Source: Adineta vaga (lineage: Eukaryota; Animalia; Rotifera). Taken from it: a stretch of 64,000 nucleotides of DNA. Position numbers and translations under genes: made by a program. The DNA lies in NCBI GenBank assembly GCA_021613535.1, contig CP075493.1, positions 10,292,001-10,356,000 on the forward strand. The letters are read 5' to 3'. A model generated the notes under the pieces. It made no database searches. It was not told the origin of the DNA and saw only the letters and a list, made by a program, of their open reading frames with translations. This document shows, piece by piece, positions 1 through 64,000 of the stretch (positions are counted from its first letter, which is position 1; each line of letters begins with the position of its first letter).

Positions 1-97
1 CTGATCGTTCATAGCTATTTCCATCAGGATCAATGACAGGATCAGTCATTATTTCATGAGTTATTGGACAAATAAAACTGGATGTTACATCTGACAT
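1..97 (-). CDS. U-box domain protein, 5' end only (runs off the window start)
   Basis: Reverse complement from ATG at 97 reads MSDVTSSFICPITHEIMTDPVIDPDGNSYERS, matching the U-box consensus F-x-CPIT-x-E-I/L-M-x-DPV...G-x-S/T-YER. Not in the ORF track. Confidence 0.85.
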   Translation of the reverse strand, partial: MSDVTSSFICPITHEIMTDPVIDPDGNSYERS

Positions 98-1720
98 TTC
101 TTTATTATTGCAATAACACTATATTTAGAAGAAAAGTAAAATAGAATAAGTACCGTCAAACTGCGAAGAAATCGGTAAATATATATATATATATATACGT
201 ACGCAGAATTTTGATTGACGTTAAGTAGAGAATTATTTTTGTTCTTTTCCCTTTTCTTCACATTTGAATACTTGTCATGAAACAACAATTGACGTAGAAT
301 GACGAAGAAAATAATTATAGGGCAAAAAAATATGATGTCATTCAATATTTATGTTACTAAGTGACGATTTTCTTTTCAACACTATAATGAAATATTCACG
401 TGCAACAAATTTGATTTGTTTTGTATTTAGAACTAATCTTTTATTTCATTTCAAACTACATCTGCCACTTTGAAATGAATTTCCGCAAAAACATCAAACA
501 ATTGATTAATCATATTTTATTAACGAGAAGAAACAATTGTAGTTTCATTTCTTTGCACTGATTAATGATTACTAACGAAATACTGATCATATTCCGATAT
601 GAGGTAGGAGCGAGAGTGCTGTTTTTGATTGTAATATATAAAAAGTAAAATTCTTTTCCCATAAGAATTGTTTCCTATTTTGTTCGACTGACTTTTTAAC
701 AATTTCAAATGTATCTTAGATCCATATCATACGCAGGATCGTATGTCTCTTTTTTCTTTTGTTCATTTATAAATATTACTAGAAAAAAATATCTGTTTCC
801 TCAGATTGTATTAGGCAGTTGAAGTAGTTTCAAATAATTTTCCTTTGTCTACATCATTCTTCTGCTTTCTCTATATTTCTTTCAGAATATTCGTTTTATT
901 TTGAAACGATTTACGTAGACTGCTTTCCTGTAAAGAATCAGAATGTGCAGCATAAATGGTACATATTTGTCATGAATATTATCTAATATGAGCGAAACGA
1001 AATCTGCTACGTTACTTACTATGCTATTACGTTTGATTCGATCTGAATTGTTCAATGATGATTGTAGATGCTTGATATATTTCCAAGCACAGATCATCTT
1101 ATAAAACTGCTAACCATCAGCCAAGAATTCAGATTACAACCAAAAACTATAAACCGATATGTGAGGGGAGTGAGTTTATTGCATGATGAGAATGAGATGG
1201 AACACACACACATAAGTAGAAGATACTGCTTTTATATACTATCTGTGATCACATGTACATGACTCAAAGCATCCGATCCATATACACATGACTCATGAGT
1301 TATCATGGCTGAAGGCCATGAAACGATAGGATGACCAGAAATCCATGACAGGTATTTAAGAGTTTCCAAAAAAATTGATCTGGCGCTTTTTTTGTCGTTG
1401 AAACGAAAATTAAGAATGGTTGCTATCGTTTCACTCAGATATTAGATAAACAACGACAAATATTCAGTATAAGAACGCGTCCATATTTCATTCTCATAAT
1501 CATATATCTTTCTTGCCGTATTCAACTACATACATACATACATACAATCGCAGATGCTACAATAGTTACCCTATATTTATAACAAACCTTGACCATCTAT
1601 ATCCATTTTTCAAAGAAAAGAAAAAGAACCATCTCATACTGAATATTGACATGTATATTTGTACATATATGAGCTCATCTATACACCATCAGTAAACATT
1701 ACCTCGTGTGCACAACTACC

Positions 1721-1858
1721 ATACACACACACACACACACACGCATATATATATATATACATTCATTCATATGTGAACGTGATTCTTATTGAGTATTCGA
1801 TTCTCTTTTTCGCATCACAATTTTATAATATTACTCTCTCTCTCTCTCTCTCTCTCTC
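1721..1858. repeat. Microsatellite cluster (CA)n, (TA)n, (CT)n
   Basis: Dinucleotide runs visible at about 1721-1742, 1746-1758 and 1835-1858. Confidence 0.9.
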
Positions 1859-1880
1859 GTTCTTTCAATGTTCAAATGAC

Positions 1881-2833
1881 ATGGCTCAAGGTATAACCAT
1901 TACTACTTTGAAACTTAATCATTTTTCAATACCTCCCTCTTTTCGTTCCAGTTTCTATGTCTAATGACCATCATCATCATTTGTTTCAATCAATGACTGA
2001 CTTTTCTCTCTTTGATACGTATCTTGTGTATGCTTTGATTGGTACATTAATATTTATCGCATTCATCGGTGTATTAGTACTGCTAGCAGTATCATATTGT
2101 TGTTTGTACAGTTATTTTTGTTGCTATCGACGTCATCGTCATTCGTCATATCGATTAAATGATAAAGTTCACCATGAGCGTGACAATCGAGAAAACAAGT
2201 CATGTTTACAATTATATGAAACATATCCATATCTAGTCAATCAATATCCATTGAAAAATCACAATATCAATACGAGTTATACAACAATCAACACAATTGG
2301 TAATGCTAGTTTAGTTCGTACCTCCTCTTCTCAATCAGGTATGTTCAAAGATGAAACGAAGAAGAAGAAGAGACATGATATTGAATATTGAAATGAGTAT
2401 GTTTTATTGTTTAGATTATGTGAAAACAACAAATCATCATTATGAAGTTTCTCGTTGGTCAACTCCATTCAATGAGTCGTGTTCAACAGTAGACATAGAT
2501 TCGAATGATGCTAGACTTTCTCCTTGTGCCAATATCTATGAAACAGTAGTTCCGATCACGAATTTTTCTTGTTCTGTAGATCGTACTACGCCTATCTATG
2601 AAACAGAATGGACACATAATTTGAAGCAGCTGATCATGCCACGAAAACCATCGTTTGAGGTTGTACCTATATCGACAATATCATGTGGATTAGTGCCTGA
2701 TACTCATTATTTTCCACAACAACAACAACATCCGTATGACAAAGTTTTATCAGCTCGTGCAAAAGCATCTGATTCGATGCGACGAAATAAGATGCTGAAA
2801 CGACTGAGAGACGATGCTGCTTTTTTGTATTAA
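1881..2833 (+). CDS. Single-pass membrane protein with juxtamembrane Cys cluster and Tyr-motif-rich tail (orphan)
   Basis: Exons 1881-1890, 1952-2338, 2415-2833 are joined by GT-AG introns and stay in frame. TM segment YLVYALIGTLIFIAFIGVLVLLAVSY, then YCCLYSYFCCYRRHR. Tail has NIYETV, PIYETEW and PYDKV. Confidence 0.65.
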
Positions 2834-3912
2834 CAGTTCATTTAATTTTCAAGTTTTTCTTTCTTTCTTTCAATATTTACTGCTGATTGAACTAAATGAA
2901 TAAAGAAGTACAAGTGATTTTATTACAATGTAGAAGATAAAAGGTTTACTGAAAAGAAGTTTTTCTTATCGATAGGTGTACATCTCGATTTTTCTACTCT
3001 AAACTGAGTCATTGCAAATTTAATTCTTTTTGTGACTATTAATTAATAACGAAGTACTGATAATTCCAATATACGGAGGAGTTTCATTAATTATCACATT
3101 GCCATATTTTCATCATCGTAATTATCGTATATTATGATCCATGCCCAAAAGAAAAATAATTTGAAAATAAAGTTTATTCTGAATAATTATTTTTTCTTCT
3201 TTTCGCTAATTTTATTTTCGATGAAGAGTAGCATCTTAGTATAAAGGATGTCGAACAGTATTGAATTGCTCGATTGCAATTTCATTACGACGCTTTTGAT
3301 CGTAGGTCTTCTTTTGAGAGAAACCTCTAGAACAATGATTCGTAGAAATGAATTTGAATGAAACGATTTCATATTTTGAAGAAAAGACAAATGCTATGTT
3401 TCGTTCCGCAACAAGTATAGGTCAGAATAGATAAGAATACATGTAACATAAAAGACAATATCAATTAGGAACTATTACAATGACACAATCTATCGTACGC
3501 ATTCAAATCTAAATCCAAACATACAATAACAAAGATTAAGAGTTATATAATCGAGCATCAATGAATCGATTCTTCAAAACAAATTCTATTTAATCACACT
3601 GATAGATTTCATTCGTATTGTTCAATTCTCGTCTCCAATTTCTTCTTCTCTTTTACTTTACATTTTGATTACTATTGGTTATGTATTTTTTTTTCTTGAT
3701 TTCTATAATTGTATTCAACATCATCAATGTTAACCTTTCGGAGGCGATGTGGTAATAAAATCTCTTCTATACACATACATACACATGCTCTTCCTACCTA
3801 ACACCTTTGTTTTATTTCTCTCATTTGTACAATACTTGTCTGAACAATGATATAATCATTCAATTGTTCACTTTCAACTATTGATGTTATTCATCTCTGA
3901 AAAAAGCAACAA

Positions 3913-5899
3913 ATGACAACGAATTTTGCTGCTGAATTAAAACCTTCAACTGATGGAAATGTTCGTCGACGGAAAAGTATCGAATTACCATCGACAAGTA
4001 ATGTGCGTGTTATAATTCCTTTTTTTCTCTTCGTTTTTTTTTATTTGTCTTATCACTAAAATGTGTGAAGGTTATTAAAACCTCGACATTTTTCACGCAT
4101 CAACATTCGAAAGAGATAAATCTTTACATCAATTCATCCATATTATAAAACATATACATATAGATACGAATGAGTTTTTCTCCTATATCAACACCTTCGT
4201 CGAGTCTATTATCGAATCCATTTGCAAATTTACTTCGAAAACATAGTAGTTCTCATAGTACAAGCTTACGAGATGCTCGACAGAGTAGACCATCAATTGA
4301 TTCACTTTTATCAAAACCATTAACATTCCAGGAAACAATCGGCTTTTCAACATTACCCGATCAAATACATCGAAAAACTCTTAAACGAGGATTTGAATTT
4401 ACATTAATGGTTGTTGGTAAGTTTGTTTTTAATATTTGAACAAGATTTTCTTTGTAAATCAAAATCAATAGGTGAACATGGACTGGGTAAATCAACATTT
4501 ATTAATACATTATTCATGACAGAACTTTATGCGGATCGACCACTGAGTACTCGAAGTAAATCAACATTTTCAAATGATAATCAAAAGAAAATTTAAAAAA
4601 AAAAACTTTTAGTTCATCCACCAAAGACAGTTGAAATTGAAACGCGTACAGTTGAATTAGAAGAAAAAGGTGTCAAATTACGTTTAACTGTTGTTGATAC
4701 ACCAGGTTTTGGTGATGGAATGAATTCAACTGAATGGTATATTCGAAATTCTTTTTTTAATTTAAGTTTTTCGTTCCTATTCGATCGTTTAGTTGGAAAC
4801 CAATTCTTGATTTTATTGATCAACAATTTTTAAAATACTATCAAGCAGAAACAAGTTTTGGTATTGAACGAAAATATGTTCAAGATCAACGTGTTCATTG
4901 TTGTTTATATTTTCTTCCACCAAGTATACGTGGGTAAGTTTGTCTTTGGAAAAATTTCTATATTATCACTACAACAAAAAAAGATTGCGACCTGTGGATC
5001 GAGATTTTCTTCATCATTTACAACATAAAGTGAATGTTATACCTATCATTGCTAAAGCTGATACACTACTTAAAAATGAATTAATAGCATTGAAAAAACA
5101 ATTATTAAGTGATATTGATAAATATGGCGTACAACTATATGATTTTCCAGAAGGTGATCCTGAACAAGATGAAGATACGCAATCACTTGATAAAACATTA
5201 AGAGTAAAAAAACACGAATTTGATTATGATCGAGTTAATGTTCTCAATTTTCAAAATAGGAATCAATTCCATTTGCTATTATGGGTAGTAATACAACATT
5301 AGAATCGAATGGAAGAAAAGTTCGTGGTAGAGCTTATCCATGGGGTATCGTCGATGTTGAAGATCCTAAACATAGTGATTTAGCACATTTACGTGAAATG
5401 TTATGCAAGTAAGATAGAGAATGTTTAGAAAAAATGTTCAATTCAATAAATTTATTCATAGAACACATTTACAAGATTTAAAAGATGTTACAAGTGATGT
5501 TCATTATGAAAGTTATCGTGCTCAACAACTACTTGGACGAAGAAATTTAAATGATATTTATGAGTATGTAAAAGTTAAATTTCTTTTGAATAATTTAACA
5601 TTTTGATTGTATAGAGATGATCCTTATGAAAATATCGAAGTTAAATACAAATTAATTCAACAAAAAGACGATCAAGTAAGAATCAATTCACATAAATAGA
5701 TAAGTAATTTTGTCTTACATTTTTATAGATTCGTGATATGAAACAACAAATACAAGATATGCAACAAAAATTAAGTTCAAATTCGAATGAGTATCAATCA
5801 CTTACTCCAATAATTGCCACGGAAGCAACTCCGACAATTAATATTACTACTACTACTACTACTACTGCTGCTGCTGGAGAACGATCTACTAAAATTTAG
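3913..5899 (+). CDS. Septin (SEPT2/SEPT7-like), multi-exon
   Basis: Spliced product contains [40 protein letters not shown] (G1), [11 protein letters not shown] (G3), VHCCLYF, IAKAD (G4) and the septin unique element RGRAYPWG. Coiled-coil tail ends ...GERSTKI*. First exon 3913-4002 splices to 4164. Confidence 0.95.
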
Positions 5900-6544
5900 T
5901 TGAATATTTACTTCATACATATCATTTTCTTCTATTTTGTCTTGCTTCTTTGTCAGTAGATTACTTCAAAATATATATTATTCATTTCTTAATTCTTAGT
6001 TTCCATTAATTCGAATCGATCATCTGACCTTTTCTAATTGATAAGCGATTCTGCTAGATGATTTTATCGATAAATGTTTTATTAATTGAGATTAGTTTCC
6101 GATCAATGATTAATAAATGGAAGCATTCTATAATCTCGATTATCTGAAGGCAAACAGCAATGATCTGAATAAGTGACTTCATATTAATCGTTCAGTACAA
6201 ATGAAAAAGAGAGTGAACACTATATATATGTGATGACATTTTTTCGAACAAATTGAATTATATCATACTCTCATTAAAGTATCATTGAAAGATCAATTTC
6301 AATTAATACTTGATATGTATAAAAACTTTTCAATCTAAAAGATATATATTGATTTCCTTCCGTTTGTCACTTTGTATTAATTCTTTTGTTATCTTAATTC
6401 AACTCTCTATTGAGAAACAGAATAGAATTAGCCTTACTTATTGCACTACTTACAATAATTTTTTTTGTCTCCAAAGAATTTCATTTCATTCATTCATACA
6501 TCTCATCTTAATTCTTTTTTTTTCGATAAATATTTACTTATGAA

Positions 6545-9177
6545 TTATATAGGAAAGAAAAGCCCCACAGATGTTAAACAGAACAATAAACATGACGATA
6601 CAAATATCAAAGCAGAATCCACACACACACACATACATACATATGTAGACAATGTAAAAAAAAGAGAGAACTGTTCATTTCTCTTATGAAACAGCAGCAG
6701 CAGCAGTGAATTAGTAGGAGTAGCAGGAATAGTAGTGGTAGTAATAGGAGGCGGAGATACAATGGCATCATCAACAAGCACCGAAAATGTATATAAGGAA
6801 TCTCGATCATGTTCATCAACTTTGGTAATATGATTAAAATGCGATGGCTTTGATATAGCAGATTTTCTAATTTTCTTCATACGTAAGCGAAAAGAAGGTC
6901 GACGACGTTTGCTATTGAATACATCGAATAAATCAGCATTACGTGGATCACATGAAAGTTTAACAAAATATTGATGAAATTCATCTGTTGCATTTGTATC
7001 ATCAAATTTTAATGCAAGAATGGCACCTGTTTCAAGAGATTTCAAAGTTATATGACGAGATTTTGGTAAACGAACATCCGATGCACCATTCACAATAGTA
7101 TCCCAGAGAGTAAAACTTGAACCAAGTTCCGAAATAATCAAACGAATAGAACGTGCTCTATAGATAAATTCATATTGTTATTTATTCTTTTTTTTTGTAA
7201 ATCAACATACCTTTTAGGATTCATACCAGTATTGAATAACCAGATAGGGACACCTGTATAGAGTTTTTTCCAATCTTTTAAATTAGCCATTGAATCAAAA
7301 TCAGATGTAAATAATGTTGCTGTACTATGTGCAACATAGACCAACGTTCCCATACTTTTATAGAATGCGGCAATTTTTAAAATATCTTTATCACTTAAAC
7401 GAATTGATGGAGGAAATGTAATTGGTTGAAGACTTCGAATTGAATCAAATTGTCTATTTGTACAAAGAAAAATAATAATAACAACAATATATGCATGTAT
7501 TTACATGAATGATAAACTCAATTACCTGTTAATGGTTGGTATCGAACCAAATAATTGAGATTGACGATAACTAGACGAATGAAGAATTTGTTCTGAATCA
7601 CTAACATATTGTTGTGATTCAAGAAATGATTGTGGGATTGGTTGACGATATCGTCGAGCAATTGTTCGAATAGGAACTGGCTGATATCGCCATGAACCAG
7701 GCATATCAATAACATCCGTATGTGCTAAATCGAATGATGCTAAACTTGATTCATCCATTTCGCCAATTTCATTACGAATTCGTCCATCTGTTGTTCGAGT
7801 CATTTGAGGAACTGTTGCCGATCGTACGCCACTCGTCGATTCTGTAGTAGTTAATATTTGTTGCTCATCAGTTGGTTGTTGTGCGAGATAGTAATGACGT
7901 AAAGACGGTGAACCATATAAGTGATGAGGCGAGACTGGAAAAAGAAAGAGAATGAATGTAAGACAGAAAGGAAAGAAGAAAGAAAGAATCTCTTCCTTAA
8001 GATTAGGTCATAAAAAAAAGGGGAGAAGAATGTTTATATGACGACTGTCAGAAAAAGTAAGTAACAGGATATACATATATAACTATCCGGCTAATGATTG
8101 ACGAATGGTCGAAGAACCTTGTCTATGATGCAATATTGATGAGGATAATCGAATCAGAGAAAATCAGACGTCAGTAGGTGGAGATATTGAATACATTTGA
8201 TCGGAGTTAAAACATATGTCAGTTTTGTTTTTTTCCTTCTAGCCGAAAAAATAGTTACCTTGTGCAAGTGCAATATTTGGCATCGATCGAATACTAGTTG
8301 ATGGTTGATGCTGTTGATACTCATTTAAATTAAGAAATTCTTCATGCATGATCGTTGTTTCGGGTGGTCCCTCTTGCGATGGCAATTCAGGTGATTGTGC
8401 TGATGAAGGTACATGAACAAAATGAACATAAGGTGAAGGATTCGGTGTAGCTAAAAGGCCAATATGTTGATGTCCAATATCCATTACACCTTTCGTTGGT
8501 GAATCATTCTTTGCCGCCGCCGTTGTTTGAGGTGCAACATTGTGAACAGTTGATGGTGATTTTTGTGAAGTTTTCGTTGTTGATTTCGTTTTGGTATTTG
8601 TTGTTAAGACAGGTGAATTTGATGCAGACAATTGAGCAATTAACCGTTGTTCAGTTGCTTTTGGGACGATTAAAAATGTTGGTTTAAGAATATCGACAGG
8701 TCGACTAGTATTTTGATAGTAGTGATGATGTGGTGATATTGGTTGAAAATTGCTATTAATGATTGGAAATGGTTGTTGACCATTGAATTGACCATCTTCA
8801 GGACAATAATAATATGTCGGAGGCATATAATGACTTGTTGTTTTTCTTACGGTTGCATAAGCAGGATATGGTACTGTACTTGAACGAGGAAAACGTGGAT
8901 GAGTTGTATTCTGTTGTGCTTGTTGATCATTTGCGGCAGAATATTCTCCATTTTCATGAATAGCATCTAATCCCGTTTTTGACTGTTGATTCTGTGATGG
9001 AGGAGCTGAATGATGTTGTTGGTGAGATGTACTAAAAGAAGAAGATGAAGTAGGTGATCTATTGGTCAGATCAGTGAAAATGATCTGTTTATTGCCAGAT
9101 TTTTTCTTCTTTTTCATCGGTTGTTCTTTACCCTTTGTTACTCCTCCTTTAATCATCGGTTTTACTGATGCTGACAT
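6545..9177 (-). CDS. MESR3-like protein: long disordered N-terminus, WH1/EVH1-like domain, CRIB-like motif
   Basis: Exons 9177-8259, 7934-7526, 7453-7211, 7157-end join in frame. WKKLYTGVPIWLFNTG...RSIRLIISELGSSFTLWD resembles the WH1-like domain of Drosophila MESR3. KSAISKPSHFNHITKV is CRIB-like. The true stop is probably 6684-6686 (suspected 1-nt indel near 6708). Confidence 0.7.
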
Positions 9178-11490
9178 GATTCGTATGTGATATGGATGGC
9201 ACAAATAAATCTGTTACATGGTGAAGACAGAGGAGAGAAACATTCACTTTCTCCTCCCTTTTCTTTTTTTTTTCTTCGCTTTCTTCAAACATTTATATAT
9301 ATACACGGCTTTTTTGCCTTTGTTTTATGTTTTTGTATAGTCATGTAAATATGTATTGCGGTAAAAGACAGAGAGAGAACGGGAGGAAGAAATTAAAGTT
9401 ATCGTTCTTTTCTTTCTTTTTTTTGTTCTTTGCGTATCAAACTGATGAGATATCGAGCGAAAAAACTGAATAGATAAGACACATATTAATGATTGTTCTG
9501 TATTGTCCTTTTCTTCTCAAACTATTCACAAAGCATACTGAGTACCACTGTTGAGAATTATGTTAGTTTAATCCGCCTATTCGAATGTGAATAACCTTTG
9601 TCAAGGTATCATTCAATCAATCAGATAGAAATCGAGATACAGCTTTTATTATTCCGTCATTAGTTTGACGAGATTTCTCCATAGGGATTCCTCGTCTTTC
9701 ATATTACCTATTTGTTTATATTCTCTCGATATGTTTTGTTTGATCGTAATTATACAACTGTGCTATAGTCCTTGGATATTCTTCATTTTATTTTGCTTTT
9801 CCTTATAGTACAGAAACAAGATGATTGCGACAACCTACTGTTTTCTGTTTTCTATCTTCTATTTCTGTTTTAATCATTAATGAAAAACAAGTCGTTTTAT
9901 TCCTATCTGTATGATTATTATTAACTGAGCAACAATCAATAGTAGAACTGAATGCTTTAGGAACTTGTTACACAAGGTGAAGACAAAAATGGCACATCAT
10001 AAAAAAAAGCGTCTACATGATATGTTGATAGAGAGTTGTAATTAGAGTAATAGTGTGATGTCCTTTTTCTCATGTCTATCATCTTAGTGTCTGATGGAAT
10101 GCCAAGGTTATATGCATAGATAGATAGATAGATATAACGGTTGTCGACTTGTGAATGATGACGATCATCAAGGTTAAATGAATAAATAGAAATCATATTC
10201 AGTAAATTCGATGGAAATTTATTTGCTTGTCAAAACTTATTAAACGATTTGTCGTATTATTTTGTTAATGAAAGTAAAAACTTTACATCGATTTCCTTGA
10301 CTATAAAAAAAGTCATTGAAATATGTGAGAAGAAGTTCAATTTTCATTGTCAATCATATAACTTTCATTTTCTGTAATTCAATCTATGTCACTATAATTT
10401 GTTATATTCTTCTCTTCTTTGTTACATTCATGATGATGATGATGATGATCAAAAAATTGATCATTGGAATTGCTATAATCATTACAGATGTGATTTTACA
10501 GGCATATGTATAATTTTTCGAGTAAACACATATGGAATAATGACATCTATTATTTCTCCATTAATATTTCTCTTTCTTACCTCATAAAATGATACAAAGT
10601 TTTTTTTCGATAGAATATTTTTGTATCAAGATATATATATGATAAGAAAAATTTCAAGTTGGAATGAATACAATTTTGTATGATTTATATTCAATTGAAA
10701 CTATTATGTCAATGATACTGATGTAATCGTTGTTTCTCTGTCTTCTACATTCCAATAGAATATCTCTTATGCATTCTATCTCGTTTTGCCTCGAATCATT
10801 TCAATGTTATAATAAGCTTACATTCATTCCTAGATTTCCTTGAAGCAAAATCTTCTGTGAGAAACATATGCTATGATGAACAAGATTAAGGTTGATATAT
10901 AAATATATAATGGCCAATCATTTTGTTTGTATATATCATTGAAAAGATACCTGTTTTAGCTCATTCTCTTTGCAGACTATATCATTAGTATTCGACGTTT
11001 ATTGAATGTCATTTAGTATGAGGAACAACTGTTTCCGACCGTCATCTATTAATGAATGAAGAGAAAGAGAAAGAGAGAGGAAGGGGAAAAAAGAGAAATT
11101 GAGACATTTTTAGTAATACAACTATGTCCTATTGAAGAGTTATTTAGTTCCTTTTGGCACATTCACCTATTCTAAAGTGAACAGAAAAATAGACACGATC
11201 TATATAAATGACGACGAGTTCATTATATCGAATGACAGATGGAAAAGAAAAGTTTGTGTTCTTAATCACAGTGCGAAGTTATATTTCTATGACAACGAGG
11301 TAGATGTTTTCTTTTTATGACAGTGAACTAATACAATCTTGGTTGAAGAGGCACGCACGATTATTATTGAGATTTACTATTAACTTATAGAGAATCTATT
11401 TATATGTGCATTGACCCATACACACACGTATCATGAAATCAGATATTACTATTGTTCGTAAGAAAATACAAAAAAAGGAAGAAAACTTAC

Positions 11491-11783
11491 GTTCTATCAT
11501 TAATTGGATCACAACCATGAATTGTATTTCGATGAAAATGCGTTAAACGAGATATATGTTGTCTAGATGCTGGTGCTGTTATTGATTCATTATCTGTTGG
11601 AGAAATGGATGTAGATTCATGTTGTACTTCTGCCGGTGCATCTTCTTTTTCTTCTGTCGAAGGAATAGATGTTGGAGGGTCAGGTGGAGATTCTTTCGGC
11701 GCTTCCGTTTGTGTCAATGATTTCGTAGGATCTGCCGGTGGAGTAGTCTCTGCATCATCGTCAACTTCAGGAACTGTAAACAT
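11491..11783 (-). CDS. Probable upstream coding exon (acidic, Pro/Thr-rich), possibly of the MESR3-like gene
   Basis: ORF MFTVPEVDDDAETTPPADP... ends at a strong GTAAGT donor (11490). Its phase (2) does not match the phase-0 acceptor at 9210, so linkage is unresolved. Confidence 0.4.
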
Positions 11784-14241
11784 TTTTCTAAATGATCGTT
11801 GTTTGATTCAAAATAATATGCTTTTATCAAGACAACTAATTTTCATGCGTTTTTTCTCTCGCGTCTCTCTCTCTCTCTCTCGTCTCGTTCTTCTTCTCTT
11901 TCTTCTCCTTTTTTCAAACTAAACAAAGCATTTCCCTTAGGCATCTAGTCGCAATGGTGATGATGATGAGTAGTACGTGGTAAAAAGAAGACGTTCGCTA
12001 CTAACCGGAAATACGTTTTTCTCCTTCTTCTTCTTCGTCTTCGTCTTCTTTTTTTTTGATTCTTCTTTAGTAATGTCAATATGTTGAAGAGAAGTACAGG
12101 GAGAAAGAGAGAAAGAGAGGAGAGAGAAAGGAGAAAGTGACGTACGACTCAACGTCTCTTGTCTATTGCACATGCGCACGCACTAATCAAACGAGTCTAA
12201 TTTATAGTCGTTGCGTTTTTGACGATACTTGGACATGGTGTACATACACATACACATATATACATAGAAAGAAAAAAAACCGAGAATATAAAGATAGAAG
12301 AAGAGCTCTCCAGGGTGCAGACAAACTTCTGATAAATTATTTCTTTCGGTCTTGTCTTTTTTTTTCAATAATATGAAACACACTAGTAACCAATCTCATA
12401 AGCAAATATAAATATAGTGGTACTCTCGGGCGAACAAGTCAAACAAGGAAGTTCTAATAAAAATATATAAGAGTTCAACAGCGTCAATCTACTTAGTATT
12501 AATACTTACAACATCAATCCGATCAAGGCAAGAACAAATTGGATACAAGAAAGAGAAATGTTTATATATAGAACTAACCTGTTCTTTTAGCAATTATATA
12601 TATATATTTCCTTCGAACTTCAGCCAAGACGATAGAGAAGAAAAATGTAATAGAAATAAATCTGAAATATACACTAGACATGTTTGGAATAATAATTTTT
12701 CTAGTATATATTGTCGATTAAATGAACGCATGATTTGTCATTTGATTAGAAGAGAGAGAGAGAGAATTCATCACTTACTAGTTCTATTCTGATGATCTAT
12801 TGAACTTTTATTAGTAGGGCAAAAGAGTATTTATATTATGTTTTGCATCTAATTCAACTTAAGATAATTTATTTGATAGAAATTCAATTGATTTTCAAAG
12901 ATATGATTACATAATTTGATACTAAATTAAGATAATTAAATAATCGAAAGAACTATTTTATTGCGTACGTGCTATGTTCATTATTGCCTATAATACATAC
13001 AGAAAATGAATGCTGCTTATGAATAGTCTATATATGTTAATAAACTACAAAATGAAATCAGGATATATTTTTTTGACCTTGAGATATAAATAACTTTTCT
13101 CGTGAAATCAATTAGTTTTAGAAGTATTAAAAGAAAAAAATATTGACTAAATGAAAAACAACGTTTGGTAAATGAAGCATTGACTTGGACATAAACATTG
13201 ATTTACAACAATCTTATCCGAAATACACCCGAAATGAGATTCAATTATAGATAGAAACAGTTGAAAACGACGATGATTTATTAGGGAAAGTGTTTAGACA
13301 GAGAATACTTAAAGCTTTCGTCCGGAAATGTTTTTTTGTCGGTGTTAAACAGTCACGAGAAGAATAAAATAACACTGTCTAGTGGCAAACGGACGTTAAC
13401 GAAGTATTCAATAGAAAAAGAAAACAAACTATATGTATAGATGAAATTCTAGAAGATCAATTCTGAGGACGATTGAAAAAAAATATTTTTCGGAAGCGAT
13501 CAAAGATTTCCTCTTGAATATCAATCTAGATCGGCTTCATCAAAACAGTATACTTCAGTATTTTCTTTTCTAACCTAAATATGGTGCCTCCAATTACTTA
13601 CCAAAATTGACAACTGTTGAAAAATATTTCTTTTCATTTTTTTCTTTCTATATTTTAATAAATCTCATGTCAATATATATATATATATACTTATCGATCG
13701 TATGAATACGATGAATTGTATTGATAGAAAGAAATACTACTCACGATATCGACATGCTGTAAGATGCGAGGTGAAGTATTGATACAGTTAATAAAATACT
13801 TAATAAATAATGAATTTTGATAGTTTTTTTGTTAAATGTTGATCGATAATAATTCGTTGAATACTTGTTATACAAAAATCCTTGTATTTAAGTATTTTTT
13901 TACTAACGTTTAATGGACTGTTATTGATTCTGACGCGTATATGTCTGGTTTTTGAGAATCTAGATGTCGCTAGTCAATAATCATCAACAACACGGCTTTC
14001 ATCATTGATTGATACATTTCATTTATAGATATGAATAAATATCGTTTCTCATCCTTTTCATCTTTGATTTCAATCATGAATTGTGTTATTTTCCGATTAT
14101 TCATTTATGTTATGAAATCATTGGATTTTCTATTTAACCAATAACTATTTCCCGAGAGAATATAATGAGATGAGAGGAGAGGACTCCGTCAAATCATTTC
14201 TGCTAGTACTACTAGTTGGCATTTCTCTGGATTATTTTTAG

Positions 14242-16130
14242 ATGACTGAGTACGATTTAACCGCAAAATTAGGTCGTTATTTCGATCGTCATCTCGTTTT
14301 TCCATTATTAGAATTTTTAACCGAAAGAAACGTAAGAGAGATCTCTTCTGATTCTTTACTAAACTATTAATATAAACTGTTGTTTTTTTTCATTTTTAGA
14401 TCTTCGATGAAAAGGAAATTCTTCAAGCTAAATATGATCTGTTACAACATACGACTATGGTTGATTTTCAATTGGATATTCATAATAAACTTCATCCTGA
14501 TGGAGAAGAACCAAAAGGTAATTGTTATTATTAGAAGTTGTGTAAGTAAAGGAGGATATATTTTTTTGTTTCTTATAGAATTGATTGGAAAACGCGAAGA
14601 AATTGTATCTCGATTTACTGAACTTTCACAAGCTGTTCAACCATTATTGGATGCTGTTGTAACTGAAGATGCAGCTCGTCTAATTGAACATCAACGGTAA
14701 ACTCTCGTGCAAAAAGGATTCTTATTTTTTATAAATCTATGATTACTTTCTTTAGTAATAGTGATTCAATGCTTGCATTGAACTTCTTACAAAAGAATTT
14801 TGATGTAAGTAGACCAACAACAGTTTTAACTAAGAGATTTTATTCGTTGATATGTATTACCATTTCTTTTCTCTCGTAGATTGAACGAAGTATGGTGGAT
14901 GGTCTCTATAATTTTGCTCGTTATGTTTACGATTGTGGTGATTATTCTCGAGCAGCAACCAATTTAGGTCTCTATCGTGCTCTTGTAAGTAATCGATCAA
15001 TTGATAAATCGATCTTTTCTTTGACAATTGAAAATTTAGGTACCCAATAGTGATAAAAACATGATGTCATGTCTATGGGGTAAATTAGCATCTGAAATCT
15101 TAATGCAACGTTGGGATGATGCATATGATGATTTAAATCAATTAAAAGAAGCCATTGAAACGAATAGTACCCGTTCACCATTAGATTTATTACATCAACG
15201 TACATGGTTTATTCATTGGTCATTATTCGTCTATTTTAATCATCCAAGAGGACGTGATGATCTCGTTCAGTTATTTCTCGGCTCATCAACACCAGCAGCT
15301 AATCAATCAAATGTTTATTTAAATACATTACAAACAGCATCACCTCATCTATTACGTTATTTAGCTGCAGCTGTTATTATCAATCCACGAAAGAAAAATG
15401 AAAGAACATTAAAAGAACTTATTAAAGTCATTCAACAGGTTAGAAAATCTCTCGTATAAAACTTTAGAGTTGTAATTACTGATTTTCCTTTTATCCGATT
15501 AGGAATCTTATGCATTCCGTGATCCAATTACGGAATTTCTCGAATGTCTTTACGTTCATTTTGATTTCGATGGGGCACAAAAGAAATTACGTGATTGTAC
15601 AGTCGTACTCAATAACGATTTCTTTTTGATTGGTTGTGCTGATGAATTCATGGAAAATGCACGTTTATTAATATTCGAAACATTCTGTCGTATTCATCAT
15701 TGTATTACCATTGAGTAAGATCTCATTTATTTTTCGAACGAAAGTTTAATGCATGCTGTTTTTATTTTTTGTATTTAGTATGTTAGCAGAAAAATTAAAT
15801 ATGGGAACAGAAGAAGCTGAACGTTGGATTGTGAATTTAATTCGTAATGCCAGTTTAGATGCAAAGATTGATTCTCAAAAAGGTGTGGTTGTAATGGGCT
15901 CACAAGTTTTATCACCCTATCAAACAGTTATTGAAAAAACAAAGAATTTATTCAATCGAACACAAATGTTAGCACATAATAGTGACAAGAAACGAGATAC
16001 AAATGTAACGAATGAATCATCTGTTTTGTTTTCGAAAATATTTCAATTCTATTTGTTTTAGGCTAGTTGGAATCATTATCAAGCTCAACAATCACAAGCA
16101 AGTACCACACTTGCTCCACTAGTCGAATGA
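14242..16130 (+). CDS. EIF3E: Eukaryotic translation initiation factor 3 subunit E (INT6)
   Basis: [26 protein letters not shown]; [15 protein letters not shown]; [19 protein letters not shown]; PCI domain [13 protein letters not shown]...[21 protein letters not shown]. Canonical short introns. Confidence 0.97.
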
Positions 16131-16450
16131 AAACAGAAGATTTTAGTATCGTTATTAGAAATATCAAAAGATTTATTTTTGAAACACCGATTAAAAGAAT
16201 AAAAAAAAGAGAATTTACGTTCAACTTTTGCATTGTTTTATTGCTTGGATGAAGTAAAGTTCAGATGAACTCAACTAGAATAGACGAGCTTAATTGGAGG
16301 AAACTATTCTTAACAAAAAAAACAAGTACTTTAACATGAACAAAGATTTCCTCATTAATATGAAGAGAGTTCCGATAAACAAAGGTTATCTACAAGAACT
16401 ATCCCTTCCTTTTTTTGTGTTTTAGATTGTAAATGTATATTTAATGAACT

Positions 16451-18208
16451 ATGACAAGTGATACTGTATTTGTTCATGAAGATGAAAAGAATCTTCAACT
16501 ATTAACACGACATTTCGATGTTGTTCATTCCGAAGAAGATGATGAAGAAAATCAAATTCGATTATCAACGTCTATTTCAGTTGAACAGTTACCCTCCTCA
16601 GCATCATCGATTCCTCCTTCTCCTCCTCCTCAACCACCGGTGCCAAAAATCGATTCATTTGATGATAAATCGTTAAACAAATTATATGATGATTGGCTAG
16701 CTCTAGATGCTGAATTACGTTTATTTGAACCGAAACATAAAGAATATGTTGTGAAATTGGATGAAGTTGAATCATTAAAAACAAAATATCGAGCAGATTT
16801 TGATAAATATCACAAAAAACTCAATCTACTACAAAAAGATATTAATCAATTGAGAAAAGTCTATACTAAAAAAGGTAATCAACAGAATTAGTTCTTTCAC
16901 GAGAGTTTCTATGTATTTGTCTTTAGAAGAAGAAGAAGAAGCTAAAAAGAAGAATACATCTAATTCAATCAATATAAAAAATTCTCAATCAACAACAAAT
17001 CTTGATACAAAAATATCTTCATCTGAAGATTCGTCACGTCCACTAACATCTGTTAATTCTTCTCCATCATTAGATAAAATCGTTGGAACATTATCATCTC
17101 TCGAACGATTAAATATCATATCTGAACAAGTAAATACGAATTCATTATATCTTTCACGAGTATCAACAACATTACCACGTAAAGATCCATATTTAAAAGT
17201 GATTCTCGGCGGTGTTGATGTTTCAATATTAAATAAAGCAGATAAATGGACATATAAACAAGAATATGAAAAATTTAAATTTATTATCACATGTATTGCA
17301 CTTGTATCATCATTAGTCATTTGGTCCTTAACAGCACGTTATCGAGCATTTGATGCATTATTTCATTTTTTACTTGTCTGGTATTATTGTACATTGACAA
17401 TACGAGAATCGATTTTAATTGTCAATGGATCCAATATCAATCGTAAGTTTAGTTGTTGTTTTTCTATTTGAAAACGTTCGATATGGTTTTTTTTTGCATT
17501 TAGCTTGGTGGAGAGCTCATCATTTTATTGCAACTGTTGCTACAGGCATTTTATTAACCTGGCCAGAATCTCGATCTTATCATACATTCCGTACACAATT
17601 CTTTGTCTTTTCGTTTTATTTAAGTTTTGTACAAGTAAATCAATTCGAAATATGAAACTTATCTCATTAATTCTTTTGTTTTTTTATAATAGCTTCTTCA
17701 GTTTTATTATCAACGTGGTTGTCTCTATCGATTACGAGCTTTAGGTGAAACACATGATATGGAAATTACAATTGAAGGTTTTCAACGATGGATGTTTCGT
17801 AAGTTTCTTAGGACGTATTTGACTAAACTTTTCGCTTTGTTATTCTCAGGTGGTTTATCATTTCTGGTACCATTTCTGCTCGTCGGTTATCTATTTCAAT
17901 TATATAATGCATATACTTTATGGCAATTATCTTATGATTCTACGACACATGAATGGCAAGTGATGGTCTTATCGATAATATTTTTCTTTCTTTTTCTTGG
18001 AAATATCTTAACAACATTGAGTGTTTTACGTGAGAAATTACGCGAGAAAACACCACCATCACTATTAAAACAGAAATATCAAAGTTTGAAAACATTTTTA
18101 TCAACAAATTATCATCGTCGTTCGCGATCATTCCATCAATTCGGACAAAGACAACGACAACAGCAAGAATGTACCGGATCTACGTATTTATCTGCGAAAG
18201 AAGATTAA
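16451..18208 (+). CDS. TMEM120: TMEM120 (TMPIT/TACAN) family membrane protein
   Basis: N-terminal coiled coil; YKQEYEKFK; FLLVWYYCTLTIRESILIVNGS; WWRAHHF; YYQRGCLYRLRALGE...EGFQRWMF. Confidence 0.95.
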
Positions 18209-18301
18209 CTGTATTTTGTTTTGTCTTAAAAAAAGAAAAAACATGCAAAGAAACTCACCGATTGAAATAAAATAAGACATCTCTGATTTTTCTTTTTGAA
18301 G

Positions 18302-18771
18302 ATGAAATTATCAGTTTTTCTACTGAAACAAGTCTCACAATTTCGATTTACGAATTATGTACCAACGCGACGTATTCCTGGCAATATCTTACTTGGGTAG
18401 GAGATGAAATTTGATGAAGAACAAAAAAGCAAATTGACTTTCTTTTTTTTGTTAAAGAAAACATCGTGTTCGACGAACGTTAAGTCAAGGTGAAAGACGT
18501 GATATGCAACAACGTATTGAAATTGAATTAGAAAATATGGCACATCTCAGTCGACCATATCTTACTGAAGTAAAAACAAATGATGAAGAAATTTTGATAC
18601 GAATGAATTTGATTTTAGGAAGAAGATAATTTGTATGAACGTGATCCTGTTCGTCGTGAACGAGAAGAAAAGGAGATGGCTCTAAAACGGCGACAAGAAG
18701 AAATACCCGAACATATTTATTTAAAGCGTGATTTGTTAGATCGTGTTGCGTGGTATAAAAAATGGGAATAA
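18302..18771 (+). CDS. MRPL57: Mitochondrial ribosomal protein mL63 (MRPL57/MRP63), 3 exons
   Basis: Spliced product MKLSVFLL...RRIPGNILLGKHRVRR...MQQRIEIELENMAHLSRPYLTEEE...DLLDRVAWYKKWE* matches the mL63 pattern RIPG..IGKHR..RLEIE.EN...LS.PY.T.E...KKW. Not in the ORF track. Confidence 0.88.
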
Positions 18772-18863
18772 ACTTGTTTTTCTTTTGTTTGTCTTCACAA
18801 ATCAATCCGATTTTGTAGTATTTTTGCGTATTGTAGATCGTTTGATAAACTCAGTTTTAGTTC

Positions 18864-19722
18864 ATGTCGAGCGAAGAAGAAGATGAATCAGTAATTGGTA
18901 CGAAAGAATAGTGAGTAATGAAAAGATCAAGTGTATCTTTCGAATCATTCAGTGGGTTGTTTGATTTAGTTGGGATACATTGTATGAAGGTGAATTGAAT
19001 AATTTCAATGAATTTGGTGATGAAGGAGAAATTTGGTAAAGAAAATTGAAGTTTTGTTGAGATTTTTTACACGAAATATTTCAGGTTTGGCAAAGGTATT
19101 CTAAGTAAACTTGTTGAAACTGTCTTTCAAATTGTACCTGAAAAAGAAACAACAACGATTCTAGATATTGGCACAGGTTAGTTCATACTCTTTCTTTTCA
19201 ATCTAAATAGGACAACTGTTTAGGTAATGGTCATGTTATTCAACGATTATTACGTCGTGGTTATGTTCATCTAACTGGTATTGATTATTCAGAAAAATCC
19301 ATTGAATTAGCACGAACACAAATTGGATCAAATGTTAAATTTCAAGTGGTAGATATGACTGCATCGGATACATCCGCACTTGATCATTTTGATATTGGAA
19401 TTGATAAAGGAACATTAGATGCGATATTATTATGTTCATCTGATCAACGAAAAAGTAAATGTCAAGCTTATGTTGAAACAGTTCATCGACATATAAAAAA
19501 TCTCTTATTTCTTGTTTCGTGTAATTGGACACGAACTGAATTATTGGAATTTTTTCAACCGAGTAAGATTATTCTCTTGGATAATTTGAGAAACGAATAA
19601 AATCTTTCGTTTTCTTTTTTATAGAATTTTCATTAGAACGTGAAATTGAAACACCAACAATGCAGTTTGGTGGACGACAGGGCAAAACAGTAACTTTTCT
19701 TGTGTTAAAAAGAAACGATTGA
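18864..19722 (+). CDS. EEF1AKMT2: EEF1A lysine methyltransferase 2 (METTL10/Efm4 family)
   Basis: [29 protein letters not shown]; SAM motif ILDIGTGNG; TGIDYS; DKGTLDAI; SCNWT; PTMQFGGRQG. Confidence 0.93.
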
Positions 19723-20136
19723 TTTACTGTGATATATAAAATTTAATAAATACATTTATTTAAAAACGAGTATTTGTTGAGATTAAAATCTACGTTCGAA
19801 CCAGTTTGATAGGATCAATGTATAAATAATTAAATTATAAATTATAAAAATGCGAGATGAATCGAAAAGTTCTTCTCTCCATAAATTCATTCTTGACGAT
19901 GTTATTTAATTAAAACCTTTTCTGCCTTTAAAAGACACGTTTTTCTTTATTCTGTCAGAGCCCTACATTCCTTTGACTGTGGCAACATTATATCATCATA
20001 AGAAGACGAAACAATTAATTGTACTGACGGACGTTTTTCTTTTCTGTCGAGATGAACAAAGGAAAAATAAATACCTCTACTTTTCGATCTTTATATAGTT
20101 ACGAGCTCGTATAACATTCTTCATAATATACAAATC

Positions 20137-20374
20137 ATGAAAGTAATCTTATTCGTTTTTCTTCTGATAATCTCTATCACATGCTTCGTACAATCAATTT
20201 CATTAAAATTCGATAAAACAACAAGGTAACACTTATAAAGAAAGTTCTTTCTCATGTATTACGTAGATTTTATATATATATCTGTTTAGAAATGCTTCAC
20301 GATTTGGTCCAATAGATGAAGATGGTTTTGATGAAACTATCTGGGGTACACCAGAACGTAATATACCTAAATAA
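20137..20374 (+). CDS. Small secreted peptide precursor (57 aa, 2 exons)
   Basis: Exons 20137-20225 and 20290-20374 with a 64-nt GT-AG intron give MKVILFVFLLIISITCFVQS-ISLKFDKTTRNASRFGPIDEDGFDETIWGTPERNIPK*. Clear signal peptide. AATAAA at about 20461. Confidence 0.7.
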
Positions 20375-20611
20375 AATAATCGACGATTTATTTGTTACTG
20401 TCATGATAGTTTGAATGACGATGTTCAGATCCTCTTTGTATATAATTCTTGATAAATTTAAATAAAATATATGTCTATGTCACAATCTTATTTTATTATC
20501 ACTTTACAACTAAGAAAATACAACATTTAATAGAACAATTGTGTCATGCTTGAATATCATATTATATGTGTACTAAATTCTTTGGAATTGTTTTGGTTTT
20601 TTTTAGACAAA

Positions 20612-21691
20612 TTACATTAATATAATTGGATCTGAGAAAGAAGTATATTCTAAAAGTAAACTTTCAATTCGTTTTTCTTTTTCAATATTAATATTGATTG
20701 AATAGGAGATTCGTTGATGTTTTTTATGATGTTTTGAATAACCCAAACAAACACGAATTCTTTTATAAATCTGTGGTGTGACATAAAGTGATGATAAACT
20801 AATAAATAAAAATGATATGGACATAATCATTGAACAAATTCGATAAGCAAGCCAATGTAAATGTCCAGTTGTTATAAAGATAATAAAGAATAAACTTGGA
20901 GGTATACCTAATGTCCAAAGAAATATCATTACTGTACAAATTCGTTTGATGACACTTGCATCACGTTTATTTTGTCGTCGAAGTTTTGTTGTTGTCATTA
21001 ATGATTGTTTTCGTTTATGTCGAATATCATGAATAATTCGAAAATAGATAAAACTCAAACAACATAATGGTAACAAATAAACTATGAGTGTTAAAAATGT
21101 AAAAGCACGTATATTCGTAAAGGCAATTCCACAACTAAAATCTTCTGATAAATAAACAATAAATGATGTTGAATTTTGATTGGCAAATAATATTGGTAGA
21201 ACAAGTAGAAATGATAGTATCCATTGAATGAAAATATAATAGGAAAATGTTGAAGTTGTTCGAAGTTGTTTATGTTTATGATAGACAATCCGAAAAAGTC
21301 GATAAGCAGCTTGTAAAACATATGATAAGTAAATTGATGTGATAAAAACAATAGTAAGATAACCACGAGCATGACAATTCCAAAGAATAATTGCTTTTAT
21401 TTGAATGATATTTTGATCACCAGCAATATATGCTATAGTCATTAAACCCAATGTAATACATGATGCAATGATAGTTAAACTTGTATTACATGTGAGAACT
21501 AGAGAAACATGAAAAGATTTTCTCGATTTTCTCTTCGAAAAATAAATAATAATAACATAAACAATGACCGATAGGGAAATAATTATAGCAATGATAACAT
21601 TGATTAATGTCCATATACTAGTTAATGTTTTTAAAACGAATCGATCATTTGAATTGCTATAATTCTCACTTTTGTAGAGTTCACTATTCAT
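20612..21691 (-). CDS. Intronless rhodopsin-like 7TM GPCR (orphan)
   Basis: 359-aa ORF with seven hydrophobic segments, Cys at the top of TM3 (WNCHARGY), QAAYRLFRIVY at the DRY position, ECL2 Cys (FSCGI), YLLP in TM5 and GIP in TM6. Confidence 0.85.
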   Translation of the reverse strand: MNSELYKSENYSNSNDRFVLKTLTSIWTLINVIIAIIISLSVIVYVIIIYFSKRKSRKSFHVSLVLTCNTSLTIIASCITLGLMTIAYIAGDQNIIQIKAIILWNCHARGYLTIVFITSIYLSYVLQAAYRLFRIVYHKHKQLRTTSTFSYYIFIQWILSFLLVLPILFANQNSTSFIVYLSEDFSCGIAFTNIRAFTFLTLIVYLLPLCCLSFIYFRIIHDIRHKRKQSLMTTTKLRRQNKRDASVIKRICTVMIFLWTLGIPPSLFFIIFITTGHLHWLAYRICSMIMSISFLFISLSSLYVTPQIYKRIRVCLGYSKHHKKHQRISYSININIEKEKRIESLLLEYTSFSDPIILM

Positions 21692-23189
21692 GATAATTGT
21701 TGTGTTGAATTATCGGAAGAAATGAATTTCCATGTTGTACTAAGAAATACATTATACGATGCAAAGACAAAAAGAAGACATCTAGCAGTTCAAGCACGAA
21801 CAACATAATTATTCTTGTATTTTACTAATATTAATCTGAAAATGATTTCATTTGTCATTACTATTAAACATCTTGTGGAAAACAAATTGTTTTACTCGAT
21901 GATATAGTTCTCAAATTTATACGAATCCTTTCAGCTAGACACTCAATATCTAATTTATTTGGTATTTTAAATAATTAGCACTTGTCTATCAGAATTATCA
22001 TTCTTATATTAATCTTCAGATCATTACAACATACTATACAGTATATCTAAATAGATCCAATTTTCGCTCTAGACAAAAACAAAGCAAGAACCGGTTTCAA
22101 TCGTTTATTAAAACACAAGAAAATATCTCTTGATATTTGTATCTTGAGAGATTTTTAATCACATATTATATTTTTTTAGACGATTAATATAAGTTTGAAT
22201 TCTCAAGGATATCGATGATCATCATAGTTATCAAAAATAGATGAACATTTGATTGAAAAGGATGACGCGTGATTTTCAAGGTCAAATTTGATTGATTTTG
22301 TTTAAATTATAATGTAAATCAATTTGACACATTTAATTTTGAACTCATTCATACTCGTCACTTATTTCTTTCTTTCTTTTTTTCTTCTTCTCTCTTCATT
22401 CATTCTAAGTAGTACTAGAGTTCATATTGATCAAACAATACATGTAAAACATTGAATTCTTCAAACGAACTTAAGTAAATGGAATATATTAGTGAAAAAA
22501 TATTGTTGGTATTTTTCTTTTTTGTCTCATTGAAATCAACATCGTTATTATCTTAATCATCAAATCACGTGTGCTCGGTCATCTAGTATATGATAGTTCA
22601 TTGAACGACAAACAGAGATCGCTAGATATATGTATCAATGCGAAGTGATCACTTATTTTCACATCTTCAATTCAATGGTTAATGAAAAAAACATACCGTG
22701 AACTTTTCTTTTCTTCCGTTCAACCGATTATCAACATACCTTTCTTTTCTCTCTTCTCGCTTTCTCTTCTTTTGTCTTTACATTGTTAACTATTCGACCA
22801 AGATGAACTGAACATATTCTTCATTTTTTGTCGACAAAATCGAAAAAAATCATTGATATTAACACGTAGAACTCTATGGTAAGGGTTTTTTCAAATACAA
22901 TTCATTCGATTATTTGATATATGATAAAATTAGATTTTCGTTGTTAAACAGATGAAAAGAGATTATATATATATGAAGTGTTTGTGAGGAGGATGAATAA
23001 GATCAATATTCTTCTTTTTCTTATCGTATTTGTTAGTTCTTATTGTAATCGATATTTGAACATGTCTTCTTTTCGAACGTGCAAAACAGAACAGTACGTG
23101 CTGTTTATTTGTCTTCGTTCTATTTGTTCAATTTCTCGTTCATACATTTCTTTTTCACGACATTTTTCTAGATTGAAAATCATAACAAT

Positions 23190-26100
23190 ATGAATAATGA
23201 TGATATGGATGATCAAAATGATTGTATTCAAGTAACTTTAACAAGAGTAAGTAACGAATTTGTTTCGCATAGAATCAGTATGATGATATTTTAGTCGACA
23301 TTACATGGTTTTGGTATTTCAATAAGCGAAGGAAATGATGAAAATGATAATCGATCATTGATTGTTTCGGATGTTATTAAAAATGGACCTGCTGATGGAA
23401 AAATTTTGTAAGAAGTTGTTCGTGTTCTGAATTTAGAAGAAATATATCATATTTTAATTAGGGTCAACGATCGTATTGTCAATGTGAATGGTCATCCTGT
23501 TGTACGTTATATGGAATATACGGCGATGAAATTAATTCGTGAATCGACTGATTTTGTTCATTTAGTATGGGAATGAATTTCTTGTTTATTCCCTTGTGTT
23601 TCATTTGAAGTTTTGTTCTCTATAGATTGTTGAACGACGAAAACATTCGACAAACGTGTCAGAAAATGGATCACCAATGAAATGTGTATGGAATAAAACA
23701 CGTAAAGATGATAAAATTGCCATTGTTCTTGATTGTCGATATTTTATTAAAAAAATTTCTCATAAATTTAATGAAAAATTGGATCATATTCAAGAAGGCG
23801 ACGAAGTTATTAAAGTAAAATTCGATATATTCTTTTGTTTACAACATGAGAGAAAGTCATCTATTGTTGTTAGATTAATGAAATACCAATTGATCGTTTA
23901 ACATTACAAGAAGCACAGAAACTAATTGATAAAACAAAAGATCAATTAATTCTATATACAATTCCAAGCAGATCACATACGAATCATCAAGAATCGACTT
24001 TTGCTTATAAAAAACTACAATCCGATTATAGTCAACATATATTTGAACAAGCAAAAACTTATCGTCATCAAACTTTTCCTCGACCAAAGTAGAATTCAAT
24101 GAAGTGTTCTTGTCATTCAATTTTCAATTTTTCATTTAGTTCGGGATCAAGATATGTCTCATTTTTTACGGAAACATCAAGCATGGGTATTCGACTCGCT
24201 GGTGGTAATAAATATGGTTTATTCATTTGTGAAATACAACCAAATAGTGTCGCATATAAGGCGGGATTATTTGTTAGTGATAAGATATTTAGTGTAAGTT
24301 TCAATATTTGTAGAATAGTCTGAAAGAAGAATTCGTCCTCTAGGTAAATAATGTCGATTTTACAACATTGACACGCGAAGAAGCTGTACTCTATTTAATG
24401 AATTTGAAAAGTTCACAAGTGAATATGATTGTGTCAAATCTATCACATGGTCAGTTTGTTGATTTTCTAAATCTTCTATTTATTATCTGCTATAGAATAT
24501 GAACAATTGTTATCTGATGTGGGTGGTGATTCATTCTATATTCGGTAAAAAAACGCTTTTGTAAATATAGTTTCAAGTGTTCATATAATATACTTTCAGT
24601 GCACATTTCACTTCGAAAGCATCCAATGATGAAGAACTATCCATTGGTATTAACGATGTATTTCATGTTACGGATACACTTTATAACGGTCAAGTTGGTT
24701 ATTGGGTGGCAACAAAACTGAATACACTTTCACCACAAACTAAATTAAATGGAGCCATTCCAAATAAATTACGGTAAGATACGTTGAAAAATTTAATTCT
24801 GTTTATTTGTATGGAGAAATTTGAATATTATAGAGCTGAAGAGTTGATTAAAACTGCACCAAGTTTGGATACGTTAATTAAATCGAAACAATTGTCTTTT
24901 AAGAGCAAATTACGGTCAAAATTTAGTGATAAACGGTCGCGATCTACTCTATCATTAAATCATTCGAAAGATGATTCAATTTTCAGTAAAATGACTTGTT
25001 GGAAACGTAAGTTATTGTATTTCTGTCGATAGATACAATGATAAATGTATTTTAGCTTTGATCAATTCAAAATTTTCTGCATATGAACGAGTTCGATTGA
25101 AAACAAGTAAATATATATTATTAAAAGAAGAATATTTTCAATTGATTATTTTAGTTACTATTATTCGACCTGTTGTTTTATTGGGTCCATTGGCTGATAT
25201 TGCACGTGATCGATTATTATCTGAATATTCTGATCAATTTGAATCACCTCGTAAGTCATCCGATTGATATCGAAAGATATAAGAAGTGAACATCTATCAT
25301 TTAGAAACACATATTCATTCAACAAATAAAACATGTACGAATATAATCAAATTACAGAGTATCAAAGATGTTATTCACAAAGTAAGCATTTAAGATTGAG
25401 TATAATATGTAAGTTGATTATCTATCTTAGAATCATCATTGTCTATTGGATATTACACCATCCGCTATCGAACAATTGAATTATGCTGAATACTATCCAA
25501 TTGTTATTTATTTTCGTGCATCAGATCGTCGTATTGTAAAACAAATTCGTCATGAATATGGTAAACTTTATCAAAAATCGTCTCGCCGTTTATTTGATAC
25601 TTCTGAATATGTTGAACATTTTTACTCGTATTTATTTACATCAATTATCAAACTTGATTCTTCGACAAATTGGTACGAAACGATGAGAAATCAAATTGAA
25701 TTACAACAAGAACAACCAATTTGGATGAATTGTAATCAAACTATGGAGAAAGATTTTCTTAAATCAAATGAATATTTTATTTCAACAAGACTTAGTTATT
25801 CGGATGAATATTCAATATCTGATAAATCATCATTAGATATAGATATGATGAATCGAAAAGAAAAGAATCATTTACAAAGAGTAGCATCCGATCCTATGAT
25901 GTTTCAAAACGATACAATTACTAAAGCTTATTTAACTAAGTTAACTCATGATATAGAAGATGATGGTGATGATGATGATGATGACCATGAACGATATGAG
26001 AATCATCGATTTATTCCATTACCAAATCGTTGTCATTCAGTTATTGAAATGCCAACAAATGATATTGAAAATGTTCAACGTCGAGCAGAATTTTTGTATC

Positions 26101-27281
26101 CAAATACACCATTACTCTATCAGAGATCTCTACATAATTCGAAAGCAAATGAAGTTCAAACGGATAAATACATCAATGTAAATCTATTTGCTTAAAAACG
26201 AAATTTCTACAAATCTTCTCTCTACTTTAGAATCGATATTCTCTTAATACACGTCGTGAAAGCTATCTAGACAATGAACCAAAGATTATTTCTACAAATC
26301 AAAGTTCATTACGACGACCATTGATTGCTCCGAAATTACGTACGATCAATTCCATTGAACAACTTAGTTCTAGCGATAGCAATGGATCAATTCGAAAGAA
26401 TCTTCTAGACAAATCAACCATGACAGCAATTCGATCGAATACTTCAGATTTGAATCATCGCGTATCAATTCCATTGATGAATTCAAATGAAAATTTTTGC
26501 ACAGAGTCTTTACTGAAACAAAAAATGTGTTCCAGTAAAAAACATAATCATACCGAACAAACAAAATCACAAGTATTTCCAACAGCACTATTACAAAAAC
26601 CACGTGTTTACACCTATGATGATCAAAATTTTCTCACGCAACAACAAAATATTCTTTCTTCATCATCGGAATCATCAACGCAGAGTCTAAAAGAAAAGAA
26701 TATCAAAGAAGTGGGTGAAACAAGGTACACTAAAGATTCTCTTTCTTTTCGTCTATTATTTTGAAATTCTTTTCTTTTTTTGTTTTGAAGTGCATATTCT
26801 ATTCAAGATGGGTATGGTATTATCGGTAGTGCTCGAGGGATTATGGATTATTATGGTGGAAAATTATCATGTCCATCAACAGGTGTTTCGTTATTTGTAC
26901 CTGTTGGTGCAATTCGTGAAGGTATTCGACAAGAAATCTATTTTCAAGTTTGTCAAGATGGTTCACATCTTGAAAAGGTCAATGGTCAATTACTTAGTCC
27001 CATCGTTATTTGTGGTCCAAATGGAATTCAATTCGAAAAACCTGTAGAATTAATTTTACCTCATTCAGCTGGACATACAGCTCAACATTTATCTCTTACA
27101 CTTCATGGAACGAATCAAAGTAAGGTTTTCTCGTTTTTTTAAAATTTTGTTCAGAATAATGAAAGAAAAAACTTATTTAGATGGCAAAACAAATTGTCAG
27201 CAACAAAATAAATCGTCTATGACGAATGGAATTCATCATGTTACGAATTCGAATGTTTCAATTCTTGTAGATCATTTTTAG
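23190..27281 (+). CDS. TJP1: Tight junction protein ZO-1/polychaetoid-like MAGUK (PDZ x3, SH3, GuK, ZU5)
   Basis: PDZ1 HGFGISIS...[10 protein letters not shown]; PDZ3 [15 protein letters not shown]; SH3 GDSFYIRAHF...[10 protein letters not shown]; Gu[15 protein letters not shown] and [21 protein letters not shown]; ZU5 [20 protein letters not shown]...[13 protein letters not shown]-terminus SILVDHF* as in ZO-1. Confidence 0.93.
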
Positions 27282-27296
27282 TTCATTTATTTATGC

Positions 27297-28488
27297 TTAT
27301 TTTCGTCCGACAAATGTTTCCATTGCATTTGATAAACCAAAAAATTGAATAAATCGATCAACACATTCATCTGGCAATAATCTAAAAAAATGATAAAGAG
27401 CAGAGCATACTTCAAATTGAAGATTTTTATTTCCTACCCTTTGAGAATATAAAATAAAATTGCATGTGGTGGTAACATAACAAAGCGTTTATTTCTTCGA
27501 ATAGCATCAACAATTGCATCACAGACATAATTTTCATCAAGTAAAGTAGCTGTAGCAGAACTGAAAATAAGAAATCATCGAAATCGTATTTTCTCTCACG
27601 TCAGAACAAATTCTTACGATGATGAAACACCATGGAACATGCCAGTATTGATAAATGTTGGACAAATAACTGTTGTAATGACACCATCTTTCTTTGTTTG
27701 TTTTAATTCAGCTGTTAAAGCATCATGTAATCCAACAGCAGCATATTTCGATGAACAATAATCAGTTAGTTTACTAATACCTAAAGAAATTTTGTTTAAG
27801 ATACACAGTGTAGGAAAGAATAAACATACCAAAAATACCAGCACCAGAAGCAATGGTAACGATATGACCACGGTTTTGAGCTAACATTGGACCAAGAAAG
27901 GCTTTTAAAACCCAAAAATGAGCAATAATATTAACATCAAATGTACGTTGAATAGAAACATCATCAATATCTAATAAGGTTTTTCCACTAACAACACCAG
28001 CATTATTAATAACAATGGTAACATCTCCAACTTCATCTCGAACCTACATATTGCAATCAACAATTTAAAAAGAAAAGAAATTTAATCTTTACTTTTTGAG
28101 CAACTCGATAAACATCATTTCTATCACATAAATCAACTTTCATTGCATAAACTTTTGCACGTGAATTTTCACTCAGTATTTGTCGTTTTGTTTCTTCATT
28201 GCCTTTTTCATTCACATCCCATAGTACGACAGTAGCGCCATAAGATGCCAATCGTTTTGTTACACCTCGACCAAGTCCAGAACCTTGTAAATAAACAAAA
28301 CTTATCAATAACACTCTCTGCACAACTTTTTCTAACAAACCTGCTCCTGTAATAAGAATAATATCATTTTCCACATTTTTAACAATTTTTTGTACTAATA
28401 AAATACGTCCTAATGATTTAATCCAATAATAAATAAGCATTAAAAATGCCTGTGCATATTCTAAAACAACGGTTACACCAGACGCCAT
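27297..28488 (-). CDS. Short-chain dehydrogenase/reductase, SDR16C family (RDH10/HSD17B11-like)
   Basis: N-terminal membrane anchor; ILITGAGSGLG; VINNAG; catalytic DYCSSKYAA; ICPTFINTGMF. Last exon ends SNAMETFVGRK* (stop 27299-27297). Confidence 0.92.
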
Positions 28489-28769
28489 GATTGTATAAAA
28501 GATAATAAATGAAAAGATAATAACATTCTTTGTTGACTTCTATATATATATGTACTTCGCATGACGATCGTTTCGTACTATTCTGTCGGCCAATGTGCAC
28601 GACCCTCAAAATTTTTCGTTCTCTATTATAACGACAGAAAAGAAAATGCAATTTGATTTTGTTCTGTCAAATAAAGTTAATCATATTTTCATTTACACTC
28701 CTTCCAAATTTGAAGTGGTCTGGCAACGTACATAAATTGAGAATTCAACTGTTTGCCTGCTTGTAAATT

Positions 28770-29135
28770 ATGCGATATAAATGTGTTGGCTTTCCAATCT
28801 GTATAAGATCATTTGAAAATGGTCATGTTTTACGTGCTCATCAACTGTCTTGTGAACATGCATCAATGAAATTAAATGCAAATATTCAACGAGAACAACA
28901 TGCACAATCAATTAAATATGGTTACCCAATGAATGGAAGAAAAGGAGAGAAACGATACATAACTTATGCTGGTCTAGATAATACACAAAAGTTTCTTATT
29001 CGCGATCGATATCAACTTGGAGGAAATGGCACGAATCAAGGATCTTATCAGCGAATTCGTCAACCATCACATTTGGAAAATATTACCATTCAGACGAAAT
29101 CAACCGCGATGGATTTTAGTGGATATTATACATAA
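28770..29135 (+). CDS. Small intronless protein with an N-terminal C2HC zinc-finger-like motif (orphan)
   Basis: 121-aa ATG-initiated ORF. YKCVGFPICIRSFENGHVLRAHQLSC fits Y-x-C-x5-C-x3-F-x5-L-x2-H-x3-C. Confidence 0.55.
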   Translation: MRYKCVGFPICIRSFENGHVLRAHQLSCEHASMKLNANIQREQHAQSIKYGYPMNGRKGEKRYITYAGLDNTQKFLIRDRYQLGGNGTNQGSYQRIRQPSHLENITIQTKSTAMDFSGYYT

Positions 29136-30246
29136 AAAAAGTTGTTTTTGTTTGCTTCTACAAAGTTTGATTTATGTAAAGAGAATGTAAAAAAAGCGAA
29201 TAATGTGTTGTTTTTTTAAGCTAGGAGAGAACGAACGAGAGTGATCGATTCTTTTCAATGTAAAGGTGACTTATTATAGAAATTTCGATCGCACAACATG
29301 GCAATGATGACTCTCGGATCCGATTGGATTTAGATCATTTCCTCTAAGTATATGTTCATAATTGAAATACATTCTGTTAAATAAGCTGCCATCTGAGTTG
29401 GTATGGTTACTAGTGTATTTTTCACCCAGGACCAGATCATGAATTGTAACCTTGGTAGTCATACCGTAAAAAGCATTTTTCTTTGTGAATTACGAATATT
29501 TATCCGAAACACAAAGAGTAGTATCTACATGCCATTAACACTGAAATAGCTATCATCAAATCTGTTTTAACTTGACTTTCTTATGTTTCTATATTGTGAA
29601 TACCTTATCATTTATTATCCGAGTGATCAGTGTGTATTAGACAATGTCTGCATCTCGTTATACTTGTCTAAGAATTCCCTGTAACATATGCCATTTCAAT
29701 GTCATCGCTGCCACTATTGTATGTATTAAATTTATCCATTTTTAGACTCCATATTTTTTACGTCATACTTCTGCCAATCGTAAAACAGAACCAAAAGCAG
29801 CGCATCAATTTCGATGAAAACCACCATTAGATTATACATACATCATATTTCATTATTCTACTGCAGATACTTAGCCTTCATCGCCTGTTGACGATTATCA
29901 ATAATTATTTGCTAGGCTTCATATTCTTAAAACTTTTATCATCCAAAACTCAAACTAGCATTTAATTTGCCTTCTTATTTGACATATGTTCTTCAATCTA
30001 CTTTTAAACTTTAATTTCGTATCACGCTGCAAAAGTAAACACTGAACTGTTATATATTATCCAACATCTGAAACATGATCAGCCAATTCCAAAAGGCTGA
30101 AAGGAATCGCAGGTGCAACTTCAAATTCTTTCAACAATAAGAAAAGATTTCCATGCTAATTTGACGATAAAACTTTTATTTCAATTGAAATATTCTTCAG
30201 TTTTCCTTTGTTATCAAGTCCTCTTAACATTCCCACAATATTTCAG

Positions 30247-31717
30247 CTATGATGCAATTTTTAGTTTGCTGTTTCTTTGTTGTGCGACCCGCAAATATTG
30301 TGCACCCTTCTCTCCGATTTGATTGTTGTAGAGGTCGAGTGTGGTGAGTGTCTGAATGAAACGAGCAATACTAGCATGAAAGAGGGAGAGATGGAAACAT
30401 CAGTGGACTCACCGTGTTCTGTCGTAATGCATCACTCAGATGTTGTGCACCGATCTCTCCGACTTGATTGCTTGTGAGGTCGAGTGTGGTGAGTGTCTGA
30501 ATGAAATGAACAATAGTGGCATGGAACAGGGAGAGATGGAAACATCATTGGACTCACCGTGTTGTGTCGTAATGCATCACTCAGATGTTGTGCGCCCTTG
30601 TCTCCGATTTGATTCCGAGAGAGGTTGAGTGTGGTGAGTGTCTGAATGAAATGAGCAATAGTAGCATGAAAGAGGGAGAGATGGAAACAACATTGGACTC
30701 ACCGTGTTGTGTCGTAATGCATCACTCAGATGTTGTGCACCTGCATCTCCGATTTGATTGCCTCCGAGGTTGAGTGTGGTGAGTGTCTGAATGAGATGAG
30801 CAATAGTAGCATGAACAAGGGAGAGATAAAAACACCAGTGGACTGACCATGTTGTGTCGTAATGCATCGCTAATATATTGTGCACCCTTCTCTCCGATTT
30901 GATTGCTTGTGAGGTAGAGTGTGGTGAGTGTCTGAATGAAATGAGTAATAGTAGCATGAAAGAGGGAGAGATGGAAACATCAGTGGACTCACCGTGTTCT
31001 GTCGTAATGCATCGCTAATATATTGTGCACCCTTCTCTCCGATTTGATTGTTAAAGAGGTTGAGTTTGGTGAGTGTCTGAATGAAATGAACAATAGTGGC
31101 ATGGAAGAGGGAGAGATGGTAACATCATTGGACTCACCGTGTTCTGTAGTAATGCATCACTCAGATGTTGTGCGCCCTTGTCTCCGATTTGATTCCGAGA
31201 GAGGTCGAGTGTGGTGAGTGTCTGAATGAAATGAGTAATAGTAGCATGAACAAGGGAGAGATAAAAACACCAGTGGACTGACCATGTTGTGTCGTAATGC
31301 ATCGCTAATATATTGTGCACCCTTCTCTCCGATTTGATTGCTTGTGAGGTAGAGTGTGGTGAGTGTCTGAATGAAATGAGTAATAGTAGCATGAAAGAGG
31401 GAGAGATGGAAACATCAGTGGACTCACCGTGTTCTGTCGTAATGCATCGCTAATATATTGTGCACCCTTCTCTCCGATTTGATTGTTAAAGAGGTTGAGT
31501 TTGGTGAGTGTCTGAATGAAATGAACAATACTAGCATGAAAGAGGGAGAGATGGAAACATCATGGGACTCACCGTGTTCTGTAGTAATGCATCACTCAGA
31601 TGTTGTGCGCCCTTGTCTCCGATTTGATTGCTTGTGAGGTAGAGTGTGGTGAGTGTCTGAATGAAATGAGTAATAGTAGCATGAAAGAGGGAGAGATGGA
31701 AACACCAGTGAACTCAC
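30247..31717 (-). repeat. Tandem array of ten 145-bp units, each an 84-nt LRR exon plus a 61-nt intron
   Basis: Exon 5' ends at 31656, 31511, 31366, 31221, 31076, 30931, 30786, 30641, 30496 and 30351 (exact 145-bp spacing). TTCAG acceptors; GTGAGT/GTCAGT donors. Consensus TLTTLxLxxNQIGdkGAQhLSDALrxNT. Terminal exon ends RNSKLKIAS*. Confidence 0.95.
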
Positions 31718-34700
31718 CGTATTCTATCATAGAACTATATTAGGATGTGTTAGTCGCTCTGTTAAGAAAGTAGTTAAAATTAATAGGACTATTCGACTGA
31801 TTATAAAATTGCTACGATCCTTAGTCATAATTACTCATTTCGGTTCGCTGAACAATCAGTGTTGTCCATCTGGGTCAGTGTATGAAGGAAACGTCTAAGT
31901 GATCTAGAACTTGGTTTATGGATGAGAAAAGGTTTGCTCTGATGGAATTCGACGATGTATGAACTGAAACTAAATATTTCTTGATACGAGAGAGAATACA
32001 TGTGTCGTTTCTAAAATAGTTGCAATATGCATCATCCTATCATTATCAAGAGATAGGAATTGGCATATTAATATTCAGGGGTAAAGATAAGCTTCATTAG
32101 TACGTGACATACGGGACCGTTGACGGTCTACCACTCACTCAGTTGTTGACTTGATGAGGGAGAATAATCCTTCTTAGGAATCTCAAAGGTCAACATTACA
32201 TACAACCAGTTAGTGTAGCATATTTCCATTCAAAAATACCATAGTAACTAACCGATCAGGATGCTTCTTGCCTAACTTTAACTACTAGACTCAACACACT
32301 AGTTTCAGAATTTCAGATGAGACACATGAATAAGAACAGTTCAACTATTGTGAAAAACCTACAGTTACCTGAAACAATATAGGATCTTTCTAATACCAAC
32401 AATATGAACCTAGGGAAACACACAATAATACTCTCTCAAATGTTTTACTCGACCACTTTATACACATAGATTTCTATGAGATTTGGAAATAATAATTTCG
32501 ATTAGAGTTGGGTAAAATTATGATTTCACATTAGAATCATTAAATCTAAATTTCTCGATATTTATTTTATTTAAAGAGCCGAGGGAGAAATCGTGCACTG
32601 TAGATTAGGTCATTTCTTCCACGAAACGATCGACCTTGATCATAAATATCCTCTTCCAAAGAATCATCCACTAAACACTTCGATATCACAAGATAGATAG
32701 CACCCTTTATGACAAAAAATGACGCATATTTTGCATCTACAAATAAATGGACATATCATAGTTAGTCGATTTAGTTGAAATTCGTCTGCTCATACTTTCA
32801 AATCACAAATATTGACAGAGTATGAATTTATATCATCGAATACATCGTCACATAATCGAATCGGACAAAAAGAAAGTGTCTTGAAAACTTGCGCTATACA
32901 AATACATTTCGTACATATAATGACATGTACAACTAGCAATAAGAAAATATGTATTAGACCGTTGCAAGGAAATGGATTGTACAAATATCATAGAAATATA
33001 TTGTGTAAACGACTACAGAAAGACAGGGACATGACTTCTCTCACGATTCCGTATCAAAAGAGCACAAATAATGATTAGTAACTGCAATATAATTATGAGT
33101 AATCTTTTTCCTTATTCGAACCAATGATCGTCGTTGCACTGTTTGGTCAAGTTTGAATTATCACTCATATTAGAAATTGAAATGATGACACATATCATAG
33201 TGTCAGGGTTAAGAGATTCAAAAGGCAAACGTCACATGTCTGTATTTGGTTCCTGAACAAATCTTTCTCTTTCAACAAACATCTGCCGCTTGTTTATTCA
33301 TTATTTAACATTTATCAGAACTTCACACAACTTTCATTTGTTCTACCGCCGAATCTCAAAGACCAAAAGAGTTCCTTTGAAAATAAAAAGTTACTGCTAG
33401 CCGTTCTGACAATTCTGTATGCTATTCAGATTCCAAACATATTGTTGTGATAACAACAAATGTCTCATTCAAACGCTGTTTCGTTCTTCAACACAAAACA
33501 TCTTTTAAACAGAATTCTCAACTTTTGCATATCTTCTCAGAATATTATTATAGAAAGTCAAATATATGCATAGATAGAACATGTAAAACAATACTTTTGA
33601 TAGCGCACGATATTAAAATGTCTTATATGCATGATATAGCGTTGCCCAAAAATATAAAATAAACAAAAGTTAACCTTGATCATACCGAATGTGTATGATA
33701 TATGTTATAGCAGTTCATTAACTACTCAGATATGTGCATCGATTCTATGTCAATGCATAAAAACTACTCAACATGTTAATCAACGTATTTGTGATAGAAT
33801 TCCAAATGCAAACAGAGATCTACTTCACTATGGATTACTCAATGATGAAAACTAGTCTTGTCAAATATTTCAATTGAATTCCTAACATATTATACACCTA
33901 ATAAAAATATTCATCACATATAGAGTACACAACTCTACAAAACTCCAAAATCTGTCTACTTCATAATTCTATAGTGGATGACGTTTGTTCACAAGATCTC
34001 TTCAACCAGCAAACATCTTCTAGAACATGATCATCAAACCTAACAGCATTTTCATTAAGTCAAAGAAGTATATTTGAAATACAAATTAGATTCTAAGTAT
34101 CTTCATTTCGAATCAAAAATCCAATTCTTATAGCCTACTTTTTGAAAACACAACTGCCTCATCTTAACGATATCAACTTATACACCAATATTTTCACAAT
34201 ATACACTTTCATTTGCAATACTACAAAGAATTGAGATGATGACTTCAAAAAATGCAATTCTGACACAATTTCTACTATGAAACATAATCGATCTACTGAT
34301 GAGATGAAAAAAACTCTATCGAATGAACTATATCTGCATTTGCATTCCACTATAAATGGCATCTACTTCTGTGAATTCTGGTTTTTCTTAAATAGTTTCA
34401 CGAAAACGAATGTTACTCACTTTGTTTTCTTGTATACAATAATAAGCCACTATTTCCATATCTTCCGCAGTCATTTTTTTGTAGCATAAGTTTAATTCAG
34501 ATTGGTCTTTCTGATCAGCAATAAGTTTTTCTAGTGAAGCATTTCGATATAAAGGTTTGGGTAGTTTCTTGATTATCGGTTGTGTTGTGATGGAAGTTGT
34601 GATTTTAGTTTTAGTAGCCGATGGTTTTATACTTGAAGTTGAATCTACAAAAAGATGAACCCTTTCACATAGACATTATTAGTGATATTAGGTGTTTTGT

Positions 34701-35940
34701 CGTTTCCAATACAGATATTCATTTGTTCTAACTTGACACATCAACATATAGAAACAGATGAAATACTATCACAAATCAACAATCTCTTTCATTAGATTCG
34801 TAAGAACTTCTTCACATCGCTCATTACATCATTAGTGTACTGGATAACATCAATGGACATGAGAAGTACACAACAGTGCACTTCTACTGCTATATTTGTA
34901 CTTTCAAAGAAGAATAACTTCATCACAATAAAGGTTTGGGTCGAATATGTAAAACGTTTCTATTACTTATGGAAACACAATATTCTCATTATATCTCACC
35001 AATCTAACTCATTGGAAAGACTTTATGTTTCAACTTTTTGAGTCGGTTTGATTGTATTTTTACTAGTGAAACTCATGAGAATGATGTACACTTTATTATC
35101 CATGTTTATTATATGCTACAATTCCAGTTTGCTCTGATCTATTGACTCAAAATCTTATTTTTATTTACCTGCTATCGCAAGATTCTTTGGTTGAACAGTT
35201 ATAACTGATATTGGTTGTAATAATGGAAATGGTGGTCGCGTTTCTCTTAGTTCAATGATATGAAGACTGCCTTGGTCGAGGATACCACTAACTCGAAATT
35301 GAGTGGCAGCAAGAAGTAATACTTCATCTTCAGCTGCAAAATAAGAATGTTTATGAATATCTCTTGCTGATTCGCATTCTACATTGAAGATTGTTCGAAC
35401 ACCTGTTTTTCCTAAGAATTGTTCGGATTGAAGGACACTAAGAGAAACAGTACAGGATGAAAAACCCCACCAAACTACGGTTTCTCCTTCGATATATCTT
35501 TTCTTCATGTCTAATTTGACACCTCGGTAAGCCTTTTTGTGAAGCGGTGGTAGTCGAAACAATGCATTGAGAAAAAGTCTCAAGTAAAGATACCAAGGTT
35601 TGAGTTTTTGTTGTCGATCAGAAGATCGTAATGTTTCATTGAGAACAGTATAGAGACATTCATCCAATGGTTCCCATCCCATCGTATAGAGCATGATGGA
35701 AGCAGATTCATCTTGTGTTAAATCATCAGCAGGTTTCTTACATCGTTGTTTAGCCACATATGCATGACTTTGAACTTCTGGTAGAATAGGAACAAGTGGT
35801 TCTACTGCTTCTTCGAGTGAAACCAATGGTACCTTAGCATAACCACTAATAGGTGCAAGAAATTCGAGAGGCTCATCCGCAATATCAGTCATACGTAGAA
35901 CACGTTGAGCAAGAGCTTCTCCTCCACCACCTACAGCCAT
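30247..35940 (-). CDS. ADP-ribosyltransferase (R-S-E type) fused to an RI/NLRC3-type LRR array; reconstructed 12-exon gene with a +1 frameshift in an A7 run
   Basis: ART exon 35940-35169 (phase-1 donor) splices to linker/cap exon 34644-34421, which splices to ten LRR exons between 31656 and 30247. Removing one A from the run at 34474-34480 gives ...LQKMTAEDMEIVAYYCIQENK|TLTTLYL..., all in frame. Confidence 0.7.
34421..34644 (-). CDS. Thr/Lys-rich linker plus LRR N-cap exon of the ART-LRR gene
   Basis: TTTTGTAG acceptor at 34645 and GTGAGT donor at 34420. Reads DSTSSIKPSATKTKITT...LYRNASLEKLIADQKDQSELKLMLQK then, after the A-run, MTAEDMEIVAYYCIQENK. Confidence 0.72.
35161..35940 (-). CDS. ART domain exon (arginine-specific mono-ADP-ribosyltransferase type)
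   Basis: Catalytic motifs AYRGV (R), WWGFSSCT (S-x-S-like strand) and YFAAEDEVLL (E-x-E). The ORF ends over a GTAAAT splice donor at 35168. Confidence 0.9.
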   Translation of the reverse strand: MAVGGGGEALAQRVLRMTDIADEPLEFLAPISGYAKVPLVSLEEAVEPLVPILPEVQSHAYVAKQRCKKPADDLTQDESASIMLYTMGWEPLDECLYTVLNETLRSSDRQQKLKPWYLYLRLFLNALFRLPPLHKKAYRGVKLDMKKRYIEGETVVWWGFSSCTVSLSVLQSEQFLGKTGVRTIFNVECESARDIHKHSYFAAEDEVLLLAATQFRVSGILDQGSLHIIELRETRPPFPLLQPISVITVQPKNLAIAGK

Positions 35941-37259
35941 ATCGTGTTGCAAACAATTTGGTACTAAATTTATTAATAGGGTGGAAAAATAAGCATTCTA
36001 GTTTTCTTATTTTAGAACTCACACTAACGATCAGTCGAGATTGATATAGTTTCAAATGTAAAAGAACGTTTGTTGTATAAAATCACTGAGATTGTTTCGT
36101 TTTGATATCAGAATAGACTATTTCATTTCTTCCGCGCACGTGTTCTTATCTAGTTGGTATTTACCTATGTTTTTCTTTCAAAACGAAGGTAACTTTCTTC
36201 TGAAAAAGATCGTGATTCATTACATATAAACGATATTTCGAACACACAATCAACATATATTGCTAATAGTAGAGATGATTTTAGAACAAATCGTCATATG
36301 TATATCGGATACAATTGCAACAAAGACCTTTTGCATCCATCCTAAATAATAAGTTTTCTTCAATAAGACTTCTTTGCAGTGAACTCTTTGAATGATATTT
36401 TCAATAATTCGTCTCTGTTCAGAGAATTATAATGATGATTTTTGTTAGAACAAGGTCAACTATGAATATATTGTCACTTCTTTTGATACTTTATCAACAT
36501 TAACAATTCTCTTCTCGTTTTGTCTTTTATTATTCTTGTAGTATATACAACTATTGATGCAGTACAAGTAAGTACAAGCAAAGGCATGAATAAATTGACA
36601 ACGACAGTATATGTAGTCCACTTCATAATTGTTAGAATAAATTAATATGATGGGTCTCTATCTCTCTCTCTTGCGCGCGCACGCTTCTTTTTCTATTGCA
36701 AAAGAATCGCCGCATTTTATTACGCTACTTCCGTTTCGTTATGAATCGATCATATAGATATATATATATGAAGAAGGAACTAATTTGTGTGACATTTTTT
36801 CCTCTCCCATGCCTTTCCAATTCGATTTTTCAAAGATCTGTCATCGCCATGATCAAACAAACGAGAGAAGAGAACAAAATCCGGAAACGAGCCTTTCTTC
36901 TTCTTCTTTAAAGGTATTAAGAAGAAAATCTACTTATGTCATTATTCAACGACTTTAATACTTTACCACAGAAGAAATTTTCACTCAACTAACTACATCC
37001 TATTACTTGAAAAGTATTTCTGATCTAAATCGTGGACAAAATGTGTCTACACACAAGGATGGAACAAATGAGTTCATTCGTTCATATCGAATAAATCGAA
37101 CGAGCAAGAGAACAGAAAAGAAAAGAAAAGAAGAGAGAGAGAGAGGGAAAGAAAGAAAAAAAGAGACAAACACATTCTCTCCACAATCATCACGCACACA
37201 TTGAAAAAAAAATCGCGACCGATACACTGGCTAATTTGAACGTTTGATCATTATCCTAC

Positions 37260-40064
37260 ATGATTGTCTTTCTTTGTCTACAAATTCTTTTTTCAATCAT
37301 TCAAGTACTATCTTATCCTCGATATAATTCTCTGATATCTGCACAATGTAAAGCACGATGTCTATATGAATATCGAACTTATCATCAACAACAACGTTCT
37401 TTACCTTCGATGTTCATCGATGGGAAAACGAAACGATTATTGGTAAAGTTTTCTTTTCTTCATATTAATTAATCTCATTGACAAACAAAATGTAAAAGTG
37501 TCAGCAGACGATCCAGGTGCTTCCGATTCTCATCTCAGTTTTTCTTTGTTTTTCTTTTGAATCAATGAAGTGTCTATAGACAACATTGTTTCATTTCTAA
37601 TGATGTTGATTGTCAAATACTAATGATTCGTTTCTTTTTGCGATTTTTTTAGACGACCAATGTCTTGACATTACCATGGAGATCGATTTGGGAGCGTTGT
37701 CCACGCCTCATCACATGTAGTTCGGTAAGTAAATTGACCGCATGAAAAGGAGGAGAGTAAGTAAGGTTAGATTGTCTCGCCTGATAACTAATAACTAATG
37801 AGTGTTCAATGTCTATCTAATTCAATTAAAAGGATTCATTCTGATCGACAAACCATTCTCTTTCTCTCTATATTGATCAGTTGGAAATCAGATCATTATT
37901 TCTCATTAATATGTTAACAAGCTCATCTTTTCTTTTCTTCTAGTGTCTTATCCCATGTGATTTAGAACCGGCACTTCTTTTAGCCAATGAACAAAGTTGT
38001 CAAGCAATCTGTTCAACAGTAAGTTATAAGAGATGGTATATCCATTTTCAAGATAAAACAAATCATACCGCCTGTTTCAGTTGAAAAGTTTGGAATGTGA
38101 ACGAAGCTGTTTATTTATACAAAAACTCTATCAACAACAATCGAATTGTTTGACAGGCAATTGTCAATTCTGTTCATCACCATCGGATGATTGTTCGGGT
38201 AAGTCGCGATAAACGATCGTTTAGTTTTTCCTTCTTCACATATAATTTTTATCGCTAATACATTAGACAAAATTCCTCAACTATATAATGTCACTGCCAT
38301 CGAACGAAAAAGTCGCCGAACTGTGAAATTAAAATGGAATGCAAATGGAGGAAAAAATCTTGAACCTGTTTTTTATGTGATCGAAGCACAATGGATGTTA
38401 CCAAATGTTGAATTGAATCAATATGAACTCGTATCAAAATGGGGTTTTGTTAAAGAAGAAGTATCACATACAAAAGCTATTATTCGAAATATTCAACGTG
38501 ATAATCGATGGTATCGATTTCGTGTTGCAGCAGTAACAAGACATGGACATTCAGGCTATTCAACGACAACAAAACCATTTCGTTTGAGTAAGATTTTTTA
38601 TGGAGAAAAGATGACTCAATAAATATCGTTTTTCTTTGTAGCAAATCAATCACAAATATTATCGTCAGTTCTAGATCCACCTAAGAATTTTTCTGTAAAG
38701 AGTTATCAATTGAATACAGACACGATGAATATGACGTTATATTGGCGAAAACCCGATTTACCAGTCACTGGATATCAGGTTTGATTTGATAAACTTTTCT
38801 TCTTGTCGCTTTGTTGAACATATTAATTTTTTCTTTCATAGATCTCTTGGGAATCAGAATCTTCACTTGTAAATAGTATTGACATATCTTCATCATTACC
38901 ATCGATGGAATTTACCATTCCATTTCTTTCTCTAGACAAATCATATCAATTCAAAGTATGTACTTCGCATCTATTCTATATGAAGAGAAGTCAAGTATGT
39001 ACTTTCGATTTCCTTTATAGATTCGTTCAATAATCATATCCGAAGGCAATCGTATCCAAATGAGTTTACCGACAACAATTAATTTTCATTATGAAGATGA
39101 ATATTATTCATTGAAACATCTTCACATATCCAAACCATATTTCCTGAATGGATTAATTAAAGCAAATCTTTCTTGGACAAAAATATCTGACGATCGTATT
39201 AAACAATATGATATTCATTGGACAGAAAGTGAATGTCATTCCGATGTTCTTTCATGTTGTTATCGTCGAGATGCTGTGACCATACAAAATTCATTTCAAT
39301 TATATGATTTACGTTACAATTGTACATATTTAGTGAATATTAAACCAGTTGGATTAAAGGGAAAGAAAACGTTTGAGATTTCTTTTAATGTTAGTTCGTG
39401 TGAATTAACAGATGTTTATGGTTCAATTCATCCTCCGTGTCAAAACGATAGACGAACAAGTAAAATTGAATATTTGATGATATTTATTATGCATATGTTC
39501 TCGTTTTCTTTTTATATTGTTAAGTCGACACTTTTTCATCGTTACCGCCAATTGATCTTATTGTAACAAAAAATCAGTCAGGATTAATTCTTTTCTGGCA
39601 AAATGGACATTCTTTTGGTAAGGAATTATTTCTGGTTTATTTCTTTCCTTTTATATTATATATATATTTGTTTTTAGTAAATGATATATTGTATCAACTA
39701 ACTATTGAACAATTACCAAACCGACGAGAAACTATTTCAGTAAAACTTTCTCCTGTAAGGCAATTCTTTTTTTTTCTTTTCTTCTGTAGATTTATCGTTT
39801 CTATTTTTTTCATAGAAAATCACCAACTATTTCATTCCATATTCAGAGATTGAAGAAAATCAATATCTAAATGTAACGTTGAGTTTACTGGATAAGACAA
39901 CTATTCGACAACAACAATCGATATTAATTAATGAGAAAAGAGATGATTATTCTCTTACCTCATTCAATGTTAATTCATCGTCATCGTCAATAAGAACGTT
40001 ACATCTACTTATTTTTATTCATGTCATATGGATTTCTACGATTATGTTAAGAGACAAACAATAA
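37260..40064 (+). CDS. Anosmin-1/KAL-1-like secreted protein (Cys-rich region plus FN3 repeats)
   Basis: Signal peptide; SAQCKARCL; Cys-rich exons; FN3 with EPVFYVIE and RWYRFRVAAVTRHGHSGYS...KPFRLSK (anosmin: RWYQFRVAAVNVHG...F); further FN3 with LYDLRYNCTYLVNIKPV. Confidence 0.8.
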
Positions 40065-40974
40065 GAACACAAAGCGATGAAACACTACCGTCCGTATTCT
40101 GAGTGTATCGCTCTACTCCGGTTCTTGTTTGAATCCTATCCAAAATTAAACGCATAATCTTTTCTTTGCCATTTGTAGAACATTTTTCTTTTTTTAATAC
40201 AAAATATATTTATTTTTCTCGTTGTTTCATTTAGTCAATCTGTTTGATTATTGCAAACATAATACCGAACGAAATTGATCTTGTCGATACAAGCGATTAA
40301 TATAGATGATGTTTGTTTTGTCAATAGAAAGGAAAGGTGTGAAGTGATTGAGTTACTAGAAATAAAATAACATCGAAGTTTACACATCAATTCATGACCA
40401 AATCAATCTATATATGTAAAGAAGAATGTTTGTCTGTTTGTTCGTTATGCATTGAGTCTCTGTAATAGCAATGGTTACCAAAATTGCCATGGTACTTCCC
40501 TAGGTCCAGGGAAAAGTCGAAAGGAGGTGCAAGACTGAAGATGGGTGACATTTAACCCAATTTCGATTAACTCATTTGATTGATCTTTAGTGTATCCATC
40601 TATCACTATGTTTTCGCACTGGCCTGATTATCTTACACGAAAGTGAAGACGATTCAAAAGTAAAATATTCATCCCGACGCAATATTCATTGAACTATCGT
40701 GCTTTATAGTGAACGTTTTGTATTCGCGATAGATGAAAATTTTGAAACACGACGACCCTCTCTGAGTCCTCTGTCGTTTTCTAACATATGAAGTTTTCAG
40801 TCTGGAAGATTCTGGACTAACATCGTGTACCTCCGCTAGTGATTCTATGTAGATAAAGAGTATTGCAACACTTCTGACGATACACATAGCTTATCTTTTG
40901 TTAGTTCTATGACAATGATAAAATTTTAAAAATACCTTATTTATTTTTTTTCTCGCCTGTTCGCAAGAGGTAAT

Positions 40975-42530
40975 ATGCATACTAATCGAGTGTACAGTGA
41001 ATTTGTTGATGAAAACATGAAACCACCGAAATGGTGGCGTCGTCGTTGGTTCAAGATTGCTTGTATTTCTTTTGTTGTTTTTGCTATTGTTGCGACTGCA
41101 ATTACATTAGCACTCGTATTTACTGTTTTTAAACCAAAGCCTGAAGAATTAACCAATAAGACGACAATATCAATACCAACAACTCAACTATCAACATCAT
41201 CTGTAGTGACTGCAATTCAGACTACGATGCAGCAAACTAGCATAGGTAGTATCTTTGAGTCGTATTCATTTTCTGGTTTTGATTGTACATATCTTTTATT
41301 TTAAGAAACGTCGACGATCCCGACGACGATGACCACGACGTCGACGATCCCGACGACGATGTCTACGATGTCGACGATCCCGACGACGATGTCCACGACG
41401 TCGACGATCCCGACGACGATGTCTACGACGTCGACGATCCCGACGACGATGTCCACGACGTCGACGATCCCGACGACGATGTCCACGACGACGACGATTC
41501 CGACGACGATGACGACGGACACTTCAACTATAGAGACAACTGTAATTACTACTACCCAACAATCAAGTATGAGCTCTATATTGTTGTTCGATTTTATTTT
41601 AAGAGGATGTTTGTAGTTTCTATTGCAGTTACGACCAGTTCTGATTGGACGGAAAATGGTACTGTGATAGCTGGAGGAAATGGAGCAGGAAATAAAACTA
41701 ATCAACTGAATTATCCTCATGGAATCTACATCGATAATAATAATCGAATGGTTTATATAGCTGATTATAATAATGACCGTATTGTTCGATGGAAATATGC
41801 TGCAATCGATGGTGAAATTATTGCAGGAGGTAATGGTGAAGGTAGTCAAATCAATCAATTGAGTTTACCAACAGCTGTTATTTATGATTCAAAAAATGAT
41901 TCGGTGATCATTTGTGATCAAGCAAATCGACGTATAGTACGATGGTCTTGTCGAAATCAAGCAGATCAACAGATTATGATTTCGAATATTGATTGTTTTG
42001 GTTTAGCATATGATTCTAATGGTGATCTTTATGTATCTGATTTTGTACAAAATGAAGTTAAGCAATGGAAAGAGGGAGAAACGAATGGAATAGTTGTTGC
42101 CGGAGGAAGTGGAAGAGGCGATGGATTGGATCAATTCAATTCTCCTGGTTATATTTTTGTTGATCAGAATCAATCAGTTTATGTATCTGATGTTAATAAT
42201 AATCGTATAATGAAATGGATGAAAAATGCGACAGAAGGACAAGTTGTTGCAGGTGGACAAGGTGTAGGAAGTAATCTTACACAATTATCTAATCCTGAAG
42301 GAATAACAGTAGATAATTTGGGTAATATTTATATAGCTGATTATGGCAATAATCGAATAGTATGTTGGTTAGTTGGAGCTACGGAAGGTAGCATTATTAT
42401 TGATGAAGATGATACTATAGAACAGTTCTATCAATTACGAAATCCTACGGGTTTAACATTAGATCAACAAGGAAATATTTATGTTGCTGATCAGTGGAAT
42501 CATCGTGTACAAAAATTTATTCTTCATTGA
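40975..42530 (+). CDS. Type II membrane protein: TM anchor, Thr-rich mucin-like stalk, NHL beta-propeller
   Basis: Exons 40975-41245, 41306-41566, 41629-42530 join in frame. TM IACISFVVFAIVATAITLALVF. NHL repeats IAGGNGAG...QLNYPHGIYID...VYIADYNNDRI and GNIYVADQWNHRVQKF. Confidence 0.9.
41308..41516 (+). repeat. Coding 30-bp minisatellite (about 6-7 copies) encoding TSTIPTTMST
   Basis: Unit ACGTCGACGATCCCGACGACGATGTC(C/T)ACG repeated; GC-rich relative to the flanks. Confidence 0.9.
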
Positions 42531-42742
42531 ATTGAATATATGGCTTGATATTTTACTGGGACAATATCTTCCTCTTTTCTTTTAACCATTATTAAGAATC
42601 AAAGCTTTTATAATCTCAGCTTGAAACCATTTCCTACGTTGCTATCGAATATAAATCTTTCTTTTTTCTTCTACTAATATATTTATTTAAATTACTAAAA
42701 TTATATGATGAAAATAAAATGTATTTCAGTCGATTATGTTAC

Positions 42743-43935
42743 TCATAAGGATTTTGTTGTTGATTGATCTTTCACTGCGCCTTTAATTACACTTAATGAT
42801 GGTTGAAATGCTTCAATATGAATATGTGAGGATGGATGATTACATTCTTTTAAGATTTCTTCCACTTTATCCATAAATGGTACTGATCCACAAATATATA
42901 CTTGTGAATCTGGTTTTAAAACCTTTTGTAATATTACTTTTTCTAATCGTTGATCACCACATAATAGATAATATTGATCTTTGTCTAAAATCGATTGAAG
43001 TTCTTCACTAAAAGCAGCATGTTCCTTCGTTTGTGTACAATGAATTAATGTTGCAGTATTATTTTTGCCTTGTTTCTGTAACTGTTTAATCATAGAGGAA
43101 AGAACTGTTATACCAATACCACCAGCAATAAATACATGATGTTTACCATCATCAATCAATGCAAATGTTCCAGCTGGAAAACTAGCTAAGATTGTATCAC
43201 CTTCTTTATAATTATCAATAATTTCATTTGAAACAACACCTTTTGGTTCACGTTCGATTTCATCTTTAATTGCTACACGATAAGTTTTACCATCGAATGG
43301 TTGAAGTAAACTGTAATGTCGATTATGAAAATTACCATCTTTTTTAATACGAAGTGTAAGATATTGTCCTGGTTGATAATCAAACATCTTTCCATGATCA
43401 GGACGTTCTAATGTTAATGCAACAATAGGTCCACTGGCAACTTGTTCCTTTTTAACGATAGTAAATGGAACAAAACCTTTATCTTGTTCATCTGGACCAA
43501 GTTCATCGTAGAGTTGTTTTTCTATGTCAATAAAAATTTGTGCAATAATACCATAAGCAGCTGCCCATGCACATCGATGATCTCTTGTGTCGACTTGTCA
43601 CCGAGAAATTCTTTGATTGCCATTAATAGATATTTACCAACAATAGGATAATGTTCAGGTAGAACAGTTAATGCACGATGTTTATGTGCAATAAGTTTAA
43701 CTTGAGGCATGAGAACATCTAAATGATCGATATTTTCTGCTGCAAAATAGATGGTATTAGCTAAGGCTAATGGTTGTGAACCAATTTTTTGATTCGTTTG
43801 ATTAAAAATATCTAACAGTTCAGGATGATTACCAAACATATGTTTGTAGAAAATGGATGTAATTTCTTTTCCATTTTCTTTAAGAATAGGTGCTGTTGAT
43901 CGAACAATATTTTTTTGTTCATCAGTGATTGACAT
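42743..43935 (-). pseudogene. Flavohemoglobin (NO dioxygenase, Hmp/Yhb1-like), intronless, 2-nt frameshift (pseudogene or assembly error)
   Basis: Globin domain (STAPILKENG, FNQTNQKIGSQPLALA, IAHKHRAL, PEHYPIVG), FAD domain (YQPGQYL, RHYSL) and NAD domain (IAGGIGIT, YICGSVPFM). Deleting the AC at 43571-43572 restores IDAWAAAYG and one 396-aa ORF. Confidence 0.9.
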
Positions 43936-45369
43936 TGTTTATTTTTTGAAAAATTTACAAATCTAAAAAAACGATGTAGCTTTTCTTACTCATCAAGGAG
44001 AAAACAAAAATATGCTAAGGCCAGTATGAAGGAAAAAGAAAGCTCCCTGATGGTGGAGAAAATAGTTTTTCTTCGCAGCAGTTATTTTTCTATTAGAATA
44101 ACAGAGTTTCCCCGAGTATTTTTAGAAAGATATCATGTATTCTATGAAGAAAAGTAGGTTACAAACATAATGAGATCGTCTACAGTGTGTTTATAGAAAA
44201 AAAAGAATATTTTCTTCTAAAATAAAATATTTACCATTAATAAATATATTTTTTATGACTGTCTAAAAATAGCTATTTAAGTAATATTTACCAATAAAAC
44301 CTATCGTAATTTTATTCATGTGTATTTGTATGAAAAAAGAAAATTTTGTCTGTATTTAAATACATTATTAACAATGAATAGGAAGGTTCGAGATTGCGTT
44401 CTTTTTCTCAAAGGTAAAACGAAATACCTGCACGTTGATCTGTACAAAACAAGATAAAATCAAGGACAAATGAGGGGTATGTTATATATAATGGAGTAGA
44501 AAGAGGGCAAGCTTTGTTATTACACGAAAATAACAAATAGAATAATATAGAATATCGTAATACAACTTTTTTATTACTTGATATACTCCTCTAATTCATT
44601 CAGTCTGTCAAGAATATTCAGGGTCAACAGATTGTTTTTATATCTAGAGCAAACAATGATTTCTTCTATTAGTACAAAATAGAATTCAATAACTGTCTTA
44701 CTTTCTTTTATTATGGAAATATTATTCTCAATGATTTTCTTTTGAAAATAATTTACACAGTCCTTTACAATACTTGGTAATAATCAAATTACTAGTCATG
44801 AAATAACGAGATATTCATTCTGTATTCGTCAATCTTGTGGATGTTATTTCATTTTCTTCTCTTTTCTTTAGAAGGAATGACATCAACACGATATAAAAAT
44901 ATATCGGGTGAATGTACCCACATTGTCGAGGACGATCGTTGTCTACATTATTCAAGGTGCTTCAAAGCGATTTAATTTTATCGAAATATATTTGTCCGAA
45001 AAGTTTGAAAAGAGAAAATGATATCGTCGTCGATAAATGAAAATATGCTCGAAAAGTGCAAACCAACCTTATATATATATATATATATCATTAATATTTT
45101 TTTATCCCTTTTACATATCTTCATGTTTATATTCCATCGATGCGTATACATTAAGCGCAAATAACGTCAACGATTACTCAAGGTTCTCCTAAGAAGATAG
45201 ATAATATGCATATACATCAATCATTTCGAAAGGATTGAATTCATCTGCATCCATCAATCTATTAACTACAAATAGGAAGGATACGAAATAGTATCAAAGA
45301 TGTTTTATCGTTAAAAAAAGATAACAATTAAAGAAGTATATAATCACAGAATTTTTGCAAAGATTACTT

Positions 45370-46875
<1,506 letters not shown>

Positions 46876-47275
46876 TGATTCTGGTTCGATGTAAAACACT
46901 TTTGATTTCGAAGGTCTTACTCTTGATTTACTCACTGGAAAAAATAAACAAGCAATCAGAAGTCATCTATCTTCCAAACAAAACGAAATCATACTTTGTT
47001 CTCTCTATTTCCGTGGTTTGAAGAAAAAGAATTTAAAAAAAGCTCTCCTCTTATAGCGAGAAAAAAAAGAAGAATCGATGATTCATTATCAACATATCAA
47101 TGCTAAATGTGCTCATGAAAAAACACCAAACAACTCGCCCAAGACATGAAATGTTATTTTATTCGTGACTCATCATCAATGACGTATCTCTATGACAGAC
47201 ACCCAAACATATATATATATATGAGTTTTATAAACTATTACTCATCAGATTTATATTCAAATAAAAAAAGTAACA

Positions 47276-48037
47276 CTAGAAAGTAAACAGTTTTATCTTT
47301 TTTTGATATTCGACAAATTGATCAAATAGCGAAGGCCAAGCTTGAGTAGCATCGTATGATTCATAACCATTTAATTGAATAAATTCAGCAAAATCAGGAA
47401 ACATCTCCCATGCATCAATATTAATTTGTTGTGGAACTTCACTATTAATAATATTTTCTAAATAATTAAGCCAATTATTGAGTACTATCAATTCATTCTT
47501 TCGTTTCGTGAAAAAGATACGCCAAAGACTGAGCGCATTTCGTGTTGTTAAACTACGTTGTCCATCAATTAAACCAAATTGATATGTCCAACTATAGAAA
47601 TTCTTTTCATTAGATAAAATCTGATAATCTATTAATGCTTTCCGAAGATCATGTGGATGATCAATATGTATTCCGAGAGCTTTTAGACCATGCAGAAATT
47701 CCTTTCTAGTCAATGAATACATTTGTTGTGCTTGACAGAGAAAACAAAATAGAAGAATTTCATATGAATCTGGTTGAATGGCAATATCCTGACAAAAACG
47801 AAGAATACCATCAAGACAGATTTCTTTATGATCATTTGAATAAAGCTCAAAGATTTGTTCATAACGATCATTCGATGATATTATTGTTTGAATTTTAGGT
47901 TTTTTATGTATTAATAGACCACATTCAGATTCTATTGCCAATATACTATGCTGATCGATGCCTGTTTTAAGTTTCTTTTTAATATGTTGTGTCGAAACTA
48001 ACGAAGATGAAGAATGAGTATCGTAGTTATAAGACAT
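47276..48037 (-). CDS. DCN1-like protein (cullin neddylation, PONY domain), intronless
   Basis: ICLDGILRFCQDI, LTRKEFLHGL, FYSWTYQFG...GQRSL, YDATQAWPSLFDQFVEY. Confidence 0.88.
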   Translation of the reverse strand: MSYNYDTHSSSSLVSTQHIKKKLKTGIDQHSILAIESECGLLIHKKPKIQTIISSNDRYEQIFELYSNDHKEICLDGILRFCQDIAIQPDSYEILLFCFLCQAQQMYSLTRKEFLHGLKALGIHIDHPHDLRKALIDYQILSNEKNFYSWTYQFGLIDGQRSLTTRNALSLWRIFFTKRKNELIVLNNWLNYLENIINSEVPQQINIDAWEMFPDFAEFIQLNGYESYDATQAWPSLFDQFVEYQKKIKLFTF

Positions 48038-48453
48038 CGACCAGATTTGTCAATGAATTGTTTCATGTTATGAGTTTTCGAAATTATCATATATATATAT
48101 ATAGACAATAGAAGGTTGGAAAATTACATTTCACTGTTGCAATTACCAAGAATATATATAACTTGGGAAATAAACTCGCGTCACGTTGGACTTTCTCCAA
48201 CTCCAAGAACATGCGTGTTTTTTACTGGATGATACTCGATCAATAGAATTTCTTGTTCTACCATTGGTACAATTCACGTTCCTCTCAATTCTTCCATTGC
48301 TTATTCGTTAAACCAGTTATATTTGTAAAAAATAGTTTATATAACAACTAACTATTATTACTTTGAGAAGATCAATTTTTAGTGTTTCGTTTTCAAAAAC
48401 ACAGAAAATCTATCTTTTAATTTTCTAGATAAATTAATCATTCAGGAAAACAA
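48038..48453. promoter_or_regulatory. Probable bidirectional promoter between DCN1-like and MRPL12
   Basis: The two divergent start codons are 416 bp apart. A local CpG-containing patch (CGCGTCACGT, about 48177) lies between them. Inferred from geometry only. Confidence 0.4.
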
Positions 48454-49315
48454 ATGTACTCCCGTTTCGTATTCCGATCCGTTCAAAATTCAACGCCATC
48501 GTTGATTTTCAATCGTTTTGTGTCTGTAACTCAAGTACATCTAGCAGCTGCAACAAAACTAAAAGAAAATCCATCGACATCTGCAACTCCAACTGAAAAT
48601 CCTGCCACCGCCACGAAAACCGAAAAACCAACAACAGCACCATCTGCTGCAAAGATTACGAATGCACCAGTGGAAGCAAAACTACCAATTCCACCACCAA
48701 CAACTGGTACGACTGATCCAAATAAAACCTATTCGGATAAAATTCAACGACTTGTTGATGAAATAAGTAAATTATCTTTGGTTGATGTCATGGATCTTAA
48801 CGAATTATTAAAAGTAAAACTTTGAATTTTTTGGCAACATACGAGATTAAAATTTCCTATTCTTTTGCTATATAGAAAACATTGAAAATTCAAGATGTAC
48901 CAATCATGGCATCAGGAACAGGCGGTGGTGCACCATCACCAGCAGCACCAGTTCGTAAAATTTGATTTGTTTGATATATTTAATATTTGATTTTGATTCT
49001 TCTAGAAAAAAGAAGAAGAGGATGAAGAAACCGCTCGACCAACCGCTCAATCTGTATTTAAAGTTCGTTTAATTAAATTTGATGAGACGAAAAAAGTACC
49101 AGTTATAAAACAAGTAAAAGATGTTGTTGAAAACATCAATCTTGTTCAAGTAAATCGTGTCTTTAACATTTATTCTAATTAAAGAAACTTTTTTCTAGGC
49201 AAAAAAATTAGTTGAATCAATTCCTCAGGTTCTTCGAGATAATTTAAGCAAAGCCGATGCTGAAACAATGAAAGCTAAAATTGAAGCAGCTGGCGGTGTT
49301 TGTGTTGTGGAGTGA
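48454..49315 (+). CDS. MRPL12: Mitochondrial ribosomal protein L12 (bL12m)
   Basis: Targeting peptide; KIQRLVDEISKLSLVDVMDLNELLKKTLKI; FKVRLIKFDETKKVPVIKQVK; INLVQAKKLVES; KIEAAGGVCVVE*. Confidence 0.93.
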
Positions 49316-49557
49316 GAGAATTTTTCTATCTCTCATTCTAGGCTAGTTGAATTTATTGTTCTTTTGTTAACCTTTTTTTTATACAAAAAAAAGAAAGAAC
49401 AAAAAAAAACCATCAGTCTTTTGTTTATATTTCATTAGAAAACGAAGATATCTTCTAAGTTGATGACAAATGAAGTGATTGAGAATGATAGATTTTGACT
49501 TAAAGTTATCTTTGTTGTAGATCGAGCTAATCTTAATTATTATACAAACGGAGGCAA

Positions 49558-51674
49558 ATGGCTTTAACTAAACGTCTACCAATTGCCTCCTGTAAGTTAA
49601 ATTAGATTTTCTAACTAGTAAATACAATCTGTCTTGTTTATTTTTAGTTATACAACTAAGTACTCGAAATTTAGCTACTCAAACAACCCCACCATCATCA
49701 ACACCTCCAGCAGCAAATAATCCACCACCTAAAGCTCAAGCACCAGCTACACCACCTCCAGCTGCACCTCAAAAGGTTGCTCGATTTTAGAAACAACAGT
49801 TTAACTAAATTTCTATATTTTTAGACTAAATTTGGACCACTCAAAGATGCAGATCGTATTTTCACTAATCTTTATGGTCGACATGATTGGCATTTGAAAG
49901 GCGCTATGGCTCGAGTATGTTTTGATTTTTGTCGAAAAAAACAAGTTATTTTTAATCAACTAATTGAATAGGGTGATTGGCATAAAACCAAAGAAATTGT
50001 TTTAAAAGGTTCAGCATGGATCATAGATGAAGTAAAGAAAAGTGGATTACGTGGCCGTGGTGGTGCTGGTTTTCCATCTGGACTAAAATGGAGTTTCATG
50101 AATAAACCACCTGATGGTCGACCTAAATATCTTGTTATCAATGCTGATGAAGGTAACTGAGAATTATTATTCATCTTTCTTTTTTTCACTATATTCTTGT
50201 TTCTTTCTACTAAAGGTGAACCTGGTACATGTAAAGATCGTGAAATTATGCGACATGATCCACATAAACTTATCGAAGGTTGTCTCATTGCTGGTCATGC
50301 AATGGGTGCACGTGCTGCATATATTTATATTCGTGGTGAATTTTATAATGAAGGTTCAAATGTGCAAACAGCTATTCAAGAGGTATTTAGAGAATAAAAA
50401 AAGAATAGGATTAATTTCGAATTGGATAATACTGATAACTTTTTAGGCATACAAAGCTGGTTATATTGGCAAAAATTCCTGTGGAACAGGTTATGATTTT
50501 GATATATTTGTTCATCGTGGTGCTGGTGCCTATATCTGTGGTGAAGAAACCGTAAGTATTTATTCATGATGTTTGTTCTGATGTTGAATATCATTTCTTG
50601 TCAAGGCATTGATCGAATCATTGGAAGGTAAACAAGGTAAACCACGTTTGAAACCACCATTTCCCGCTGATATTGGTCTCTTTGGTTGTCCAACAACTGT
50701 TACCAATGTTGAAACAGTTGCTGTTGCACCAGAAATATGTCGTCGTGGCGGTGAATGGTTTGCATCATTTGGTCGTGATCGAAATCGTGGAACAAAAGTT
50801 TGAACTTATTTTTTTTCCTTTCACTAATTCAAATAATCTGAACCTTTGCTTTTGTTTTGCAATTAGTTATTTTGTATCAGTGGACATGTCAATAATCCAG
50901 TTACTGTAGAAGAAGAAATGTCTATCCCTTTGAAAGAATTAATTGAAAGACATGCTGGTGGTGTTCGTGGTGGTTGGGATAATCTATTAGCAATTATTCC
51001 AGGTGGATCATCTGTACCATTACTAACGAAAAAGTAAGTGAAGAAGAAAACTTCATAAAATTCATGAAACAAATGATATGTCTTAGAATATGTGATGATG
51101 TTCTAATGGATTTTGATGCGCTTGTTGCGGTTCAATCCGGTTTAGGTACAGCAGCAGTCATCGTTATGGATAAATCTACGGATGTAATTAAAGCTATTGC
51201 TCGTCTTTCGGATTTCTATCAACATGAATCATGCGGACAAGTAATTCATCTAATTTCTCGATATATTCAAAAGATAATTTTTCATTTTTAGTGTACACCA
51301 TGCAGAGAAGGAACTGGATGGCTCGCTAAAATGATGAATCGATTTGGTAGAAGAATATAATTTTCAATTGACTGTTAACGTTTTCGTTTGATTTTTTTTA
51401 GTTACTGGTAATGCTCGACCAGCTGAAATTGATATGATCTGGGAATTATCAAAACAGATTGAAGGACATACAATTTGTGCTCTGGGTGATGCTGCTGCAT
51501 GGCCTGTTCAGGTACATTGTTGAATAGAAGAAAACAAAGAAGCAAATCGAATTGTATGATGATTTTCTTTCTTAGGGTTTGATTCGACATTTTCGACCTG
51601 AAATGGAACGTCGTATGGCTGAATATGCTGCGAAAAATGGTAATGCACAAAAACAAAGTGCCCAAGCTCATTAA
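49558..51674 (+). CDS. NDUFV1: NADH dehydrogenase (ubiquinone) flavoprotein 1, 51-kDa subunit
   Basis: [12 protein letters not shown]; [20 protein letters not shown]; [14 protein letters not shown]; [11 protein letters not shown]; HESCGQCTPCREG; [10 protein letters not shown]. Confidence 0.98.
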
Positions 51675-51841
51675 ACTTCATAAATACTCTTACTTTTCCT
51701 ATCCAACCTTCTTCTTTCTCTTCTTGTTTTATTGTACAGAGTATTTCTAGATAAGACAGTTCTTTTTTTTTCTTTTCCTATTTACGATTCAATAGAGAAA
51801 AACTTCGTACGAAATTTCATTGACGATTTCATATTTTTATT

Positions 51842-52279
51842 TCAAAGAATTTTCGTACCATTGCCATTTTGACTTAGAATTTGTGGGTCAATAGCAACAA
51901 TAATATTCAAAACAACATTGATTACAGTTACAAAAAGAGATAAAATCAAAGAAATATTATTTAAAGATACTAAACGATGTTGTCGAGGCTTTTTTGAAAT
52001 GTCATCCGTACCAAGTAGAATCAAAATACAAGCATTGAGAACTTGAATAACTAACGATGCACAAACAAGAATAATACCAACTAACCAAAGTGTATCTTTA
52101 TTCTTGGTATTTCCAAGAAGTGTTTTTAATTGTACAGCATTTGTTGCTAGTAATGCAACTTCTAAATTACTAATTGCCAATGTCTTTTTTGTTGCATATT
52201 GATTTATAGTTGTTTTGCCATGATCGAATGTATTTGGTGCATCAGAACTCTCGTCAACTTCCATTCTATTTCGCGACAT
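51842..52279 (-). CDS. Ninjurin family membrane protein
   Basis: INQYATKKTLAISNLEVALLATNAVQLKTLL matches ninjurin N.YA.KKS.A..MLDIALL.ANASQLK. Two TM helices and LNN motif. First ATG at 52279 (MSRNRME). Confidence 0.88.
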   Translation of the reverse strand: MSRNRMEVDESSDAPNTFDHGKTTINQYATKKTLAISNLEVALLATNAVQLKTLLGNTKNKDTLWLVGIILVCASLVIQVLNACILILLGTDDISKKPRQHRLVSLNNISLILSLFVTVINVVLNIIVAIDPQILSQNGNGTKIL

Positions 52280-55200
52280 TTTTCGATGAGAAACTGAAAA
52301 ACTTTCTGTTTGACAAAATGAAATTAATCCAAGAATGAATAACGATAGACAAATAAAAGATAAGATAACCTTCAAGTTGATGATAACTTTGTATTATCAA
52401 AGAAAACTTTATAACAATATATTTTTCATCAAGAATAGTTCTTAATATCATCGATTAAAAGATTATAAAAAAATTTGAGTATTTACACTACCAGTCTGTT
52501 TTGCCGAAAAAATGAAACATTGAAACGTGTTCATTACAGTTAAAAAAAGCAATAGGAAAACATACAATTTCTCTAAATCTAAATCTTAAAATAGTAATTC
52601 ATTGATCATCATTTTTTCGTCATGTTTGAGTGCTTTATATAAGAATAAAATACATGTATTAACCAACATTTTCAGTAAAAAAAAACAACAATTCGTTCAA
52701 ACTGGCAGCACTCAATTCAATAATATAATATGTGTCGCTAGTTGTCAGATTTTGAGATTTGGTCATAATATTTTCATTCTTTTTTTTCTCGATTCAATTA
52801 TGTTCAAAAGAATATAACCTATATATTTTAATGAATGTTAGCACGTGTATTTTCTCTAAAATCAAATATATATATATATAGATACTTCAATATTTACCAT
52901 GAGTCGTCCATTATTGAAACCAATGATTGTTGAGAAAAAAAGAACCTTCCTTCTTTTATTTTATTCTACTCTATAAACGTTACGTTACGTTGCATTGCAT
53001 TCTTTTTATACTTGTTTGCATGTAGAATAATTTGACCTTTTTTTCTTTTAAAACTATCTATGATGTCAACTTATGTATCTTACTTTTAGATCGATTTATT
53101 CTTGAACTCAATAATCATTTGTCAAACAATTCGCATTAAAATAAGAAATTATTTCTTTCTAGTAAGTATGTTGTTACTAATGAAATATAAGTAAAATACT
53201 TTTATTTGACCTTGAACTAAAATTGTATTTGATGATTCGTCGAGGAAAAACAATATTTACTATCAAATAAACTGATAGAAAGAAATTAAAAAGCTTTCTA
53301 TATTTACATATAGTAGAAATCATAAAATAAAATCCGAATTTTTAAACAAATCAATGCCAAAGAAAACTTTGAAGATTATTTAAATAGAAATACGTCATAT
53401 AAGTACAAATGAGCATCATGTTAAGGCATGTTATTGAGTTTTTCAACCGTCTTATATTATAGAAAATCAAGACATGATAATGAAAGATGATTAGAATTTA
53501 GTCTCTTATGAATAATATTTCCATTAATTACTTATTTATATTCTTTTCCTTGTACTCTTTTCTTTTCTTTCAATTAACTGTAGAAGTAAATCGGATTTTC
53601 TAATTACAAAAAAATGAATTGAAACCCGTATTCAATCAAACTTTGGTTACTATGACCTTCTATTTTTTTTTCTCATCTTATTCAAGTGAGCTTGAATATA
53701 CTATTACATATTTGTTCATTTCCATATGAGCTATAATTATTTCTAACAAAGTTTATCTGAAGTACGACAGTATTTGAGAAAGATATGATGTGAAATATTT
53801 CTCAAAACATTATCTTATTTATCGATAATTGAAAATTGGGTTTGTTGTTTCGGTACAAATAACCTCTCTCGATAAGGCATAATCAAAATAATCTTTCGGT
53901 ACATGACACGAGTTAAATAAAAGTTCTTTAACTTTTCAGAGAGAAAAAGTACAAACGATATTATACTTATTATTACATGTTACTAGAAATATTCTATGAA
54001 GCATTCGACATACTTAGTGTCTCGAAAGAAATATTTAAAAAGTGTTACCTTCGATCATGCATCAATTAGTGAGATGTATAGAGTGGCAGAAAGAAAGAAT
54101 TTTTATGAAAGAAAATAAGTGAATTCTTACGTATTTTTTTGCAATTTGTTAAATTAATTAGATAATAAATCAGATGAAACGAACATTAATTTCCTAAATT
54201 CTTTTTGCGTCGTATATTATTTTCTGTTCTTGAGAAATAAAAAAATAGTTCAAGAATGTTATTCTTGGGTACTTTATGCGCGTCATCCGAACGTCATCGT
54301 CGATTGTCTTTCTATTATTCTTACGTCTTGCATAATATTCTCCTATTTTCCCGTCCTTCATACTCATGTAATAAGAGAAGAAAGAAAAAATCTAAAAAAA
54401 ATGTACAGCAAACATACGGATTTTATTTTCAATCATTTCCCTTTTCTATAAACGTCTGTTGATGATGTTCTACAGACGCCTTTATATTTAAATCCTATAC
54501 ATGTTATTAGTTCGATGACAGACGCGTTCGCAAAGTGTTATGCATAATCGACAGAAGAGCAAAAAAAACAATGTATGACATTGGCTGTCGACAACTGATA
54601 AATGAAGCCGTAAATAAGCACATACAATAAATCGTCTTTTTCTTCTCTTTCCTCTTTTCCTATCGTATATGTGTGCGCACTTACATACACGCATTACTTT
54701 CTTGTGTAAGGAAGAAAAAAAGAAAGTACTCAAAATAAAAGTTTGACCTGTCCTTTTCTTTGTTTCCTTTCTCCTTCGTGATATTTCCTTGGGAATATAT
54801 TTTTATTACAAGGACATGCATAGTTGTAATTTAATCATTTCATAAGATCTATTGATTGTTAGATCGTACTCTTTCGCTTTATGTGATTTTATTCTGTACC
54901 GAATAACCCCAAGAAGCCAGATCATGTTTTCGTTTTAATAGAAAATTAATTAATACGGTAAAGCTTACAATAATGTTTTCTATCAATTTAATTAGAAAGA
55001 ATATCTCAATTAATAAATATTTTTCTCACTGAAAGATATGGAACATCCATTTAAAAAAGTTAATTACATGAACTTTAAGGACGATATTTGTGACTCTGTT
55101 TAATATATTCTTTTTTTTTTCTGTACGTCTTTTTGTTTTTTTTTCGAAGACTCGTCTTACGACGAATATAGCGAGTCTTTTTTTTCTTTCTCTCTTTCTT

Positions 55201-55513
55201 CTCTCTCTCTCTCTACGTTGTCTTTCACAATCCGCACTCCAACACAACTTTTTCCTTTTTTTTCTTCTTTCGCCTACGTTTATTCTCCTTTCGACTTTCT
55301 CCAAAGAACATTATCATTCTTTATAAAAAAAATGATATAGACCGTGTTCCCATTGACCTTATCGTTTAATTACAACCAACGTATTTATCCTTTATACTTA
55401 TGTTACCAAATATTTTTCTCAATGTTTTTATTTCCAATTTTTTAATCACATTTTTTTTGTTCACATACTCAGATCCGTATCTATAGATAGAAATAAGAGA
55501 AAACATCATCATC

Positions 55514-58500
55514 ATGTATACGCAACATTCGTTAGAATCATACAATTATGCTCACCAATCATCACCATCGAGTGATTTGTATAGAAAAAGGTGCGCGTTT
55601 CTCATTGAAATCAATTGTATTAATAACGTATCTTATGTAATTAATGTTTATGGTTGTTCTTTTTTCTTGTGATTAGTATTTATTCAAAATTGAAACGTCC
55701 ATCGTATGATGACGAACAAATTGTGAAAAGTGAATTTGTCGACAATTTAAATCGAAGTTCAACTAGTTCATCTCCATTGATAAAAATGCAACACCAAACA
55801 ACAAATGACCCATCACCTGGTGTTGCTAGTCGATTGTGTAGTGTCTGTGGTGATATAAGTACAGGTATATAGCTTGGGAGTTATTTTTTTGAAAGCAAGC
55901 GTTTTTCTTTTAATTCTTTGTTTTCGAAATAACAGAAGAAAATTAATTTTGTGTCTTATTTTTGCTTCTAGGAATTCATTTTGGTGGAAATAGTTGTGAA
56001 AGTTGTAAAGCATTTTTTCGTCGATCAGTTCAATGTAATCGCCATCAAAATTATAAATGCTCAAACGAAGGTAAATATGTCTGATCGTCACTACGTTCTA
56101 TTTGTCAAAAGGTCATTTTGAGTACTTTTATTTTCCTTCCTTTTCTCTCAGTACTCGAAACTACTTCTTTCCTTCTCTTTCAGCATGCAAGAATTAATAA
56201 ATAGAATTGATAATTCCATAAGCAAAAAAGAGAATGATCATGAATTCTTTTAACCTTCATTATATTTTTGTTGTTTTTCCTTCATTCTATAGAGCAATGC
56301 CCGGTGAATATTGTCACACGTAAAGTTTGTCAATATTGTCGTTATATAAAATGCACAGTTATTGGTATGAAACCAAAATGGTAAAGATGTTTACGAACAG
56401 TGATAAATAATTCTAACGAAATGTATTTCTATTAGGGTTCTAACCGATCAAGAACGCGCAGAAAAGTATGGTTCAAGACGAAAACGTTTTCGTGAAAATC
56501 GTCCAACAGACGAAGATCCCGATATTTATAAATATTTTTTGAAAGATGAAAAATTACTTATTGAAGATATTGCACATGCTTTATATCAATCAAGAGCGTA
56601 TGTAAAGTTTGATAGAAAAAGAAAAAGAAGGAGGTTAAAGAGTTTTCTGTACTTTCTGACTATCTATAACACTAGAAGAAGACAAAAAACAACAACGAAG
56701 CACGTATTTTTCTTTTCTGTTCTTCTAATCATACGATAGAGTTTATTCAGTACACAGATCACTCTCATAGCATGTTATGTTCGTGAAAATACAACGATGC
56801 TTTTCTTTAGAACATACCCATTACAATTTCCTCCGGAATTAAATCAGTATCTAACTCTATTGGCATCAGGCAAAGCTCCACCATCACCAGCATCGCCTGG
56901 TGAAAAGCCACCGAGTCCATCTGCTAATTTTCTCATTGTACCTATTCAACGCTTTGTCTTATTCGCACGCATGCTCAAAGATTTCGATTTATTTTCGGAA
57001 GATGATAAAGTCAATCTACTTAAAGGTGCAGCAATTGAAGTTGTTGTTTGCTCGTCAAATACATTGTTTAATTCAAAAACACATACATTTACTAATTATC
57101 TCTCACGAGATCAACGAGCAGTGATGGACGATCAAATAATGCCACTTGATCCCCTATTAAAGAAATTGTGGGGCGAAGAGATTTTTAATCGAACAAAAAC
57201 TTTCTTAATTTCAATGAGTGATCTACATGTTGACGAAGTTACATCAACATTATTGATACCTGTTATCCTATTTTCACCCGATAGATCGAATATTAAAGAT
57301 CTAGATTTAGTCAAACGTTTACAAATCAAATATGTTGCTTTAATTCATAAATATATCAAATGGCGTTACGGTGCACAACATGCCGAAAAACTTTATCCTA
57401 AACTTTTACTTCAAATTGTTAATGTACGTGCATTAGGTTTAGCTCACGCTGAAATCATTCAAAAAGTAATGGCAACAACTAATGTTAATCCACTTGTTCA
57501 AGAAGTTACAAATAAACCAACAACAGACAGAACAAGTAAGATAAATTCACAAATTATTTTTGTTTTTTTAATAGAAAAATAAATCTTTATGCTATTACAA
57601 GATGAGTACGGGAACATAAAAATAGTTGTCTTTTAATAATTTTTAAAATTAATTAGTTCCTTAGAATTTAGATTAAGGATTATTTCATGTGAAAATCGAA
57701 GATAATGAGATTTTAATAAAAAAGATACATTTGAATCTTTAGGAGATTCTGCATCATTTCCATCGACTCCAAGTGGCAGTGAAATGATGGATTATGACAA
57801 AGTTGCATCAATGGACACGGAAAGTACCGTGGGTTCTGATGACGATGATTCAGTTCGAAATAAAACACGAAGCTCAATGGATGATGAAAGAGATTATGAT
57901 ACAGAAGATTTCAGTCAATCAAGTCCAAGAAATATCTGGAGAAAACGACGAAAACTATCATCAATTCCACAAGAAGAACCAATCAAATTTGATCCAGATG
58001 CTCTACCTAAACCTATTCAATATATAAAAGAAGAATTTACACGTTCAAATTCGGCGGATTTCGAAGCTTGCTCCAACGCAACACGTACTTCCAAACGACC
58101 ACATGATCATCAAGTTCCAAATTTTATTCCTACAATATATCACAATGATATCAATCTATCACACAAGTTAGTTATAGAGACAAATATTTTCTCAATTAAA
58201 TTATTTTCTTTAGATCATCTTCTCTCCGACATTTACCACCGAAAAAGCAATCATTATCAAAACGTAATCATTTAACCGAACAAATCTATCATCCACATTC
58301 ATCTTCGACAAATGATCTTACTTCCTACGAACATCACCAAGCACGATGTAAGACTTTATAACGATGAATTTCATATCTATATCAATCCTTTTTAGCACAT
58401 CATTTTACGGATTCACCATCGTCAGTACAGAATCATCATGATACGTCTTTTGAAGGTTATCAGCAACAATATTTAAGTTATCAGCAACAACAACAGAATG

Positions 58501-58856
58501 AACAACATTTATTGCTACTTTCATTAGGTAAGTTTCGTGAGCAGTTTTTAATGTAATAAGGCAATAGTCATTAAATAAAAGAATCATTTGATCAAATTCT
58601 AATTTTAAAATTTTTAATAGCAAATACTCGACAAGCATCCGTAGATTCTCTTCAATCTCAACCAACTAAAGCACTTAAGTCTGATGAGCAAGAGTTACTC
58701 AATGCTATTCATGCCCATCCCAATAAACGTGATCTCGTCCTCAATCTACTTCGACAAATGAATGAATCATCTTTACCACCAGTACATCCGTCTGGCGATC
58801 CAAATTATCATCAACAACAACAGTCAGAATCACATTCTAATTATAATTCATACTAA
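55514..58856 (+). CDS. Nuclear receptor, NR1J (HR96/DAF-12-like), with a long C-terminal extension
   Basis: DBD [28 protein letters not shown] (ESCKA P-box) and CPVNIVTRKVCQYCRYIKC...GMKPKWVL. LBD FARMLKDFDLFSEDDKVNLLKG, LFSPDR. About 10 exons. Confidence 0.88.
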
Positions 58857-60338
58857 CTTGATTCAAAGATAGATGATGATAATAATGATTCATAATAATT
58901 GATCATTCAAAATTTTTTCATTTCTTTCTTGTATAATATATATATATATAGTCTATTTCTATTTTCTCTTCTTCTACATTATCCCATTAAAGGTAACTAT
59001 CATTCTATTATTTCTTTGTCTGTAAGAATATAATAACAGTTACGGAGATATAACAGTTTTCATTTAAACAAAAAACAAGATACCGAATCATTATACATAG
59101 ATCTATTCTTGTCGGACTTTTTCTTTTGATTCTAACAGTCTAGCTTTTTCTTGACTCTCGAATTCACATAAGAATTTCATAGAGTGAACTTTTCAGTATC
59201 TAATCAAACACAATTTTCTTGACACGTGCCGTTCTGAAAGTGTTCTATTATGACTTATTTGATTCTTCGTTATTTCCCCATCGTTATAGATAACTTGTTG
59301 TAATTCATTTGAAGTCTATTGATCTCATATTTCAGTTCTTTGACATGAAGATAAAGAAAAAAAAACAATAGATCTAGTGATGATAAACTGTGCTTTTCTA
59401 CACAACGGTTGATTCGTATCAAAAATTATTATATCTTTTGATCGTCACTTTTAAGTTTCGAATTGATATTTACCTTTTATTTCTCTACTTTTTTGTTATT
59501 GTTCTTGTTGTTATAATTATTATTATTGGTCTATATTTTTTGTGCATTATTCTTCTTCTTCTTCTTCTCAATGATGATTTCTTTTTTGGAAGAATCTTTT
59601 CTTGTTCATTCGTTTTCACATTATATTTCCCCCCCCCCCTCTCTCTCTCTCTTGTTGTGTGTTTGTATGTATGTGTATATGTTTGTCTCGGAAAGAAAGA
59701 ACGGATTCATTTGATGAAGTAATCTTTCCTTTTTTTTCGTTTATTACGATCAGGTTGGATATTTCAACTGGTATGAATAAAATATCCACATTTCGATCAT
59801 ATCTATCAGTTAAAAGAGATTATCGGTTCAGATGTTTGAGATAACGATATAAAAAACCATTAGTTGAACGTCAGATTTTTTCTTTCTCATGAGATCTTCA
59901 AAAACGGATATTTTGTAACTGCTATCAGAAATAAAAAATAATTGCAATTCTCTCTCAAATGATAATTATACCACTTTTCCCTTAAGGGTCGAGAAAACCT
60001 TAAAACCAAACTTCCGATGTACGTGAAAAGTACAATAGCTGAAGGATTGAAAAAACATTCACCTACGCTATTTAGAATCATTAATAATTAAAAACTTTGT
60101 TGATTGGCATTCTGTTTTTTATCAAATAATTCGTGTATACTTGAAAATTTTCATTTGAACCAGCTTGTACTTTAGATGTCACCAGAAGCTTTTCTGACAT
60201 CATTCATCTTCTTTCCTCCTTCTTCTTTTCTCTCTCTCTTCTTATTTGGCACGGGTTCACATATCGGTCATCGTTGTTTAGCTTAGTCCTCACTCGTGAG
60301 TTTGACGAATATAGAACTTCTTTCTATCTTAACTCGTG

Positions 60339-60890
60339 ATGTCGACAATCGTAGCAAAAGCTACTGATACTTCACCTGAAAATCTAACTTTATGTTCGAT
60401 TGATCAATGTGCTACACAATTCGATGTTCACTGTTTTCATTGTCGTTCAAATATGTGTTCACATCATTATTTTGAACATAAACAACAACAACAACTAGCT
60501 GCTAAACATGCTGATGCAATGGATGATCTTTTACAACTTGCGTCTTCCAAATGTTTTTGTATTGGAAATGGTGGACATTCTCTATCAAAAGCTCGTCGAA
60601 CATTTTCCAATCCATTTGTTTCATCAACTTATCTATTGAAAAAAATGCGTCAACGAACAGCAAATCGATCTGAAAGTATTAAACCAATTGTCACAACAAA
60701 AACGACAGCAATTAAACTATATAATCTACGAAAACGACCTGGTAAACGTCTAAGAAATCTAGTTGCTACGAAAACAACGACCGTGACGACCACAACAGTT
60801 AAATTATGTCGAACTGTTCTCAAAACCAAACTCCGTAATAATAAACTATGTAATCGAAAATTACCATGTCCATATCATACGGTTGAATGA
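60339..60890 (+). CDS. Intronless protein with a B-box-like zinc motif, basic region and C-terminal CCCH-like motif
   Basis: CSIDQC...HCFHCRSNMCSHHYFEH; K/R-rich middle; CRTVLKTKLRNNKLCNRKLPCPYH. Confidence 0.65.
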   Translation: MSTIVAKATDTSPENLTLCSIDQCATQFDVHCFHCRSNMCSHHYFEHKQQQQLAAKHADAMDDLLQLASSKCFCIGNGGHSLSKARRTFSNPFVSSTYLLKKMRQRTANRSESIKPIVTTKTTAIKLYNLRKRPGKRLRNLVATKTTTVTTTTVKLCRTVLKTKLRNNKLCNRKLPCPYHTVE

Positions 60891-61462
60891 TATGAATGCT
60901 TATTTACATATTTTCAGTCTCTTTTTTTCTCTTTTTTTGCTTTTCTTAAGGTGATGTCTAACTTCTGTTTATAGTACTTTTCGAAAGGAAACTATAAATT
61001 TGTATTTACAAAGATAAAAAAAAACTCCTTTTCTTTTTTATGATAAAGTGATTTTTTTTCGCATCAAAATAGATTTTGTAGAAGATGTTTATGATAAACT
61101 ATAATATTCAATCAAATTAGTATATTCGAATTTTGTACTATGAAAATATTACATAAATAATCTGTCTGATTGAATTGGCAATAACAATAGATACTTGATT
61201 TGAAATGATTGTGTGTTGAACGATTTCTTTATTTTTCAAATCAAATAGGTAGCGGCATCTAATAAAACTTTCTGTTCGTTGAATATGAGATGTCCAATAA
61301 AAACATTTTCCTTTTACAAATAGACAGCTGTATGGATGGTTGGAAGCACATTGATCTTTACATTTACAAACATTTGTTTCGTCATCGTGATCACATTTTA
61401 AAACAACTGTTCTTCAATTTATTTCTTATCATACAAAATTTGTTTCGTTTAGACATTCAATT

Positions 61463-62527
61463 ATGACTCTTGTCGATTTGAACGAATGGTTCTTTGCATT
61501 TCTTCATATTTCATTCGTTTATATATTCATTACTATTCTACACCTTGTTATTCCTGCAAAGTATGTTCGTGGGTATGTTAAGGATGGTCCTACAATTTAT
61601 CGTCTGAATGGTTTGAAAGTTTTTCTAATTGTTAATCTTTTATTTACTCTTGTTATTGGATATTTTCAACTTGTTAATATTCAATATTTGATTAAATTAC
61701 GATTAAAACATGCAATTTGTGCCTGTTTTATAGGTTTAATTTTTTCATTTCTTCTTGTTCTTCCACATAAACAAAAAACATCATCATTTTGGCTCGATAT
61801 TTATCTCGGTCGATTGAAAAATCCTCAATGGTTTGGTAATCGTGCTGATGGAAAAATTTTACTTTATCTTCTGGGAGGAATTGGATTACAATTAAATTTA
61901 ATACTTCTATACTTTGAACATGCACAAGAACATAAACCTATGACAAATATTATTACCTATGTGATATTATTTACGTTTTTTACGACAGAATATTTCTATC
62001 ATGAATATGTTCATTTATATACATTTGATTTTATTGTTGAATATGTTGGATTTAAATTAGTATGGGGTTGTTTAGTTTTCTATCCATTTTTTTATCCAAC
62101 TGCAATTTGGTTTCCAATTCAATCGAGTTCATTATCATTTTCTCGACAAATACTGAGTATTAGTATCTTTTTTCTTGGATGGATTTTATCACGTGGAGCA
62201 AATAATCAAAAATATCTATTTCGAACAAAACCAAAAGAAAAATTTCTTGGCTTAATTCAACCAATCTCCATCAATGGACGATTACTTTGTTCAGGTTGGT
62301 GGGCATTGTCTCGTCACGTCAATTATCTTGGTGATACACTCATGGCTGTTGGTCTTAGTTTAGCCATTGCTGGTGGAATAGGTCCATGGTTATATCCATT
62401 GTATTATGTTGGATTATTTCTTGCGAGAGAACGAACTGATTTTGAAAGATGTCGAGATAAATATGGAAAAGATTGGGATGAATATTGCCGTCGCGTTCCT
62501 TATAGGATTATTCCATTTCTATACTAA
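61463..62527 (+). CDS. ERG4/ERG24-family sterol reductase, short bacterial-like form, intronless
   Basis: YRLNGL; YLGRLKNPQ; HLYTFDFIVEYVGFKLVWGCLVFYPFFY; RGANNQKYLF; LLCSGWWALSRHVNYLGD; CRDKYGKDWDEYCRRVPYRIIPFLY. Confidence 0.92.
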   Translation: MTLVDLNEWFFAFLHISFVYIFITILHLVIPAKYVRGYVKDGPTIYRLNGLKVFLIVNLLFTLVIGYFQLVNIQYLIKLRLKHAICACFIGLIFSFLLVLPHKQKTSSFWLDIYLGRLKNPQWFGNRADGKILLYLLGGIGLQLNLILLYFEHAQEHKPMTNIITYVILFTFFTTEYFYHEYVHLYTFDFIVEYVGFKLVWGCLVFYPFFYPTAIWFPIQSSSLSFSRQILSISIFFLGWILSRGANNQKYLFRTKPKEKFLGLIQPISINGRLLCSGWWALSRHVNYLGDTLMAVGLSLAIAGGIGPWLYPLYYVGLFLARERTDFERCRDKYGKDWDEYCRRVPYRIIPFLY

Positions 62528-62575
62528 TAATTATTTTCGACATTTTTTTTTCTAGATTGTAATTAGTTTGCAGAA

Positions 62576-64000
62576 ATGACATTCGATGGTTTTGGTAGGA
62601 TGTGAAAGAGCAATAAAGGTTTAGAACTAATTGATATTCTTTATAGGAAACGGAACTCTTGTGACTTCACATATTCCAACAAGTTCAATTCGTCGACGAA
62701 AAGAACAATTGAAAAAAGAAATTCAGGTAAGTTAGATTGAGAATATGTCAATGTACTTCATTTTGTTTGTACAAAAAAGTGACAGATGCGGTTTATGATA
62801 GTTTTAATAATAAACATAAAACAGAACTTAGAAAAATATGACATTTTTTATCTACATGAAGAAAACTAATGCATGACTTACAACTTCTTCTTTTCTATTC
62901 GTTCGCAATATTAATTATATGTTTTTATATTTAAAGGAAATCCATGAAAAAATTGCTCACTATGAAGTTGAAATGTCCATGATTCAATCTCAACATCCGA
63001 TTGAGTATGTAGAAAACTTGTGCGAATAATTTTCATTCTGATGTCGATAGGTTTCTTTTGATGAATGCAGATGAATAGAATATCAAAGCGTTACAATACG
63101 AGAAAAAAAACAGAAATTGGATGATATTGTACTACCTGAATATATTAGTCATTCGAATAATTGACGGAGAAAAAGAATCTAAAACGACCGAAGAAAATAA
63201 TTGAAGCGTCACATACGTCGTTCGTTTTTATTTATTCGAACTTGTATATCAATATTTTCTGTCTGTAATCAATAATTTCATCGAATGGACAAATCGATCG
63301 TTCGCAAGTCATCGAGGGCTTTAGAAACCGGCAAAATCTTTTCGCCAAGACTATCTGAAAGAGGTAAACAGCATGAGAGTCAAACAGAGTTTCATCATGG
63401 TTCGAAAATTGAACAAAAAATACAAAATCTTCGATTACGTATGCATGGACATCTACTACCACCGGAAGTTCCTGTTGTAGAACCGTTAAAACCAATGCGT
63501 TATGTACGACATTTTAATGTCTCAGTTTCATTAAAAAGATCGCGATTGTTAAGGTTTTTCGTTTGTTATATCAATGAATATATTTCACTCATTCTTTTTG
63601 CGTTTTTTTTCCTATTTAGTCGTCCGAATTCCGATTTAAAACAATGGTCGATTGGTAGAAGACAATTCAATGAAAATCCTAAACAAGTAATTTTGAAACA
63701 CCTATGTTTTTCATTTTAAAATGTGTGTTTCCCTAGGGAATTCAATGGCTTGTGGAGAATAATCTTCTTCAAAACACACCAGAGTCAGTGGCGACATTTC
63801 TATTCAATGAAACAGGATTGAGTAAACGTGCCATTGGAGAATATCTTGGCGAAAAGTATGTCTTTGAAACAATACTTATTCTTTTTATTTTATCTATGTT
63901 GTTGAATAGAGATGATTTTCATATTGACGTATTAAAACATTTTGCACGTCGACATGATTTTTTCACAGTAGATATCGTCGAAGCTCTTCGGTTTGTCGAT
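62576..64000 (+). CDS. Cytohesin/Steppke-like Arf-GEF (coiled coil plus Sec7), 3' truncated by window end
   Basis: IRRRKEQLKKEIQ coiled coil; Sec7 IGRRQFNENPKQGIQWLVENNLL...VATFLFNETGLSKRAIGEYLGEK...DIVEALR. Confidence 0.9.

Follow-up and report, generated by a model that had tools for sequence, protein, structure and literature searches.

Structure of the ART-LRR gene

The window analysed here is a 64,000-nt stretch of the Adineta vaga genome (contig CP075493.1, positions 10,292,001 to 10,356,000), taken from an assembly of 100.8 Mb in 6 contigs with 30% GC. Its minus strand carries an expressed bdelloid rotifer gene of about 618 codons, whose C-terminal part is an array of LRR exons. In the order of transcription, the gene consists of a 5'UTR exon, an ADP-ribosyltransferase (ART) exon, a linker exon, a 2.76-kb intron and ten LRR exons. 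The nearest proteins are from bdelloid rotifers (Rotaria, Adineta and Didymodactylos), in support of a preliminary description of the DNA that had placed the gene in an animal. The identity of the array's gene as an ART-LRR gene had escaped that first reading. The features upstream of the array are as follows, in window coordinates.

36023 to 36075, minus strand: 3' end of the 5'UTR exon; RNA run X12 joins 35963 to 36023, and all three frames stop near the exon end
35964 to 36022, minus strand: 59-nt intron, GTGAGT...TTTAG (CT..AC on the plus strand); joint 35963/36023 in X12
35169 to 35963, minus strand: ART exon, start codon at 35940-35938, 257 aa plus one base of a split codon; RNA contigs 35169-35963
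34645 to 35168, minus strand: 524-nt intron, GTAAAT...TGTAG; joint 35169/34644 in X14, RNA depth zero over 34677-35074
34421 to 34644, minus strand: linker exon of 224 nt, entered in phase 1 and left in phase 0; RNA contigs 34428-34646, only frame +2 open
31657 to 34420, minus strand: 2764-nt intron; RNA joint from 34421, RNA depth zero over 31692-34278

The ART exon, the linker and the LRR array form one mRNA, because the RNA joints connect them and the phases fit. More specifically, the RNA runs X12 and X14 hold the GT..AG joints 36023/35963, 35169/34644, 34421/LRR exon start and 31573/31511, and the phases are compatible throughout (ART exon plus one nt, the 224-nt exon, then phase 0). The joint from 34421 lands on an exon start common to LRR exons 1, 3 and 6, whose first 30 nt are identical. 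Furthermore, spliced loose ends of RNA were found at exons 5, 6 and 9, the introns are without depth in both runs, and no further exons appear in the RNA within 30247-36023.

The ART exon encodes a predicted mono-ADP-ribosyltransferase domain of the R-S-ExE type. It matches the Pfam ART profile (PF01129) with an E-value of 1.9e-12 and 47.5 bits against a gathering score of 22.3, covering profile positions 51-217 of 222. In a 30-sequence alignment of relatives, conservation is complete or at least 90% at R139, S161/S162 and E204-x-E206. These residues were assigned by reading the motif, whose order and spacing fit, rather than by alignment to a solved enzyme, since a phmmer search of the domain against PDB sequences returned zero matches. 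By reading, no N-terminal hydrophobic signal is evident in the exon. The ART exon is subject to purifying selection (dN/dS of 0.27 against the paralog described below); the corresponding value for the linker exon is 0.83. The linker itself (74 aa) combines a Ser/Thr-rich stretch with a degenerate first LRR and gave no Pfam match, and homologues of it are present in two other ART-LRR loci.

The repeats are LRRs of the ribonuclease-inhibitor (RI)/NLR type. A Rotaria socialis homologue (P0151:270-504), modelled with AlphaFold at a pLDDT of 88, alternates strand and helix with a period of 28 residues and in the PDB most closely resembles ribonuclease inhibitor, NOD2 and NLRPs (TM 0.78-0.88). The fold was run on this public Rotaria protein in place of the window's spliced product, and the window exons were scanned singly against Pfam. 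Between the ART domain and the LRRs, a NACHT or NB-ARC domain is absent, as judged by Pfam on the linker and by the RNA exons of 30247-36023.

Organization of the LRR cassette array

The array itself comprises the following exons, each given with the motif of its variable strand.

31573 to 31656, minus strand: LRR exon 1 (YLTS); joint 31573/31511 excises a 61-nt intron in both RNA runs
31428 to 31511, minus strand: LRR exon 2 (NLFN), identical to exon 5; open frame, RNA
31283 to 31366, minus strand: LRR exon 3 (YLTS); exon and upstream intron identical to unit 6
31138 to 31221, minus strand: LRR exon 4 (DLSR), a chimera; 3' part as in exon 1, codons 8-9 as in exon 8
30993 to 31076, minus strand: LRR exon 5 (NLFN); splicing at 30993 in an RNA loose end
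30848 to 30931, minus strand: LRR exon 6 (YLTS); RNA loose end at 30932 carrying the end of exon 5
30703 to 30786, minus strand: LRR exon 7 (NLGG); GTCAGT donor upstream, RNA contig 30712-30787 without differences
30558 to 30641, minus strand: LRR exon 8 (NLSR); open reading frame
30413 to 30496, minus strand: LRR exon 9 (DLTS); RNA contigs 30422-30497 without differences, spliced loose end at 30413
30247 to 30351, minus strand: terminal LRR exon 10 (DLYN) with a short tail; Pfam LRR_6 E-value 7e-4, TAG at 30247-30249

When cut at the donor at 31717, the minus strand falls into ten 145-bp units of a 61-nt intron and an 84-nt phase-0 exon, free of indels and bounded by a GTGAGT or GTCAGT donor and a CAG acceptor. 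Tandem Repeats Finder reports 30298-31725 with a period of 145, 9.8 copies, 87% matches, 0% indels and a score of 2131. Each of the ten exons is open in phase 0 and encodes one 28-aa RI-type LRR reading T-L-T-x-L-x-L-x-x-N-Q-I-G..., with the general pattern xLxxLxLxxNxIGxxGAxxLxxAL in 10/10; single exons reach 27.1 and 28.6 bits for Pfam LRR_6 (cut-off 23.4). The 3'UTR extends at least to 30194, as RNA contigs cover 30194-30284. The GC content is 0.47 in exons, 0.42 in introns and 0.33 in the flanks.

Much of the preliminary description is confirmed by this dissection, namely the ten 145-bp units without indels, the nine internal 84-nt phase-0 exons of which any subset stays in frame, the 5' to 3' series of x motifs, which matches exactly, and the higher GC of the array. 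Its count of ten units holds for the exons, but the first 61-nt 'intron' (31657-31717) has no upstream exon of its own. A candidate exon abutting 31717 was ruled out: frame 0 has a stop two codons upstream, and the RNA puts the upstream exon at 34421-34644. Within the 2764-nt intron, the final 61-69 nt (31657-31725) represent a remnant unit of the array whose GTGAGT at 31717 goes unused.

Mis-assembly of repeats as the source of the array, or of its number of units, has next to no chance of being the explanation. Short-read contigs cannot span the array, but independent RNA runs reproduce its unit-specific sequences (exons 7, 9 and the terminal exon) exactly, and the region is also covered by DNA contigs of two studies. 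Furthermore, the units vary at 46 of the 145 columns in an ordered mosaic, the 1.45-kb array is far below the length of long reads, and a paralog and dozens of similar arrays exist. The public runs consist of short contigs only, with depth tables that are unreadable as copy number, and the number of units is that of the assembly.

Recombination between units

One further feature lies across the units of the array.

30802 to 31095, no strand assigned: 294 bp that repeat 31237-31530 perfectly, shifted by 435 bp or three units

This repeat is the footprint of a recent three-unit duplication, and unit 3 is identical to unit 6. No differences separate exons 2 and 5 either, yet their introns differ by 5, while introns 4 and 7 differ by 2 and their exons by 13. 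In the chimeric exon 4, all 5 differences from exon 1 fall within codons 6, 8 and 9, and the differences from exon 8 lie in codons 6, 25 and 26. A paralog is 92.9% identical over 4.9 kb and has 5 units against the 10 of the window array; an in-frame TAA in one of its LRR exons points to birth-and-death turnover. Positional orthology between the two arrays was rejected, every unit being about equally distant from all units of the other array. The 294-bp repeat, the chimeric exons and the differing number of units show that unequal crossover or gene conversion reshaped the array, in agreement with the process proposed in the preliminary description.

Variation at the exposed codons

[quoted passage not shown] The raw nucleotide p-distance is 0.426 at these codons, 0.085 over the other 75 exon nt and 0.102 in the introns. 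Among the 13 internal units of array and paralog, codons 6, 8 and 9 account for 18 of 50 minimal changes, a share equalled by 0.06% of codon triplets. The claim that the most drastic changes fall on the exposed x positions is thereby borne out. The high similarity ascribed to the introns stands when they are set against the x codons (0.102 against 0.426), but they are barely more alike than whole exons (0.121).

The same excess was found in 7/7 arrays (115 exons), where the nonsynonymous distance at codons 6, 8 and 9 exceeds the intron distance by a factor of 2.2-6.4 and the scaffold synonymous distance by a factor of 1.8-11, and where entropy has its maxima at codons 8, 9 and 6. In the window array, the x codons lie 15-27 nt from introns of the same units and yet diverge four times more. 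These are distances between repeat pairs that are not independent, in arrays where recombination confounds any tree. Nei-Gojobori pN/pS inside the x codons stays below 1 (0.7-0.9), since codons are exchanged as a whole and pS is inflated by multi-step paths. This ratio is therefore uninformative, and the case for selection rests on the introns and the scaffold synonymous sites. Diversifying selection on ligand binding is, we infer, the best explanation of the excess. Many of the differences may go back to the reassortment of old patches instead of new mutations, as in the codon 8-9 patch of exons 4 and 8.

A neutral origin would make the pattern a by-product of young tandem duplication in a relaxed or pseudogenising gene, in which the x codons, being the least constrained, keep old differences while the rest is homogenised. 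Scaffold pN/pS in the window array is about 0.9, so that some relaxation of the scaffold is possible, and the dN/dS of the linker exon, the stop codon and halved number of units in the paralog, and the family copies with stops fit this reading as well. Relaxation cannot exceed the neutral rate, however, yet the x codons diverge four times as much as introns, with an excess in all seven arrays. Moreover, the gene is transcribed and correctly spliced, its ten exons are open, and its ART exon has the low dN/dS given above. We regard the neutral origin as improbable and retain diversifying selection on the binding face.

A family of cassette arrays in bdelloid rotifers

The genome contains at least 35 LRR arrays of this layout, four of them with an ART head. 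In five of five other arrays sampled, an F-box exon lies upstream (PF00646 with 22.3 and 22.2 bits against 20.5 in two sister arrays, the other three being 73-97% identical to those), and no F-box exon occurs within 28000-38000 of the window. One candidate pairing, the ART at C2:11577560 as head of the array at C2:1156xxxx, was discarded, since that array is immediately preceded by an F-box exon. Sister arrays contain 10-35 units. The genome holds at least 150 ART copies, and many copies of the family carry stops.

Proteins combining ART with LRR_6 are found in Rotaria, Adineta steineri and Didymodactylos, and the ART heads of relatives are also fused to NHL, TPR or kinase. The Rotaria socialis gene L034 has six 84-nt phase-0 LRR exons, introns of 52-58 nt and diverged repeats. 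As this species shares the arrangement with diverged repeats, one LRR per exon is ancestral in bdelloids, and the layout is thus seen to be inherited and not peculiar to the window locus. A strict pattern search of the Adineta steineri ART-LRR gene L032 found no 84-nt cassette exons; this gene belongs to a more distant subfamily with diverged repeats.

The symmetric exons also invite a reading in which diversity arises within an individual, cassettes being skipped or combined by splicing, or array length changing in the soma or from one clonal line to another. With every internal exon at 84 nt and in phase 0, any subset stays in frame, and both RNA runs contain the junction 31138/30351, which joins an exon 1/4-type 3' end to exon 10. 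This junction skips 786 nt (five units plus one intron), resembles constitutive junctions in depth and does not occur in the DNA runs. However, the short de Bruijn contigs that carry it extend over a mere 20 letters on one of its sides, and an unassembled second haplotype with an array five units shorter would explain it equally well. Consecutive junctions are seen for other exons, the DNA runs contain no joints indicating rearrangement inside the array, and in the Rotaria relative the same exon layout comes with repeats that have diverged in the ordinary way. We consider such a within-individual origin very unlikely. The more specific proposal that cassettes are used combinatorially within a clone, by regulated exon skipping or frequent mitotic change of array length, likewise has little chance of being right.

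If it were right, the junction from an exon 1/4-type end to exon 10 would be the first trace of combinatorial use within a clone. The preliminary description had called the array a diversity generator. That idea stands as far as germline reshaping by crossover or conversion is concerned, but not for a dedicated generator: the evidence is all on the evolutionary time scale, and the layout is inherited and shared by at least 35 loci.

Comparison with known repeat systems

The closest likeness is to the LRR-ROCO genes of Ectocarpus, in which one LRR per fixed-length phase-0 exon is duplicated and shuffled (Zambounis et al. 2012, PMC3341825; follow-up PMC11378527). Sites of positive selection or hypervariability map to the concave face, and the genes form a large, fast-turnover family of proposed pathogen receptors (PMC3341825, PMC11378527). 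Common to both are an LRR per symmetric exon and a number of units that varies among close paralogs. The differences concern exon length (72 nt, or 24 aa, of plant-type LRR against 84 nt, or 28 aa, of RI type here), the partner domain (ROC-COR GTPase against ART or F-box) and the introns, which are long in Ectocarpus and contain inactivated LRR exons, also on the opposite strand, whereas those of the window array are a minimal 61 nt and about 90% alike. The hosts are a brown alga and an animal. Repeat arrays of ciliates are likewise built from exon-plus-intron units of fixed exon length whose number, through what has been attributed to unequal crossing over, varies among close paralogs. [quoted passage not shown]

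In fungal NLRs, repeats of high internal conservation (WD, ANK, TPR) are kept near-identical by concerted evolution and are polymorphic in number, with a few hypervariable positions under diversifying selection on the binding surface and with varied effector heads (PMC4986451, PMC12222747). The window gene shares with them binding-surface sites that are faster than introns (codons 6, 8 and 9, by 2.2-6.4 times in 7/7 arrays). In contrast to it, the fungal proteins have repeats other than LRRs, which no introns interrupt, and a NACHT or NB-ARC domain. The fungal criterion of at least 85% aa identity over at least 100 residues is not reached by the window array with its mean of 77.5% (83.9% when codons 6, 8 and 9 are left out), while two sister arrays lie above it at 86.7% and 87.1%.

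LRRs of RI and vertebrate NLRs are of the same subtype (28-29 aa, strand plus helix), with the TM-scores modelled for the Rotaria homologue, but their repeats are old and diverged, lacking an ART head and recent turnover of units. Modular LRR exons are also present in RI and several NLR genes. The window ART has PF01129 and, by reading of the motif, the R, S and ExE residues in common with vertebrate arginine-specific ecto-ARTs and bacterial R-S-ExE toxins. It differs from them in being fused to LRRs, in its lack of an evident signal and in belonging to at least 150 copies in the genome. Lamprey VLRs, too, have LRR cassettes with variable concave-face residues, but their germline genes are incomplete and become whole only in the soma, by assembly from flanking cassettes. 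The window gene, by contrast, is germline-complete with an intact frame, and its RNA contigs match the genomic exons without differences; nothing points to somatic diversification of the array.

Proposed mechanism

As all units are symmetric and about 90% alike, misaligned recombination, by unequal crossover or short-tract conversion, adds, removes and recombines units in frame. Such recombination would keep the scaffold and the introns homogeneous, while the codons of the exposed beta-strand and C-terminal loop (6, 8 and 9, then 14, 15, 11 and 4) would stay or become different. Diversification would be germline and evolutionary rather than somatic. More tentatively, the LRR horseshoe might bind a variable target, plausibly of a pathogen or of another genetic conflict. 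The bound target could be presented to the ART domain for ADP-ribosylation, or binding could release the activity of the ART. This functional model is drawn from the domain architecture. The version with substrate recruitment is favoured because the same cassettes sit behind F-box heads in most sister arrays, where by analogy they would be substrate receptors. As a whole, an ART-LRR gene with recombining cassettes, a selected binding face and a role in target recognition is, in our judgement, the likely explanation of the locus.

A switch of the NLR kind is a possible but unlikely alternative. The LRRs would fold back and silence the ART until a ligand frees a toxic ADP-ribosyltransferase activity in a cell-autonomous defence. 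An N-terminal effector followed by C-terminal RI/NLR-type LRRs does resemble NLRs, the closest structures of the Rotaria homologue model include the LRR domains of NOD2 and NLRP proteins, and relatives also fuse ART heads to NHL and TPR repeats, much as conflict systems do with effectors. Against such a switch speak the lack of a NACHT or NB-ARC module, with only the 74-aa linker between ART and LRRs, and the F-box heads that carry the same cassettes, with the repeat as substrate receptor by analogy. Substrate recruitment by the LRRs remains our preferred reading.

Implications for bdelloid rotifers

How bdelloid rotifers, an anciently asexual group of animals, keep up with their parasites is an unanswered question. 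The repeat-shuffling regime is known from brown algae, ciliates and fungi and is barely described in animals. Expansions of LRR, TPR and NHL families in bdelloids have been remarked on (PMC3846280); we found no literature analysing these expansions or a bdelloid ART-LRR family, and ADP-ribosylation in Adineta vaga papers appears as a Gene Ontology enrichment discussed as PARPs. Here, a whole class of bdelloid genes shows homogenised repeats, changes in the number of units between close copies and fast binding-face residues, and its ART and F-box heads, enzymatic or adaptor, would mark the bound target.

Should these genes encode recognition proteins, recombination within exon cassettes, whether mitotic or driven by repair, would offer a route to receptor diversity without sex, and ART-LRR without a NOD module would be a new effector-sensor architecture in animals. 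If combinatorial use were true, a single asexual lineage would draw many ART-LRR and F-box-LRR specificities from no more than a few dozen loci, an animal recognition repertoire coupled to ADP-ribosylation or ubiquitination of the target. At their short length the loci lend themselves to long-read population surveys, and proteins this simple are suited to assays of binding and ADP-ribosylation.

Gene structure and array anatomy

Tandem Repeats Finder reported a single strong tandem array in the window, at 30298-31725 (period 145, 9.8 copies, 87% matches, 0 indels). Read on the minus strand from a donor at 31717, it divides into ten units, each made up of a 61-nt intron and an 84-nt exon. The reading frame is open in all array exons in phase 0, and the introns carry a GTGAGT donor (GTCAGT in two) and CAG at the 3' end. 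Each exon corresponds to one 28-residue leucine-rich repeat (LRR), T-L-T-x-L-x-L-x-x-N-Q-I-G-x-x-G-A-Q-x-L-S-D-A-L-x-x-N-T, and exon 10 extends to a TAG stop at 30247-30249. Pfam searches, performed exon by exon, matched single exons to LRR_6 with scores over the cut-off. The ten indel-free 145-bp units with phase-0 exons of a preliminary description, made from the sequence alone, are thus borne out, its ten variable motifs are identical to ours, and the array is indeed more GC-rich (exons 0.47, introns 0.42) than its flanks (0.33).

An open frame encoding an ADP-ribosyltransferase (ART) domain lies 3.4 kb upstream on the same strand, at 35169-35963 (Pfam ART, 47.5 bits; cut-off 22.3). Contigs of two public runs that behave as RNA, with zero depth in introns (X12 and X14), were mapped to 30100-36050 together with two DNA runs (X1 and X2). 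The RNA runs yielded the following GT..AG joints:

36023 to 35963, minus strand, 59-nt intron
35169 to 34644, minus strand, 524-nt intron
34421 to an LRR exon start, minus strand
31573 to 31511, minus strand, 61-nt array intron

Exons 5, 6 and 9 additionally show spliced loose ends in these runs. The joint from 34421 mapped to 30931 with just 30 letters on the array side; since exons 1, 3 and 6 are identical over their first 30 nt, it is most parsimoniously read as a splice to exon 1 (31656) across a 2764-nt intron. It follows from this gene model that 31657-31717, previously taken as the first 61-nt array intron, is instead the remnant of a unit, forming the 3' end of the long intron; the donor of this remnant is unused, and two codons upstream of that site frame 0 is closed by a stop. 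The exon phases are consistent: the ART exon finishes with one base of a split codon, and the 224-nt middle exon is open in the matching frame only and leaves in phase 0. Near the end of the most 5' exon all frames are closed by stops, so translation was placed at the ATG at 35940. In the product, of about 618 residues, the ART domain is followed by a linker rich in Ser and Thr, a first LRR that is degenerate and ten further LRRs. No hydrophobic N-terminus was evident on reading the product, so the protein is predicted to be probably cytosolic. R139, S162 and E204-x-E206 are kept in an alignment of 30 ART relatives, which fits a putative active R-S-ExE enzyme.

A further joint, found in both DNA and RNA runs, skips 208 nt within the ART exon (35474-35683) and ends in CT..AT, which is no splice pair; it represents another genomic copy or allele of the exon without these 208 nt. 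Other features of the window include:

41283-42530, plus strand, NHL-repeat open frame (Pfam NHL, E 3e-35)
41308-41511, 30-bp tandem repeat preceding the NHL-repeat frame (6.8 copies, 94% matches), coding for an Asp-rich tract
42743-43935, minus strand, adjoining open frames, globin then FAD/NAD-binding reductase

The last pair looks like a bacterial-type flavohaemoglobin gene split by an intron or frameshift, possibly acquired horizontally.

One non-reference RNA junction, present in X12 and X14, connects an exon 1/4-type 3' end with exon 10 (given as 31138 to 30351) and skips 786 nt, equal to five units and one intron. Its 20-letter short side is expected for a de Bruijn contig, as the contig path branches at base 11 of the following exon. 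The junction could reflect the skipping of five cassettes, or equally a second haplotype that was left unassembled and carries a shorter array. No rearrangement inside the array is seen in the DNA runs, whose contigs are too short to reveal one.

Variation is concentrated in three codons

Within the array, the nucleotide distance is 0.426 for codons 6, 8 and 9, compared with 0.085 for the other 75 exon positions and 0.102 for the introns. Whole exons (0.121) are nearly as similar to each other as the introns are. The true contrast is therefore between three codons and everything else, not between exon and intron; the earlier claim of drastic changes at exposed codons beside similar introns holds for codons 6, 8 and 9 but not for exons as a whole. 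Across 13 internal units of the array and its paralog, these codons account for 18 of 50 minimal changes.

Nei-Gojobori pN/pS within the three codons is below 1 (0.7-0.9), a value that is uninformative here: the changes replace entire codons, so that the method counts "synonymous" steps. We therefore used introns and scaffold synonymous sites of the same units as neutral proxies, in the array and six others from this genome (115 exons in total). At codons 6, 8 and 9 the nonsynonymous distance ranges from 0.33 to 0.51, exceeding intron distance 2.2- to 6.4-fold and scaffold synonymous distance 1.8- to 11-fold in 7 of 7 arrays.

Amino-acid entropy peaks at codons 8 (2.09 bits), 9 (1.95) and 6 (1.23), followed by 14, 15, 11 and 4. 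In ribonuclease-inhibitor-type LRRs, numbered in this frame, L2, L5 and L7 face the core, while the concave sheet and the following loop carry x4, x6, x8 and x9. For a Rotaria protein, the homologous LRR region was modelled with AlphaFold (pLDDT 88); the model repeats a strand and a helix every 28 residues, the strand falling on frame positions 4-6, and its top hits in the PDB are ribonuclease inhibitor, NOD2 and NLRPs.

Signs of recombination in the array and comparison with a paralog

Units 3 and 6 match at all 145 nt. Exons 2 and 5 have the same sequence, with 5 differing sites between their introns, and 2 sites separate introns 4 and 7, compared with 13 for the respective exons. The segment 30802-31095 is a perfect 294-bp repeat of 31237-31530 at an offset of 435 bp, which is a three-unit duplication. 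Five nucleotides distinguish exon 4 from exon 1, every one in codons 6, 8 and 9, and in codons 8-9 exon 4 matches exon 8, which marks it as chimeric. These footprints imply that some of the "drastic multi-nucleotide" change, while concentrated in codons 6, 8 and 9 as described, consists of existing patches reassorted rather than of fresh mutation.

An inverted paralog 81 kb away (G000:C1:10400064-10404985, loci L021/L022) matches window 31021-35950 colinearly, at 92.9% over 4.9 kb.

Divergence between the gene and its paralog, by segment
ART exon: 96.4% identity, dN/dS 0.27
Single-copy introns: 93-95.6% identity
Linker exon: 88.4% identity, dN/dS 0.83
LRR units: about 85% identity, no positional orthology

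Against ten LRR units here, the paralog has five, the fourth with an in-frame TAA. Between the arrays, differences number 12-19 of 84 positions for internal exons, 25-29 for the paralog's terminal exon and 1-10 of 61 for introns. Together with the three-unit duplication and chimeric exon 4, the difference in unit number supports the unequal crossover or gene conversion proposed initially. The homologous stretch begins 10 nt upstream of the ATG and ends near codon 19 of the terminal LRR exon, almost exactly the gene body including introns, and the flanking DNA is unrelated; this confinement suggests either that old copies have undergone gene conversion or that the coding region set the limits of a duplication. 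The linker exon (34421-34644) diverges more than its adjoining introns, with changes clustered in the Ser/Thr-rich part and at exposed positions of the degenerate first LRR.

Relatives and the genome-wide family

Among public proteins, the closest are those of the bdelloid rotifers Rotaria socialis, Adineta steineri and Didymodactylos carnosus, in agreement with an animal gene. A Rotaria socialis ART-LRR gene (protein P0151, locus L034) encodes an ART domain, a linker that also contains this degenerate first LRR, and six 84-nt phase-0 exons, with introns of 52-58 nt and repeats ordinarily diverged among themselves. The shared layout of one LRR per exon is thus older than the Adineta/Rotaria split, and what is recent at the A. 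vaga locus is unit turnover.

Searching the 100.8-Mb genome (six contigs, ~30% GC) with three units returned at least 165 matching DNA segments in about 35 loci. Fetched sister arrays contain 10-35 cassette exons at periods of 139-167 bp, the largest, on C6, covering two fetched loci; their scaffolds are near-invariant and codons 6, 8 and 9 variable. Four arrays are ART-headed (this gene, the paralog, C1:4473890 and C1:4822065), the latter two also with the linker exon. A conserved F-box exon heads the other sampled arrays (5 of 5):

L024, C6:1199xxxx
L026, C5:1508xxxx
L027, C2:1156xxxx
L030, C6:1211xxxx
L031, C1:681xxxx

These hold 10-35 cassette exons of 84 nt at periods of 139-149, several with 2-4-unit higher-order repeats, and their F-box exons share 73-97% amino-acid identity. 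The initial observation is confirmed and true genome-wide; its interpretation is partly supported overall.

The ART domain occurs in at least 150 copies in the A. vaga genome, a minority with stop codons, and has 3692 relatives in a representative protein library. Its fusion partners in public bdelloid proteins (LRR_6, NHL, TPR, kinase+MLKL_N and PBZ) amount to a large effector-plus-repeat repertoire.

Comparison with known systems and proposed mechanism

Expansions of LRR, TPR and NHL in A. vaga have been mentioned (PMC3846280), and our literature search found no paper describing ART-LRR or F-box-LRR cassette arrays. Ectocarpus LRR-ROCO genes share the phase-0 exon-per-LRR regime, with a concave face under positive selection, but their exons are 72 nt instead of 84 nt (PMC3341825). 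Fungal NLR repeats of high internal conservation are a known case of the same regime, and such repeats are rare in metazoans (0.8% for ANK, TPR and WD; PMC4986451). The ART-LRR gene is not itself an NLR, as it has no NOD module, nor is it VLR-like, since it is already complete in the germline.

The account with the best support proceeds in three steps. The ancestral one-LRR-per-exon structure makes each unit a symmetric cassette; high similarity between units would favour misaligned recombination, homogenising scaffold and introns and altering unit number and order; and selection would maintain or push apart the ligand-contact codons. Diversification is germline, on an evolutionary timescale. 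Functionally, the LRR concave face may bind a variable target, which the protein would ADP-ribosylate or which would switch the protein on. Target recruitment is favoured, as the LRR cassettes are common to the F-box genes.
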